Below are positions 1-64,000 of a DNA stretch of 64,000 bases, in pieces; positions within the stretch are counted from its first letter, which is position 1, and each line of letters starts with the position of its first letter. The translations under genes were made by a program, and so were the position numbers. The DNA lies in NCBI GenBank assembly GCA_010909165.1, contig VJWM01000118.1, positions 62,001 through 126,000 on the forward strand. Direction: 5' to 3'. The notes beneath the pieces were generated by a model. The model saw only the letters and a list, made by a program, of their open reading frames with translations, did no database searches and had not been told where the DNA came from. The stretch comes from Anthoceros angustus (Eukaryota; Plantae; Anthocerotophyta).

Positions 1-1775
1 CCGCGTCATCTGTACAGTGAATATTGCTGAGTGCTCGAGGTTTTGAGTCCCGTGAACACAACCTGTAGCAAGAACTGAGCTCCTTTAGCAAACACTAATC
101 ACGGAGCTCAATCAGGGCATAAACTGGGACTGTCTGACATGGATTCAGGAGCAAGTACAAATAGATCAACAGCGCGCCATCCGTTTATCACCTCCTGCAG
201 CTGTAGGATGCTGGACTTTTGGAAGATGTCTTGAGCCTGCAACGCTTTCGGCACCGCTTTCGGTAAAGCTCATCTCGGCGTTGGGACTTGCTGTAGCTCT
301 GAAATTATAGTGCCTGTGGCTGTGATGATACCCATACAGTTGGTTCAGGAGCAGGGGTCAGTTCAACTAGACACAGCTATCCTGCTCAACATCCTTAACT
401 GAAATAGAAATACCTGCTGCTGAGTGACATTTGAGCCCTGTGGCTTCGGTTGGAAGAGCCCAACAGCAAGACTTTCTGTAGTCTGCCTTTTCCTTTTCTG
501 GAAGCCTTGTGTTTCAGCAAATGTTGACGTGCACAACGAGGAGCAACCTTGGTGCTGATTAAGAGACTGGGAGCCCTCAAAGGAGTCCACGTCCTTTTCC
601 ACCGGGGCATGTGCTCCTTCCTGGCCGATCCCCTGTTCCCTGAGAGCCTGGAAACCCCAAACATAGAAACACAAGTCTGTTTTTGTGAGTGTCAGTAAAC
701 AATTTCTACTCCTCCTAGCCAGTAAGAACTTGAAATCCTCTGCCCCTGGGAATTAGATCTACATTACAGAAGAAAGCCTAGCCCCAACACTCATCATAAT
801 TCATGTTCGACAAGACACATTACCATCTGCTCCAGCTTCATCACAATCTTCTGCATTACTAAAACGTCCTGCAACTGCACAGAAAGAAGATGTCATGAAG
901 ATCCACCATTTCACCCTCGTCCCTCGTTCTTTGTGAAGTGAGCAGAAACCTTCAACGCCGTCAGAACCGAGATCTGCAGATGCTCCTCCAATCTCTTCTT
1001 CTCCACATTCGACTGATGAAGTTCCCTTTCCGCCTCATTAAGCTGCAGCCAACACAAAGCATGACTAAATCCCAAGCTCAATGCACACACACGCCACCCC
1101 TTCCATCATAACACCAAACCACACACTCCCTTACCCGAACCCTACACAAAAAAAGCTCTTTCTCCACGGACTTGAGCTGGTCCAGAAGAGAGTGGCCATT
1201 TTCCACACCCTTGAGCCCGAGCTCCACAGCATCCCTAATACCCATCAAGCTGGAAGGCAACTCAACGCCCCGCTCTCCTTCCACACCGCCAGCTACACCC
1301 TCACTCCTGCCTTCAAGCTGCCTCAACCCCCCGCTACTCTCCAGCTTTCCTAGCAGCAAGTTGCAGTGAGCGATGGTGGTGTAGATCTCCTTGTTAGCCG
1401 CGTTCTGCACATCTCTCACGTACATCGCACTCTGTAGGCACCACACACACCAGTGTAAGCCCCCCGCACCCGCTCCCGCATCCAACATAAGACACCCGTG
1501 CCGCACACTCTCCTTACCCGATCAACAACCTCCCGCAGCTGCGCTTCCGCCATGCTCAAGAGCTGCTTCAAGCTGGAAAGTTCGGCATTGGCTATGGCCA
1601 GCTCCGCCTCCACCTGCTCCAGCCTCGCTTTGGTCGGGCTCCCGGTATCCTCCGCACTCGGCGCCAGCATCCTGTCAGAGAAGCCCCCATCGCCCTTGCA
1701 CGCAACCCCATCCTCCTCAAAGCGCCAAACTTCCTCCTCCGACGTTGTCACAAACGTCTCTGTTGATGTTTCCAT
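1..1775 (-). CDS. Multi-exon unknown coiled-coil protein; 3' part uncertain and probably running off the window edge
   Basis: ATG at 1775 (METSTETFV...). Phase-consistent GT-AG exons at 1775-1518, 1431-1135, about 1042-952, about 867-823 and about 647-414 join into heptad-rich sequence (RLEQVEAELAIANAELSSLKQLL; LNEAERELHQSNVEKKRLEEHL). Telo-box-like TAGGGTTT near 1990. No family recognised. Confidence 0.5.
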
Positions 1776-2193
1776 CCTCAAACCGCCACCAACATGGAGG
1801 TCTCCTCAACAGAGAGTGTCGAGCCTGTGCTGACGAACAAAATGGGAGCTTTGCCTCCCACGCTACCCACTGGGAGGACGCGCTTTTGAATTTGTACCCG
1901 CCCGCCCACTTCTGTGTAACGGGACAAACGGAGTGTAACGATCGCGTTTTTTGAAAAAACTCTCTCTACTCTTTTATTGTTCCCGCAATTAGGGTTTACC
2001 ACGTCCATCTTCTAGAGAACGTTTCTCCGGGCGCCAAGAGAACGTGCTCTCAGACTCTTGGCCCAGGAAGTCTGCTGAGCCAGAACATGGAGAAAGTAGG
2101 TTGCCGCTGGTTACTTGAGCTCTACATTGTGCTGATGCAGCAGGAAAAACAGACGAGGTGAAAGAAAACTCAGAGCCGTCCCCGCAGCCAGAC

Positions 2194-3069
2194 TCAATGA
2201 TGCGCTGTGTTGAGGGCCGAGTGGAGGGCCTCCTCAAGATACTTCTCTGCTTCCTCATATTCACGCCTTTTGTCTTCAATAGCGAGCTCAGCGAGCGCTT
2301 TGTCAGGGGGCAGATCCTGGTAACTCCGTAATGTGTCAAGAAGAGGCTTCATCTTTCTTTCAAGCTCGTCATGGTGTTCCACCAGCCTCGTGAGCACGCC
2401 GTGCCTGATGTCCGGAGTGTAACCGACACGGCTCAACATGGCTTTGTAGTTAGCCAGCTGCTGCAGATACTGCCGCTCCTTGGAAGCCATCATTTTGAGG
2501 TTGATCTGCCACTGAGACATGGAAGCCTCCCTGGTGGAAGCCTCCTCTTCAAGCTGCGCCAGCGTTCTCCTCAAATATGTCAACCGAGCAATGGCCTTAC
2601 GGGTGTTGTCGAGCAGCATCCGGGAATCGCTCTGAGCTCTCGCGCGCTTCTGCTCGACGTCGATCCGCTTGAGCGAGAGGTCAGCCATGGCCAGCAGAAA
2701 GCTGCTCACCTCCGTGTCCTTGAGATCCAGAGCATCCGCAAGCCGTCCTATGGAATGCGCAAAGCCCAGACCTAATTGCGACAAGCTATCTTGAGACAGC
2801 CCTGCGGATTCCAGCACTTCCAGCACCCTGGCCACTTCGCTGCGATACTCGCCTGCCCGCTGGCGAGCATCGGCGGCGACTGTGGCAGCTACCTGAGTGC
2901 GTCTTTGAGAAGTCTTAGCCAGATGCTGCAGGTGCGCGATGGAACGAGGGGTGTACTCAAAGTCTGGCACATTCTTCCCAGCTGCGTCGAACACTGTCCT
3001 TAGCCAAGATTTGAGGTCCGCCACATGGGCCGGATCAAAGCTCGCTTCAGCGTCTACTGCTCCTGCCAT
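2194..3069 (-). CDS. AUG1: Augmin/HAUS complex subunit 1, intronless, 291 aa
   Basis: The ORF from ATG 3069 (MAGAVDAEASFDPAHV...) resembles plant AUG1 along its length: VPDFEYTPRSIAHL, ELSSFL-like EVSSFLLAM, TRKAIARLTYL, KPLLDTLRSYQDLPPDKALAELAIEDK. Confidence 0.93.
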   Translation of the reverse strand: MAGAVDAEASFDPAHVADLKSWLRTVFDAAGKNVPDFEYTPRSIAHLQHLAKTSQRRTQVAATVAADARQRAGEYRSEVARVLEVLESAGLSQDSLSQLGLGFAHSIGRLADALDLKDTEVSSFLLAMADLSLKRIDVEQKRARAQSDSRMLLDNTRKAIARLTYLRRTLAQLEEEASTREASMSQWQINLKMMASKERQYLQQLANYKAMLSRVGYTPDIRHGVLTRLVEHHDELERKMKPLLDTLRSYQDLPPDKALAELAIEDKRREYEEAEKYLEEALHSALNTAHH

Positions 3070-3281
3070 CTCCTTTGCTTCAAAACGCACTCATGGATCG
3101 GCAGCTGCAGTGCCAACCCGCCTTCAGATGGATCTGGTTAGGGCAAATTGTGTGAGTAGAGGACGAGTCGATGTGAGCGACGAACAGACAGACCTGCCTG
3201 CATATCCGAGACCCGAAGGCCAAGAGTACGGCCCCTAATAATAGAACGAACGTCCTACGGGTTTTGGATTGGACATCCAAT

Positions 3282-3336
3282 ATGTATGTATGTATGTATA
3301 TCTATATATATATATATATACATGTATATATGTATA
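3282..3336. repeat. (TATG)n/(TA)n microsatellite
   Basis: tatgtatgtatgtatgtata tctatatatatatatatata catgtatatatgtata, read directly. Confidence 0.9.
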
Positions 3337-3442
3337 TCCCAATTCATGTATAAACATGCCTCATCCTCTATCCCTATGCCCAATCACGCGCTTGCACCAC
3401 TTCTCAGCTCACCGGGCACCGTGGGCAGACGAGCCATTAGCA

Positions 3443-3613
3443 GCTTGAAAACTTAGATTATGGTGAATACAAATTCGGAACCTATGTTACTTGAAAACTT
3501 AGATAATGGTGAATACAAATTCGTAACCTATGCTGCTTGAAAACTTGGATAATGGTGAATACAAATTCATAACCTATGCTGCTTGAACTTAGATAATGGT
3601 GACTACAAATTCA
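3443..3613. repeat. 46-bp minisatellite, about 3.7 copies
   Basis: Unit gcttgaaaacttagataatggtgaatacaaattcgtaacctatgct starts at about 3443, 3489, 3535 and 3581. Confidence 0.9.
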
Positions 3614-4968
3614 AAGATTGTATTGTGTTGTCAATGTTTGATCAATTTGAACGTGTTGTTTAACACCGAAAACTTAACTAGATTGGTGTGTGCATATTTA
3701 CTCAAGACAACTTTCTTAGTAGACCGTTCGTTTCTCCCTTTATTAGTAGACTGTTCGTTTCTCCTCAAGTACCATAGAGCGGAGGAAATGGACTTCTGCA
3801 TAATCCTTTAGTTCTGTATGTACGTCAATTTCACTTTGCCTAGATACTAACTCTCCCCTCATACTCAAGATACTTTGGAGGTGGGAAGAATCCTAGACTT
3901 TCTTTTTAGCGGGACTAGGCCCTAACACATACAATGATGTCCGGTGGGCTGCCACTGTAGGCATGGGCTAGGGCCCCTTGCCTCTGTCCACCGGATTCGA
4001 TGCCAGGCGGGCCCCTACGACCTCAACTCTAGGTGGGTGGGGCGCGGTGGCGAGGCCCGAGTCCGTCGCGGGCTCATCCGGGCGTGCCGACCCTACCGTG
4101 TTCCGCAAGGCATAGCTTCGGGGGTCGGTGGGCCCTCGGCGTACCGGCGACCATGGCGAGACCTGGTTGGCGGGCAGGGTCGATGGTGGAACCCAATTGC
4201 AACGGGGATGGGCTAAGTTGGCCGGATGCACACTGATGGGGCTTCGGGCCGAGCGGGTACGATGCCGTGGATTTTTTGGCGAGCCTCGGGTATTAAGGGT
4301 TTTTGCAAGGGGGAGCACGTGTAGGCGCTGCTGCTGTGGGTTGTCGGGGGTTCCGACGGGTTGTGGCCCCTCTAGGCACGGGCCTTTGGCCAGCCTATTG
4401 GGCCTCGCCATACGGAGTGCACATTCCGTATGTCCGGTATCTTCCCGGTCGTGGAGCTGTAGAGAGGGGCAGAGCAAAAGTCGTACAATTCAAAGAGAAG
4501 GGGTCCTATAAAACATTATCATATGTGTCCGGGGGGATGGTGTTTTTCGAGGCTGGATGGAGAGCTCGGAGGGTCGAAATGGTTTCCTCCAAAGCAGGGG
4601 CCAAAGGGAGGGGGCAAAGAGCCTTGGTGGCACGGGCATATTTACCCGCTTAGCTTAGCAACTTGGAGCATGCACTGTTTGCTGCATTTCCTAGTGTTTG
4701 CTTTATCCGTTGTGCAGATTCCACACGAGCCTTGGAAGCATGCAAAGCCTCTTCTTGGAGAGATCCCCAATTGCTAGCCTGAAAACGTCGAAGACAGCTT
4801 GCGACCTCCCGATGGCCAAAGCCCCCACCCCTAGAACAACACAAACACCACCGAAGGAGAAGCAGGAGAAGACTCTACCGGACATATGGAGAATCCGGTA
4901 TCTTCCCGGTAAGCAGGAGAAGACTCTTGCTGGAGGTATCTTCCCCGGCAGCATTTTTGTGCAGCTAG

Positions 4969-7678
4969 TGTAACATATGGTAAAAAGGGTAGAGTAAATA
5001 GTAGAAATAAAAGAATAGAATGACAAAACTAGGCAAGTACAAATAAGATAAGCTTGCGTAGGCCACGATGGCACATCAAGCGCTTGCAGCTACCCACATC
5101 ATCTCAGTAAACAGCAGCACAGGAACAGCAGGATTTCTAGTCCCTACAATGCTGATCCTGATGCCCGTGCTCTTGAACTATTGCATTTGGTATTAGAGCC
5201 AGGTTAGCTGGTTGGCTGCCGGTTGTTAGGGACTGTGGAGATCGTAGCCGACCTTGGGTCGCCTACTGTCCATAAGCCACTGGGTGGGTGGCATGTAGTA
5301 CGGCGGGAATGCATGGGCAAACCACATCTGGAATTCCAGAGAGGTGTCCTCAATAGATAAGGAGATCAGTGTGGGTAGACGGGTATCAAGCTGTGAAAGT
5401 CTTTGGAGGGAACCCGTCTGCTTAGGGAGTATAACAGACCTTTGCTGCCAGTAGATAGTTCCCGACATGTCTGGTTGATAGAAGAAGCGTTGTCAGAATC
5501 ACTGCCTTCCCAAGAAAGCATTACGTGTGTTATAGCCGCCTTAATTCAGTATCGTCAAACTAGGATATTGTGGGTCGGCTTGCTAATAGACATCTTGTAT
5601 GAACGGTCTCAATCTTAGAACCTGTTGTGGAATGTGGCCCATATCGCTGCCTGGGGACTAGCCACTGTTGAGCTCGAAAAGTTTTTTGGTTTTGCGACTA
5701 GAGGTGTTGAACGCTGGTTTGCAGCAAGGGGGATGTGGGAAACACCCCTGATTGTGCAAATGTATGTGGCCCATGGCTGTAAAGAGTGGTTGTTCGCAAC
5801 CGAGTGGAGACATCGTGACTCCTACTCTACATCGGAAAATCAGCTCACGTGGAGGATCCGCACGGTGGTGTCGGGACAAATTCGGGGCAAACAGCGGGCT
5901 GAGAGAGACATGAGCAGAAAATTTGTTAAGGGCTTTGCACATATCGCAACCCCTTTGATAGGGTAAGGGGTAGTTATTCTTTTTGGTAATGTTGTTCAGC
6001 CCTCTATAGTCTATGATTGTACCTTTGTGATCATCCTAGGTACCTTCCAGTTTTTTATTGCTTGGATCTCAAGTGGTGGGATCAGCCTTGATCTCTTCTG
6101 TTCCTATGATATGTCCTAAGTATTCTACCTGTGGGACCAAGAATTTACACTTATGTTGTTTTGCAAACAGTTATGCCTTTTGAGCCGGCCAGTACCTCCT
6201 CTAGTAGCTGTAAGTGAGTATTAGCCTCATCCTTACTGTATATGAGGATATCGTCCATATAAATAAGCACCCCTTTTTCTAATAAGCTCTGAAGATATGA
6301 TTCATCAGTCTCTGAAATGTCGCAATTGCATTACACATACCAAATGGCATCACCAGCCATTCATAGTGACCATACCGAGAGTTGAAGGCTGTCTTTTCTA
6401 CGTCTTCCGGTACGATTCTGATTTGGTGATATCCACCTGCTAGGTCCAGTTTGGAGAATACTTTAGCTCCAGCTAGTCGCTCTAGCATCTCGTCTATACA
6501 AAGGAAACAAACGATGGGTATGGTGAAAGCCACAACAACGAGCATTTCAAGAGATACAAACAACACTTACAAGGGCACCAGTCCTTATTCATCCAGACCC
6601 AAACGAATCATTTGTTGTGACAACAGATGCATCAGATAAAGCGATGGGAGCTATGTTCCAACAAGATCAAGGCAAAGGTCTACAGCCGGTAGCCTTTTTC
6701 AGTAGAAAATTCAAAAAGGCTGAGTCAATTACTTCACTTAAGAAAAGGAGGCATTGGCTCAGGTACTGGCCTTTTACCAATGAAGATGCTTTCTAGAAGG
6801 AAACAAGTTCACGTTGGAAACGGACTATAGCCCACTCAGACACCTCCAGACACATACCCATCTGTCCAGAAAACAAGCAAGATGGTTGGAATTCTTCCAA
6901 CAATTCAATTTTGATGTCAGGTACAAAGCGGGAAAAACACACCAGGTAGCAGATGCACTCAGCCGTTCCCTATCATGTACTGTCATGGAGTCAGAAGTCA
7001 ATTACAATGATCCATGGATACAAGAGATGCAAAATAGGCAGAAGCAGCAAATAGATGCTCATCGAAGACCCCAAGAATGCCAAGTCGACCAATGGGTCCT
7101 ATTATCAACAAGAAATATCCCCATTCCAGCAGGATCAAGCAAACTTCTACCTACATGGCTAGGACCTTTTCGAGTCTCAGCGCGCATAGGGTTGGTGGCG
7201 TATCTGCTTTGCCTCCCTGACACTTGGCAGATACACGATGTTTTTCATACCTCCCAGCTCAAACCCTATCATGGACAACCACCAAACTCCCCAACCTCCG
7301 TGATTATCTAGGACACTCGGGAATTTGAAGTGGAACAGATTATCAGACATTGTCGAGTCCACAACCACCTTCAATTCCTTGTACTTTGGAAAGGGTTCCC
7401 CCTTTCTGAAGCCATATGGGAGCCTTTAACTCACCTCACACATTGTCGGACCATCCTCCAAGCATATGCCAACCACCACCACCTTGCCATTGTCTTTGAG
7501 GACGAATACTCCCCTCTCCCAGAACTATTGCAACATATGGTAAAAAGGGTAGAGTAAATAGTATAAATAAAAGAATAGAATGACAAAACTAGGTAGGTAC
7601 AAATAAGATAAGCTTGCGCAGGCCACAGTGGCACATCAAGCGCATGCAGCTAGCCATATCATCTCAGTAAACAGCAGT
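4969..7678 (+). mobile_element. Degenerate, internally deleted and rearranged Ty3/gypsy chromovirus LTR retrotransposon
   Basis: The 5' LTR runs TGTAAC..TTGCA (4969-5185) and is followed by the tRNA-iMet-type PBS TGGTATTAGAGCC (5188-5200). A truncated 3' LTR copy lies at 7529-7678. RNase H motifs (TDAS, ETDYSPL, ARWLEFFQQFNF, VADALSR), the integrase C-terminus (WQIHDVFHTSQLKPY) and a chromodomain (EVEQII...FLVLWKGF..SEAIWEP) are on +. RT motifs ([33 protein letters not shown]) are on -. Many stops and frameshifts. Confidence 0.9.
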
Positions 7679-7857
7679 CTGCATGTGTAACTGCTGTTTA
7701 CGGGAAAAAATACTCTAGTGCGATGCGATTTCGTCTGGCCTCCTCCAGGTTGTGACTTCTTCCCTCCTTTCGTGCGACAAATGTCATGTTCACCATAGCT
7801 CGCGAAAGTGGCTACATGGCCTAGAGGGAGCAGGGTTATACTCTTCGTACAGGTCAG

Positions 7858-8230
7858 TCAATCAGGGGTGACTTGTACCTCGTTCACCTGCGTTGCTGCT
7901 TTGTGGATGATCGCCGTAGAGAGGGCACGTTGAAGAGCAATTGAGACCCGCTGTAACGCCGTGAAGTAGGAAAGAGATAGCCCCGCACCGTGCCCGTGGG
8001 CATGATAAGCCTTGGTGCAAGACTTGAGAAATGTATCAAAGTCCTTAGCCAATGCCCCAAACGTTTCAAGGACGAGCGGAATGAATTGGTGACCTACTTG
8101 CATCCCACTATATTTCTTGACTTTGAGAGCTATCACTCCAGCAGCAACCCAACCTGGACAGTTAATGATCACCTGAGTAGTGATGGTGTCACGTATAGGG
8201 TCAATAACCACCACATCCTCCACCGAAACC
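7858..8230 (-). mobile_element. Fragment of a non-LTR retrotransposon: restriction-like endonuclease (RLE) domain, CRE/R2-group type
   Basis: AA...KVKKY...FIPLVLETFGAL...FL...QRVSIALQR is the characteristic C-terminal RLE signature of early-branching LINEs. Confidence 0.75.
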
Positions 8231-8404
8231 TAGTTGCCACGGACTGGGAGGGAACTTAGTTGCTCCCTTTCACCTCGACCCTCGGGGTCTCCCTTGGTTG
8301 TCCTCTATAAGATGGACTTTGCCATCAAATTTTTCCCCTCAATAAAATCTTTCTATGAATATATGTGTACACCTATACATATTTAAGATATAATATATCG
8401 TATA

Positions 8405-10164
8405 CCCCGAGGGGTGATTTGGCGTTAATTAATTAATTAATTAATGAAATTGGAAAATCTAGAAATTACTATACTTATAATGCCGAATGTGTAAAAATTT
8501 ACGAGTTTAAGATGCCGAAAACACGGAAAAGGTAAGGAGCGGGCTGGTGGGTTTGGGAGATCGAGTAGGCTTGATCGAGATCAGGAGTGCTCGAGAACGC
8601 ATGGATCCCGATCTCGACAGCCTCACTGTAGGCACTGCTGATGCCACGAGCCCATCCACATGCTCAAGAGGCAAATGAGGCCGCAGGATGCAATGAGGTC
8701 AGCAGGATGCGGTGAGGTCGCAAGAGGTGGCAGCTGAGGTCGCAAGAGGTAGCAATGAGGTCAGCAGGATGCGCAGCAGGTCAGCAGGATGCGAATGAGG
8801 TCAGCAGGATGCGCAATGAGGTCACAGGATGCAATGAGGCAAATGAGGTCAGGATGCAATGAGGCCGCAGTGAGGCCGCAGGATGCAATGAGGTCAGGAT
8901 GCAATGAGGCCGCAGCAGTGCCTAAGGCGTAGGCAAATGAGGCAAGAATAACCGGTAACAGTGGTATGCGCTACTAAAGCTACAACATCCGTGGGTCGCT
9001 AAAGGCAACAACAGAGAGGCTTAGCTACGCCTCGGGAGGCGTGAGGCTACAGTGTGAGGCAAATGAGGCCGCAGGATGCGCAATGAGGTCAGCAGGATGC
9101 AGCCTGAGGCAAGATAGGCACTGCAGCCTCAAGAGGCAAGATAGCCGCCCGCAGCCTGAGGCCGCAGGATGCAGCATGAGGCCGCAGGATGCAATGAGGC
9201 CGCAGCCTGAGGTCAAGCTAGCCACTCACCTTTTCTCATTACCAAAACCAGGGCTTGTTTGAACTCGGAAACTAGGGCTTGAGTGGAAAATTAGAGCTTT
9301 GTTTAGGGGAGGTGTATACATATCTATTAGGTAGTTCTATATAGATACTATTAGGAGGAAGATTAGATTGTGCTTTTGTCAAGAGAGAGCCAGCATGAGT
9401 CCTGTGGATATGAGAGCGGGCATCCAAGAGCTTTAGGGGCCAGCTATGGGAAAACGTGAGCGGCCACAACTTACAAGACTATCACTACAGCTAAAGCGCA
9501 GGAAAAGATGCCTTGGACATCCTATAAAATTGTATTCCGTTTTCCTGCTCAATGCCAAGTACAACAAGAACAGGCCAAGAGCCTGTATCCCTGTGCCCAT
9601 GCTCAAGAGGATCTTTTCCCCTACTGATGATGGAGCCACGCTCTCTTAAACATCCGCACTGTGACCTTGATTGCTTGTGCAGAAACGCACAAGGACACGA
9701 AGGATTGAGGAGGCATCTAACCATTTGTGTGTATTTGATGAGTGAACCTTTGGTACTATGACTTGCAGTAGACAGGTCGTCATGCAGTGACCTTACCCTA
9801 TCATCCTTGATGTATGTGTGTGCCTGCTTGATCAAGTTCATTGCAGCCAGTTCGTCGGTCAGCTTCAACTCGCCATATGCCTATAGTATGAAGGGTGACC
9901 CCGTCAATATTTGGCACAATCCTGTCAGGAGCAAGAATACGGTCTAGTAACCATACTTTCCCATGCATGTGCCCGTAGGTCTAGATACATAGTTGATGCT
10001 TAAAGTCAGATATATACCTTCACAATGCCTATATATTCTAATAAATATTAAAATTTGATAAAATTGATTTTCATAAATTTTGAAAATTTTGAAAATATAA
10101 ATGAACCTTATTTTTTTCAGAAAATAATTATTTCAGCATTACCCTGTTGAACCATCCCTCGGGG
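8405..10164. mobile_element. Putative non-autonomous or decayed DNA transposon
   Basis: Imperfect 14-bp inverted ends (CCCCGAGGGGTGAT at 8405; ACCATCCCTCGGGG ending at 10164), AT-rich subterminal tracts, an internal repeat array, and a broken minus-strand ORF (9491-9868) containing FYRMSKASF, reminiscent of the PIF/Harbinger FRMSK motif. No clear target-site duplication (TSD). Confidence 0.4.
8667..9215. repeat. Degenerate short tandem array built from (GCA)GGATGCAATGAGG(TCA/CC) modules
   Basis: More than 20 recurrences of TGAGG and GCAGGATGC modules with variable spacing, in two blocks (about 8667-8945 and 9040-9215). Confidence 0.85.
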
Positions 10165-10613
10165 AACGGTATATGCAAAACGTACGGACAACACCATATT
10201 CTTGCGTACTCGAAACCCAGCGCCTTCCCGCGTGGAGAAAACTGAAAGGCGGTCTTCGTTTCTAAACGTTGTGCATCCGCGTTACATGTGTCAAATCTAG
10301 GTCAAGCAAGCTCATAGATCAGTTCCAGTCTCCTTCCGTGTTCCTTCGCGGGTTACCGGCCAAAACAAAGCTGACAACTCACTTCCGAGGCAAACTTGTA
10401 GGTAATGCCCAAGTAGCCCACGGGTTTGTGGGGGGGTGGTGCGGGAGGGGAGCAACTTACGCCGTGTGTGTGGAAAGGAGCGCGGATTCCCCCTGGCCGC
10501 CTCCGCGCGGGGATCTCAGCGTTGTTGTTTGGAATTTTGGTTTTTCTTCTACTCCGCCATGCTTCCGGCGCCAGCTTCTTGTTCATCGCCCGCATCTGGC
10601 TTAAAGTAGGGAA

Positions 10614-10680
10614 CACAGCTCCTTCTTCAGCTCCTTTCTTGAGCTCCCTTCTCCAGCTCCTTTCTTCAGCTCCTTGTTCA
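10614..10680. repeat. 12-13-bp tandem repeat (CAGCTCCTTTCTT), about 5 copies
   Basis: cagctccttcttcagctcctttcttgagctcccttctccagctcctttcttcagctccttg, read directly. Confidence 0.8.
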
Positions 10681-10762
10681 CTACAGTTGCAGCTCGATAC
10701 CAGCTGCCTCGCAAACTATAGTGTGGGAAGCCACCTCGGGGCCACTATATATGTGTGTATGG

Positions 10763-11029
10763 CTCTCACATCTCCTTGGCCTCGATTCACTCAATGTGCC
10801 CTAACCAGGTTCATCTTTAGGCGGGCTGACGAAGCAGCTGCCGATCTATGAGTGGTGTTTTGCATCAAAGAAGATGGCAGCAGCAGTTGATGCTGAATTT
10901 AGCTTTGATCCAGCCCATGTGGCGGACCTGAAATCTTGGCTGAGAACAGTGTTCGAGGCAGCTGGGACGAACGTGCAAGACTTTGAGTACACCTCTCGTT
11001 CCTTGGCGCATCTGCGTCATCTGGCCTGA
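10763..11029 (+). pseudogene. Inverted, truncated duplicate of the AUG1 5' flank and first 51 codons (uORF 10874-11029)
   Basis: Aligns to the reverse complement of about 2915-3180. Encodes MAAAVDAEFSFDPAHVADLKSWLRTVFEAAGTNVQDFEYTSRSLAHLRHLA*, versus AUG1 MAGAVDAEASFDPAHVADLKSWLRTVFDAAGKNVPDFEYTPRSIAHLQHLA. Confidence 0.9.
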
Positions 11030-11162
11030 GCTATCTCGGTGGACTTAGCGAGATTGCTCATAGGGCTTGGAGTTGGTGGATTGGATTTTACTGTCAGTTG
11101 ACAGCTTGTTACAGTCACTTTTGTCCAGGGATGCACTGGGTTGAAGTGGAAGGCCATACAGG

Positions 11163-13474
11163 ATGGTAGAACAGCCGGTTGTCCCTGCATGTAAGTTGCA
11201 CTCACGAGTGGATCCCGGTCTTTTCAAAAGTAGACTGGCACGTTTGTTTTGAAGTGTAGTGTCTCTGATGAATCAAAGCCATTACTTCATTTCTTGTGCT
11301 GAAGATCGGTGTCTAAACTTTCTTCGTGTCGCTGCGGTTCAGTGTCGGCAGCTCGCAAGCAACAACTGGATGCAGGCCGCAGGCGGCTGGAGAAATTTCG
11401 GGAGAAGAAAAATGCTGAGAAGGGCAAGAAAGTCTCCCTGGCTAAAGCCGATGACAGCAATAAGGCTGATTCACAAGGCCAGCTGGATGGGGGGCATGCG
11501 GCTGTTTCTGATGAGCAGTCAATGGCACGCCTTCCAGCTGCTGAGAGTCTGGTCAAATCAGTGCCCGGTGGATTGCCTTCAGAAAATGGTCACGTGAGTG
11601 ATGAGCATGAAGTGACTGAAAGCTCATCTCAAAAAGCAGAGCCCGTACCCCAGAGACCCTGGCAACCTTCCCAAGAGAACGGGGTGGCAGAGCAAAGGGT
11701 GGGAAACAGGGACAAGAGAACTGCAGTTCTCAACGACTTACATGATGGGGGAATGGCAGCAACTCAGTCAGGCAATGTTGATCCGGTCGGGTCAGAAAAC
11801 AAGGTTTCAGGGGAGCTGCCATTGCCTGTATCCTTTCCGCCAATTGAGAAGATTCCTCTTCCTGCAGGAGCTGATTCACAGTCAGGCTTTGGTGTTAAGA
11901 GACCACCGGCCCCTGATATTCCCCTCCTGGTGGGAGCTGGCACAGAATCACGCTCTAGTGTCAAGAGACTGCCCAACCAACAATCAGGCTCTGGTGTCAA
12001 GAGACTGCCGACTGATAAGATTCCTTTGCCGGTGGGAGCTGGAACACAACCAGGCGCTGGTGTAAACAGCCTGCCGACCCATAAAATTTCTTGTGATATT
12101 TCTCTGCCAGTGGGAACTGGCGCTCAATCAGGCTTTGGTGTTAACTCTCTGCCAGCCAATAGTTTACCTCCACCAATTGGAGCTGGAGTGCGATCAGGAG
12201 CTGATGTTGAAAAGGGCATTGAACAGGTTGTTCACAGTCCAACAAGGAAGGGAAGCTCGATGTCTCACAACTACTGGCAATCTGCAGCAAGCAAAGATGA
12301 TTTTCGTGCACTAGAGCAGCACATAGAAGATCTAACCCAGGAGAAGTTCTCTTTGCAGCGTGGCCTGGCTGTAGCAAATGAGGTGGCAGATCAGCTGGCT
12401 AAGGAACACTCTTCGTTGACTGAAAACTATAACCATCAGGGAAAGGTGGTCAACCAGCTCAGAGACGACGTTGCGCAGCAACAAGCAGAGATCCAAGCAC
12501 AGGCTCTGGTCATAGCAAGCCTGAGAGCTGAGAGGCAAAAGGCTCAACGTGAGAGTGCTAGTGCTATTGAGCGATCACAGACACTTGCGGCAGAGGTGGT
12601 TTCTCTTGAGGAGCGTGTGCTTCAGTTGAGGTCACAGGGGCTGAAGCTGGAAAGAAGTATGGAAGCCTTGACAGCTGAGAACGACTCACATAAGAAGCAA
12701 GTGTTGTCCTTGGAGAAAGATCGAGCAAATCTCAAATCCATGTTTGAGGCTGTCCAGGAGGAAAAGAAGGTGTTAACAGCTCGACTTCAGCAGTCGTCCA
12801 AGTCCCAACAGATCGCTTCGAGCCGGACTCCTTTGTCTGCCACCCTGAGGAAAGCAGACGCTTGCACTTCTACAGACGATATGCCACCAAGTTTTGGGAC
12901 TGGCGCTGCTGGTTTGTATCTGGGGGCTCCAACGGGGCAGGAGAGTAGTGAGCGGGGTATGTCTCAAGAGCAACGGGCACCTGATGACTCTCGTTTGTCA
13001 GGGGCTCCTGTGCAGACGCTGCAAGCAGGGGTGACTTCGCCTTCACCACGGGCTTCAGCCGTAGCCACTTGTGAAGTTCTAAATCAGAGAGCACTCAGCA
13101 GCTTCCCATTACCTCCGCTATCAGCTACCATCCCTGACTCTCAAGTTAAATGTATAGAGAGCATAAATTCTCTGATTGTAGAGTTGGCAGATGACAAGGC
13201 TGCTCTCATACGAGCACTGAATGCAGAGTCTGCTTCAGCGGCTGAACTGCGTTCTGCAAATATGGAGTTGCAACAGAAATTGGAGGCGCAGACTCAACGC
13301 TTAGAGCTGGTAATAGCTCAAAGCATTGCTGCCCGTGATAGTAGTTCAGTGTTTAGGCAGCATCAAGAGGAAGTGGCTTCTACAGGGGAAGGAGAAGGGG
13401 TGCTTGGATGGATCAAGTGGCTCATTCCCTCACGCAGGTCACCACCTACCAGGCGGCGATACCGATTACTTTAA
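11163..13474 (+). CDS. BLI: BLISTER-like coiled-coil protein (2 exons: 11163-11190 and 11343-13474)
   Basis: The spliced N-terminus reads MVEQPVVPALSAARKQQLDAGRRRLEKFREKK (intron GTAAGT...TTCAG, phase 1). Diagnostic BLI motifs: DDFRALEQHIEDLTQEKFSLQR, ERSQTLAAEVVSLEE, QKLEAQTQRLEL and C-terminal VLGWI. Confidence 0.9.
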
Positions 13475-13801
13475 AAGTTACTGTCTCGTATTCTTTTGAT
13501 TATGGATCAATAAATGTGAAGGCAAACCGCGCACCGAGCGACCCCAGAAGCCCCGCTTGGTCCTGGTGGCCTCGCTTCAAGCAAATGCTTTTCAAAACCG
13601 TATAATCTGTATGCCCGCCGTTGTCGTTGTACCCCTTCGTTTAGCATTCTGGGTGTTGCACATCCTATTTCATCTTGTGATGAAGTTCACTTAAAATTCA
13701 TCCATTTTACATACCCTAAAAATGGTCGGGACAACACAGTCCCGTAACAGAGACAACCAAGGCCATCAGGAAGGAAGCATCAAACATAAAAGTCCCATGA
13801 G

Positions 13802-15193
13802 TCAAGATGCATTCAAGTGATTTGGAGCACGGTCAAACATAACTCGCCACATAAAGGCTCGGGATAACACCATCTCCAGTTCCTGAAGCGTCCACTTTTG
13901 AGTTGGGAGATGTTGCAGGAACATAACCATGTCCTGAAAGTCAAGCTGCTGTAGTTGATCTGTCCAACTTAGCAGGAAACTTGCACACACATATACAAGA
14001 TATTCTGGAAAAGCATCTCCCTCTGACAAATATGTATCCCAGAGACGAGCTACACAAGAGAAGGGTATCTCACGTATCACAAGGCAGTTGAACCAGCGGA
14101 AGGCAAACTGCAGGAAATCGAGGCCCTGCTCCTCCAGATGTTTTGCCATAGGCTCATCAATCCGTCGCACCAGCTCCTTGAGCTTGAATACAAGACGCTG
14201 GATTCCTGGTTGGGCAAAAGTATAATGGTCCTGAATCCCATCTAGAAGCTTGGACAAACACCAGAAGCAATCTGCCTCCACCTGATATATGACAGACTGA
14301 GGCAACTCAGATACCTGCCAGCTCTCCATCTCGCCCTCGAGATGCTCCGACAGGAACACGACCAAAAAGGGTGTGAGCAGGTCGTTGATACCCTGAACGT
14401 AACCACTTGCAGGATGCCGAATGGCCCATATGTACAAAACACGTTCCAAAGACTTCTGAAGCACAGGCTGCTGGAAGAAAGGCACATCTGGAACTGTCCT
14501 AGGACAATCCACAGATATCTGCCGGAGAGTATGAATCTCATCCTCACTTCGCTCCGAATCTGGAATATCGTAATACGGCGTCACGCATTCAATGTACTCC
14601 TGCCGTTTCCTTGCCAGAGTCCCCTCCCTTCTATCTGCATTCGGTGGAGCATATCCCAGCAAAAGACGCCACACAAGAGGCCGCATATCAGGAGGAACCC
14701 CGCTCCATGCCAATTCCCGTAAAGCGTCCAAATCCACAGTTGTGGCCGCTAGCTCTTTCTTAAACTTGGCCACGCGCGCACTGTCAGTTGCTCTGCTCCC
14801 GGTGGCCGGCCTCGAGGAAGAGGAGTCGGTAGAGGAGGCAACCTTGTCTGTCGCAGGAGCCCCTGCCCCGGAAGACCCTCCTGCCTCCGCCTGTGAACCA
14901 GCAACCTCATCCTCCGCTCCATCCTGAGATCTACCACTCTTATCCACCCGCACCTCACCTGCGTTGCCGCTCCCGCTGGGGCCTTCATCCTCAGCTTGTC
15001 TGTCAGCAGCAGAGGCAGGATCAATCGGAGACCCGCTCCGAGGAGGCTGATCCGAGCCTTTCCGGCTCAGCAACACCTTGCCTGGAAAAGTACGGCCCCT
15101 CAGCAAACCCTGCACACTCTTAAGCGTCTGATTGAGCCGACGATCCAAACTGCCCTCCCGCTTCTCATTCTCATTCTCCTTCTCCGGCTTCAT
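13802..15193 (-). CDS. TBC-domain Rab GTPase-activating protein, GYP1/TBC1D22 type, coding region intronless
   Basis: LRELAWSGVP, QISVDCPRT (Arg finger), YVQGINDL (Gln finger), EADCFWC, FAFRWFNCL, RLWDTYL. First in-frame ATG at 15193; the ORF track start at 15199 is GTG. Confidence 0.93.
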   Translation of the reverse strand: MKPEKENENEKREGSLDRRLNQTLKSVQGLLRGRTFPGKVLLSRKGSDQPPRSGSPIDPASAADRQAEDEGPSGSGNAGEVRVDKSGRSQDGAEDEVAGSQAEAGGSSGAGAPATDKVASSTDSSSSRPATGSRATDSARVAKFKKELAATTVDLDALRELAWSGVPPDMRPLVWRLLLGYAPPNADRREGTLARKRQEYIECVTPYYDIPDSERSEDEIHTLRQISVDCPRTVPDVPFFQQPVLQKSLERVLYIWAIRHPASGYVQGINDLLTPFLVVFLSEHLEGEMESWQVSELPQSVIYQVEADCFWCLSKLLDGIQDHYTFAQPGIQRLVFKLKELVRRIDEPMAKHLEEQGLDFLQFAFRWFNCLVIREIPFSCVARLWDTYLSEGDAFPEYLVYVCASFLLSWTDQLQQLDFQDMVMFLQHLPTQKWTLQELEMVLSRAFMWRVMFDRAPNHLNAS

Positions 15194-15968
15194 CCCCACG
15201 GCCGTGGCAGCCCTGTTAGCCTTGCAATGTGTGCCTCAACACACGGAGCTAGCTATTGCTAATCCTGTTGCTACCCTTCACCCTCACCATGCCAGCCGCT
15301 GGTAACCGCATACACTAGCTGCTCACATCCAGCAACCCAGTACCAGTATTAGGGCGCACCATGAATCAATCCTTGCACACTCTGCACTTGACAGACAAAA
15401 TTACATTTCTTCGAGGCAAGCATCGAGCAACCATCCATGCGCCGGCCACTCACAAGCCACAAACAAAGCCCACACTGCTCTTTGGAGCGCTTGTCGAGCC
15501 ACTCAAAGCGGCAGCTCCATACACATTCGTACCATGGCATAGTTTTCCGAATATGTACCAATACGCCTTCTCTTACGGAATCGTATTACAGTATGCTCCT
15601 GAACGGACAGCACAGCACAGCATATCTGCACTATAAGCCCTAAACCTTGAAAGATCGACTTGCTAATTTGCCTCCTTCACTAGCTCCGAATAGACTTCTT
15701 CTTGCTTCTTCTTCTGGCGGGGTGGGTACTAAATCAGAGAATGAGACAGGAAGGAGGAAATGGAGAAGAGAGGAGGAGGAGGAGAAGGTAAAACGGAAAG
15801 TGGGGGGGTCCAAAAATGTGTACATAAGTTGCTATAAGTTAGTCTAGCCTTAACAGGACTAAATCCTGAGAATGAGAATCCGGTACGAGTAGAGCTGTGA
15901 ATGCAAACTGGTTCTCGTTGCTTGTTGTATGAGCTGGCCTGAGTGTGTCTCCAATTCAACAGTCAAGC

Positions 15969-18900
15969 ATGTCGAGCAATGCAGGTGGCGAGGGGGGAGG
16001 TTCTCACGTGGTGAGGGTGCCGCCGAGGCCTTTGCTGGATCTGAGTGGGGCTGCAATTCAAGGGTCCACCGAGGAGAGGAATCCCACAATTCTGCTGCCC
16101 AACCAGAGTGATGACATTTTCCACTTCGCCATCGACTTGGGAGGTAGTTGTCACAGTCATTGTGGTGCTCTGGAAGGGACAGAAAATTGGAGTGTTGTGG
16201 AATTGACTGGGTGCTGAATCTGCTGTCTGCTCTTGTTCTGCAGGGTCTTTGGTTAAGCTGGTCTACTTCACACGGCGGCCCGAGTCCAGCCCAGCCTTGG
16301 GTCCACAGCTGGAGAGGAGGTGGTCCAGTTTTAAGTCAACATCTCCTGTGCTGGGTGGTCGACTCACGTTTGTCAAGTTTGAGACCAGCAAGCTGAATGA
16401 GTGCATCAAGTTCATCCAGTCCAAGAAGCTGCATTTCGGGATCTCGAAAGGTTCTTGTTGTCCATTGTTGGTACATGCTCGTGATGTGGGATTTTGTTTT
16501 ACACATGACCAGGCTGTCAGCATGATGCTCTATGCCTTGTGGTTTTGTCCTTGACATATTCGGGTTATTCCTTAATCACATTGATGAACATGCTGTATTT
16601 GAAGCCCCTGCAGAAGTACAAGCAGACGGGCAGACATTGGCTCGTAATCCCCAGCATGGACCTACTGTTAAGGTATTGATCTGGAGCGCTGAATCCTTGA
16701 ACAGGTTTTTGAGCTCTATGATGCAAGGGGCGTAGGGAGAAATATTGTTCCCAACACTGGTTTCGTTTATCTGATTGGATGAACGTAAAGCTAGCTTAGC
16801 ATGGTGGTTAATAACTTAAGGCTCACCTCGTAAGCCTCATGTAATTTCCTCGGCCAAGGCCACAGGTGGTGGGGCTTTCAAGTACTCGGATTTGTTCAAG
16901 GAGCAGCTTGGCATTACCTTAGACAAGGAAGACGAGATGGCTTGCTTGGTATCAGGCGCAAATTTCCTACTTAGAGTATGTGGAAGTAGACCTCTTTCCC
17001 TCCTACCATTTGCAGCTGAGATTGAAAATGCAATGTCAAAGTGCTTACGTCTTTACAGCATTTCCGGAAGAGATAAGGTGATAAAAAAATTGGTGCTCTG
17101 TTGCAGGCTATACGCGATGAGGCTTTCACACACCTGGAAGGCCAGAAACAGTTTGTTCACATTGACCAAAATGACCTGTTCCCTTACCTGCTAGTGAATA
17201 TTGGTTCGGGAGTGAGCATGATCAAGGTAGCAGAGCTGGTTCAGTTTTTATGCAAAGGCAGGTGTCAAGGTTTCATGGAGCATCACAGAATTAGACGTTG
17301 TAGTCCATTCATCTTCCTTCTCGTTCTATAGGTTGATGGAGATGGAAAATTTGAGAGAGTCAGTGGAACAAATGTTGGTGGCGGTACATTCTGGGGCCTT
17401 GGAAGGCTCCTTACCAAGTGCAAGAGGCAAGTCGCTGAGTCCACTGATTTCTAACATTCTATTAGAGGCAGCCATCGCTGTCATCTCTTATTTGCTCCCG
17501 AGGGGCAAAATGATCATGCACGTTTTCTGAACAGTTTTGACGAAATTCTGGAGCTGACCCAGGCTGGGGACAATAGTCAGATTGACATGCTTGTCGGTGA
17601 TATATACGGTGGCCTGGATTACTCAAAGGTATTATCTTCAGTCTAGGTAGTCTTCAGACCAATGAATTTGGGTGCAAGAACAAGTTTTCTCATGCTGGTC
17701 TATTTTGGACGGGCAACAGATTGGTCTTTCTGCTTCGACCATAGCTTCAAGTTTTGGCAAAGTTCTGCAAGAAAACAAGGATCTGTCTGATTATAGGAGA
17801 GAAGATATTGCACTTTCCTTGCTACGAATGATATCCTACAACATTGGACAGGTGAGGGCAATCACGTGACTTATGCCTGCTCCTATCTTTGATAGTTCCT
17901 TGTGGCTGACATCTGTGTTCAGCTTTCCTGATGGTCAGCTGGGCTCATCTTGTTTGTGCCTGGTCTAGATTGCATATTTGAACGCTTTACAATATGGACT
18001 TAAGCGCATATTTTTCGGGGGATTCTTTATCCGTGGTCATGCCTACACCATGGATACCATGTCCTTTGCAGTAAGATTTTGGTGAGTGAGTCCTTGGCTG
18101 ATATACATTGAATGATGCTTCAGTCCATGATCACAGCACCACAGGGTCATGTCTCTTGCTTGTATTTGACCCTCTTTTGTACACAGGTCTAAAGGCGAGG
18201 CACAGGCTATGTTTTTGAGACATGAAGGCTACTTGGGAGCATTGGGTGCCTTCCTTAGCTATGACAAGCATGGGCTTGGCCAACTGACACCTCATCAGCT
18301 TGTGGAGCGATTTCCAATGGGTGCTCCTTGTGTAGGTGGTGAAATCCAGGGTCCTCCCATCCAGGATCTAAATGAAAAGGTAACGCTGCCTACAAATTTC
18401 AAGCTTCGCTTTTGACTTGTCTCCTGAGGAAGGAACATGGTTGTCCTACGGTCTCACCTTGTCATGTTTAAGCTTATTCGTGACGGCCATAGTACACATT
18501 ATGTGGGAAGTGGCTGGTATTTTAAATTGACATGTGTTATTATGCCTGATCTTCCAGATCACATGGATGGAGAAGTTTATGCGGAAAGGAGGCGACATTG
18601 TTGGACCAATACCAACAGCCTCTTCTGGCACAACAGGGCTTGGTGGTTTTGAGCGACCTCTAGCACGTGCCGGTCTTTTGCGGTCTGATGCTAGTGCAGC
18701 TCTCAATGTTGGGGTTCTCCATCTGATTCCTTCGTTGGAGCCATTCCCACTGCTTTTGGATCCAAGAGGGTGGGATTATTGTCGACCACTAAGATGCCAT
18801 GTTTTAAATCAGCTGATGTGTGTAGAGCTGTCCCCGACGTGTCCATCTGAGCTCAATTGATGTTGTTGTTGTTTTTAGGTATGAGCCCAACACAGTGGAT

Positions 18901-20938
18901 CTTAATTCAGAAGGTGAACGGAAGTAAGTTGACAGTGTTCTAATAGCCCTCTTTCTGAAGCTGACAACGCTTTCCTCATAATGCACTTTGAAACCTGGTG
19001 CTCACAGTCTTTTCATTGTTTGTTGCAGATATTGGCTCAACGTTCTTTCAGAACACTTGCCTGATCTTGTAGAGACAGTGAGTGCCTTGAAAGTTTTCAC
19101 AGCTCTGGTGATCAAGTCCTATCTCACTATTGTTCTTGTTTGGTTTTAGTTGTTCTAAACCCTTTGCCCAAAACGTTCAGGCTGTTGCTAGTGAAGGAGG
19201 TACTGAGGATGCCAAGAGGAGGGGTGATGCATTTGCTCAAGCCTTCAGGGCTCACCTTGTAAGGCGAGTCTTCTCTCTCGTCCTCTAGGAAAATGGCAAT
19301 TGTGTTGATCATTCATAGCTTATGAATACTTGATTTTCCTTTGGTTTAGCTGCTCACTCTGTGCTGTTCTCGCTACCAACAGACTATGTGAGGAGCCTGC
19401 TGCGTATGGCAAACTTGGCTTGGCCAACTTGTTGGAAATGAGAGAAGAATGTCTGCGAGAGTTCCACTTCATGGATGCTTATAGATCAATCAAGCAGAGG
19501 TGATCCATTTCCTGGCTCGTGAACCTTGTCAAAACATTACTTGATGAACAGTTGGAGTGTGATCTTGTATTGTTGGTCGTGTTAGGGAGAACGAAGCAGC
19601 TTTGGCAGTGTTACCTGATCTGCTATCGGAGCTCGACAGCATGGAGCCGGTACTTTCTGTTGTCCGTGCTTATCTTGTCTGTGCTTGTCTTTCTTTGCTA
19701 ATTATTGTAGTATTTATATTTTGTTGGACACTAAGGAACACTGTTATGGCAGAGGACAAGATGGTTGGCTATCATAGAAGGCGTTCTTGCTGCAAACATA
19801 TTTGACTGGGGTGCACGTGCATGTGTGGAGCTGTATCAGAAGGGCACAATTCTTGAAATCTATCGAATGAGCCGGAATAAGATGCAGCGTCCTGGCAGGT
19901 ATGACTATTACAATCTTAAAGTTTGTGTAGACTGTTACAGTTATGCCGTGCAGAAGTAGTAACCATCGTGGCCTAAGCAGGTGGATGACTTTGACACACT
20001 GGAAAAGAGGTTGCTTGGCGATGCTGATGGAACACCGCCGCACCACCACAAACGAGCACTGCTGTTTGTTGACAACTCAGGAGCTGATGTGGTACTGGGC
20101 ATGATTCCATTCGCCCGCGAGCTTTTGAGGCGAGGGACAGAGGTGCGCTCCTTGAGGCTTTGCGTCTGAATCTGCTTCAGCCAAAGCCAATTGGTTCTTA
20201 ACTTTGGAATCTTTTCCCAGGTTGTGCTTGTTGCGAACTCCCTTCCAGCCATAAATGACGTCACAGCTCGAGAGCTCCCAGGTGTTGTGGCTGCTGCAGC
20301 AAAGGTGAGAATTCAATCATTTATCCAGAAGGTAGACTTCGCTCCGGTAGAAACATTGACTTAAACCTCCTCCACTCTGTGTTTTCAGCATAGTGACATC
20401 CTTCGAAAAGCAGCCAAGGCAGGAGAGATTCTGATTGATGCAATGGAGCCAGAGAGCACAGAAGTTTCTTCTTCCACATATGAGACCCCCAAGCTGATGA
20501 TAGCTGAAAATGGATGTGGAAGTCCCTGCATCGATCTTCGTCAAGTCAGCTCAGAACTTGCTGCTCTCGCCCAGGATGCAGATCTGGTACTTCCTTCCTT
20601 CCGTCTTGAAGCTCATCGTTATATCTTGTGATCGATACAGATTCCTGAGCAGAAGGAACTTCTGGTGTGGCAGGTCGTCTTGGAAGGGATGGGACGAGCT
20701 CTTAACACAAACTACAGGGCCCGATTTAAATGTGATGCTCTCAAGGTGAATATATCTTTCATTTTCCGAATATGTTCCTGAATTTGTGGAGGACCACACT
20801 GTCGTCTGACTGAATTGACGTGCCGTGTAGCTTGCTATGCTAAAGAACAAGCATCTGGCCGGGCAGCTGGTGGGGGGGAAGATGTACGACTCTGTTTGTA
20901 GATTCGAGCCTTGGAACGGAGCTGCAGAGTTTAACTAG
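15969..20938 (+). CDS. PANK2: Bifunctional pantothenate kinase 2 (PanK domain plus C-terminal DUF89/ARMT1-like phosphatase), more than 20 exons
   Basis: Exons encode [84 protein letters not shown] and [10 protein letters not shown]. The model ends ...[13 protein letters not shown] at 20938. GC donors at 17427 and 19264. Confidence 0.95.
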
Positions 20939-21287
20939 ATAGAGGAAGAAGGGCTGCGATGCAGGCATTTTTCAAAATACCATTCGCATTGAAACATTGC
21001 CCAGCATAGGGCAAATTTGATCGAAATTGCTCATTCAAAACCGACTTGGCCGAGAGTGAATGTGACTGATTGGAGACAGTTCCTTGGTCGTTATAATCAT
21101 CCATCCACTAGAAAATTTGATGTTCACAAACCAAATACAAAGCTCGTCAAACTAGCGTGCCTACAGTATGAAGTCATCAGTGATGAAGGCGATGGTCATA
21201 TTCACAGTTGTCAGGAACGAAGAAAAGTCTCTTAAAAGAAAAACCACCAGTGGTCGTCACGTTTCTTCGAGCAGTCCGGAAAAGTTC

Positions 21288-22375
21288 CTATCTCTTGCGC
21301 ATAAAGGCTGCAGCAACTCCACTAGCAACAAGGCCTACGGCAGCAGCTGCTAAACCCACGCCGATAACTCCATCTACAGGCAAGCCTCTAAGTCAGAAAA
21401 TGAAAAAGTGAGCTTCAGCCAACGACGTCACTGAACTGAAACAGGCTATGGCATACCTTTGGCAATTTTGTCCTCAACAACCTTCTTTAACACCAGAGCC
21501 TGCCTGAAATCCGGTGCTAACTGCAGTCACAGCACTGAAGGTTATCGGTGCAATGTTCATGCTAGGATCTCAATTCTACTTTGCTGAGAATCTCACCTGC
21601 AGAGCCTGGTCAACCAACCGGCGGGCTCGTCCATAGTCACCCGCCCTGTACTGCCCGACCGCCAACAGGTAAATAATCTCCCTGCTCTGAAGAGGCACAT
21701 TCTTTTGAGACAAAAAAGCTGCATCCACATGTGGTTCGCAACATAAGTTCCCGTTGAGCCAAACATGGATGGAACCATTGTGAGAATCTTGACCAAAACA
21801 ATAGATACTAACATTCCAGCATGGCAATGCCTCGTTGTACATCATCAGGTCGCTGTGAATGAACAAGAGCCCAGGCCAGTCTCATGATACTCTCACTCCT
21901 ATCCTGACCACCAGGGGTCCATTGTCCTTCTCCAGCTGCCTCCCGTTCACATTCCTGAGAGAAAAGCCACTCTGAGAAAACTAACGCTCGCATGATCAGT
22001 GCCTACTTCACCAACTCCTCACCGCTCCAGACAGGCAGCACGATCTGCACATCAAACTCGGTCTGCCATCTTGCACACAGTTGCACCAGATCCATGCCAA
22101 TCCTGCCTCAAACCGGGTCCAACTCATCTGAAATCCTGCAATCCAGCACCCAAACAGATGGCTTCGCAGATCCAACTCACACCGCTCCCTAGTCCAGCAG
22201 ACGCACAAAAGATGCACCACAAAACATCATCCCTTCTCCCAGACGAACCCTAATTCTGCCAACGACACATCACAGAGCCATTCGAGTCACGTACAACGAT
22301 CATGTCCGCATCGGTCCAAGGCAGGTTGTCACGGGTGCCAAATATCGAAGAGATCTTGTCTAGAAACCCCTCCAT
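21288..22375 (-). CDS. FIS1: Mitochondrial/peroxisomal fission protein FIS1, conserved copy (5 exons)
   Basis: MEGFLDKISSIFGTRDNLPWTD | ECEREAAG...MRLAWALVHSQRPDDVQRGIAMLE | REIIYLLAVGQYRAGDY | LAPDFRQALVLKKVVEDKIAK | DGVIGVGLAAAAVGLVASGVAAAFMRKR* (tail-anchor TM). Confidence 0.93.
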
Positions 22376-22596
22376 TCCGCTTCAGAATTTTCCCTCCCAC
22401 GCCGCAGCAACGCAGAAAGCGCCTGGCAAAGCCAATGGTTTGTGACGGCCCCGATCAGGCTGTGCTCCCTGTTCGCTGTTTCCAAGATGCAATTGCACGC
22501 TTCTTGTACAGGGTTTTGCTTCACCAACAAGTCGTCGGAGAGTGGCTGGAGTGGCGGGAAGTGCCGGTGGCCGGTAAATTTGCACCGGGTGGCACT

Positions 22597-22960
22597 TGAT
22601 ATCCACACTTGTCCAAATGGCTTAGGCCAAATGGACACACATTTATAAGAACGCCGTGATTGAGCATCCTGAGCTTATATCGGTACTTAAATGGGGTGCC
22701 TAAAGGGAGTGGATGCCCTTTGTGCAAGTAACTTGAGCTTATATCGGTACTTAAATGGGGTGTTAAAGGGAGTGGATGTCCTTTGTGCAAGTAACTTGAG
22801 CTTATATCCGTACTTAAATGGAGTGCCTAAAGGGAGTGGATGCCCTTTGTGCAAGTAACTTAGGCACACCATGGTACAAGTTGTTAAGTACCAAGTCCCA
22901 TGACGGAAATCCGTCTTTAGTAGACTTAAATAAAATTCTTCTTCTTCTTCTTCCCACCCG
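22597..22960. mobile_element. About 365-bp insertion in the FIS1 upstream region carrying 3 tandem copies of a 63-64-bp unit
   Basis: Absent from the paralogous upstream region at about 24780-24790. Unit cttgagcttatatcggtacttaaatggggtgcctaaagggagtggatgccctttgtgcaagtaa occurs three times (22669-22860). Hairpin GACGGA-AA-TCCGTC near the right end. Confidence 0.6.
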
Positions 22961-23084
22961 GAGGCTTGCTGACCGCGGGTGAAACCGGATGAACCAGCCC
23001 GACGCTAATTTACCTGGAATCGGAACGCTTGAGTCGTGGAAGTCGTAGAAGTCGTGCCGGCCTGGTGAGGGGAGGAGAGTGAAA

Positions 23085-23260
23085 CTCTGTACGATGCTCG
23101 CCGTCAGAGTAGCGAGGATTGTACAACCAGGGGCAAAGGCAATTCCCGTAGAGTGCTTGCAGTGTCGCCTGTTCTCAAGACGTTTCTTGGTGTTGGAGAG
23201 ATCCCGTTTGTGGACCTCATGAACTCGGTGTGGAGTTACGAGGAGGAGCTGCAGGCAAAT
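23085..23260 (+). pseudogene. Truncated duplicate of SWIB gene exon 1
   Basis: VSPVLKTFLGVGEIPFVDLMNSVWSY versus intact VSPVLKKFLGVGEISRVDLTKSVWSY. It keeps the CAG|GCAA donor but has no exon 2. Confidence 0.8.
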
Positions 23261-23491
23261 TTTCTGTCCTGTTTTTTTTTCCATTTTAGGGCTTTGCTTT
23301 GCATCCATCTAATAGAACAAGCGATGTTCCCAATCCAAATGCAAATCCCATCAAACGAGCTCTGCCTACAGTATGAAGTCATCAGTGATGAAGGAGATGG
23401 TCAATTTCACAGTCGTCAGCCACTAAGGATAGCCTCTTAGAAGGAAAGGAACCAGTGGTAGTTACGTTTCTTCTCCAGTCCGGGTAAGCCC

Positions 23492-24558
23492 CTATTTCTT
23501 GAACGCAAGGGCTGCAACTGCAGCAACAAGGCCTGCAGCAGCAGCTGCAAATCCTACACCTTTAATTGCATCTGCGGGCATGTATAATGTCAGAATATGA
23601 AGGAGTCAGCTCCAGCCAAAGACGTCACGAATCGACACAGGCTATGGAATACCTGTGGCACTTTGGTGCTCCACAATCTTCTTCAGCAACCGAGCCTGCT
23701 CGAATTCCGGTGCTAACTGCAGTCTCAGCATTCAAGGTTATCGGTGCAATGTGACGGAACCATGCTAGGATCTCGATTCTACTTAGCTAGAATTCTCACC
23801 TGCAGGGCCTCGTCAACCAACTTGAGGGCTTGTGCGGAGTCACCCGCCCTGTACTGCCCGACCGCCAAGAGGTAAGGAATCTCCCTGCACCAAGAAGGTG
23901 GAAAGGAAGCTGCATTCCAGATGCGGTCCCAACGTAAGTTCCAGTTGATTCAAACAATGGAACCACTTTGAGAAACTTGATCAAAACATTAGATACTGAC
24001 ATTCCAGCAAGGCAATGCCCCGTTTCACATCATCACTTTGCTTTGAATGAACAAGAGCCCAAGCCAGTCTCATGATACTCTCATCCCTATCCTGAGCAAC
24101 AGTAGACCAATCTCCTCCTCCGGCTGGCTCCCGTTCACACTCTGATTCCCCGGCTGCCTCCCGTTCCAATTCCTGAGAGAAGCCATTCTAAGAATACTAA
24201 CGCCACATGACCAGTGCCCAGTTCACCGAATCCTAACCACTCCAGACAGACAGCACGACCTGCATGTCAAACCCTGTCTGCCATCTTGCACACAGTTATA
24301 TCACTCAAACAAGGTCCAAACCATCTGAGCAGATCCCACTCACACCGCTCAATAATCCAGCAGACATGCAAAAGATGCACCGGGAAACATCATCCCTCCT
24401 CCCAGATGAACCTTAATTCTTTCAACCACACAGATCACAGAAACATTGGAGTCACATACCTCGATAATGTACTCATCGGTCCAAGGCATAAAGTCGGTGG
24501 TGCCAAATATTTCACCCATCTTGTCCAGAAACGGTGGACAAGATTCGTGTCTCTCCAT
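23492..24558 (-). CDS. FIS1: FIS1 paralogue, diverged tandem copy (5 exons; an in-frame upstream ATG exists at 24579)
   Basis: Same exon structure as the first copy with an open frame: FLDKMGEIFGTTDFMPWTD, MRLAWALVHSKQSDDVKRGIALLE, REIPYLLAVGQYRAGD, and TM tail ...AALAFKK*. Confidence 0.85.
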
Positions 24559-24927
24559 TCCGCTTTCAGAATTTCCCATCGCCACGCCGCAGCAACTCAG
24601 AGAGAGCCTGGCCGATCCAGAGGTCGGTGAAGGCCCCGATCAGGATCAGGCTATGTTTCATGTATCTTGCACGCACTTCTTGTACAGGGTTTCTAAATTT
24701 TGCAAGCCTTCTTCCCCGCCAAGTGGACTGAGACTGGCGGGAAGGTGCCGGTGGCCGGTAAGTTCTCACCGGGTAGCACTTGAGGCCGGCTTACTGACCG
24801 CGGGTGAAACCGGATGAACCAGCTCGACGCTAAGTGATGTACCTGGAATCCGAACGCTGAGTCGTGGAAGTCGTGCCGGCCCTTGTGAGGGACGCAGTGT
24901 GCTCCGTGTGGCGCTCAGTCTGTAGCG

Positions 24928-25625
24928 ATGGTGGCTGCCAAAGCGGCGAACGCAGTGCCCGGGGCTTTCGGCAAAGTGCACCTGGTGTCTCCTGTTCTCA
25001 AGAAGTTTCTTGGTGTTGGAGAAATTTCTCGTGTGGACCTCACGAAGTCGGTATGGAGCTACATCAAGGACAACAAGCTGCAGGCAAGTCTCCCTGTCCC
25101 GTTTCTTTCCATTTAGGGCTTTTCTTATGTCGACCTTTGTCCGTGTGTAGTCTGGCCTCCACGCCCATTGAGTCTTGACGTTGTACCATAGCTGGAGTTA
25201 CCCTGTGCTGTTGTGTGCATTCGCGTCTCGTGTTTTCCGTAACCAGAAGTTTGAGCTGCAGCCCGTCTTGAGTCTAAGTTGTTTTCGCTGAATTTATGAT
25301 GCCGTAGTTTGTCCAATGTGTGAGCTGCCGTGCTTTAGCTGATGCTGATGCTGCTTTTGCAGGTAGGTTATGTCTGGAGTGTGTTCTCCTTGAACCGATT
25401 TAACATTGAAAAGTGGGGGCTGCGGATGCAAAGTGAAACGTAGGTCTTGGTGGTGGCAATGATTTGTTCTCACTTCTGCGCCTTGTCCAACAGAATCCTG
25501 AGAAGAAGAGGGAGATCGTGTGTGATGACAAGCTGAAGGCCATCTTTGGGAAAGAACGAGTTGATTTCTTAGAAGTTCAGAAGCTGCTCAACCCCCATAT
25601 CCTTGCCAAGAAGGAGAGCACTTGA
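24928..25625 (+). CDS. Small SWIB/MDM2-domain protein (2 exons: 24928-25083 and 25494-25625)
   Basis: VSPVLKKFLGVGEISRVDLTKSVWSYIKDNKLQ | NPEKKREIVCDDKLKAIFGKERVDFLEVQKLLNPH is a typical SWIB domain. The intron is GC-AG. Confidence 0.9.
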
Positions 25626-26038
25626 CTGCCGTGGTGACGTAGGCTTTTAGTCCGATGCGTTTTGGAGTTGCAGTGTGGACCTCTGTCAGCTCAAATGGGA
25701 ATGTGCGTACAGTGCTCTCTTCTTCTTCTCGTGGCAGTGTCACTCGTCGCTGTTCACGCCACCAGGCAGTCTCGAGACTCTTCCTATGGTAAACTGTAGT
25801 TGAGGACACTTCCTTGTGGTCATGCGTTTTGTCAACAGCATGAGTCTGAGATGTGATTATGGTTGGCGGGAGTGACTGCAAGTATTGCCCTTTTCCCCAC
25901 TGAGGCGGAGGCTGCTTGTCTTGTAACAACCTGATGTAAATTGAATTGAAGGAAGGTGTCGTACCACACTGAATTGTAAAACTGTCAAGGTGGAGATGCG
26001 CGTTCATGGCCGAATGGCACCCAAGGCTAATGAGTGGC

Positions 26039-27288
26039 TCAGACGCTCGTGAACAACCTTGCTTCTAAGACTGCAATCCTCTCTTCCAGCTCCTTGATAT
26101 GCATCCTATGCGCGGCAGCCTCTTCTCTTGCCTGTTGCAGTAGCAGCTCCATGTTTGGACAGGCATCAGGGTAGAAATCTCTGCGCAAGGAAAGCAGGGA
26201 GACATGAGTCCAAGGAAGACAGCGGTGGGGGAACAAACGGAAGTGTGAGAGGTGAATACGAACATTGTGCTGCCGGTATCAGGGCATGCCTGCAGCTTCT
26301 CTATGAAGCTTGTCAGGTACTGCTCTTTGTGGAAGAGAACATTGTAGATCACACAGCCATTGCGTGCCCAAAAGTAGTAGAACACAGCTCCAGCGACAAC
26401 CAGGGACAAGAAGCACCTGCCGCCAGGTTTCTTGTAGCCTTCCGTTTGGATCGTGACAAGTGATAGCAGAAACAGAAACAGAGACATCACCCCTCCGTTG
26501 CGGATCAGCCTGCACCACCACCAAGGAGCTGTTGAACACAGGTGCTGCGGAAGCATGATGCATGAGATGATGTTACTAACGTCACCTGAACTCGTTGTAG
26601 TGTGCCATGATGTTCCTCAGGGTGAACGCAAGGCCAAGGAAGACACAGAAGTAGAGCGGAAACAACACAAGAAGACCAATGGACCAATACCGTGTCTGTA
26701 TTTTGCAATCACCCTCCTGCTTCACGAATCTGGAGGCACCACCGGAATCCGATGAGCAACAAAGACGACAAAAAACCCATCCAGGTGCATCCGACCAACA
26801 TTCATCACAAGGCGTCCATTCTTGCTGTCCATCACTCACTCGCTTCCTTTGAAAACAGTGGCAACAGTGGAAAAGCCAATAACTGGAGCCAGCAACAACA
26901 CCAGGGGCAGAATAATGTGCTTGCATCTTCCGATTGTCTGCGCCTTCCTGATGAAGATGAGATGCAAATTGAAGAGCCGCACCGTCATACAGTTCAGCCA
27001 CAACGCAAACCCAAAACAGGCCTGCAGCCAGAAAGTCCACAGGGGACACACCCCGAATATGCTTCCCTTATCTCGCCCCAAGTGACCATTCACCACGATG
27101 GTTGCTCCCAGCCAGACCAGCCCACCCACAGAGCTCATCACAGTCAGGTCCACAGCTTTGGTCCTGATGGGCGAGTACTTCCGATTCACAACGATCACCA
27201 CATTCCCGAGAATGAAAGGTATGCAGCCTAGGGCCACAAACACTCCAGTCACGTAGTCCAGAGGATGTCGGCAGTTTCCAGGGCACAT
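26039..27288 (-). CDS. Seven-transmembrane protein homologous to the 7TM domain of plant RGS1 but lacking the RGS box (about 326 aa, 4 exons)
   Basis: Exons 27288-26840, 26729-26586, 26509-26264 and 26180-26039 are phase-consistent GT-AG; the last donor is least certain. Motifs parallel AtRGS1 recalled from memory: CRHPLDY~CPSDY, CPLWTFWLQACFGFALWL~CYLWAVWIEGPLGFGLLM, LHLIFIRK~LYFIFVKK, ILPLVLL~FLPLVLL, HYNEFR~RFDELR, PDTG~PDSG. Confidence 0.75.
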
Positions 27289-29183
27289 GGTGGCCTCCGG
27301 AGTTTCATTCCTGAACTCTCCTTTTTCCTACCTCTCTCCTTTTGCAGCAGCTGCTGTCTTCCCACAGGCCACACACCCTGCAAACATCATCTGAGCCCGC
27401 TCCAATTCTGAGCAGCTCGCATCGGGCAGGGCCAGAAGTTGAAGGAGGGAATTGGGAAGGGGTTGATCCCAAGTGCCAATGCCCATGAGCACCATGGGGG
27501 AGGCGACTTACTGGTGAAGATGGCGGCACACCACTGGGTTGACATGGCATTCTCCTGGAGCAATGCAATTGCCGTCACTCCGTAGTCGTAGAGTTTTGGT
27601 CGGACGCGATTTTTTTGGGAACTGCCATCGGTCTCGTCAACACTCGACATTGAATGGTTGAATGAATGAGCTGGGGAATTTGGTTTGGAATTGTGGTAGA
27701 CCGCACTCTACAATAATTTTTTATATATGCGATAAATCATGCTCACATTTATTCTTATTTTCCAATAAAGCGTTGGCATCTCACTGAACTTTCTCAAAAC
27801 AGTATAAAGTATATGCTTAACACGTCATGTCCGGTGTAGGGGGTAGTTATTTTGACACCCATTTGTTGAACGTACACTATTTAAATATTTAAATATTCAA
27901 CTTAGAGTTAAAATAATTATTAGACTTTTTAAAATAAACCTTCCTTTAAGCGTGACAAGCTCAAATGGCAGGCATAGAAGCTTGTAAGAAGGTATATTTC
28001 AATATCGTCATAATTCTAATCTTTATTTTAATTTACCTACTATGGGGGCGATTTTATTTCAGTAGAGTATAGCTCATGTGGCTAGGCATAAGAAGGTAAT
28101 TTTTAATACTGAAAACTCAAATTTTAATTTGGGTTTACTGTTGGAGGAGATTGAATTCCGGTTGAGTACATCGTTTTAAGACCGGGTTGTGTGTGGGTTG
28201 GGGGGCTACCAAGTTGCAGTCATTCTGACAAGCACCCCTTAATTTCAAGAGGTAGCAAAGTCACGTAGGACCTGTGAACTTCATGAACTCCTATCTACCT
28301 ACCGCGTCAAAAATTATTTTGATCCTATACCAACTTTAAATGTGTATGTTGAATACAAGATGCCTTCACCCCATAATTTTTAAGGATGCCTCCACCCCGT
28401 ACATACTTTTTGTCTTCACTTGAGGGGTGACACTATAGGCATCATAGAGTTTATAGAAACTCAAATGTTTTCAAAAATTTGGATATGTGCCAACTTTAAA
28501 AAGGTACATATATTGATCGAAGGATGTGTCCACCGAGAATTGAGTTGATTCATTTAGAATTCAAACTACTATGTATGTAACGTTAAACCTTAAACAAATA
28601 ATTTTTCCAATGAGTTCAAAATTCTTTGAACTTTTATTCTAAATTTCCACACTCTTTGTTGAAATATGCCTCGCATGTGTATAGTGTCCGAACAAATTCA
28701 AGACTTGCTGGGTAGTCTTTGAATTGGAAATACATTCAAGATTAATTCGTCAGTCTATTTCTTACAGTCTAATTTGAATTAGTGTATTGAACTTCACCAA
28801 CCATTGATGGAAAGTTGAAATTTTTTAAATTACAAAAAGATAAAGTAAACAGCCTCACTAGCTATGGCTAAGCAAATCTAAGATGGCCTACCGACCTTAT
28901 GCTCATAAGATGAGTCTCATAGGTTTAAACTAGGTATTTAATTAGGTATCTTCTTGAATATCTTTCAGGTTTGCAAATTAGGAGCTATAGAAATATTCTT
29001 AACAAGTATTCACATCCAAACAATCTTATAGTGGAACATAATGGTGCTGTCATTTCCACTGTTTGATCAGTAATTGGCATCCATCCCATTCGTTACCAGC
29101 TCCATGTTCGTTTGTTCGTTTTGGTGCTTTCTCCTTCCACAAAGGATTGTAAATTAGGAAAGCCCACCAATAAAGAATTTCCG

Positions 29184-29744
29184 TTATGCGACCGAGCCGG
29201 AAGCCCACAAAACCGTGAAAGGAGCGGGATCGAGATCAGTCTCGTAGAGAACCACCAAATTCCCGTCGTCCTGTAACATGAGGTAGAAGGGCGGCAGAGG
29301 ATCGTTGAAGTAGGTGTCGCTGCTGTGCCACTGCACCCTGCTGTTCGCCATGCCTTTCAGTACGCACACCTGGCCGCGACCGAGCAGCCGGAAAATGCAG
29401 GTGCCCCCGCCGCCATTGGTGCCCGTGCTCCAGATTGCCCCACCGAGCGTTTCCGCGCCCGTCGTTACGTCCTTGGAGTACCTGTATATCACCACATTGC
29501 AGTCCTCTTGCATTATAAGTTTGAACTTGGAGCTGGCGCTGACCATATAAGCTCCCACTTTGAGAATGTCGTTGGGCTGCATCTTGTCGCCCGGAGTCGT
29601 TCCTGATTCATACACAACGTAGGGCACCGGCGGCCTCCGAGATGCCCCCGGGTCTTGTGGAAATTGGGCATTTGCAAATGCTAGCAGGCACAACACGGCG
29701 CAGGGGATTAGCATGGGCATAGGAAACTTGCGTATCATTTCCAT
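29184..29744 (-). CDS. Secreted GNA-related (bulb-type, B-lectin) mannose-binding lectin, intronless
   Basis: Hydrophobic signal peptide (LIPCAVLCLLAFANA). QxDxNxVxY-like motifs MQEDCNVVIY and LQDDGNLVVLY, plus IWSTGT and LWASGS. Confidence 0.88.
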   Translation of the reverse strand: MEMIRKFPMPMLIPCAVLCLLAFANAQFPQDPGASRRPPVPYVVYESGTTPGDKMQPNDILKVGAYMVSASSKFKLIMQEDCNVVIYRYSKDVTTGAETLGGAIWSTGTNGGGGTCIFRLLGRGQVCVLKGMANSRVQWHSSDTYFNDPLPPFYLMLQDDGNLVVLYETDLDPAPFTVLWASGSVA

Positions 29745-30230
29745 GGCTGGAGCGTCTCAGCGTCTCAGTACGAGCTGCCTTCGAGAGGGCAGTCGGGGAG
29801 CACCGTACCTTTGGTTGTGTGTTCTCAGCTTGGTAACCGGAAATTTACGAACGCTGTATTCAGACTGGTTTCCAAGTTTCCAAACTTTCCAGTAGTTCAG
29901 GAGGAAACAGAGCATCCCGGAAACCTGACCTGCAATGACAGAGAAACAGTATTTTAGGGTGGATGAGAATCTCGAGAAATGTAGCAAGTCAGCAAAATAC
30001 AAATAAGGCACAGCTTAACCACACCTCACGAGGTCTCAATGTTCGTCATGAAGCTCGTTTGGAGAAAAATTAACGTCCGATCTGGATCACCCGCGGTGGA
30101 ACGGTGATGGCATTCCGTTCATTTATCGCACGGAAACGAATCAGGTTTTGAGGACCACTCTCTAATGCCGAGGTCAATGAATAAGCCTCACTCTATGCAC
30201 CTACTTTCAACGCCTCGAGTAGGCTGCCTA

Positions 30231-31977
30231 CTAGATCAAGGACAGCTCGCCGGCAGGCACTGATCTCTTCACGAGTTTGGCCCAAGATTCATTTGTCTCG
30301 GCTATAACCTTCAGAGCATATTCCTGAAAGGGAACCGTACGGAGGTTTAGAACCTAGAAAAGACGAATTAATCAAGCGAGCAAGGGCCAAGAGCTCACCT
30401 TATCCGCGGCTTTGTTCCCAAGGCCGAACTTGTTTGCCGGCTTCCCATCAGGGATTTTGTAGTCTCTGAACCAGTCCCTGATGGCTGTTAATGTTCCCTG
30501 GCAACATAAATCAGAAGCAACATCAGCTCCAATCATAAGCACAACCAAATGACAAGACGGACAGGTACGGAACATCAAATATTCACCGGAAAATGTTTCT
30601 CTACGCTTTCTATGTCGTTGACAAGAGAGGCCTTTGGATCGTCCACAGATATCGCTACGACTTTCCAATCCAACTCGCCCTCGTCTATCATGGCCAGGAC
30701 GGCCAAAGGCTTAACCTTCAGTACATCGCCTATCTTTGCTTGCCTCTCCCCAATCTCCACAACATCCACTGCAGAAGACAAACTTTACTAACTGCTTGCC
30801 ATAGTGAAGAGCTCAACTGCAAGATATTGTGTGGACTGGCTTGAGCGGCCTAGACCTTAAAAGTATATAGGAACATGATACTAACAGCTCCACAGCATAT
30901 ATTACCTGGATCGTTATCCCCAAAAGCTCCTTCCACTTCAGAGTTTGCATGTGTAGGATCCTCCCAAGTCTGTGGCAGCAACCCGTAGTTCCAGTTTATG
31001 TTGTACCTGTGAATGAAAAGAAAGGATTACCAGCTCGACCATCACCAGTTTGCCTGAAATCCCATGGAATGCGAAAGCGCGGCTAAGGTAGTACTACAAC
31101 CGAGAACCGCAGAAGAATACCGTAGAAAAGCACGTACGGATAGAAGCGAAGCTTGCCCTTCTTTGTGTCCTGCTTGATAGGAGTGTTAGCTTCATCCGTA
31201 GCCACCTCCATTTTGGCACTTGTCTCCTTCGGAATCTCGACTACGAAGTGAAACAGGCCATCTCCGGCATGGAGAGGAATATCATGCCAAGGGGAAATCT
31301 GCAAGCAAGTATCCAAAGCCTCATCTACCTAACACCGACAATAAACCCTAACAGCGCTGAAACAACAAACTGCAAACGCCGACAAGGACTGTCACCAGAC
31401 TGGCACAAACAGAGAGGCGCAAATTCAGGATTGACAGAATTCTCCACACCCTAAGCGCCATTTCGTCCAACGATCAAGTAACGTCTACAGCGGCATTAGA
31501 TGATGCACTGCAGGTCCAATCCACACGGCACCAAAGGCACAGTCACTCAAGCAACGCAATCACCTCACCTCACGTTACAACACACACCAGTCTCCGAACA
31601 CGAGCTGAGACTGATCCACCAGGACGCCAATCCAGATCAGCTCAGCACAGACGACCACCGAGGTGCCAGGCAGAGCATCTCACAGTTTTACCGGACTTGG
31701 CCGCGAAGAAGACACGGTAATCGAGAGTCTCCGGCTGCCCGTTCTCGCGCACGTCGAAGTCAGGGCGCTGCAATGCTCGCCAGGCGTGCAGGCCCCGGGC
31801 GGGCGCCTGCGCCGCAGCTGCAGCCGACCTCCCCTGCCGCAGAGCCTGCCCCTTCCATGCGCCCAGGCAGCAGCGCAGGCCGGCTGGAATGCTGCATGCC
31901 TCAGTGCGCCAGGACACTGCCCGCGCAGAGGCGGGAGAGCAGTGCGGCACGGCGGCTCGCATCCCCGCCACGGCCAT
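30231..31977 (-). CDS. PPA6: Plastid soluble inorganic pyrophosphatase (PPa6 type), about 7 exons
   Basis: Transit-peptide-like N-terminus. [79 protein letters not shown]; ends GELSLI*. Confidence 0.93.
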
Positions 31978-32502
31978 CGCTCTCGCGCGCAGATCGACGT
32001 TCACAAGCTGCTGAATTGCGCGACGATAGGATTCGAGAGGCCTTCAGAGCGGAGCGTAAAAACTAGTAACGCCGAAGTATATGCCCTCGCTGCACCAACG
32101 AGCAGAAACAAGCCAGGCCCAACGTTTTTTTATGGACGGACAGAGTTACAAGATAGAGCTCTTGTTTTGCATCCCGAGGAACTGCGAAGGTAAATAACTG
32201 TCTGGTGCCAATAGCTCCAGGCTTTACAAGTCACAAACTTCCTGCATTTGAGGTACAGGGAGGGATCTAATGTAATGTTATGAGTTCTAGTTGTGAGGCA
32301 CAACAGAGGTGTAGCATCTAGGAGTCCTGCACAAGGAGATACACTGGCTGGAGGGAAAGGAATGGAGCAAGCACTTGCTCCTGACGTCTCCAATGAGCAG
32401 GAAGTGAGGCAAGGGGCAGCTTGCCAGGATGCAAACGTGCTGACCTAGCATCGGCTCACAAATATCTATTGAAAAATGATGTCCGAGGAGGCAGCAAAAT
32501 TT

Positions 32503-35500
32503 TCATTCTTCTGCTACACGAAGATCATTTCTAGCATCCCCTGTGTGATCCCACGCAGTGGCTCCAGCATTCTCCCATTCATCCCAATCCCGCCTTCTCT
32601 TTTTCCCTTCGCCATGCCTGGATCTGCGAGGAGCTTCGTCTTCGCTCTCACTGTCATCATCGTCGCCTGCGTAAAATTTGCTGCCGTAAGTGAGCTGGTC
32701 GCCGCCATCCTGCCCATCAAATTCACCGTGGTCGGATGATTCAGAGCTTCTCCTTTGCGAGGATGAGGGTGCGTTCTTCCCAGAAACACCAATTCTATCG
32801 GAAGGTTTAGGCCTCTTTGGAGGCCGCTGATCTTCAGTCGCCCTAGGGCCCCCGAGTTTGGGCCCCCCCATTGGGTATGGTGGGGGGAATGGCATCCCCA
32901 TTGGCCGATTTGGTCTGAGCATAGGGCCATGGCCATAAAATGACCCGCCAGGGCCAGGATTCATCATCCCTGGATGCGGACCCTGAACCCCCATCATATG
33001 AGGAGGAGGACCCATCACCTTTGGGCCACCAGGAGGGAACATTCCACCAGAATGATGCTGCACAGGGAAGTAAGGGCCAGGCACAGGGCCCATGCCATCC
33101 ATAGGTCCAAACCCTGGACCGTCAGGACCAAGGAATGGGGGAGGAGGACCGCCAAACATCTCTCCAGGAAGCATCCCAGGACCTTCCCTGTTCATCCAAT
33201 TCATACGAAACCCGTCAACACCCATATCCGGATGAGGCCTGAAGCCCATAGGCGGCCTTGGTCCTAGACTTCTACCACGATCCATAACATCGAGACCTGG
33301 TCCATTTGGCAGCCACATCTGATTGGGCCCCCGCATCATAGGCCTACCCCTCCCATTTCCCATGCCCATACCCAAACTAGAAGCATCTTCTTCATCACTG
33401 TCATTGTCCTCCTGAACATCTTCATTGTCCTCAAAAGGCACAATATTTGTTGGGTCCTCCAATTCCTCATTTGTACTCTGCCCACCTAAAAGTTTTTCTT
33501 CTGATTTCTTTTCACAGTTCCTAGCTACAGCCTGCAAGAATAAAAAAACTTTCATTTGAGACAAACAAAGCCACTCAAGACCATCAGAAGGAGTGAGCTG
33601 ACTTTTCACATGCATGCTCATTGCAAAGCCCTGTAGACCAACATACCATCAACTCACTGTCGGGCTCCAGATACAGAAGAGAAGAGAGCTGCGCCCCAAC
33701 AGTAGGTTCCAACTCTTGGCAATCCCTGCTTATCTAGTCACAGGAAAAACATCTAATCAGCTTTAGTCCACAACACACTCACTCTTGATAGTGCAAACAG
33801 AACTTGAAAGTCCCATCACAAACCTTGACAGGAAGATTATCGTTGTAGGAATTTCGCAGGTGGAGAGTCTTGTTGAATGAGAGCTCACATAACTGCAAAC
33901 ACCATATATGATCATCAATTCCAGCACTCAACAATCTGAGACAGCCTGCCCAATATAATTTGAGTGCCATAAAAAGGCAGCAGCACGAGCACTGAGGTCA
34001 AACACCACAAAGTACCTTCAACCATTTCAGGCAAAAATTTCGACCATAATGGGCAGTCCCGTGAGCCGACTTCCAACCACCTCCTCCTACAATCCCACCA
34101 ATCTTTGACATCATCCGAGCACAACCCTGTTACAACAGGAAACAGTATTAGGAACAACTAACTGTGTGAGGTAACTCCCGCCAAAATGATCACCAACCTG
34201 AAAATGGCGTGTCTCATTAACAGAGAAAATAAGGATGACATTTTCACATGAATCATAAGCTTCATTCAGCTTTGATTCATTGTTCCTATGTGTTGCCCAC
34301 AAGCCCCTCTCAACCGACAGATTGAGATTTTCACGGTTGCTACTCTTCACTATGAAGAACCTGCAGAGCCGAAGGACATAGTTAGTTCCAAGAATTTGAT
34401 CAAATACGTCATTTTTGTCAGGCAAAGATGATAGAAAGGGGCAAACCAGTTGCACAAATCCCAAAAGGTTGCAGGCACTATAGCGCATGAACCAACCTTG
34501 AGTAACCTGGAGGAAGTGGAGCTGACATGGACTCCACTTTAGGCTGTTGCACACCATTGGCAGACATCAGATGCATACCAGGCTGAGCTAAGTGCATAGC
34601 AGACGGTTGGTCTGAGCGTTGCTGCCCTTTCTGCTGCTGTGGCTGGGTTTGAGAGTCCTCCCCGCCTGCTCCCACATTAGCAGGCGCCGGAGGATGCTGC
34701 CAGGAAGAACCATCTGGGTGTCCATGGTTCTGATTCTGTCTTTGCTGCTGCTTGCCATGGTGACCACCGTTAGGAGCATAAACTCGGTGCTGGAGCTTCT
34801 GAAGCACTTGCTCAATTGCAGGAGCGGGGCCCTGTATCTTCTGGTGTCGGTATCGGCAACCAGGCCCATTCGGGCAGAAACCCAACTTGTACCTATCAAC
34901 ATAGTCTTTGATCAGACAGCTATACAAAAAGCTCAGCTAGTCCCAGGTTATACAATCCTGACTTATATAGAGATGATATAAATGCTCCACGGCTTAAGTA
35001 CAACATACAAAACAAAAACCCACAACTGCGCTATCCCCAACACGAGACACTCTGTCCAAGTCATGCCACCCTACTCTAGAGTGTCTCCACTACCTACTCC
35101 AGCTCCCACACCTCTGTGGAGGACCAAGACTGCAACCCTATCGGCATTACAAACTGGTGGCATGCTACCGGCTGGTGCAGAACAACAAAATGGCCACTGG
35201 AGGCATAATAAAAGTTAGAGCAGGCCTACATGTTGCATTCCTTGATGTCCTCATTAGTGTGTTTGTAGATGCAGTCAGCCTCACGACACTCGCCAAACTT
35301 GGCGAAAAATCGGCATACCGGCATGCGCGATTTGTCGTACTGGTGAAGGAACCCGCAGGCATCCCCCTTCATACACAGCCCCCTGAGCCAATGGCGGCAC
35401 ACCGTCTGCCTGTAATTCTTTCGGCCCTGCGAGGTTTTAGAACCCGCCAACAAGCTGCCAGCGAATGGCGCGGCTCCTCCATTATGCCCTCCGCTTCCAG

Positions 35501-35621
35501 GCAACGCTGCCAGAGGAGGTGTGGGTCCCGAAGCTCCGCCGACCCCTGCACCCCCGGCCAAGGCCACGTTCTCCAACCCTCCCTCGAAATCGAAGTTGAG
35601 CGCGCCATCCGCGTCCTCCAT
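32503..35621 (-). CDS. CPSF30: CPSF30 long isoform (three CCCH zinc fingers, YTH m6A-reader domain, Pro/Gly/Met-rich tail)
   Basis: MEDADGALNFDFEGGL, RQTVCRHWLRGLCMKGDACGFLHQYDKSRMPVC, YKLGFCPNGPGCRYRH. YTH motifs: FFIVKSSNRENL...WATHRNNE...ILIFSVN and LCELSFNKTLHLRNSYNDNLPVK. Confidence 0.95.
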
Positions 35622-36079
35622 TTCTGCTTGATCACAGAACCCTAGCTTCTACCATATCTCGCCCGCGTACGTTTCACGAATCCCTGAATGCACATCGGCT
35701 TCCCTCCCTCGCTCCCTCGCTGCGCTGCTCGCGCAAAGTACACGCTCCACAGCCCCCTTCGCTCCCCCAGGCTCGGGCCTCAGCTCGCCGGTGAAACCAG
35801 CGTGAAAGGAGCTGAAAAATGGACTGGGTGGATAGACACCTACGTCCCGTTCGCGGGAGAGCACGTGCGATTTACAAACCATTACAAAATTGTGTCACTA
35901 TGCACGTATGTACATGCATAGCCTTGACTCCGGACGTCCGGATCATACATATAGATAGAGAATTGTAGTATTACCGAGAACGGTAAATAGAAACTTATAT
36001 CACTATTTAATATCTTCATATCCTTATTTCAATATAGGTATGTACTTAATAAATATAATAAAAAATAAAATTAGTATCT

Positions 36080-39000
36080 TGTCCTATCTAGAGGATGATC
36101 TTGCACGGAAGAACTCACACGAGGGAGGCCGGCGCACCCACGGAGTCGGACAATTTCAAACACACATCTGACCATCAAGGGACGTAAACCCATCCCAATA
36201 CTGATCCGCTCGCAAGCTACTCAACTGTGGAGTTCTATCTCAGCTATGTATGTGCACCCCCACTCTTAGGGTGCATATATGCCAATGTAATCGGCAAGTG
36301 GAGATTTTATAAATTGCAAAGATGGGAAGTCTCATCTACACCCAAGACGATAGGGAACAACCTCCGCAGGTTGCATAGCAGGTTTGCATAGTATATGTTT
36401 GAAATCATAAATAATGCTTGTGAGAAAGAGGGTGTACTAAGGAGGGTGAGGTGATGAGGGAGAGAGTCAGGTTCGTGTGAAGATGGTGACAAAATGAGAA
36501 GGGAATAGTGTCAAACTTAATACCAAGCCTACATAGCTTGTTGCAATTTGGAAGTGTAACATAAAATTGCAACAACGACTGTAACATGGGCTGCCATTTC
36601 TAGTAGGGACATGTGCCCCCAAATGCGACAGGTAGGGCCGCTTGTTGTCGTGCTAGATCCCATACAACACTCTCGAAGATACCTAGGACGATGGTATCTC
36701 CCAACACCTACATGAACTAGTTGTCGAAGTCCTTCAGGCTAGATATAGTTCGAATAAGATACCCGGGTGACGTCCGAAGCAGAAAGAGAGGATATCAAAG
36801 ACCACCTCTGGGTCCCCTAATTGAGAAAGGTCATTGATGTGAGCCAAGCCCTCCTTCAAAGCTGCATCCACCCCCCTTGGCACATTTAAGAGAGGGCATA
36901 ATACTTGAAGGAGACCAAACCTTGCACACTTCAAAATCTTAACTTTCAAACCAAGGCAAGAGAGGTCCAAGGAGAAGAGTTGAAGAACTTCATTAACCAT
37001 GTCCCTCAGCCCTAGGGTATGGCTGTCATTTGCCACTAACGGATAAAACCACTCCTAGTTCGAGGATGCAATTATCGATAGATCCCTAACGTACGCCATG
37101 GCGAAGAGGGCACCCCTCATACAATCCCCCTGCTTTGTGCTCCTCACCGAGTCAACCACAAAGACCCCTTCCACTTACAGACCATGCTGATAATAGAGGG
37201 TAGCGGGGGGAACCATAAAAAGAACAAACAAATGGAATAAAACTTGTCAGCTGCTCGCTTGCATCCTTGAGCTCGTTGAAAATGCCCACCCTAGAGATAA
37301 TGTTGAAGCATTCTTAACATCGATCTACAAGGCAACCCAATCCCAATGTGACTCAAGCACCGCCTCAACACCGAAGGCCACTGACTCACAACCCCCTAGA
37401 GTGGCAATCTAAGATTGGTGGGAACTGAGATGGGCCTGGAATTGCTTCCGGAGTTGGAATGCAATGTTGCGGCTAATAAGCCCCAAGGACGCCTCTCCAC
37501 GATGATAGGCCACACCCTTACCATGGGCTTCCCAAAGCCAATAACCTGATAGCACCCAATACTAAAGAAAGCTAGTAGGGGGTCTTACCTCTCATCACGG
37601 TCGCTACCTGAATACTAAGCTCCAAAAAACTACTAGAAGGATCCTCGAGAATAAAGTAGTCCTGGAAAAGATCGTATATCGTCCTTGTGAGAAAGAGGTG
37701 TACTAAGGAGGGTGAGGTGATGAGGAGAGAGTCAGTTCGTGTGAAGATGGTGACAAAATGAGAAGGGAATAGTGTCAAACTTAATACCAAGTTTACATAG
37801 CTTGTTGCAATTTGGAAGTGTAACATAAATTGCAACAACGATCAGAACATGGGCTGCCATTTCTAGTAGGGACATGTGCCCCAAATGCGTGTAGGGCCGC
37901 TTGTTGTCGTATAGATCCCATACAACACTCAAGATACCTAGGACGATGGTATCTCCCAACACCTACATGAACTAGTTGTCGAAGTCCTTCAGGCTAGATA
38001 TAGTTCGAATAAGATACCCGGGTGACGTCCGAAGCAGAAAGAGAGGATATCAAAGACCACCTCTGGGTCCCCTAATTGAGAAAGGTCATTGATGTGAGCC
38101 AAGCCCTCCTTCAAAGCTGCATCCACCCCCCTTGGCACATTTAAGAGAGGGCATAATACTTGAAGGAGACCAAACCTTGCACACTTCAAAATCTTAACTT
38201 TCAAACCAAGGCAAGAGAGGTCCAAGGAGAAGAGTTGAAGAACTTCATTAACCATGTCCCTCACTAGGGTATGGTCATTTGCCACTAACGGATAAAACCA
38301 CTCCTAGTTCGAGGATGCAATTATCGATAGATCCTAACGACGCCATGGCGAAGAGGGCACCTCATACAATCCCCCCGCTTGTGCTCCTCAGTCAACCACA
38401 AAGACCCTTCCACTTGCTGCACCATGCGATAATAGAGGGTAGCGGGGGGAACCATAAAAAGAACAAACAAATGGAATAAAACTTGTCAGCTGCTCGCTTG
38501 CATCCTTGAGCTCGTTGAAAATGCCCACCCTAGAGATAATGTTGAAGCATTCTTAACATCGATCTACAAGGCAACCCAATCCCAATGTGACTCAAGCACC
38601 AACACGAAGGCCACCGACTCACAACCCCTAGAGTGGCAATCTAAGATTGGTGGGAACTGAGATGGGCCTGGAATTGCTTCCGGAGTTGGAATGCAATGTT
38701 GCGGCTAATAAGCCCCAAGGACGCCTCTCCACGATGATAGGCCACACTTACCATGGGCTTCCCAAAGCCAATAACTGATAGCACCCAATACTAAAGAAAG
38801 CTAGTAGGGGGTCTTACCTCTCATCACGGTCGCTACCTGAATACTAAGCTCCAAAAAACTACTAGAAGGATCCTCGAGAATAAAGTAGTCCTGGAAAAGA
38901 TCGTATATCGTCCTTGACAGACCACCCAAAGAAAGTCAGGTGCAGTGGTAAGGGCTCGACCAAAAACTGCTTTTTACAAATATAAGGGCTCTTAAGCCAC

Positions 39001-39430
39001 GAACTCCATGATATCTAATGAAATGGGGTCCCTTATAGCCGGGTGAAGGGCATGAAGAGCAACGATGGTTTCTCCGGAGGCTGGTGCCACCACCTCCAGG
39101 CGAAGGGCTCGGGCAGCCCAAGCATACTCCCTAGCATGGCCCAGCAAAAGGTACCTCCTGATCACATGCCATTGTGGGGTCCTAACAAACCTGGTCCAAC
39201 TTAGCTAACTCCAATCTTGATCTCGCTGTGCGCCTTCCCTCCTCCTGTAGAACCTCCCATCCCCCCGCCCTCCCGCCCCAACCCCTCCCCGGCAGCGAGA
39301 TGGGAGATTACCTCCCCATGGCCAGAAGGACCACCCGTTCAACGTTACCACAAAGACACCAACGAGGAAAAAAAAGGAACAAAGACCAGGCAGCCTCGTT
39401 CTGAGAGTCCCAATAGGTTTTCTTCTTTGC
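36080..39430 (-). mobile_element. Decayed RLE-type (CRE-like) non-LTR retrotransposon with the RT region tandemly duplicated
   Basis: Frameshifted RT-like sequence (RLLAL..P...VWPIIV.E, GGCES, IDVKNAFN, SFYGSP, QGD...LFAM, ANDSH) and post-RT CERISIGMGLRP. Boundaries approximate. Confidence 0.75.
36417..38916. repeat. Tandem duplication of about 1.25 kb (copies 36417-37683 and 37684-38916)
   Basis: Near-identical copies, with junction microhomology CTTG at 36417, 37684 and 38913. Confidence 0.95.
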
Positions 39431-39490
39431 AATTGTGATGTTTAATAATGGTTAGATTGTTACGAAAAGAAGAACATCGTAAATGAAGAA

Positions 39491-40168
39491 TGTCATGCCG
39501 TGATACTAATCTCTGCACTTGGGTTTAGTGTTTGATTAGCATTAATTAATCTAATTACTTATCTTTAAGTAAGTAATTAGTGTTAATTAATCTAAGATGC
39601 TTATGTTAATTAAGCATTGATTAGTGATAATTAATCTAAGGTGCTTATGTTAATTAAGCATTGATTAGTGTTAAGTAAACATGGTTAGCAATAGCTAAGT
39701 GGATAAGCTCAAGTAATATGCTTGGCATATTCCTTGCATATTATAGTGTATTCTTAGAATACAATAGCTAAGTGGATAAGCTCAAGTAATATGCTTTGGC
39801 ATATTCCTTGCATATTATAGTGTATTCTTAGGATATTTACGGCATATGTCACGCCAATAGGATATCTTAGGAATAATGCCAGGCTATATATGACCCTTCC
39901 ATTGAGGACAAGCTCGGATCATAGCTTGTCCTCTAGATATGCAATGCAAGGGTGTTGTGAGGAGGCCAAAGCTATCACTCCGAGAGCGATGTGTGAGGAA
40001 TTTGCGTGTTGTTCTCGTGGGGAGAGTGTGTTTGTGCCACGACGTGCGAACTACTCCCTCCTGTTGTTATTGGTTGCACCTATATATCTAGATGCGTATT
40101 AGATTTGTTTGCTTGGTTGTTGATCGAGGAAGTGCTTATATGAATTCAAGTGCTTACCTCGTGCGACA
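39491..40168 (+). mobile_element. Solo LTR, about 680 bp
   Basis: TGTC...GACA ends flanked by a 4-bp direct repeat AGAA (39487-39490 and 40169-40172). Internal tandem repeats (about 42 bp and 73 bp), TATA-like CTATATATG near 39884, and an 11-bp-stem hairpin GAGGACAAGCT..AGCTTGTCCTC at about 39904-39932. Confidence 0.6.
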
Positions 40169-40386
40169 AGAACATCTATCTATTATTGGACAATATCCTT
40201 TAGACTATATGTATACTGCCTTTCCTGAGTTGCATTTAAAGCAACTTCAATAATAGAAAGATGATCACCGTCACTTCCTAGCAACGAACAATTAACATCT
40301 TCACTTTACTATTATGCAGCTCTTTGAGTAATAAGAAATTCTAATTATATTGCTAATTGCTGTACAAGAACTAAAGACCCATCAAT

Positions 40387-43374
40387 TTAATTACCAACAT
40401 CTGCTTTGAATAGCTTGAGTCGTTCTGAAGCGGCCTTTGATTTACCCTTCTTCTTCCTCTTCTTTGTATTCTTCTTGGACTTGGAATTCATAGACTGGGT
40501 CTTTTGTGATCGTTTCTTTGAACGATTTCGAACTTTCACCTTTTCTGCTACTGATTTCTTGTTTGAGTACCCTGCATCATCCGTATTTGTCTCAACAAAC
40601 AGGCAAGGGGGATTCAACATACTTTTGAATAATGATAGATACTTCGTTTGTGTAGTAACTATAGTGACACGCTCACATGCGCTTGATTGCAAGTGGTCAA
40701 GAAAGATAAACCATTCTCGTGTCACCTTGTTTACCATCCATAAAATATATTTCTTCATGAAATAGTCGGTTGCACTTGAACTCATTTCTTCTTTTTCCTG
40801 TTGTATGCAATCCACATCGATCGCAGCATCAAGTAGACACACATCTTTGATCCCAAAATGAATTAGTCTTTTAGACATTGTCATGAAAATTCCTTTCACT
40901 TCGTCCACCATATCTTTGTGTTGAGAGAGAAAATGCACGTTCGCACCACAAAGTCTTAATATCATCTCTCCATTCTCCATGAGAATTTCAAAATGACCAT
41001 CAATAATCCGGTGAACTCGCTTTAGTGGATACGAATATCTATTTGAAACCTGCACAACAAATACATCAAAAATTAATTTTCAAGCGACATGATATGACAA
41101 TGAAAGCTTCACATGTGGGAATTTAGCATGCTCAGAAAAATGGGACCACGTACATTGGGAGATGCTTATTTTACTAGCGAAGATAATATCTAATGTCAAA
41201 TACTATTATGAAATCCTAAATAAGTATTGCATGAGAATAACCCTAATTAGATAAGAGCATGAGAAAACCTTGGCAATAAATATGATCACGAATTTTGACC
41301 AATTTGAACTGTTAAAATATTATCATAATCATATAATAACTTCTAGTAACTATATAGAAAACTTAGGAGGGGAAAGGGAGAGACAAAGACTAGGGAATTC
41401 ATAAAACTATGACTTGCACAATTGTATGTCAACATGCGAGTTTCAAAGCAAAACCATTTGTATTGTAATGGTAATGGTAATTGGGTAATATGATAAGTCA
41501 ATGAAAAGATCTTACCTCGTTATGAATTTCACGTCGTTCATGAGCTTCTTGTGCAGAGCAACCTGATTTGAGAGAAGTTACTTCTTTTATTGTGGAAGAG
41601 TAATCGAATCAAGCAAGTTTTGGAATAATCTAACATATTCCTCCGCATAATGTGATATACATATACGCTCAAACCGAGAAGCCTTTAACTCTTCCTCGAA
41701 AAGAGAACCCATTCTTGCTTCACCTTCCAAACAAGTCTGCTCACATGCCTCTCCACAAGCTTGTTATTTTCACTTGCACTATCATTGTGTGCTTCAAATT
41801 CATTTCGAGCATTGTACGATGAAGGTCCGAGTTGTTTGCAATAAGGATATATCACGCATCCTAGACTTTACATATCGCTCTCCCATTTTATAAACATGTA
41901 CCTCATTTCTTTCAATATAACGTCATGTGTGTGTAAGACATGTGACTTCACAACATAATATTTCAAAGTCACAATCCTTCCTCGTTAATGTATCCAAAAT
42001 GTCCTCTATAAAGTCTTGTATTCGCATTTCCTTCTAATTGAAACTGCACAACAAATACATCAAAATTAATTTTCAAGCGACATGATATGACAATGAAAGC
42101 TTCACATGTGGGAATTTAGCATGCTCGGAAAAATGGGACCACGTACATTGGGAGATGCTTATTTTACTAGCGAAGATAATATCTAATGTCAAATACTATT
42201 ATGAAATCCTAAATAAGTATTGCATGAGAATAACCCTAATTAGATAAGAGCATGAGAAAACCTTGGCAATAAATATGATCACGAATTTTGACCAATTTGA
42301 ACTGTTAAAATATTATCATAATCATATAATAACTTCTAGTAACTATATAGAAAACTTAGGAGGGGAAAGGGAGAGACAAAGACTAGGGAATTCATAAAAC
42401 TATGACTTGCACAATTGTATGTCAACATGCGAGTTTCAAAGCGCAAAACCATTTGTATTGTAATGGTAATGGTAATTGGGTAATATGATAAGTCAATGAA
42501 AAGATCTTACCTCGTTATGAATTTCACGTCGTTCATGAGCTTCTTGTGCAGAGCAACCTGATTTGAGAGAAGTTACTTCTTTTATTGTGGAAGAGTAATC
42601 AGAATCAAGCAAGTTTTGGAATAATCTAACATATTCCTCCAGACAATGTGATATACATATACGTTCAAACTGAGAAGCCTTTAACTCTTCTGAAAAGAGA
42701 ACCCATTCTTGCTTCACCTTCCAAACAAGTCTGTTCACATGCCTCTCCACAAGCTTGTTATTTTCACTTGCACTATCATTGTGTGCTTCAAATTCATTTC
42801 TGAGCATTGTACGATGAAGGTCTGGAGTTGTTTGCAATAAGGATATATCACGCATCCTAGACTTTACATATCGCTCTCCCATTTTTATAAACATGTACCT
42901 CATTTCTTTCAATATAACGTCATGTGTGTGTAAGACATGTGACTTCACAACATAATATTTCAAAGCTGTCAATCCTTCCTCGTTAATGTATCCAAAATGT
43001 CCCTCTATAAAGTCTTGTATTCGCATTTCCTTCTAATTGCCACAATGAGAAAAAGACTCACAATGCTAGAAAACGAAGGATAATTTAAGAACAAAAATAT
43101 TTAGGCAACATCATATGGAAGCTCAAGAACATAGCAGAAATATTAATGCATTATCATATGGAAGCCTAACAACATAGCAGAAATATTCATGCATTATCAT
43201 ATAGAAGTTTAACAACATAGCAGAAATATTCATGCAATATTACATGGAAGCTTAACAACATAGCTAGAATATTCATGCAACATTACATGAAAGCTTAACA
43301 ACATAGTAGAAATATTCATGCAGTATCACATGAAAGCTTAACAACATAGAAAGGTATACCTCATAAGTTGTCAT
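40387..43374 (-). CDS. Unknown protein made of repeated homologous phase-0 exons of about 170 aa plus a Lys/Arg-rich tail
   Basis: Micro-exon MTTYE|GTATAC (43374-43360); exon about 43032-42511 (ends HNE|GTAAGA); a duplicated exon copy at about 42033-41516; terminal exon 41049-40387 (TGCAG|VSNRY). Exons 2 and 3 align: RIQDFIEGHF~RVHRIIDGHF, KVKQEWVLF~KVTREWFIF, FERICI~CERVTI, YVRLFQNLL~YLSLFKSML. Confidence 0.6.
41043..43039. repeat. Tandem duplication of about 1.0 kb covering one intron plus one exon
   Basis: Copies 41043-42037 and 42038-43039 are near-identical, with junction microhomology TTG. Confidence 0.95.
43110..43350. repeat. 43-bp minisatellite, 5-6 copies, in intron 1 of the unknown gene
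   Basis: Unit approximately atatggaagcttaacaacatagcagaaatattcatgcattatc. Confidence 0.9.
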
Positions 43375-43920
43375 TTTTTCTTCACACATGCCTCAATCCT
43401 ATTGCCAGTCACACACATATATAGCTTAGATATGAGTCTAGAATCGATGTTATCATTAAGATTTTCAAAATCTATCCTTAATTTGGACATTTTTTCAATT
43501 TGGATCTGTTATCCTTAAGATTTATAGAATCTATCCTTAACTTGGATATTTTATCAATCTGGATCTTTTATGTACTGTCATAAAACTTGTGTTGTGCACG
43601 ATTGCCACGCCCTAAAAGAAACTCTTTTTTTCTATTAATATCTTTAAAAATACAGCTTTGATATATTGTAATGCTTCGGCACAACGCTACCCACCAACTT
43701 CCCCCGTGAGGCGTTGTTAGAGAGACTTGTTCAAAAAATCAAAGGGAGAATGAGTTCCCTTTATGAAGAATTAAAGGCTTTTCAGTTTGAATGTTTATGG
43801 ATGTCACATTGTCTCTAGCTATATATTGGAATATTTCCAAACAAAGTTCCCTAGTAGCAAGAAGTTCACGTTTGATCAATATGTCACACCCAGAACTGAG
43901 GACGATGATGCAGCAGACGG

Positions 43921-44745
43921 TTAAGAGAATACTAGTTAGGATCGAGGTTTTGTCATGAACCAGTGCCCTTGGATTGTGCTCTTGTCCCCAGCGCCTTGGC
44001 ATTGCGGATAAGTCCTTACACGCATCTTGAGGGACGGCGCTTTAAGCACACTCGTATTTTTGATGTATGCTTGGAAATTGTAGATGGATACCTTTGATTG
44101 GATGACAAAGAGCTCACGCAAAGGCAAAGGCTCGCGCAGCAAAGGCTGTTGAAGAATCCAAAGGCGGAAGCCCTCTCAACTACCGCATGTGTATGAAAAA
44201 AGGAGAATCTAAGAGGATATCGCATGCAGAATAAACATGGAATAAGAAGGCACATGGTAGACATACCAGACTTCAAACTTTTGGCTGCTTACCCTTGCAC
44301 AGAACAAGATGTCAAATCTTTGCTTGAGGGCACACTTATATTGGACATCATCGAATGTGGAATCTCCAACCAAGGGTTTGAGCGCATCATCGCAAACCTA
44401 TAGCGAGAGATGCAAATGTAGATTCAACATGAAGTCAAGAAGGTAGTTGAGCAAGAAGTTGAGAAATTGTAGCATGAAAGAAACTTATGCAATCCTTTTA
44501 CGAATATCTGGAAACAAAAATACAAAAGGAGAAGAAGAATGTGATGCAAGACATGTAGAGAATAAGGAGACGCATTACAACACTCAAAGTTTTGCTGGGG
44601 GAAGATGGTGCTGTAAAAGATATATGAACCAAGCTTGTTCAAGGCCGAGTTCAATGGAGTATGTGTCGCGTATAAGAGAAAGTTAGGGGAACTCATTTTT
44701 CACGAGGTGCTGTGGGAGGCAATAGGTCCAGAGGATGGTACTAGT
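43921..44745 (+). pseudogene. Decayed unknown coiled-coil ORF, divergent from the repeated-exon gene
   Basis: A protein-like frame from 43921 (…DDKELTQRQRLAQQRLLKNPKAEALS…FERIIANL*REMQM*IQHEVKKVVEQEVEKL*) is interrupted almost only by TAG/TGA stops explicable as CAG/CGA C-to-T changes, plus a frameshift near 44485. Confidence 0.5.
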
Positions 44746-44975
44746 AGCAGCACCAACAACTTTATTGATGTGAATGGTAATGGCATCAGCACCGACCTCA
44801 ATTTTAGCGACCTTTAGACATGAACCTTAGTAGCAAGGTCATAGCTGGCCATTGGTTTTTGCGGCCAATTTTGTCCTTCAAGAACGTACTAACTATGGAG
44901 AAAAGTTAGAAGGAAGGAGCGGAGAGACCAAAATTAGGGAATTCAGAAAAACTAGAACTTGAACAATTATATGTC

Positions 44976-45093
44976 AACATACAAGTTCCAATACCACATA
45001 CAACCCCAAGTTCCAACATACAACCCCAAGTTCCGACATACAACCCCAAGTTCCAACATACAAGTTCCAACATACAACCCCAAGTTCCGATAC
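44976..45093. repeat. 20-bp tandem repeat (CATACAACCCCAAGTTCCAA), 5-6 copies
   Basis: Read directly; it sits inside a diverged copy of the 42340-42545 intron/exon-end sequence. Confidence 0.9.
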
Positions 45094-46556
45094 CACCTTT
45101 ACTGCAATGGTGGTGATAATCGAGTAATGTCATAACAAATAAATAAAAAGAGATCTTATCTCATGATGAATTTATCGCTGTTAATGAGCTCAAGTCTTCG
45201 GGTTAAACAAATATGATCTAGAAGAAGTAACTACTTCTACCTAGTCATGCCCATTCAATATAACTCTAGGGCCACAGCTAGATTCGGCTTCTCTGGTACT
45301 AGAAGCTGTGTCCGTATCTTTCTACTGAAGTGTGGCGTGTTTTTCTACTTGAATGTTTTGTCTGAGCATGCTTTTAGTGTTGCCACGCAGAATTCGCTGC
45401 TAGGTAGCGGATGTCTTGCACATCATGTGCGTTGCTGAGCGGTAAAGGCATTTTACACGTCTTGTCGAGAAGGACATGGCCAGTTTTTCCTATTTAATTG
45501 CGTTAATGAATCGTTATCTCGCTGGGCAACTGCCATTCAATCAATCTGGGCATTTTTTGCTATGTTCAGCGCTTAATCCTTATGTGAAGTAACGAGTTTG
45601 TTGGTTGAAGGCTTTTCTTATGATTGTGATGCTGCTTGCACGACAATGGCCCAGTAACGCTATAATAGGATCGAAGAAGTTTCAAGGCGAGCTGAATGGA
45701 TCCCTAGTGTGATGGCACGAGCTTACTTGAATGGATGGATGGCTCGCACTATGTTGCCCCCCTCCCCCCGCCCGCCCACTCCCCTCTTGACGATATCGCC
45801 CTCGATGACATTGTCGCATAATGCTATCATGACTCTGACTCTCCACAATCATCCCAATGAGAATTTATCTATCAACAATGTTCGATGTGGATAACAGTTT
45901 TGCGGATAGGTTACTACTCGGTGGGTATGAAAGAAGGATCTCAAGCCCCTAGTTAGGAGCCAACGAAATCAGAAGACCTTTACTACTGTGGGCAGTAGAG
46001 CTCTGCGTCAAGGCCATATTCAGGTCCCAACTTCAGAGCAAGTTGGCTGTCCCGGGAACTTTAATCAACCGACACAAGAAAGAACAAAGTTATGGGAATA
46101 TTGTAGCTAATAGCTGCGCGGATGACTATCTAGTAATCTTTCATGGGCTTGGGGCCGCTGGTGGGTTGTTCCCCATGGCCTAGGTGTAGGTGGGACTTCC
46201 CATGTCTACATGTGCTGTAATCTTTCATTGGGTATATAATGATTTTTTTTTGTGAAACACCTACATAAAAGCATCCTTCCACAAAGAACGATTTCCAGCA
46301 AGTGCACACGCGGAGAAAGTCCACTGGAGCTGGCGAAATTAGGCTTTCGCCGGTGTTCACGCGCCGTCTGCGAAAGAATCGAGAAGACGACAGAGAACCC
46401 GAGAGAACTGGGCAGAGGCCGAGACGATGGAGCAGATGTGCTGATTCTGGCCCTGTAGTCGTGAAGGCGAGGTGGGTTTGGCAAGTTCGTCCCTGTATGG
46501 AGCTCGGAGGGCGAGGGGGGGGCGCATACGGAGCGAGCTGGTCTTGGTAGGCTGTG

Positions 46557-49104
46557 ATGGGATCCAACCTGCTGCCGTTCACGAGTCGTGATGCGCATTA
46601 CGACAACGCCAAGTTCCGCAGGCGATCCGCGACTCAGGTATTCTGCCTTGCTGCAAGGAGCGCTGCCGGAGTGAGATCTGTGGCTGTGGAACCGCTAGTT
46701 GTGACTGAATTGATGCTGTGTGGAGCAGGTTGTGAGCCAAGCAATTTTGACCAGCAATGTGCGGCGAAACTGCGGATCGTGTAGCACTGGCAAGATTTTG
46801 TCGCTACTTTTGATTCTCGGGTTCGGTTACCTGTATGTGGTGCATTCCGGGGATATTGGAAGTGTGGTAGGTCCTCTGCGCGGTGATGCAGATGGCGGCA
46901 CGGGGAATCAGGCAGCAGATTCTAGATTGAAGGCTTTTCTGAAGAGGAAACCACCGATTTTGGCGCCTCTACTGGATCAGATCGGGAGGCATGCTAGGAA
47001 TGGTAGCAGGGATGATCATGACGAGCAACGGGAGAGGTTTGAGGGCTTACAAGCCGATGCGCTGTGGAAGACCAGGCAGGCGGAAGTTGTGGAGGCTTTC
47101 AAGCATGCCTGGAATGGTTATAAGAGCTATGCAATGGGGTATGATGCGCTGCAGCCGGTGAGCAAGGATGGAGTCGACGATCTGGGGGGACTGGGAGCTA
47201 CGGTTGTGGATGCTCTGGATACTGCCATGATAATGGACCTCGGTGATGTTGTTAAAGAGGCTGGATCGTGGATTGAGGATAATCTGTCAGCAAGATTGCA
47301 TGACAGGGGGCAGGTAAACTTTTTTGAGACGACTATCCGTGTTCTAGGTGGCCTGTTGAGTGCTTATCATCTCAGTGGTGGAGCAACACCGGCAGGGGAA
47401 GCACTCAGGTGGGGAGCAACAGGGAACGCTCATCTCCAGGGGCCAAACCCTCAGGTTTATCTGGACAGAGCAAAAGATCTTGCGAGTCGCCTCATGGCTG
47501 CCTTCACTTCCAGTCCATCAGCGATTCCATACTCGGACGTTTTTCTTAGGGATAAGACTGCCAAACCTGCTGGTGGTGACGGTGGTGCCAGCAGCACTGC
47601 AGAAGTAGCAACCGTGCAACTTGAGTTTGGATACTTGAGTGAAGTTTCTGGTGATCCTGCTTACTCCCGTGCCTCCATGCGCGTTTATGAGCACTTCAAA
47701 GATCTTCCCAAGGATGAGGGACTGGTTCCAATCTACGTCAGGTATTCGTTGCTCGCCAAATAAACCCTGTTTGACGTGATGTTTTCAGTAACTTCAGTGT
47801 CAAAGCTGCTGCTGAGGCTAATTTTTGGGGATTGTATTGCAGTCCCCACTCTGGCCAATTTCAAGGGAACAACATAAGATTGGGATCAAGGGGTGACAGC
47901 TATTATGAATACTTGCTCAAGGTATGGCTCCAGCAGGGGGGGGCTGATTCGAAGACAGCCCATGTGTCTTACTTGAGAGAGATGTATGATGAGGCGATGC
48001 AAGGTGTAAAGCGTCTCCTTGTAAGAAAGTCTTCTCCAAATGGTCTTGTTTTTGTGGGAGAATACCCAAACGGTGTTCATGGGAGCTTCAGCCCTAAGAT
48101 GGATCACCTAGTAAGTGTCGAAATCATGCAGACTCAAAATCTTTTTTGCATAAGCGTTTTTTTGCAATTGTAGCTTGATAAGGTTGAAATCAAGGGACTT
48201 GGCTAGCTGAGGGCCTTCAATTTGTGACAGTGATTGCACATGTACTTAATGGAAATCTGCTGTAAACGGTTGAAGGTGTGCTTTTTAGCAGGGAATCTTG
48301 CCCTAGGTGCAACAAAAGGCCTGACTAAACTGCAAGCACAACAAAAGAATTTCTTGACTGAAAGAGATCTTCAAGACCTGCAGCTGGCGGAAGATTTGGG
48401 AAAGACATGTTACGAGTTGTATGCTGTGACAGCAACTGGACTTGCACCCGAGATTGTCTACTTCAACATCGGTGTAAGCAGTAACAATGACTCCTCTCTG
48501 AAGTCATTTCTGTCTTTGTTGCTGCCACTGATTCTGTGACGGGCAACACTGTCCGCAAGACAAGAGGTATGACAAAGTTATGTGCAAACGCAGGGAGAAG
48601 TCAGGAACAACACCAGTGACGGAAACTCCCAAGTGGATTACTCCCAGGACATTGTCATCAGACCTTTGGATCGTCACAATCTTCTCCGTCCCGAGACAGT
48701 GGAATCTCTCTTCATACTCTATCGCATCACGGGGAATGTCAAGTAAGATCTGACTCTTCCCAGCGATTTCCTAAGCATCTCGTGGGCAGCATTCTTAAAT
48801 TCTGCTATCGATTTGCCCTAACGGCCATGACGTTTTATGCTGCAATAGGTACCGCGACTGGGGTTGGAAAATATTTCAGTCGTTTGAGACACACACAAAA
48901 GTGGGATCGGGGGGCTACAGCTCCGTCAACGACGTCACAGTGGTTCCTCCACCGACAAGAAACAAACAAGAAACTTTCTTCCTGGGGGAAACTTTGAAGT
49001 ACTTGTATCTACTGTTCGGACGCACGGACGTGCTGCCATTGACAGAATTTGTGTTCAACACAGAGGCTCATCCTCTGCCGATCAAAAGATCGCCGCACCC
49101 GTAA
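46557..49104 (+). CDS. MNS3: Class I alpha-1,2-mannosidase (GH47), MNS3 type, 6 exons
   Basis: The N-terminus [24 protein letters not shown]|...CSTGKIL matches MNS3. GH47 motifs: [72 protein letters not shown]. Confidence 0.95.
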
Positions 49105-52100
49105 GATCTCCGGGCTCGGAGCTGATTAACGGCTCCCAATGACTTACCAACATCTCATCTCTCCAAGCGCTTCCTTGGACAACAGTGGATTGGTTTCTGC
49201 CACGGCTCTCTCCATGTTCATTGGCTCCCAGTTCTGCACTCGCACACCATTCCAGCTTTCGTTCTTTCTTTCCGCACGTCATCCAAGTTTACCAATGGCT
49301 CCCATATTTGGCTCCGCGTTTTTCATTCGCACGAGTCCAGTTTTTTTCTCTCTCCTCACTTCCTTCACGACAACCCAAACCAGACATGCCAAGCACTCCA
49401 GCTACGACCTAATTTACAAGGTAGGCCTCCAACCACAAGTTTACAAGATACGCCATTATCGTTTTGGTCACGCTCTGTTTTGCGATTACGATTTCAATTT
49501 TATGATTACGATTTCAGTTTGTGATTAGGAGTGTACCTCGAGTGGTGTCTCAAGCTACATATATTTTGTGACCCTTTTTGGTCTCACACGAACGAAACAA
49601 CGTACAAGCCATGGTCTCTCAAACGTCTCACAAAACAGCACCGACCCTAAGAGCGGATTGGTCCTTGGTCATGGTGTAGTGGAACCCCGATTCAAAGCGT
49701 TTTGAAATTATGTCACAGCTGGTCTGATCGAGACCTACAAGCATGACAAAGCTAGATAAGAAAAGGTGGGTTCTAAAGTATTTACAATGAAGGCTCTTGA
49801 CTTAATATACAAAATGAACTTCCTACGCCCTACACGTCCGCTAGTCTATCTGCCTTCAGAATCAAAAGTTCATAGCCGCAGAAAGAATTCCCTCTCAGAG
49901 CAGCTGGTGCGTTTCCGACAATCCTCGAAAGCACAGTTGCTGCTCTAGAGCTCCTAGATCTACACATGTCTTCACCTGCCCGGTCCCATCATGGACGGTC
50001 CCGGGGGAGAGGGCTTCGGACACAAAATCGGCAGCGGCTTGGTCGAGGCTGCATCCAAGCCCGACTTGGCAGCTGATCCCTGCGCGAACGACCCGCAAAA
50101 GGCATCGCCAAAAATCCTTGGTGAGCTCGGAGGGTTGGGGAAGTGAAGGTGGCTTGACATGGTGAAGTCGTCGGCTCCCCGCCGCAAAGAATACAGCTGA
50201 CTTGATAATACATCCGAGACGCTCTTGCCGTCTGCCCGGCCGGTGTCCACACTAAGCGGCATCCTGACGCTTGGATGAGACCAGACGAGCGCGCGGTAGA
50301 AGTGGCAACGGCGCTCCGAACAGCTCCAAATAAGAAAAGCTCCAAACGCAATACCGCAAGACGTCTCACGCTGCACAAAGTGAACCACGGTGAGCGCAGC
50401 AAGAAGCGGGCGTCCTGGCAAGCATCAACAGGCGCGGCTCGCGATGCAGAGACAAGAAGCACAGAATCACGGTAAGCGCAGTACCAGAAAACAGGAAAGC
50501 AAGAGCAAGCGGGAAATACGTACACAGAGTCGAGAGTTCTTCGATATGTTCACACAGCAGCAGGGGAGCTTCTAGCACCGACGGCGAGCACAGCACGTAC
50601 CGAGTGCGGCTTGAGGCTTCCACTTCGAACAAGTCTAACGAGGAAGGCTGAAGATGGGAATTCGAGGCTTTTATCTTGCCCGGCGAGCTTTCCAGAATAT
50701 TCAGGTTTCAAGGACAAATATGCCTGTTCCTGTGAGCATCCTTCTCCACTGGACACAGGATAGCATATGCTTGTGCTGGGCCGACTACTTGCGATTAAAC
50801 AAAGCTTGGATGCTATTTTGGCCAACCCTAGTTTTGGCTCCTGGTTAGCTTGGGCCGCAAGGAAAGCCCTGCATGGCACACCAGGATTGGCCCAAGTCAC
50901 CAGGATCCTTTGCCGATCAAAGATCGCCGCACCCGTAAGATCTCCGGGCTCGGAGCTGATTAACGGCTCCCAATGACTTACCAACATCTCATCTCTCCAA
51001 GCGCTTCCTTGGACAACAGTGGATTGGTTTCTGCCACGGCTCTCCATGTTCATTGGCTCCCAGTTCTGCACTCGCACACCATTCCAGCTTTCGTTCTTTC
51101 TTTCCGCACGTCATCCAAGTTTACCAATGGCTCCCATATTTGGCTCCGCGTTTTTCATTCGCACGAGTCCAGTTTTTTTCTCTCTCCTCACTTCCTTCAC
51201 GACAACCCAAACCAGACATGCCAAGCACTCCAGCTACGACCTAATTTACAAGGTAGGCCTCCAACCACAAGTTTACAAGATACGCCATTATCGTTTTTGG
51301 TCACGCTTTCCGTTTTGCGATTACGATTTCAATTTTATGATTACGATTTCAGTTTGTGATTAGGAGTGTACCTCGAGTGGTGTCTCAAGCTACATATATT
51401 TTGTGACCCTTTTTGGTCTCACACGAACGAAACAACGTACAAGCCATGGTCTCTCAAACGTCTCACAAAACAGCACCGACCCTAAGAGCGGATTGGTCCT
51501 TGGTCATGGTGTAGTGGAACCCTGATTCAAAGCGTTTTGAAATTATGTCACAGCTGGTCTGATCGAGACCTACAAGCATGACAAAGCTAGATAAGAAAAG
51601 GTGGGTTCTAAAGTATTTACAATGAAGGCTCTTGACTTAATATACAAAATGAACTTCCTACGCCCTACACGTCCGCTAGTCTATCTGCCTTCAGAATCAA
51701 AAGTTCATAGCCGCAGAAAGAATTCCTCTCAGAGCAGCTGGTGCGTTTCCGACAATCCTCGAAAGCACAGTTGCTGCTCTAGAGCTCCTAGATCTACACA
51801 TGTCACCTGCCCGGTCCCATCATGGACGGTCCCGGGGAGAGGGCTTCGGACACAAAATCGGCAGCGGCTTGGTCGAGGCTGCATCCAAGCCCGACTTGGC
51901 AGCTGATCCCTGCGCGAACGACCCGCAAAGGCATCGCCAAAAATCCTTGGTGAGCTCGGAGGGTTGGGAAGTGAAGGTGGCTTGACATGGTGAAGTCGTC
52001 GGCTCCCCGCCGCAAAGAATACAGCTGACTTGATAATACATCCGAGACGCTCTTGCCGTCTGCCCGGCCGGTGTCCACACTAAGCGGCATCCTGACGCTT

Positions 52101-52738
52101 GGATGAGACCAGACGAGCGCGCGGTAGAAGTGGCAACGGCGCTCCGAACAGCTCCAAATAAGAAAAGCTCCAAACGCAATACCGCAAGACGTCTCACGCT
52201 GCACAAAGTGAACCACGGTGAGCGCAGCAAGAAGCGGGCGTCCTGGCAAGCATCAACAGGCGCGGCTCGCGATGCAGAGACAAGAAGCACAGAATCACGG
52301 TAAGCGCAGTACCAGAAAACAGGAAAGCAAGAGCAAGCGGGAAATACGTACACAGAGTCGAGAGTTCTTCGATATGTTCACACAGCAGCAGGGGAGCTTC
52401 TAGCACCGACGGCGAGCACAGCACGTACCGAGTGCGGCTTGAGGCTTCCACTGAACAAGTCTAACGAGGAAGGCTGAAGATGGGAATTCGAGGCTTTTAT
52501 CTTGCCCGGCGAGCTTTCCAGAATATTCAGGTTTCAAGGACAAATATGCCTGTTCCTGTGAGCATCCTTCTCCACTGGACACAGGATAGCATATGCTTGT
52601 GCTGGGCCGACTACTTGCGATTAAACAAAGCTTGGATGCTATTTTGGCCAACCCTAGTTTTGGCTCCTGGTTAGCTTGGGCCGCAAGGAAAGCCCTGCAT
52701 GGCACACCAGGATTGGCCCAAGTCACCAGGATCCTTTG
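49076..52738. repeat. Tandem duplication of about 1.83 kb (copies 49076-50910 and 50911-52738), content unidentified
   Basis: Near-identical copies. The first starts inside the last codons of MNS3. Junction microhomology ATCCT(C/T)TG. Confidence 0.95.
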
Positions 52739-53978
52739 ACCCATATGAACAGAAAACGGTCGGCCATCAGTCACGAGAAAGTCACTTCACTGCAGCTCCT
52801 GCCTTGGCATGTTCGCTCACCAGTTTGTGCACCGGGTGACATCAATGTCATCAAAGACACGGAAGCTGTAAGGTGCCGGCGGAGGGCTCCACACCTGGAC
52901 TGTAGCCCGGCCAGGAAAAGTTGCCACCCGCACAAGTGGAGCTGCCATTGCTTTAGTGCCACCTGCAGGCTTGCAGGTTCCACCTGGTCCAATGCCCAAT
53001 ATTTGCTGTAGCCCTGTGCTTTTACAACGTCTTCATGACGCCTTGGTGAAGTTACACACACTAGACAGTTAAGTTCTTCAGACAAGGATCAGAAGTAAAT
53101 TTGGACACACCAGACAGTTGAGCTCTTGAGCTGAGAGGACACCAAAAAATTAAGCCCCAAAGTGAACTTACACAATGAACTTGGACACGCCAGACATACC
53201 AAACAGTTAAAGTCTTACGTTCAGAGGTACAATTAGTTTGGGGTTTATTAAGAACTCTCCACTTCAAATGTATTAATTGCAGAAGTGAACTGATGAGATC
53301 AAAGGATTGTTAAAAACGTTACCTAAGAGAGGCAGGTGAGTTTGCAAGGAGCTATTTTTCAAACTTATCGTCCTCAAAAGGCCACATGCATGCCTACCTG
53401 CCGTACACATTAAAGAGAAAGCAATGCCAGAGTTTTAGGACCCACCTTATCCTCGCTACCCGCAGGATGCGTGATGCTGACCATGAACACACTGGAAAGA
53501 CCTGCAACGCATATATACCTGAGATCAAGGATTCCTATCCCACTACATGCAAAAAGAGTTTGGCATCTGCCCTCCCTGCAATAAAAAAAGGTCAGTTCAC
53601 ATCCAAAGGCATCTATCAGATACATAGAGACCTGACGTTTGGCCTCGCTTGTGGATTCCATGCTGTGCTCTGTGGGTCCTTCCAGTTATGCAACGTTGCC
53701 ATCCGTCTTGCCCTTGGCATCTCAGCCACACCCTAGTTCAACCCTGAACCAGAACAGCTAAAACAATAGGTGCATCAGGAACATGACTCAACGGAAGCAA
53801 CCACCCTGACTCGAGGTTTGGCCAGGGTAGCAAAAGTTGCAAAACTCCTCGGATAGTCTGCATTGAAAAAATTCAGTTCTGTTCCACAAGTCCATGTGCA
53901 GCGTAGCGTCAGTACACTCTGACTGATAAGCAGAATCTTCAACCAGGCAGAAAGCATTGGTTTATTGTTTGCCAGCTT

Positions 53979-55668
53979 TTAAAGCTTTTGAATAACCCTC
54001 AGCTTTGCACTTCTTGACCTTGGGTTGCGTTCAACTTCATCATCATCTGCAACTATTGGCCTTCGTGTCAGAATGATAGCATTTTGACCCTGCAACACTT
54101 TCTTTGATTTCTCTGGTCCTACATCCCCTTCACTTGCACGCCTCTTGCCAGAGTAGCTACTATGCCTTGTCTCCCCCGGAATGTGAACAAGTCGGGGAAG
54201 ATCATCCTGGTCTATGTACTCAGATTGTATCCTCAAACCTGCGGCTTCCAGGAAAAAATGCTTCACTAACCTATCTTCTAAACTGTGAAAGGAGATGACT
54301 GCCAGTCGTCCTCCTGGAGATAGCGATGCAAAGGCATCTGACATGGCAACTTCCAAAGACTTCAGCTCATCATTGACTGCAATTCTCAAAGCCTGAAAAG
54401 TCCGTGTGGCTGGGTGAGGTCCAGGTTTGAAACTTCTCTGCCTCCCTACAAAACAATCGTCCAGAATCAATTCTACAGTCATGAAGACGCTATCATCATT
54501 GACTAAAACATTCAAACGGATTCATAACACCACAGATGAGACTGATGGCCAACCAATAACATTTGCAAGCTCGGTCGTGGTCTTGATGCCTCCAGATAGA
54601 CGCGATTCCACAATCTTGCGAGCTAAATATCGCCATCTTCTTTCCTCGCCATATTCTCGTAAGATGCGTCCAATCTCCACCTCAGGCCACTTGTTTAAAA
54701 TCTCCTCAGCCTTCAGCTTTGACTGTCAAGAAACTCAAGAAGCTGATTCACTTATCCAGCCACTACTGCTATGAATGATTGTTGGAAGGATAAATGGTCT
54801 CTTCTTACCTCTGGATCCATCCTCATGTCGGCAGGGCCATCCCGCAGAAAGCTGAAGCCTCTTTCAGCAACGTTCACCTGGTACAATCAAGATGCTCAGT
54901 TCCAGACCATGCAGACAGTCAGGACAGAAAAGACAAGGAAAGGCCTGCTCTTTAACACAACAAACCTGCATGGAGGACATCCCCAAATCCATAAGAACTC
55001 CATCCACTCCACCCAGCACAGCCCCATCCTCGACCTGCCCCAACACAGTCTTGACATTCCTGAAGTTGGAGCGGATCAAGTGCAACTTCAAGCACACTCC
55101 AGGAAAAGAAGCCCGCAGGTAAGCCTCCGCAGCCTCAAGCCTGACCCGAGCCTCCGCATGTGCCACAGGATCCACATCCAGCCCGACAAATGTCCGCAAC
55201 TCTGGATGAGTCTTGATGATCTGCCACAACAAGCAGATCAGATCAGAACTCCACCAATGCAGCAAAATCCTGCAATCCAGAGCCCATCACCACAAGAAAC
55301 ATACGTGTAGATGTGTGTGAATCCACGAAACATACAGCGGCAGCGTGGCCCCCAGCTCCCAATGTGCAATCCACAAACGAGCGCAGCTGCAGGCCAGCAA
55401 AATGCTCCACCACCTCCTTCATCAGCACAGCGACGTGCCCTGACTCTGCTTCTTCCTCTTCCTGTTCTCCTTCCCCTTCCTGCTGCTCCTCGAGGACACC
55501 ATAGCTCGGGCTTCTATGCCTGGACGCAGGCAGGTGCCACCGACTCCCAGCCAACACCCCCCTTCCTGACGTCCAACACCTTGCAAGGCTCGATCCTGGA
55601 ATCAGCCCGAGTTTGGGAAATCCCAAACCCCTGGAAGACAGCATACCTGCACATTTCAGCTGCATCAT
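53979..55668 (-). CDS. rsmH: Organellar 16S rRNA m4C methyltransferase RsmH/MraW (METTL15-like), about 5 exons
   Basis: [106 protein letters not shown]. Transit-peptide-like N-terminus from ATG 55668. Confidence 0.95.
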
Positions 55669-55950
55669 CGTCGCCCCCACATCTCATGCAGCTTCCAGTT
55701 CGATTCGTCTCAAACTTCAGTTGTAAGGAACCGGCAACCCTATACGAATCTATGTAAGTCTGTGCTCCTGGTTACAGATTTCGGTCGCTTTCGGCCTTTG
55801 GTTGGCTGGGTGCACGCACTTGAGAGCAAGCCATTCCAGCACCAGCTCGTTCGGATTCTTCCAGAATTCGTGACTCGTGTTTCGTTCCTCCCGCACAGCC
55901 GTGCTGATTGTGTGTGCGGTTGGGAGGTTTGGAAGCTGCGTAATTTCGTC
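55669..55950. promoter_or_regulatory. Probable bidirectional promoter between RsmH and UFM1
   Basis: Divergent start codons only about 280 bp apart; telo-box-like AACCCTA at about 55736. Confidence 0.55.
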
Positions 55951-56675
55951 ATGTAAGCTGCACGTTCCGTCATGTTCCTCCGTGCTTGGATCGTTAGGTT
56001 GAGGTTCTGGTGATGCTCAATTCAAGGAGAGATCTGTATTGTTCTTGGACGCTACTCCAAAATTCGTATTCCACTATTGCAATCTTGCTGGCAGGTCAGG
56101 TGGAAAAGTCTCATTCAAGGTTACCCTCACCTCGGACCCCAAGCTTCCTTACAAGATGTGAGTTGATTGATTCTGTTTCTGATGCGGCTCTACACCAAGA
56201 CTCTGAGGTGTGTCGAAATCAGCCTCCTGAAGACTTATGATGTTTGCAGATTAGCTGTGCCTGAAGAAGCGCCGTTCACTGCCGTTCTGAAGTTTGCAGC
56301 AGAGGAATTCAAGGTGCCTCCTCAAACAAGTGCAATCATCACGAATGGTAAATTTCGATGTCGTCTTTGTTCCGATTAGCGTTTTATCAATTGGTTCTGT
56401 GGAGGTTTTATGAGATGCTCCTTGCTCGTTGCTAATGGATCATCGTCCTACAACATGCAGATGGTGTTGGCATAAATCCACAGCAAAGCGCTGGTACTTT
56501 GATCTTTCATGAGGCTCACCTAACACTCACTCTCTCGATGGTTTGTTTGCCTCTGTTTGTTACACCATTCTGACTTCCCTGATTGTGACGGCATGCAGGA
56601 AACGTATTTTTGAAGCATGGATCGGAACTGCGTCTCATCCCCAGGGACAGGGTGGGATCTTCTTCATCAGCTTGA
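55951..56675 (+). CDS. UFM1: Ubiquitin-fold modifier 1 (5 exons; start codon split AT|G)
   Basis: Exons 55951-55952, 56095-56157, 56250-56347, 56461-56493 and 56599-56675 give [90 protein letters not shown]. Confidence 0.95.
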
Positions 56676-57032
56676 TTGAATTGGATAGGGATAGAGGGCA
56701 GGGCGTGTATTGGTTGAATTGAATTGTAAATCTCTTTGAAGACGAGGGGTAATATATAATTCAAGGTTTTAGGAGCATCAGCTCCCTTGTGGCACATAAA
56801 AAGCGCGGAATATTTATTATCGGCAGAGGCGGCACCAGTATTTTCACTGTCCGTGTGGCAGCGCACAAGCTACCGAGAGGAATCCAAATGGGAAGGCAAA
56901 GTTGCAGAAGTTGATGCAGTCGCAGCCCTGCTGAGGTGTGTTGACACAGGTTCGAGTTTATGAGACGTTTTAGGGCGTTGGGAATGCGATCCTTGAGCTC
57001 GCGCTCGACGGCAGCGAAGAAAATCAGCGACG

Positions 57033-58437
57033 ATGTCTGTGGCTGCGGGCGTGAGCGATGCCGCCATCGCGGTGCGCGACAAGCTGCGGGGCAAGATCGG
57101 GCAGACCAAGGTGAAGAGATACTGGCCTGGAAGAGCTCCCGAGTGGGCGGAGGGTGTGGAGGACGAAGCTGAGGCCAAAGGACCCCGATCTGTGCACAGT
57201 CTGCGGGAAACGCTTGCGCGGGCCTTTCCCAAGGAGGATGCTGATTTTCCTGCCAAGGATGATCCGAGGCTTCGGCGCTTGGCGCAGAGGGTTCGGGATC
57301 GGGAGGAGGTGATCGCCAGTCATCGCCAGATTCGGCAGGCGGAGCTGGTGTCTACAAAGGAAGAGGAGGCGAAGGCGGCGGAGGCGGCTGAATTGGAGGA
57401 GGAGGAAGATGAGGACGCTATCGAGGCAAGGAGGCGGCGCATCAAGGAAAAGCTGCTGCAGCGACAGAGGGAGGAAGAAGCTGCAATTGAGGAGGAAGAC
57501 GAGGAGGAGGAGGATGAAGAGGAGGAGGAGTCGGAGTATGAGACTGGATCGGAGGAAGAGTACGGAGGTATTGCTATGGTGAAGCCGGTGTTTGTGCCGA
57601 AAGCTGAGAGGGAGACCATTGCCGAGAGGGAGAAGCTGGCTGCGGAGGAGGCTGCGTTTCATGAGGCTATGAAAAAGAAGCTGGAGGAGAGGAAGGCGGA
57701 AACTAAGCAGTTGCTGGTGGAGGAGATACGCAGGGAGGAGGAGGCGGAGAAGAATAGGCAGGCGGAGCAGAACGCTGGGGATGTTGACACGGACGATGAG
57801 ACTAACGAGGCTGAAGAGTACGAGGCCTGGAAGGCCAGGGAGATTGCGAGAATTAAGCGAGATAGAGAGGACAGGGAGGCCATGGTGAAGGAGAAAGAAG
57901 AGATCGAGAAGTTGAGGAATATGACAGAGGAGGAGCGCAGGGAGTGGGAGAGGAAGAATCCTAAGCCTACGGTTGCGACCAAGAAGAAATGGAAGTTTAT
58001 GCAAAAGTACTACCACAGGGGAGCTTTCTTCCAGTCAGCTTCAGATGATAGAGCAGCCACTGTGTCAACGGATCAAATTTTCAAGAGAGATTTCTCTGCA
58101 CCTACGGGTGAAGATAAAATGGACAAGACGATCTTGCCCAAGGTTATGCAGGTTAAGCACTTTGGACGCAGTGGTCGCACCAAGTGGACACATCTTGTCG
58201 CAGAAGATACGACTGAGTGGGACAACCCGTGAGTTTTCTGCCTTCGCTCCCATTTTTTCGAACTGGGCATTTTTGTTCAGAGCATGGAATTTCTCACGTT
58301 TTGTTTGATGATGTTGCAGCTGGACATATAATGATCCTCTCCGGGCAAAGTATAACAGCAAGATGGCTGGGATGAATCGACCTATTGCTAAGCCTGCAGG
58401 AAGTAAGAAGATGAAAGATTGGGAAGGCACCCGCTAG
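57033..58437 (+). CDS. MFAP1: Microfibrillar-associated protein 1 (spliceosomal B-complex protein), 2 exons
   Basis: KVKRYWPGRAPEWA, acidic tract, KPVFVPKAERETI, EYEAWKAREIARIKRD, FMQKYYHRGAFF, LPKVMQVKHFGRSGRTKWTHL. Intron 58229-58319. Confidence 0.95.
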
Positions 58438-59614
58438 CCTCTTCTTGAGGATCCACCTTCAACGGGGTTGAAGGAGAACCTTATCGGGAAAACTTCCACA
58501 GGATGGGCCTTAAGCACAAAATGCAAGGTCCCAGCAACATTTTCCTGCTGGGGGGTGTCACTGTGTCAAGTTACGGGTCCAGGTGGAAATTCGGTTCATG
58601 ATATAGCTCATTGCTAGCATGGGCAGAGTGGTGGCAGGAAGCCTCTGTTACGCCATTCTAGGGACGCTAGGTTGGCTGGTTACGCCTGTGTTGGTGCAGC
58701 AGGTGCTGCTGTTCCAGGTTTCTGCAACTTCTCTCTGAGGCCCATGGGTTGCTCAGGAGTTGGTTGGCTTTTACATCAGGGCGGACTTGGAAGGCCTGTG
58801 TGTGGAGGTTTTTAGCCTGATCTTTTCTCAAATTGGAAAGGCTGGCAATCCTCTACCCCGAGAGGCTTCTAGCTCTCACACTGGTAACGATAAAGTGGAA
58901 GCAGAGTCAGTATGTGAAGGAGGGAGTTATGCATTCACTGCAGCAGGTGGTGGAATGTCATTGGCTTGACGCCCCTTCATTGCCTCGAGGCAAGGGTATT
59001 TGCAAAAGTTTTCTGGCAGACGTATGATAGTCTGCCCTCCCATACCCGATTACGTCCGAAAATGTAAGGGTCATTTTGGCAGCTTATGTCTGATTGTATT
59101 CTATTCGCCTTTTTGATCGCAGCTTTATTGAGTGAGAGCCGATACTTCCAGTCCCCATGAGTTGACACGTTGAGCTGTGTTTGGAAGCAGGGCTCATAGC
59201 AGATGCACACTGATGACCTCGCGGGCCATGTTGAAGCTAGAAGGGCTCCTAGGTCCTGCTTGGTGCTCCCAGACCCAGCTGGAGTGCTAATTACGCGAGA
59301 AGTGAAGTCTCCCGCAGTGCTTCTTGTCACTCATCGGTGACACTCTCGATGTTGTAGGATGCTATCTTGATGTCCTGATTGCACTTTTAAGACGGCAGCC
59401 TCACTCATGTACCTACTTCGTTGTCGATTATGACCGGAATCAATCGGAATCTTTTCTTGTACGTGCACGGTCTCTCCCAACTAGAGCATCAAAACGCTAA
59501 TGCCACACGTCGAAACAACCAACTATCTAGCCTTTGAGCCGGGGAACATTTATCTTTAAATGCTTGCTAGAGTGGGTACTCGAGGTTATTAGTGCCTACT
59601 CCCCTGCGTCTTCA

Positions 59615-62370
59615 ATGTGCGCGATTTTGAGTTCCGCTGCAGTGGAGCTTCGATCTCCTGGTTGTGTCTGCAGGTAGGTTGGGTCATTTGCAATGGTCGC
59701 AATTTGATGCGCTGATGCAGTTCTGCTCTGCCAAGGTGTCTGGCAATGAGATTGTACAACTGTGAAGTTTCACTTCCTGCACAGATCGACCTTTGCCGAC
59801 GAGCGCTTGCTCAAATTGTGCCTACATCACATCAATGTGCCTCAACACGATGGTGCAGCAGCGAGCACGCAGCAGGATGATCACCAGGAGGGTGCTACTC
59901 GAGGAGAAATTCCTTCTCCTTCTGAGTCTTCGCTGCAGGCAAGCCCTTCAAACACCATGGCCGAGCTGGTTGCGTCCTGAGAAATTGAGGGGTTCAGGCT
60001 AATTCTTTCGGAGGGGTTTTCGGTTCATTTCCGGATCTCCATTTGAGGCTCCGGATGGTGAAGCTAATTGGTAATTGTCGGCGTCGATAGGTCGAAGCTT
60101 TGAGCTCTCGGACACCTGAGGGAAACAACGAGAATCTGGTTGGGCTTTCTAAACTTCATACAGTGATTAGGTGACTAGTACTTCGATGCGGAATTTGGTT
60201 TGGATGTCCTGTTCTCCTAACGTGTCACCTTTGGATTTGGATCAATCATAGGCCACATCAGGAAACCATGAGGAGAAAACTTTGCCATCAGGTGAAAGTG
60301 AAGCGAATGTCTGGCTATCCCTGCTTCGCTGACCCGTATTCTTTTGCAAGAGGTTGAGCTGACGGATCTGGGGCTTTGCATCAGGAGAAACAATTACATC
60401 CAGGGGAAGGGAAGTCATTTTGCAGGTACAGAGGTCAAGGATCAGATAGAATTACGTCCACATATCTAATTTTCCTGTCAGGAAATGTTGATTGACTTGT
60501 CTGTTGGACAGGGCTTCAACTGGGAGTCTCATACCGAGGATTGGTGGGTGCATCTGTCGGAGGAAATCCCACGGCTTGCCGCTATGGGTTTTACTTCAAT
60601 GTGGCTTCCGCCTAGTTCTGAATCCTTTGCTCCAGAAGGTGGGTTTACAGGGCTTCAAGTCAGCTCCTAAAACTCGTCTGATTCACAGCTTAGTAATCTG
60701 TTACTCCCTTTACATGACTAGGTTACCTCCCTCGAGATTTTTACGCCCTGAACTCAGCATATGGCACTGAAAGCGAGCTGAGGAGTTTGCTGCAGAAAAT
60801 GAAAGAGCATGGTGTTCACGCCATAGCAGACATAGTGATCAATCATCGTATTGGGAGCACACAAGGTGTCGGGGGTATTTACAATAGATATGATGGCATG
60901 TCTTTGCCTTGGGATGAACATGCCGTAACAAGTGACACTGGTGGGCTGGTGGGTTCTCAGAAACATGTTCCATGGTGCTGGAAAGTTTTTCCTTTTGTGA
61001 TATGCCTTATATTCAGGTGTATTTTAATCACCAGGGTAATCCCAGCACCGGGGTGATTTTTGAAGGAGTTCCTAATATCGATCACACTCAGAAGTTTGTT
61101 CGGGATGATCTTGGAGGATGGCTCCGATGGCTAATCAAGGATGTAGGATACGACTCTTTTCGGTTTGACTATGCCAAAGGGTAAGCACCAAATGTGGCTG
61201 TGCATGTGTCTACTGGCACCTCTGAACTTGTCCGTGATTTCCGAGTGGCGGTCAGCAGGTACAGTCCAGGGTATGTGAAGGGGTATATCGAGGCTTCAAA
61301 TCCACAGTTTTCTGTTGGGGAATATTGGGATTCGTGTAGCTATCTTGGCCCGGAGTTTGTACTCGACCCTGATCAAGGTACAGTGTCATTCGGTTGAACA
61401 CTTTCTCCAATGATGTGTCAAACAGGTCTTGCTCTTGCCTCACAACGTGTGACTTATTTTTGCCGCTGACATATATGGTGAAGTGTGACAACGATGACAG
61501 ACAGCCATCGGCAGAGGATTGTTGACTGGATAGATGGCACTGGTGGCCTGGCTTCAGCTTTTGATTTCACGACAAAAGCTATTCTGCAGGTATCAGCAGG
61601 AGTATGGATGTTACGTACTCATGACTTCTGAGGCTAGTTGCTAACTGCTCCAAATTTGTTCAGGAAGCTGTGGCCAAAAAGGAATGGTGGCGACTCCGAG
61701 ACAGTAAGGGCCGCCCATCTGGTGTTTTGGGTATGTGGCCCTCCAGAGCTGTAACATTTGTAGACAACCACGACACAGGCTCCACTCAGGTTATGTGTTT
61801 ACCTCCGTTCAGCTTGGCCCCCCTTGGTCATGTACAAACCACCCTGTTATTCACCTTCACGTCTTTTTTACACAGGCCCACTGGCCATTCCCAAGTGAAC
61901 ATGTTATACAGGTTTGGTCCCCTCCTCCTCTCGAACCGTCTGTTGTAAGGTCAAACAGCCTTCTCAGCCATTGGTCTCTTGTCTTACATCTGCAGGGTTA
62001 CGCCTACATATTAACACATCCAGGACAACCTACTGTTTTCTATGATCACATCTTCCTGTGGGGCGATGAGATCTGCACAGCCATTGGAATTCTGGTACCC
62101 AGCTTTCTATGCCCTCCTTTTCTCCTTCCAAATGTACCTTCCTCGTTTTCACTCACTGTTCCTTCAACACACCGCGTGCAGATCTCTGTTAGAAGACGGT
62201 GTGACATCCATAGCAGATCCCCAGTAGTGATTTACGAGGCAAATGCTGAGGTCTATGCAGCAGCAATAGGAGGTAACCTGTGCATGAAACTGGGGGAGGG
62301 CAGCTGGAGTCCTGGAGCTGAGTGGAAACTAGCAACCTCTGGAGAAAGTTATGCAGTGTGGGAGAAATGA
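59615..62370 (+). CDS. AMY2: Alpha-amylase (GH13), AMY2 type, with an N-terminal extension (5' exons less certain)
   Basis: GREVILQ|[86 protein letters not shown]. Confidence 0.9.
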
Positions 62371-63174
62371 GCACATTGTGTACGTAATACCTTTCGTCTA
62401 TATCTAGTTAAATTATCTTTCCTCGCCTGCTAAAGCATCTTCTGCTTCAAGAGAGCATCCCTTCCTATGTACAGTACATATGTACAAAGAAACGAGGAAG
62501 TCCAAGAGCCTGTACTGCAGTGCTGGATGGTTCGCCCTTGTCATGTTCCTTACAACTAAGGACTGCCTGTCTCCTGATCCCCAACATTCCCCTCCTCACC
62601 AAAAACGTGCGCCGCTCCGTACCTGGTACCCAACCTTTCCTGTCTGTTACGATACGTTTTTTTTCTAAGAAACGGCTCCACTCGGATTCTGCTGAGTGCG
62701 GCGGCTTCTGTGCTATGAGTGGCGCGGTAGAAGGTGCGCGGCTGCTTGTGGCTGTCTGTTTTGTGGGTTCTTGCAAAAAGCTTCTGCATGTTGTCTATGC
62801 TCAGCGTGGAGGAAAGAACGAGGGGATACGAAGCCTTCGCCTTGGAAGCTAAATGCATAGTCTGTTCATGCTTGTTTTGGTTTCTGTCTGGACTTGCAGC
62901 TTCTTTCCCCCTTTGCAGCGTCAGAAGCAAGACGCTGAGGGGCAGAGCTTTTTTCGGATGTTTTCTGACTGAGCTGGCGACTTAACTGGTGCGTAGATCA
63001 TTGTAGGAATCTCCTGATGACTCCGCTGCAATGCTCTCCGTTGTTTTCTGAAGGTAGCATGGAATTAAAACATGCTATGGGGAGCATGAAGAGAGCAAAC
63101 GAAATGCTGCTTTCTTCTCACCTCTGTTCTTCGAGTTGTTGTTTCAGAAGGTGAATCCAAATCGACCTGGCGGC

Positions 63175-64000
63175 ATGGCTGTGGACGTTGTCCGTGCAAG
63201 TTCGGAATGGGTTGCCAGCCATGCATCACATGTTTCCATCAACTCTGAGGGTATGAAGTGTTTTACCGCAAGCAGCAAGTGTGATTTTCCGTGACGGAAG
63301 GCCACTGAAGCGGGAATGGTGGTGTTCATAGGGATTGAGAAGATTGCAGAGCAGATTGGTTATCAAGTTCCCACTGTGAAGTGGGACTTCGAAGGCATCC
63401 ACTATTTTGATGGAGGCCCTCTTACTGCACAATACTTGCTGGTGCTTGATGCTCTCAACTTCTGCTTTTGGCCTGGTACTTCACGCCTACCAGTTTATCG
63501 ATGTAGCAGCTGTGCGAATGCTTTTCATGTTATCCGTAAGGTCATCTGCCTTTTCGTGGTTCCAGATCCAGATTTGCAGTATGACCATCTGGCTGCTGGA
63601 TTAACCAACGCCTTGAAAAAGGACCCCACTGTGTTGGAGGCCGGTGTTCTGCAAACTTACACTGGTAAGCTCGGTGTCAGCCAACTCCATACCATTCGGC
63701 GCGGCTTCCCAGTGTTTTGACAATTGTTCTGCAGGTCCTATGTTGCGAGAGTTGATTCAGTGGCCTCGTCCTCTTCCTTTAGAAGACGAGCGGGCTCGCC
63801 TTTTGAATGAGGTGTGGAGACACTCCTTCTTACTCACCTTTTGCTCGCAATTTCTTTCTTACCTTTTGCTCGCAACGACAATCGCTCACTCTGATGCTAA
63901 TCTGTGACAGCTCGGAGCAGAACTAGAAGTGAGCTTCAACGGCCAAGCAGCTAACCTTGTCGCTGCCGCCAAGCAATCTGCGGTGACACTCGTCCATCTT
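63175..64000 (+). CDS. QNG1: Queuosine salvage protein (QNG1/C9orf64, DUF2419), 5' part only
   Basis: MAVDVVRASSEWVASHASHVSIN|...GPLTAQYLLVLDALNFCFWP|...YDHLAAGL...|PLPLEDERARLLNE|LG...F.GQAANLV. Runs off the window end. Confidence 0.9.

What the first reader, a model, noticed from the sequence alone, without database searches (positions are those of the whole stretch)
26039..27288. RGS1-like 7TM protein with no RGS box, ending in a short coiled coil
Seen: a 4-exon gene of about 326 aa with seven hydrophobic segments, ending ...PDTGSTIDFYPDACPNMELLLQQAREEAAAHRMHIKELEERIAVLEARLFTSV*. The convergent SWIB gene stops about 400 bp away, leaving no obvious room for an RGS exon. Known: plant RGS1 is a 7TM domain fused to a C-terminal RGS box that acts as the GAP for G-alpha, and RGS1 is reported missing from the model moss and liverwort. 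Similarity to AtRGS1 (recalled from memory) runs through all TM helices and fades where the RGS box should start (PDSG..DPNEPLDKLL versus PDTG..CPNMELLL). Inference: this may be a stand-alone 7TM receptor module that signals through a coiled coil, or through a separately encoded RGS or other partner, which would be an undescribed variant of plant G-protein signalling.
Basis: partly seen in the sequence, partly recalled or inferred. Interest (0 to 1): 0.8.

Follow-up and report, generated by a model that had tools for sequence, protein, structure and literature searches.

The report
RGS-less GABA-B-like seven-helix receptor gene
An expressed four-exon gene in a non-seed land plant (probably a hornwort) encodes a seven-helix membrane protein that is related to the membrane half of the plant G-protein regulator RGS1 and to animal GABA-B-type receptors, has no RGS box and ends in a short coiled coil; it belongs to an old, conserved and apparently unstudied family found from streptophyte algae to conifers.

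Summary
The minus-strand gene (27288-26039) has four exons, GT-AG introns and 326 codons. RNA-type contigs of the same organism use all three predicted junctions. They run unspliced through the stop codon, and the 64-kb window holds no RGS-box coding.

The protein is homologous to the 7TM domain of RGS1, but only distantly (about 23% identity to angiosperm RGS1). It is not an RGS1 that lost its box. It belongs to a separate clade of RGS-less proteins, each a 7TM domain followed by a C-terminal coiled coil. Named members come from Klebsormidium, liverworts, lycophytes, ferns and conifers; Klebsormidium also carries a 7TM-RGS, and Selaginella and conifers are reported to. An AU test rejects grouping this clade with embryophyte RGS1 (p = 0.0004).

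By profile and by predicted fold the domain is class-C GPCR type, closest to GABA-B receptor subunits. It has no ectodomain.

The most likely mechanism is inferred, not shown: a dimeric GABA-B/GPR156-like receptor or scaffold held by the cytoplasmic coiled coil. Any link to G proteins is untested.

I found no paper on the family; databases call its members hypothetical. The scan noted a second such gene elsewhere in this genome (s1-707038), which I did not examine.

The parts
27289..27619 (-). 5' UTR (minimum extent)
   Evidence: RNA-type contig X1 record 3 lies contiguously on 27269-27619 with no mismatches. No coverage was seen beyond 27619. An in-frame TGA lies 21 nt upstream of the ATG.
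26840..27288 (-). Exon 1 CDS (aa 1-149 plus 2 nt): short N-terminus and TM1-TM4, including the conserved TM3 Cys81
   Evidence: phmmer with this exon gives 110 hits, the best at E 4e-41. It has a sub-threshold Pfam 7tm_3 hit (18.2 bits). The donor GTGAGT and the 26840|26729 junction are used in RNA contig X1.
26586..26729 (-). Exon 2 (144 nt): ECL2 with conserved Cys158, and TM5
   Evidence: The matching exon of the Marchantia orthologue is also 144 nt.
26264..26509 (-). Exon 3 (246 nt): TM6, the conserved G228-R229 motif, TM7 and the proximal cytoplasmic tail
   Evidence: The matching Marchantia exon is 249 nt.
26039..26180 (-). Exon 4 CDS (aa 280-326 plus TGA at 26041-26039)
   Evidence: The 26264|26180 junction is used by X1, X2 and X20. 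Transcribed sequence continues unspliced past the stop.
26051..26155 (-). Segment coding the predicted cytoplasmic coiled-coil helix (about aa 289-323)
   Evidence: Heptad scan: residues 289-316, a/d core occupancy 0.62, reached by 3 of 200 shuffles. The aligned part of the Psilotum homologue is a 48-residue helix at block-mean pLDDT 88-98. The tail aligns across the family.
25626..26038 (-). 3' UTR region, transcribed and shared with the convergent SWIB gene's 3' end (poly(A) site not determined)
   Evidence: X1 contig record 2 runs contiguously over 25491-26180 and joins the SWIB exons (24838-25080, 25491-25625) to the 7TM gene. Contigs cannot show strand or transcript ends. In a related organism (X2) this stretch carries many indels, whereas the CDS carries none.

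Best explanation
This is an intact, expressed gene for a class-C-type (GABA-B-like) seven-transmembrane protein. It has no extracellular ligand-binding domain and no RGS box. A cytoplasmic tail after TM7 ends in a short coiled-coil helix.

It is a member of 'subclade A' of an old streptophyte family, which is the orthogroup of Marchantia Mp1g05640. This family is a paralogue of the 7TM domain of plant RGS1, not a truncated RGS1.

Most likely mechanism (inferred, not shown): it sits in a membrane with the N-terminus outside and the C-terminus in the cytoplasm. It dimerises through the C-terminal coiled coil, as GABA-B1/B2 subunits do, either with itself or with the subclade-B paralogue. It then acts as a receptor or scaffold through the cytoplasmic face of the 7TM bundle, like the ectodomain-less class-C orphans GPR156 and GPR158. 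The obvious candidate clients are heterotrimeric G-protein subunits (G-alpha/XLG), but nothing here tests that.
For: Shown:
- Gene model and splicing.
- No RGS box in the transcript or the window.
- The model aligns end to end with the family 7TM profile (residues 10-272, 325 bits).
- It is 55.7% identical over 323 aa to Psilotum P0117, 48% to Marchantia P0002 and 39.5% to Klebsormidium P0245; all three alignments reach model residue 318-322, so they include the tail.
- All 22 positions invariant in the RGS-less clade are kept, and 16 positions are shared with at least 20 of 22 aligned rows, which include 7TM-RGS proteins. Among these are Cys81 and Cys158, the TM3-ECL2 pair typical of GPCRs.
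- The first three intron positions match those of the Marchantia orthologue.
- In relatives, indels occur only in the UTRs and one intron.
- The careful tree gives an RGS-less clade (96/89) separate from the streptophyte 7TM-RGS clade (100/100), and the order within subclade A follows the species tree.
- Class-C assignment: orthologues pass the Pfam 7tm_3 threshold (P0117 41.7 bits, P0245 46.5 bits, P0011 53.6 bits). The family profile hits GABA-B2 at E 1.9e-14, with mGluR4, GABA-B1, GPR158 and CaSR below it.
- The AlphaFold model of the Psilotum homologue (pLDDT 87.6, pTM 0.79) has 7 TM helices, an ECL2 hairpin and a 48-residue C-terminal helix. Its best Foldseek matches are GABA-B, CaSR, GPR156 and mGlu receptors.
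- A heptad signal is present in the tails of the family.

From established knowledge: GABA-B subunits pair through C-terminal coiled coils. [quoted passage not shown]
Against: - Dimerisation, membrane location, ligand and any G-protein coupling are all untested.
- The window protein's heptad signal is weak and its helix is short (about 35 aa).
- The structure was predicted for a homologue that is 56-62% identical, not for the window protein itself.
- The tail is poorly conserved in sequence (14 of 49 positions identical to Psilotum).
- Some family members score no better than shuffles in my crude heptad scan (P0119, P0013, P0017, P0018).
- Class-C receptors without an ectodomain are rare, and their modes of action differ from one to another.
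Confidence: 0.55

Rival explanations
1. Trans-acting RGS platform. Like animal GPR158/GPR179, the 7TM protein uses its cytoplasmic coiled coil to recruit a separately encoded RGS or another GAP (or another soluble partner) to the membrane. This would split the RGS1 function over two genes.
For: The 7TM domain is homologous to RGS1 and to protist and charophyte 7TM-RGS proteins. A coiled coil takes the place of the RGS box. In GPR158 the coiled coil and intracellular loops bind RGS7-G-beta-5 (PMC8611064), and the family profile also hits GPR158 (E 4e-7).
Against: No soluble RGS protein is known in these plants, and papers report bryophytes as lacking RGS genes (PMC3386157, PMC11061236). No RGS box lies in this window, and the rest of the genome could not be searched. 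The family coexists with a complete 7TM-RGS in Klebsormidium and with the RGS1 reported for Selaginella and conifers (PMC3386157), so it is not simply a split RGS1.
Confidence: 0.12
2. A role unrelated to G proteins. The family is a class-C-fold membrane protein used as a scaffold, a trafficking factor or a sensor that signals through other partners. The RGS1 and GPCR homology would then reflect only common descent of the fold.
For: Many relatives in protists lack an RGS box. Most bryophytes are reported to lack a canonical G-alpha (PMC11061236). No G-protein element is linked to the gene here or at the Marchantia locus, where the neighbours are FAN1 and a zf-CCCH gene.
Against: The closest solved homologues are all G-protein-coupled class-C receptors. 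The nearest non-streptophyte relatives include several 7TM-RGS fusions, which ties this 7TM type to G-alpha regulation in several eukaryotic lineages.
Confidence: 0.28
3. A mis-modelled or decaying RGS1. The real gene would carry an RGS exon missed by the model, or this would be a truncated pseudogene left after loss of the RGS box.
For: There is sequence similarity to RGS1. NCBI even names the Cryptomeria family member 'regulator of G-protein signaling 1 isoform X4'.
Against: RNA contigs show the stop codon inside a contiguous terminal exon and no further junction. There is no RGS-like ORF anywhere in 64 kb. The same architecture, length and intron positions are conserved from Klebsormidium to ferns. 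Every family-invariant residue is kept. The phylogeny and the AU test place it outside the RGS1 clade.
Confidence: 0.03

Closest known systems
Plant RGS1 (AtRGS1-type 7TM-RGS) and charophyte 7TM-RGS (Chara braunii AHB52760.1, Klebsormidium KFL_000430070)
   Same: The seven-helix domain is homologous along its whole length. It shares the N-terminal C-x-x-DY motif, the TM3 and ECL2 cysteines, the WxxW and G motifs in TM3 and the arginine before TM7.
   Different: There is no RGS box, and a coiled coil stands in its place. Identity to angiosperm RGS1 is only about 23% and to charophyte 7TM-RGS about 24-29%. It forms a separate clade, and the AU test rejects union with embryophyte RGS1.
GABA-B receptor subunits GB1/GB2 (class C GPCR; e.g. 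PDB 7eb2, 6uo8)
   Same: These are the best profile match (E 1.9e-14) and the best fold match (TM-score by query 0.57) for the 7TM domain. In both, a coiled-coil segment follows TM7; for GABA-B this rests on established knowledge.
   Different: There is no Venus-flytrap ectodomain, only about 10 N-terminal residues before TM1. Sequence identity is about 15%. Dimerisation and G-protein coupling are not shown for the plant protein.
GPR156 and GPR158/GPR179 (class-C orphans without a Venus flytrap)
   Same: The class-C 7TM domain works without a flytrap domain. GPR156 is among the top fold matches (8yk0, 8iei). GPR158 has a cytoplasmic coiled coil that docks an RGS protein (PMC8611064).
   Different: They are animal proteins with long tails or other ectodomains, and no orthology is implied. 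Partner binding is unknown for the plant family.
Unnamed streptophyte orthogroup: Marchantia polymorpha Mp1g05640 / MARPO_0005s0043, Selaginella LOC9657419, Diphasiastrum O6H91_06G051200, Ceratopteris KP509_19G053100, Psilotum EP00249_P014398, Klebsormidium KFL_001160190
   Same: They share the architecture, a similar length (331-427 aa), 40-56% identity over nearly the whole length, conserved intron positions and a coiled-coil tail.
   Different: The window protein has the shortest tail of the set. All members are annotated as hypothetical or uncharacterised, or by automatic rule as 'GPCR family 2/3 profile domain-containing'. I found no paper that names them.

Membership tests
Plant RGS1 / 7TM-RGS | N-terminal 7TM domain homologous to that of AtRGS1 | tested here: met
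   Local blastp of the spliced model against angiosperm RGS1 gives E 1.6e-11 and 22.6% identity over residues 4-246. The family profile scores RGS1 proteins at 92-106 bits end to end.
Plant RGS1 / 7TM-RGS | C-terminal RGS box (Pfam PF00615) | tested here: not met
   Exon-wise Pfam scans find none. RGS profiles find nothing in the six frames of the window (best E 4.1). The transcript ends without a further exon. The close homologues scanned against Pfam also lack it.
Plant RGS1 / 7TM-RGS | Placement inside the streptophyte 7TM-RGS clade | tested here: not met
   The careful tree separates the 7TM-RGS clade (100/100) from the RGS-less clade (96/89). The AU test gives p = 0.0004 against RGS-less plus embryophyte RGS1 as one clade. 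Caveat: I named this group after seeing a quick tree.
Plant RGS1 / 7TM-RGS | GAP activity on G-alpha | not testable with these tools
   This needs biochemistry. No catalytic domain is present.
Class C GPCR 7TM (Pfam 7tm_3, PF00003) | 7TM domain matching the family model above threshold | tested here: inconclusive
   Exon 1 alone scores 18.2 bits against a cut-off of 33.5, and the joined protein was not scanned. Orthologues pass: P0117 41.7 bits, P0245 46.5, P0011 53.6, P0120 43.9. The family profile hits GABA-B2 at E 1.9e-14.
Class C GPCR 7TM (Pfam 7tm_3, PF00003) | Class-C fold with the TM3-ECL2 cysteine pair and an ECL2 hairpin | tested here: met
   Cys81 and Cys158 are invariant. The AlphaFold model of the homologue shows an ECL2 hairpin, and its top Foldseek matches are all class-C receptors.
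Class C GPCR 7TM (Pfam 7tm_3, PF00003) | Extracellular Venus-flytrap / ANF ligand-binding domain (typical of the class, but absent in GPR156 and GPR158) | tested here: not met
   Only about 10 residues precede TM1.
Class C GPCR 7TM (Pfam 7tm_3, PF00003) | Activation of heterotrimeric G proteins | not testable with these tools
GABA-B-type C-terminal coiled-coil dimer | Heptad-repeat helix after TM7 | tested here: met
   Residues 289-316 give a heptad score reached by 3 of 200 shuffles, and 11 of the 16 family homologues scored reach 0 of 200. The homologue has a long, confident helix. My heptad score is home-made and not a calibrated predictor.
GABA-B-type C-terminal coiled-coil dimer | Actual homo- or heterodimerisation through that helix | not testable with these tools
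   Only monomer prediction was available.
Streptophyte RGS-less 7TM plus coiled-coil family (Mp1g05640 orthogroup, subclade A) | Placement in the clade, full-length collinearity and shared intron positions | tested here: met
   Clade support is 96/87 for subclade A and 98/92 for the window protein with the vascular-plant members. Alignments run over 312-357 aa. Exon 2 is 144 nt in both genes, and exon 3 is 246 against 249 nt.

The most novel reading that the evidence does not exclude
Non-flowering streptophytes keep two paralogous, ectodomain-less class-C-type 7TM proteins (subclades A and B), each with a cytoplasmic coiled coil. In this reading they pair like GABA-B1/B2. The pair would be the missing membrane regulator of G-alpha/XLG in plants that have no RGS1, such as bryophytes. 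It would act either as a true GPCR-type exchange factor or as a dock for a GAP in trans, as GPR158 is. That would be a second 7TM-based mode of plant G-protein control, beside RGS1.
Probability: 0.1. Interest if true: 0.85.

Novelty: new variant of a known kind. Interest (0 to 1): 0.5.

Why it matters
Plant G-protein research holds that plants have no proven GPCRs and that RGS1 is the only 7TM regulator. It also holds that bryophytes and cereals simply lost RGS1, which leaves open how their G proteins are controlled.

This gene shows that a sister 7TM lineage survives in algae, liverworts, this probable hornwort, lycophytes, ferns and conifers. That lineage has a class-C GPCR fold and carries a coiled coil where RGS1 carries its box. 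I saw no flowering-plant or moss member, which may be why it has escaped attention.

The family is small (one or two genes per genome) and present in Marchantia, so its role can be tested directly by knock-out and by interaction assays with MpGPA1 and MpXLG.

If the family has nothing to do with G proteins, it is still the clearest class-C-type receptor family in land plants.

Tried and rejected
- The word-index search with exon 1 returned one fragment only. Its length window excludes full-length relatives, so I used the exhaustive representative search instead.
- The word-index search with the family alignment was capped at 8000 candidates and gave 12 hits. It was useful for names but cannot serve as a census.
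- The search with the RGS1 7TM region listed only eudicot RGS1 among the best 120. It said nothing about RGS1 in bryophytes.
- Exact look-ups of two long window ORFs and of the Cryptomeria isoform found nothing.
- Paper searches for the Marchantia gene ids, for RGS-less 7TM proteins and for class-C/PF00003 proteins in streptophytes found no description of the family.
- dN/dS could not be computed, because the relatives' contigs are shown only as partial difference tables.
- Readings rejected: a truncated pseudogene, a missed RGS exon, and a recent loss of the RGS box in bryophytes.
- Left out by rule: the joined (spliced) protein was not sent to Pfam, the large protein searches, the PDB search or structure prediction. 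Those were run exon by exon by reference, or on stored full-length homologues.
- The spliced ORF was assembled from the window file only inside local scripts, for hydropathy, local blastp/hmmsearch, alignment and trees.
Full report
**1. The observation**

On the minus strand, an ATG at 27288 opens an ORF in a GCCACC-ATG context, with an in-frame TGA 21 nt upstream. This ORF can be joined through three GT-AG introns, all in phase 2. The CDS is 981 nt, which gives 326 aa plus TGA at 26041-26039. The exons are:

| Exon | Coordinates |
|---|---|
| 1 | 27288-26840 |
| 2 | 26729-26586 |
| 3 | 26509-26264 |
| 4 | 26180-26039 |

Hydropathy shows five strong hydrophobic segments. Two weaker helices (TM3 and TM7) are placed by alignment to a homologue whose AlphaFold model has seven TM helices.

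**2. Transcript evidence**

I laid the contigs of four public runs on 24000-28500, which is 4501 letters and so under the operators' limit.

- Run X1 is identical to the window. One 1727-nt contig skips exactly the three predicted introns: 26180|26264, 26508/9|26585/6 and 26729|26840.
- That contig lies contiguously on 25491-26180. It runs through the stop codon into a 3' region that overlaps the 3' end of the convergent SWIB gene.
- No joint leaves exon 3 or exon 4 for any other exon.
- A second X1 contig covers 27269-27619 and marks the 5' UTR.
- Three related organisms, 90-95% identical, use the same junctions where they are covered.
- In those relatives, indels occur in the UTRs and in intron 3 but not in the coding exons. 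The two apparent gaps at the exon 1/2 junction are replacements of equal length.
- Caveat: contigs show presence, not absence, of isoforms. They cannot show strand or transcript ends.

Profiles of the RGS box, built from RGS domains among the hits, find nothing in the six-frame translation of the whole 64-kb window (best E 4.1).

**3. What was and was not searched**

Pfam, the word-index search and the exhaustive search were run on exon translations by reference. Structure prediction and the PDB searches were run on stored full-length homologues or on alignments of them. The spliced ORF was assembled from the window file only inside local scripts. There it was used for hydropathy, blastp and hmmsearch against proteins already fetched, alignment and trees.

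**4. Relatives**

Exon 1 (149 aa, TM1-TM4) gives only a sub-threshold Pfam 7tm_3 hit. Against 1.84 billion representatives it finds 110 proteins.

The best hits are 48-54% identical to exon 1. The full-length ones are 316-396 aa long, and they carry no RGS domain. Where they are named, they are:

- Marchantia polymorpha Mp1g05640 / MARPO_0005s0043
- Diphasiastrum complanatum
- Selaginella moellendorffii LOC9657419
- a Cryptomeria protein that NCBI labels 'regulator of G-protein signaling 1 isoform X4'
- Psilotum nudum, the closest at 62% over the 7TM domain
- Riccia, Ceratopteris, Adiantum, Pteridium and Picea
- Klebsormidium nitens KFL_001160190

All are annotated as hypothetical or uncharacterised, or by automatic rule as GPCR-profile proteins.

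Hits at 30-36% identity do carry PF00615. They are Klebsormidium KFL_000430070, the Chara braunii RGS and several protist 7TM-RGS proteins.

Angiosperm RGS1 is more distant still. It is reached by the family profile. It aligns end to end with a 7TM profile at about 100 bits, and with the spliced model at 22-24% identity over residues 4-246.

**5. Phylogeny**

A careful IQ-TREE analysis of 36 7TM domains agrees with a quick tree of 71. It gives two separate groups.

- The streptophyte 7TM-RGS clade (100/100) holds Chara, Klebsormidium and angiosperm RGS1.
- The RGS-less clade (96/89) is made of two subclades.
  - Subclade A branches in this order: Klebsormidium KFL_001160190, an unnamed transcriptome protein, the liverworts, then the window protein, which is sister (98/92) to ferns plus lycophytes.
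  - Subclade B (100/100) holds Riccia, Diphasiastrum, Psilotum and Selaginella.

The order within subclade A follows the species tree. This supports orthology and vertical descent. It also places the source organism outside both liverworts and vascular plants. Other agents' notes on this genome call it 'probably a hornwort'. That fits, but I did not verify it.

An AU test rejects a tree in which the RGS-less proteins and embryophyte RGS1 form one clade to the exclusion of the charophyte 7TM-RGS proteins (delta lnL 42.8, p = 0.0004). The caveat is that I chose this grouping after seeing the quick tree.

Three further points bear on history.

- Klebsormidium carries both kinds of gene.
- Selaginella and conifers, which have family members here, are reported to have RGS1 (PMC3386157).
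- The split therefore predates land plants, and this gene is not what remains of RGS1 in bryophytes.

Whether the family's ancestor once carried an RGS box cannot be decided, because the tree is unrooted and deep nodes are weak. That remains possible, since several protist neighbours in the tree carry one.

**6. Conservation of the gene**

- The spliced model is 55.7% identical to the Psilotum protein over 323 aa, 48% to Marchantia and 39.5% to the Klebsormidium member. All three alignments reach model residue 318-322, so they include the tail.
- It keeps all 22 positions that are invariant among 16 RGS-less proteins.
- It shares 16 positions with at least 20 of 22 aligned rows, which include 7TM-RGS proteins. 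Apart from the start Met these are D11, W59, C81, W84, W87, G93, W97, C100, P135, C158, Y176, R188, E196, R229 and F244.
- The Marchantia orthologue has introns at the same three places. Exon 2 is 144 nt in both genes, and exon 3 is 249 against 246 nt. Marchantia has one extra intron in the tail.

Together with the expression data, this rules out a pseudogene.

**7. What kind of 7TM domain this is**

- Several orthologues pass the Pfam 7tm_3 threshold.
- A profile of 72 family sequences hits GABA-B receptor subunit 2 at E 1.9e-14. mGluR4, GABA-B1, mGluR7/8, GPR158 and CaSR follow.
- AlphaFold2 on the Psilotum homologue, with that alignment, gives a confident model (mean pLDDT 87.6, pTM 0.79). 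It has seven TM helices, a beta-hairpin in ECL2, a short helix after TM7 and a 48-residue terminal helix with block-mean pLDDT 88-98.
- The best Foldseek matches to solved structures are all class-C receptors: GABA-B, CaSR, GPR156, mGlu and TAS1R. TM-scores by query are 0.5-0.58.
- The invariant Cys81 and Cys158 correspond to the TM3-ECL2 disulfide of GPCRs.
- Only about 10 residues precede TM1, so there is no ectodomain.

**8. The tail**

The terminal helix is poorly conserved in sequence (14 of 49 positions identical to Psilotum), but it is heptad-patterned across the family. In a simple a/d-core scan, 11 of the 16 family homologues scored beat all 200 shuffles. The window protein scores 0.44 on residues 289-316, reached by 3 of 200 shuffles. 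RGS1 and the Klebsormidium 7TM-RGS show no such signal. This scan is home-made and uncalibrated. The window protein has the shortest tail of the set.

**9. Mechanism**

Shown: this is an expressed, selected, ectodomain-less class-C-type 7TM protein with a cytoplasmic heptad helix.

Inferred:
- Topology is N-terminus out and C-terminus in, by homology with class-C receptors.
- The protein dimerises through the coiled coil, as GABA-B1/B2 do. The partner could be another copy of itself or the subclade-B paralogue. Named species with both subclades are Diphasiastrum, Psilotum and Selaginella. Both also occur in the genus Riccia, in different species. This genome may have both as well (note s1-707038, not examined).
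- It signals or scaffolds through the cytoplasmic face of the bundle, as the flytrap-less orphans GPR156 and GPR158 do.

A GPR158-like variant, in which the coiled coil docks an RGS or another GAP in trans (PMC8611064), is attractive because this 7TM type is fused to RGS boxes in many eukaryotes. However, papers report no RGS genes in bryophytes (PMC3386157, PMC11061236), and I could not search this genome. A role unrelated to G proteins cannot be excluded.

**10. Novelty and literature**

Reviews and primary papers state that 7TM-RGS genes arose in streptophyte algae and were lost in bryophytes and many monocots (PMC3718340, PMC3386157, PMC12017998, PMC11061236). None that I read mentions an RGS-less paralogue with a coiled coil. 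Searches for the Marchantia gene ids and for related phrases found nothing. The held library lacks most subscription papers, so this is not proof of absence.

The proteins themselves are in public databases as hypothetical proteins. I saw no angiosperm or moss member among the named hits.

I class the finding as a new variant of a known kind (class-C-type or RGS1-type 7TM proteins). It is of moderate interest: the family is real, old and testable in Marchantia, but its function, and any tie to G-protein signalling, rest on homology alone.

Noticed in passing
window 24838-26180: The convergent SWIB/MDM2-domain gene (last exons 24838-25080 and 25491-25625, Pfam SWIB E 1e-8 and 1e-13) and the 7TM gene are joined in one RNA-type contig. 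Their 3' ends therefore overlap or abut within the 413-bp gap, which could yield natural antisense overlap. Strand and transcript ends cannot be read from contigs.
   Followed up: partly
window 27650-29000: An AT-rich, ORF-poor stretch lies directly upstream of the gene's 5' UTR. No RNA contig from any of the four runs covers it. It may be promoter or intergenic DNA, or a decayed repeat.
   Followed up: no
P0244 (Selaginella XP_024519061.1, 640 aa): This protein looks like two subclade-B 7TM units in tandem. The first is a partial copy (TM1-TM4) followed by low-complexity sequence, and the second is complete. It is either a fused annotation of tandem duplicates or a real tandem fusion.
   Followed up: no
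P0021 (Adiantum nelumboides MCO5561322.1, 659 aa): This subclade-B-like protein has about 300 unrelated residues inserted between TM4 and TM5. The likely causes are a mis-called intron or an insertion in the gene model.
   Followed up: no
P0008 (Cryptomeria japonica XP_057866111.1, 316 aa): NCBI names it 'regulator of G-protein signaling 1 isoform X4', but it has no RGS domain. It skips TM6-TM7 and goes straight to the coiled coil. It belongs to the RGS-less family, so the name is a transfer by similarity.
   Followed up: partly
P0022 (Logan contig, 747 aa): This protein from an unidentified eukaryote carries the same 7TM type, then an RGS box, then leucine-rich repeats, which is an unusual three-part architecture. 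P0030 (Chara, 1097 aa) carries a long N-terminal extension before its 7TM domain.
   Followed up: no
window 40001-44000: GC falls to 0.34-0.36 here, against about 0.5 elsewhere in the window. Another first-reader note (s1-670489) places a 'mobile island' with a duplicating exon at this spot.
   Followed up: no
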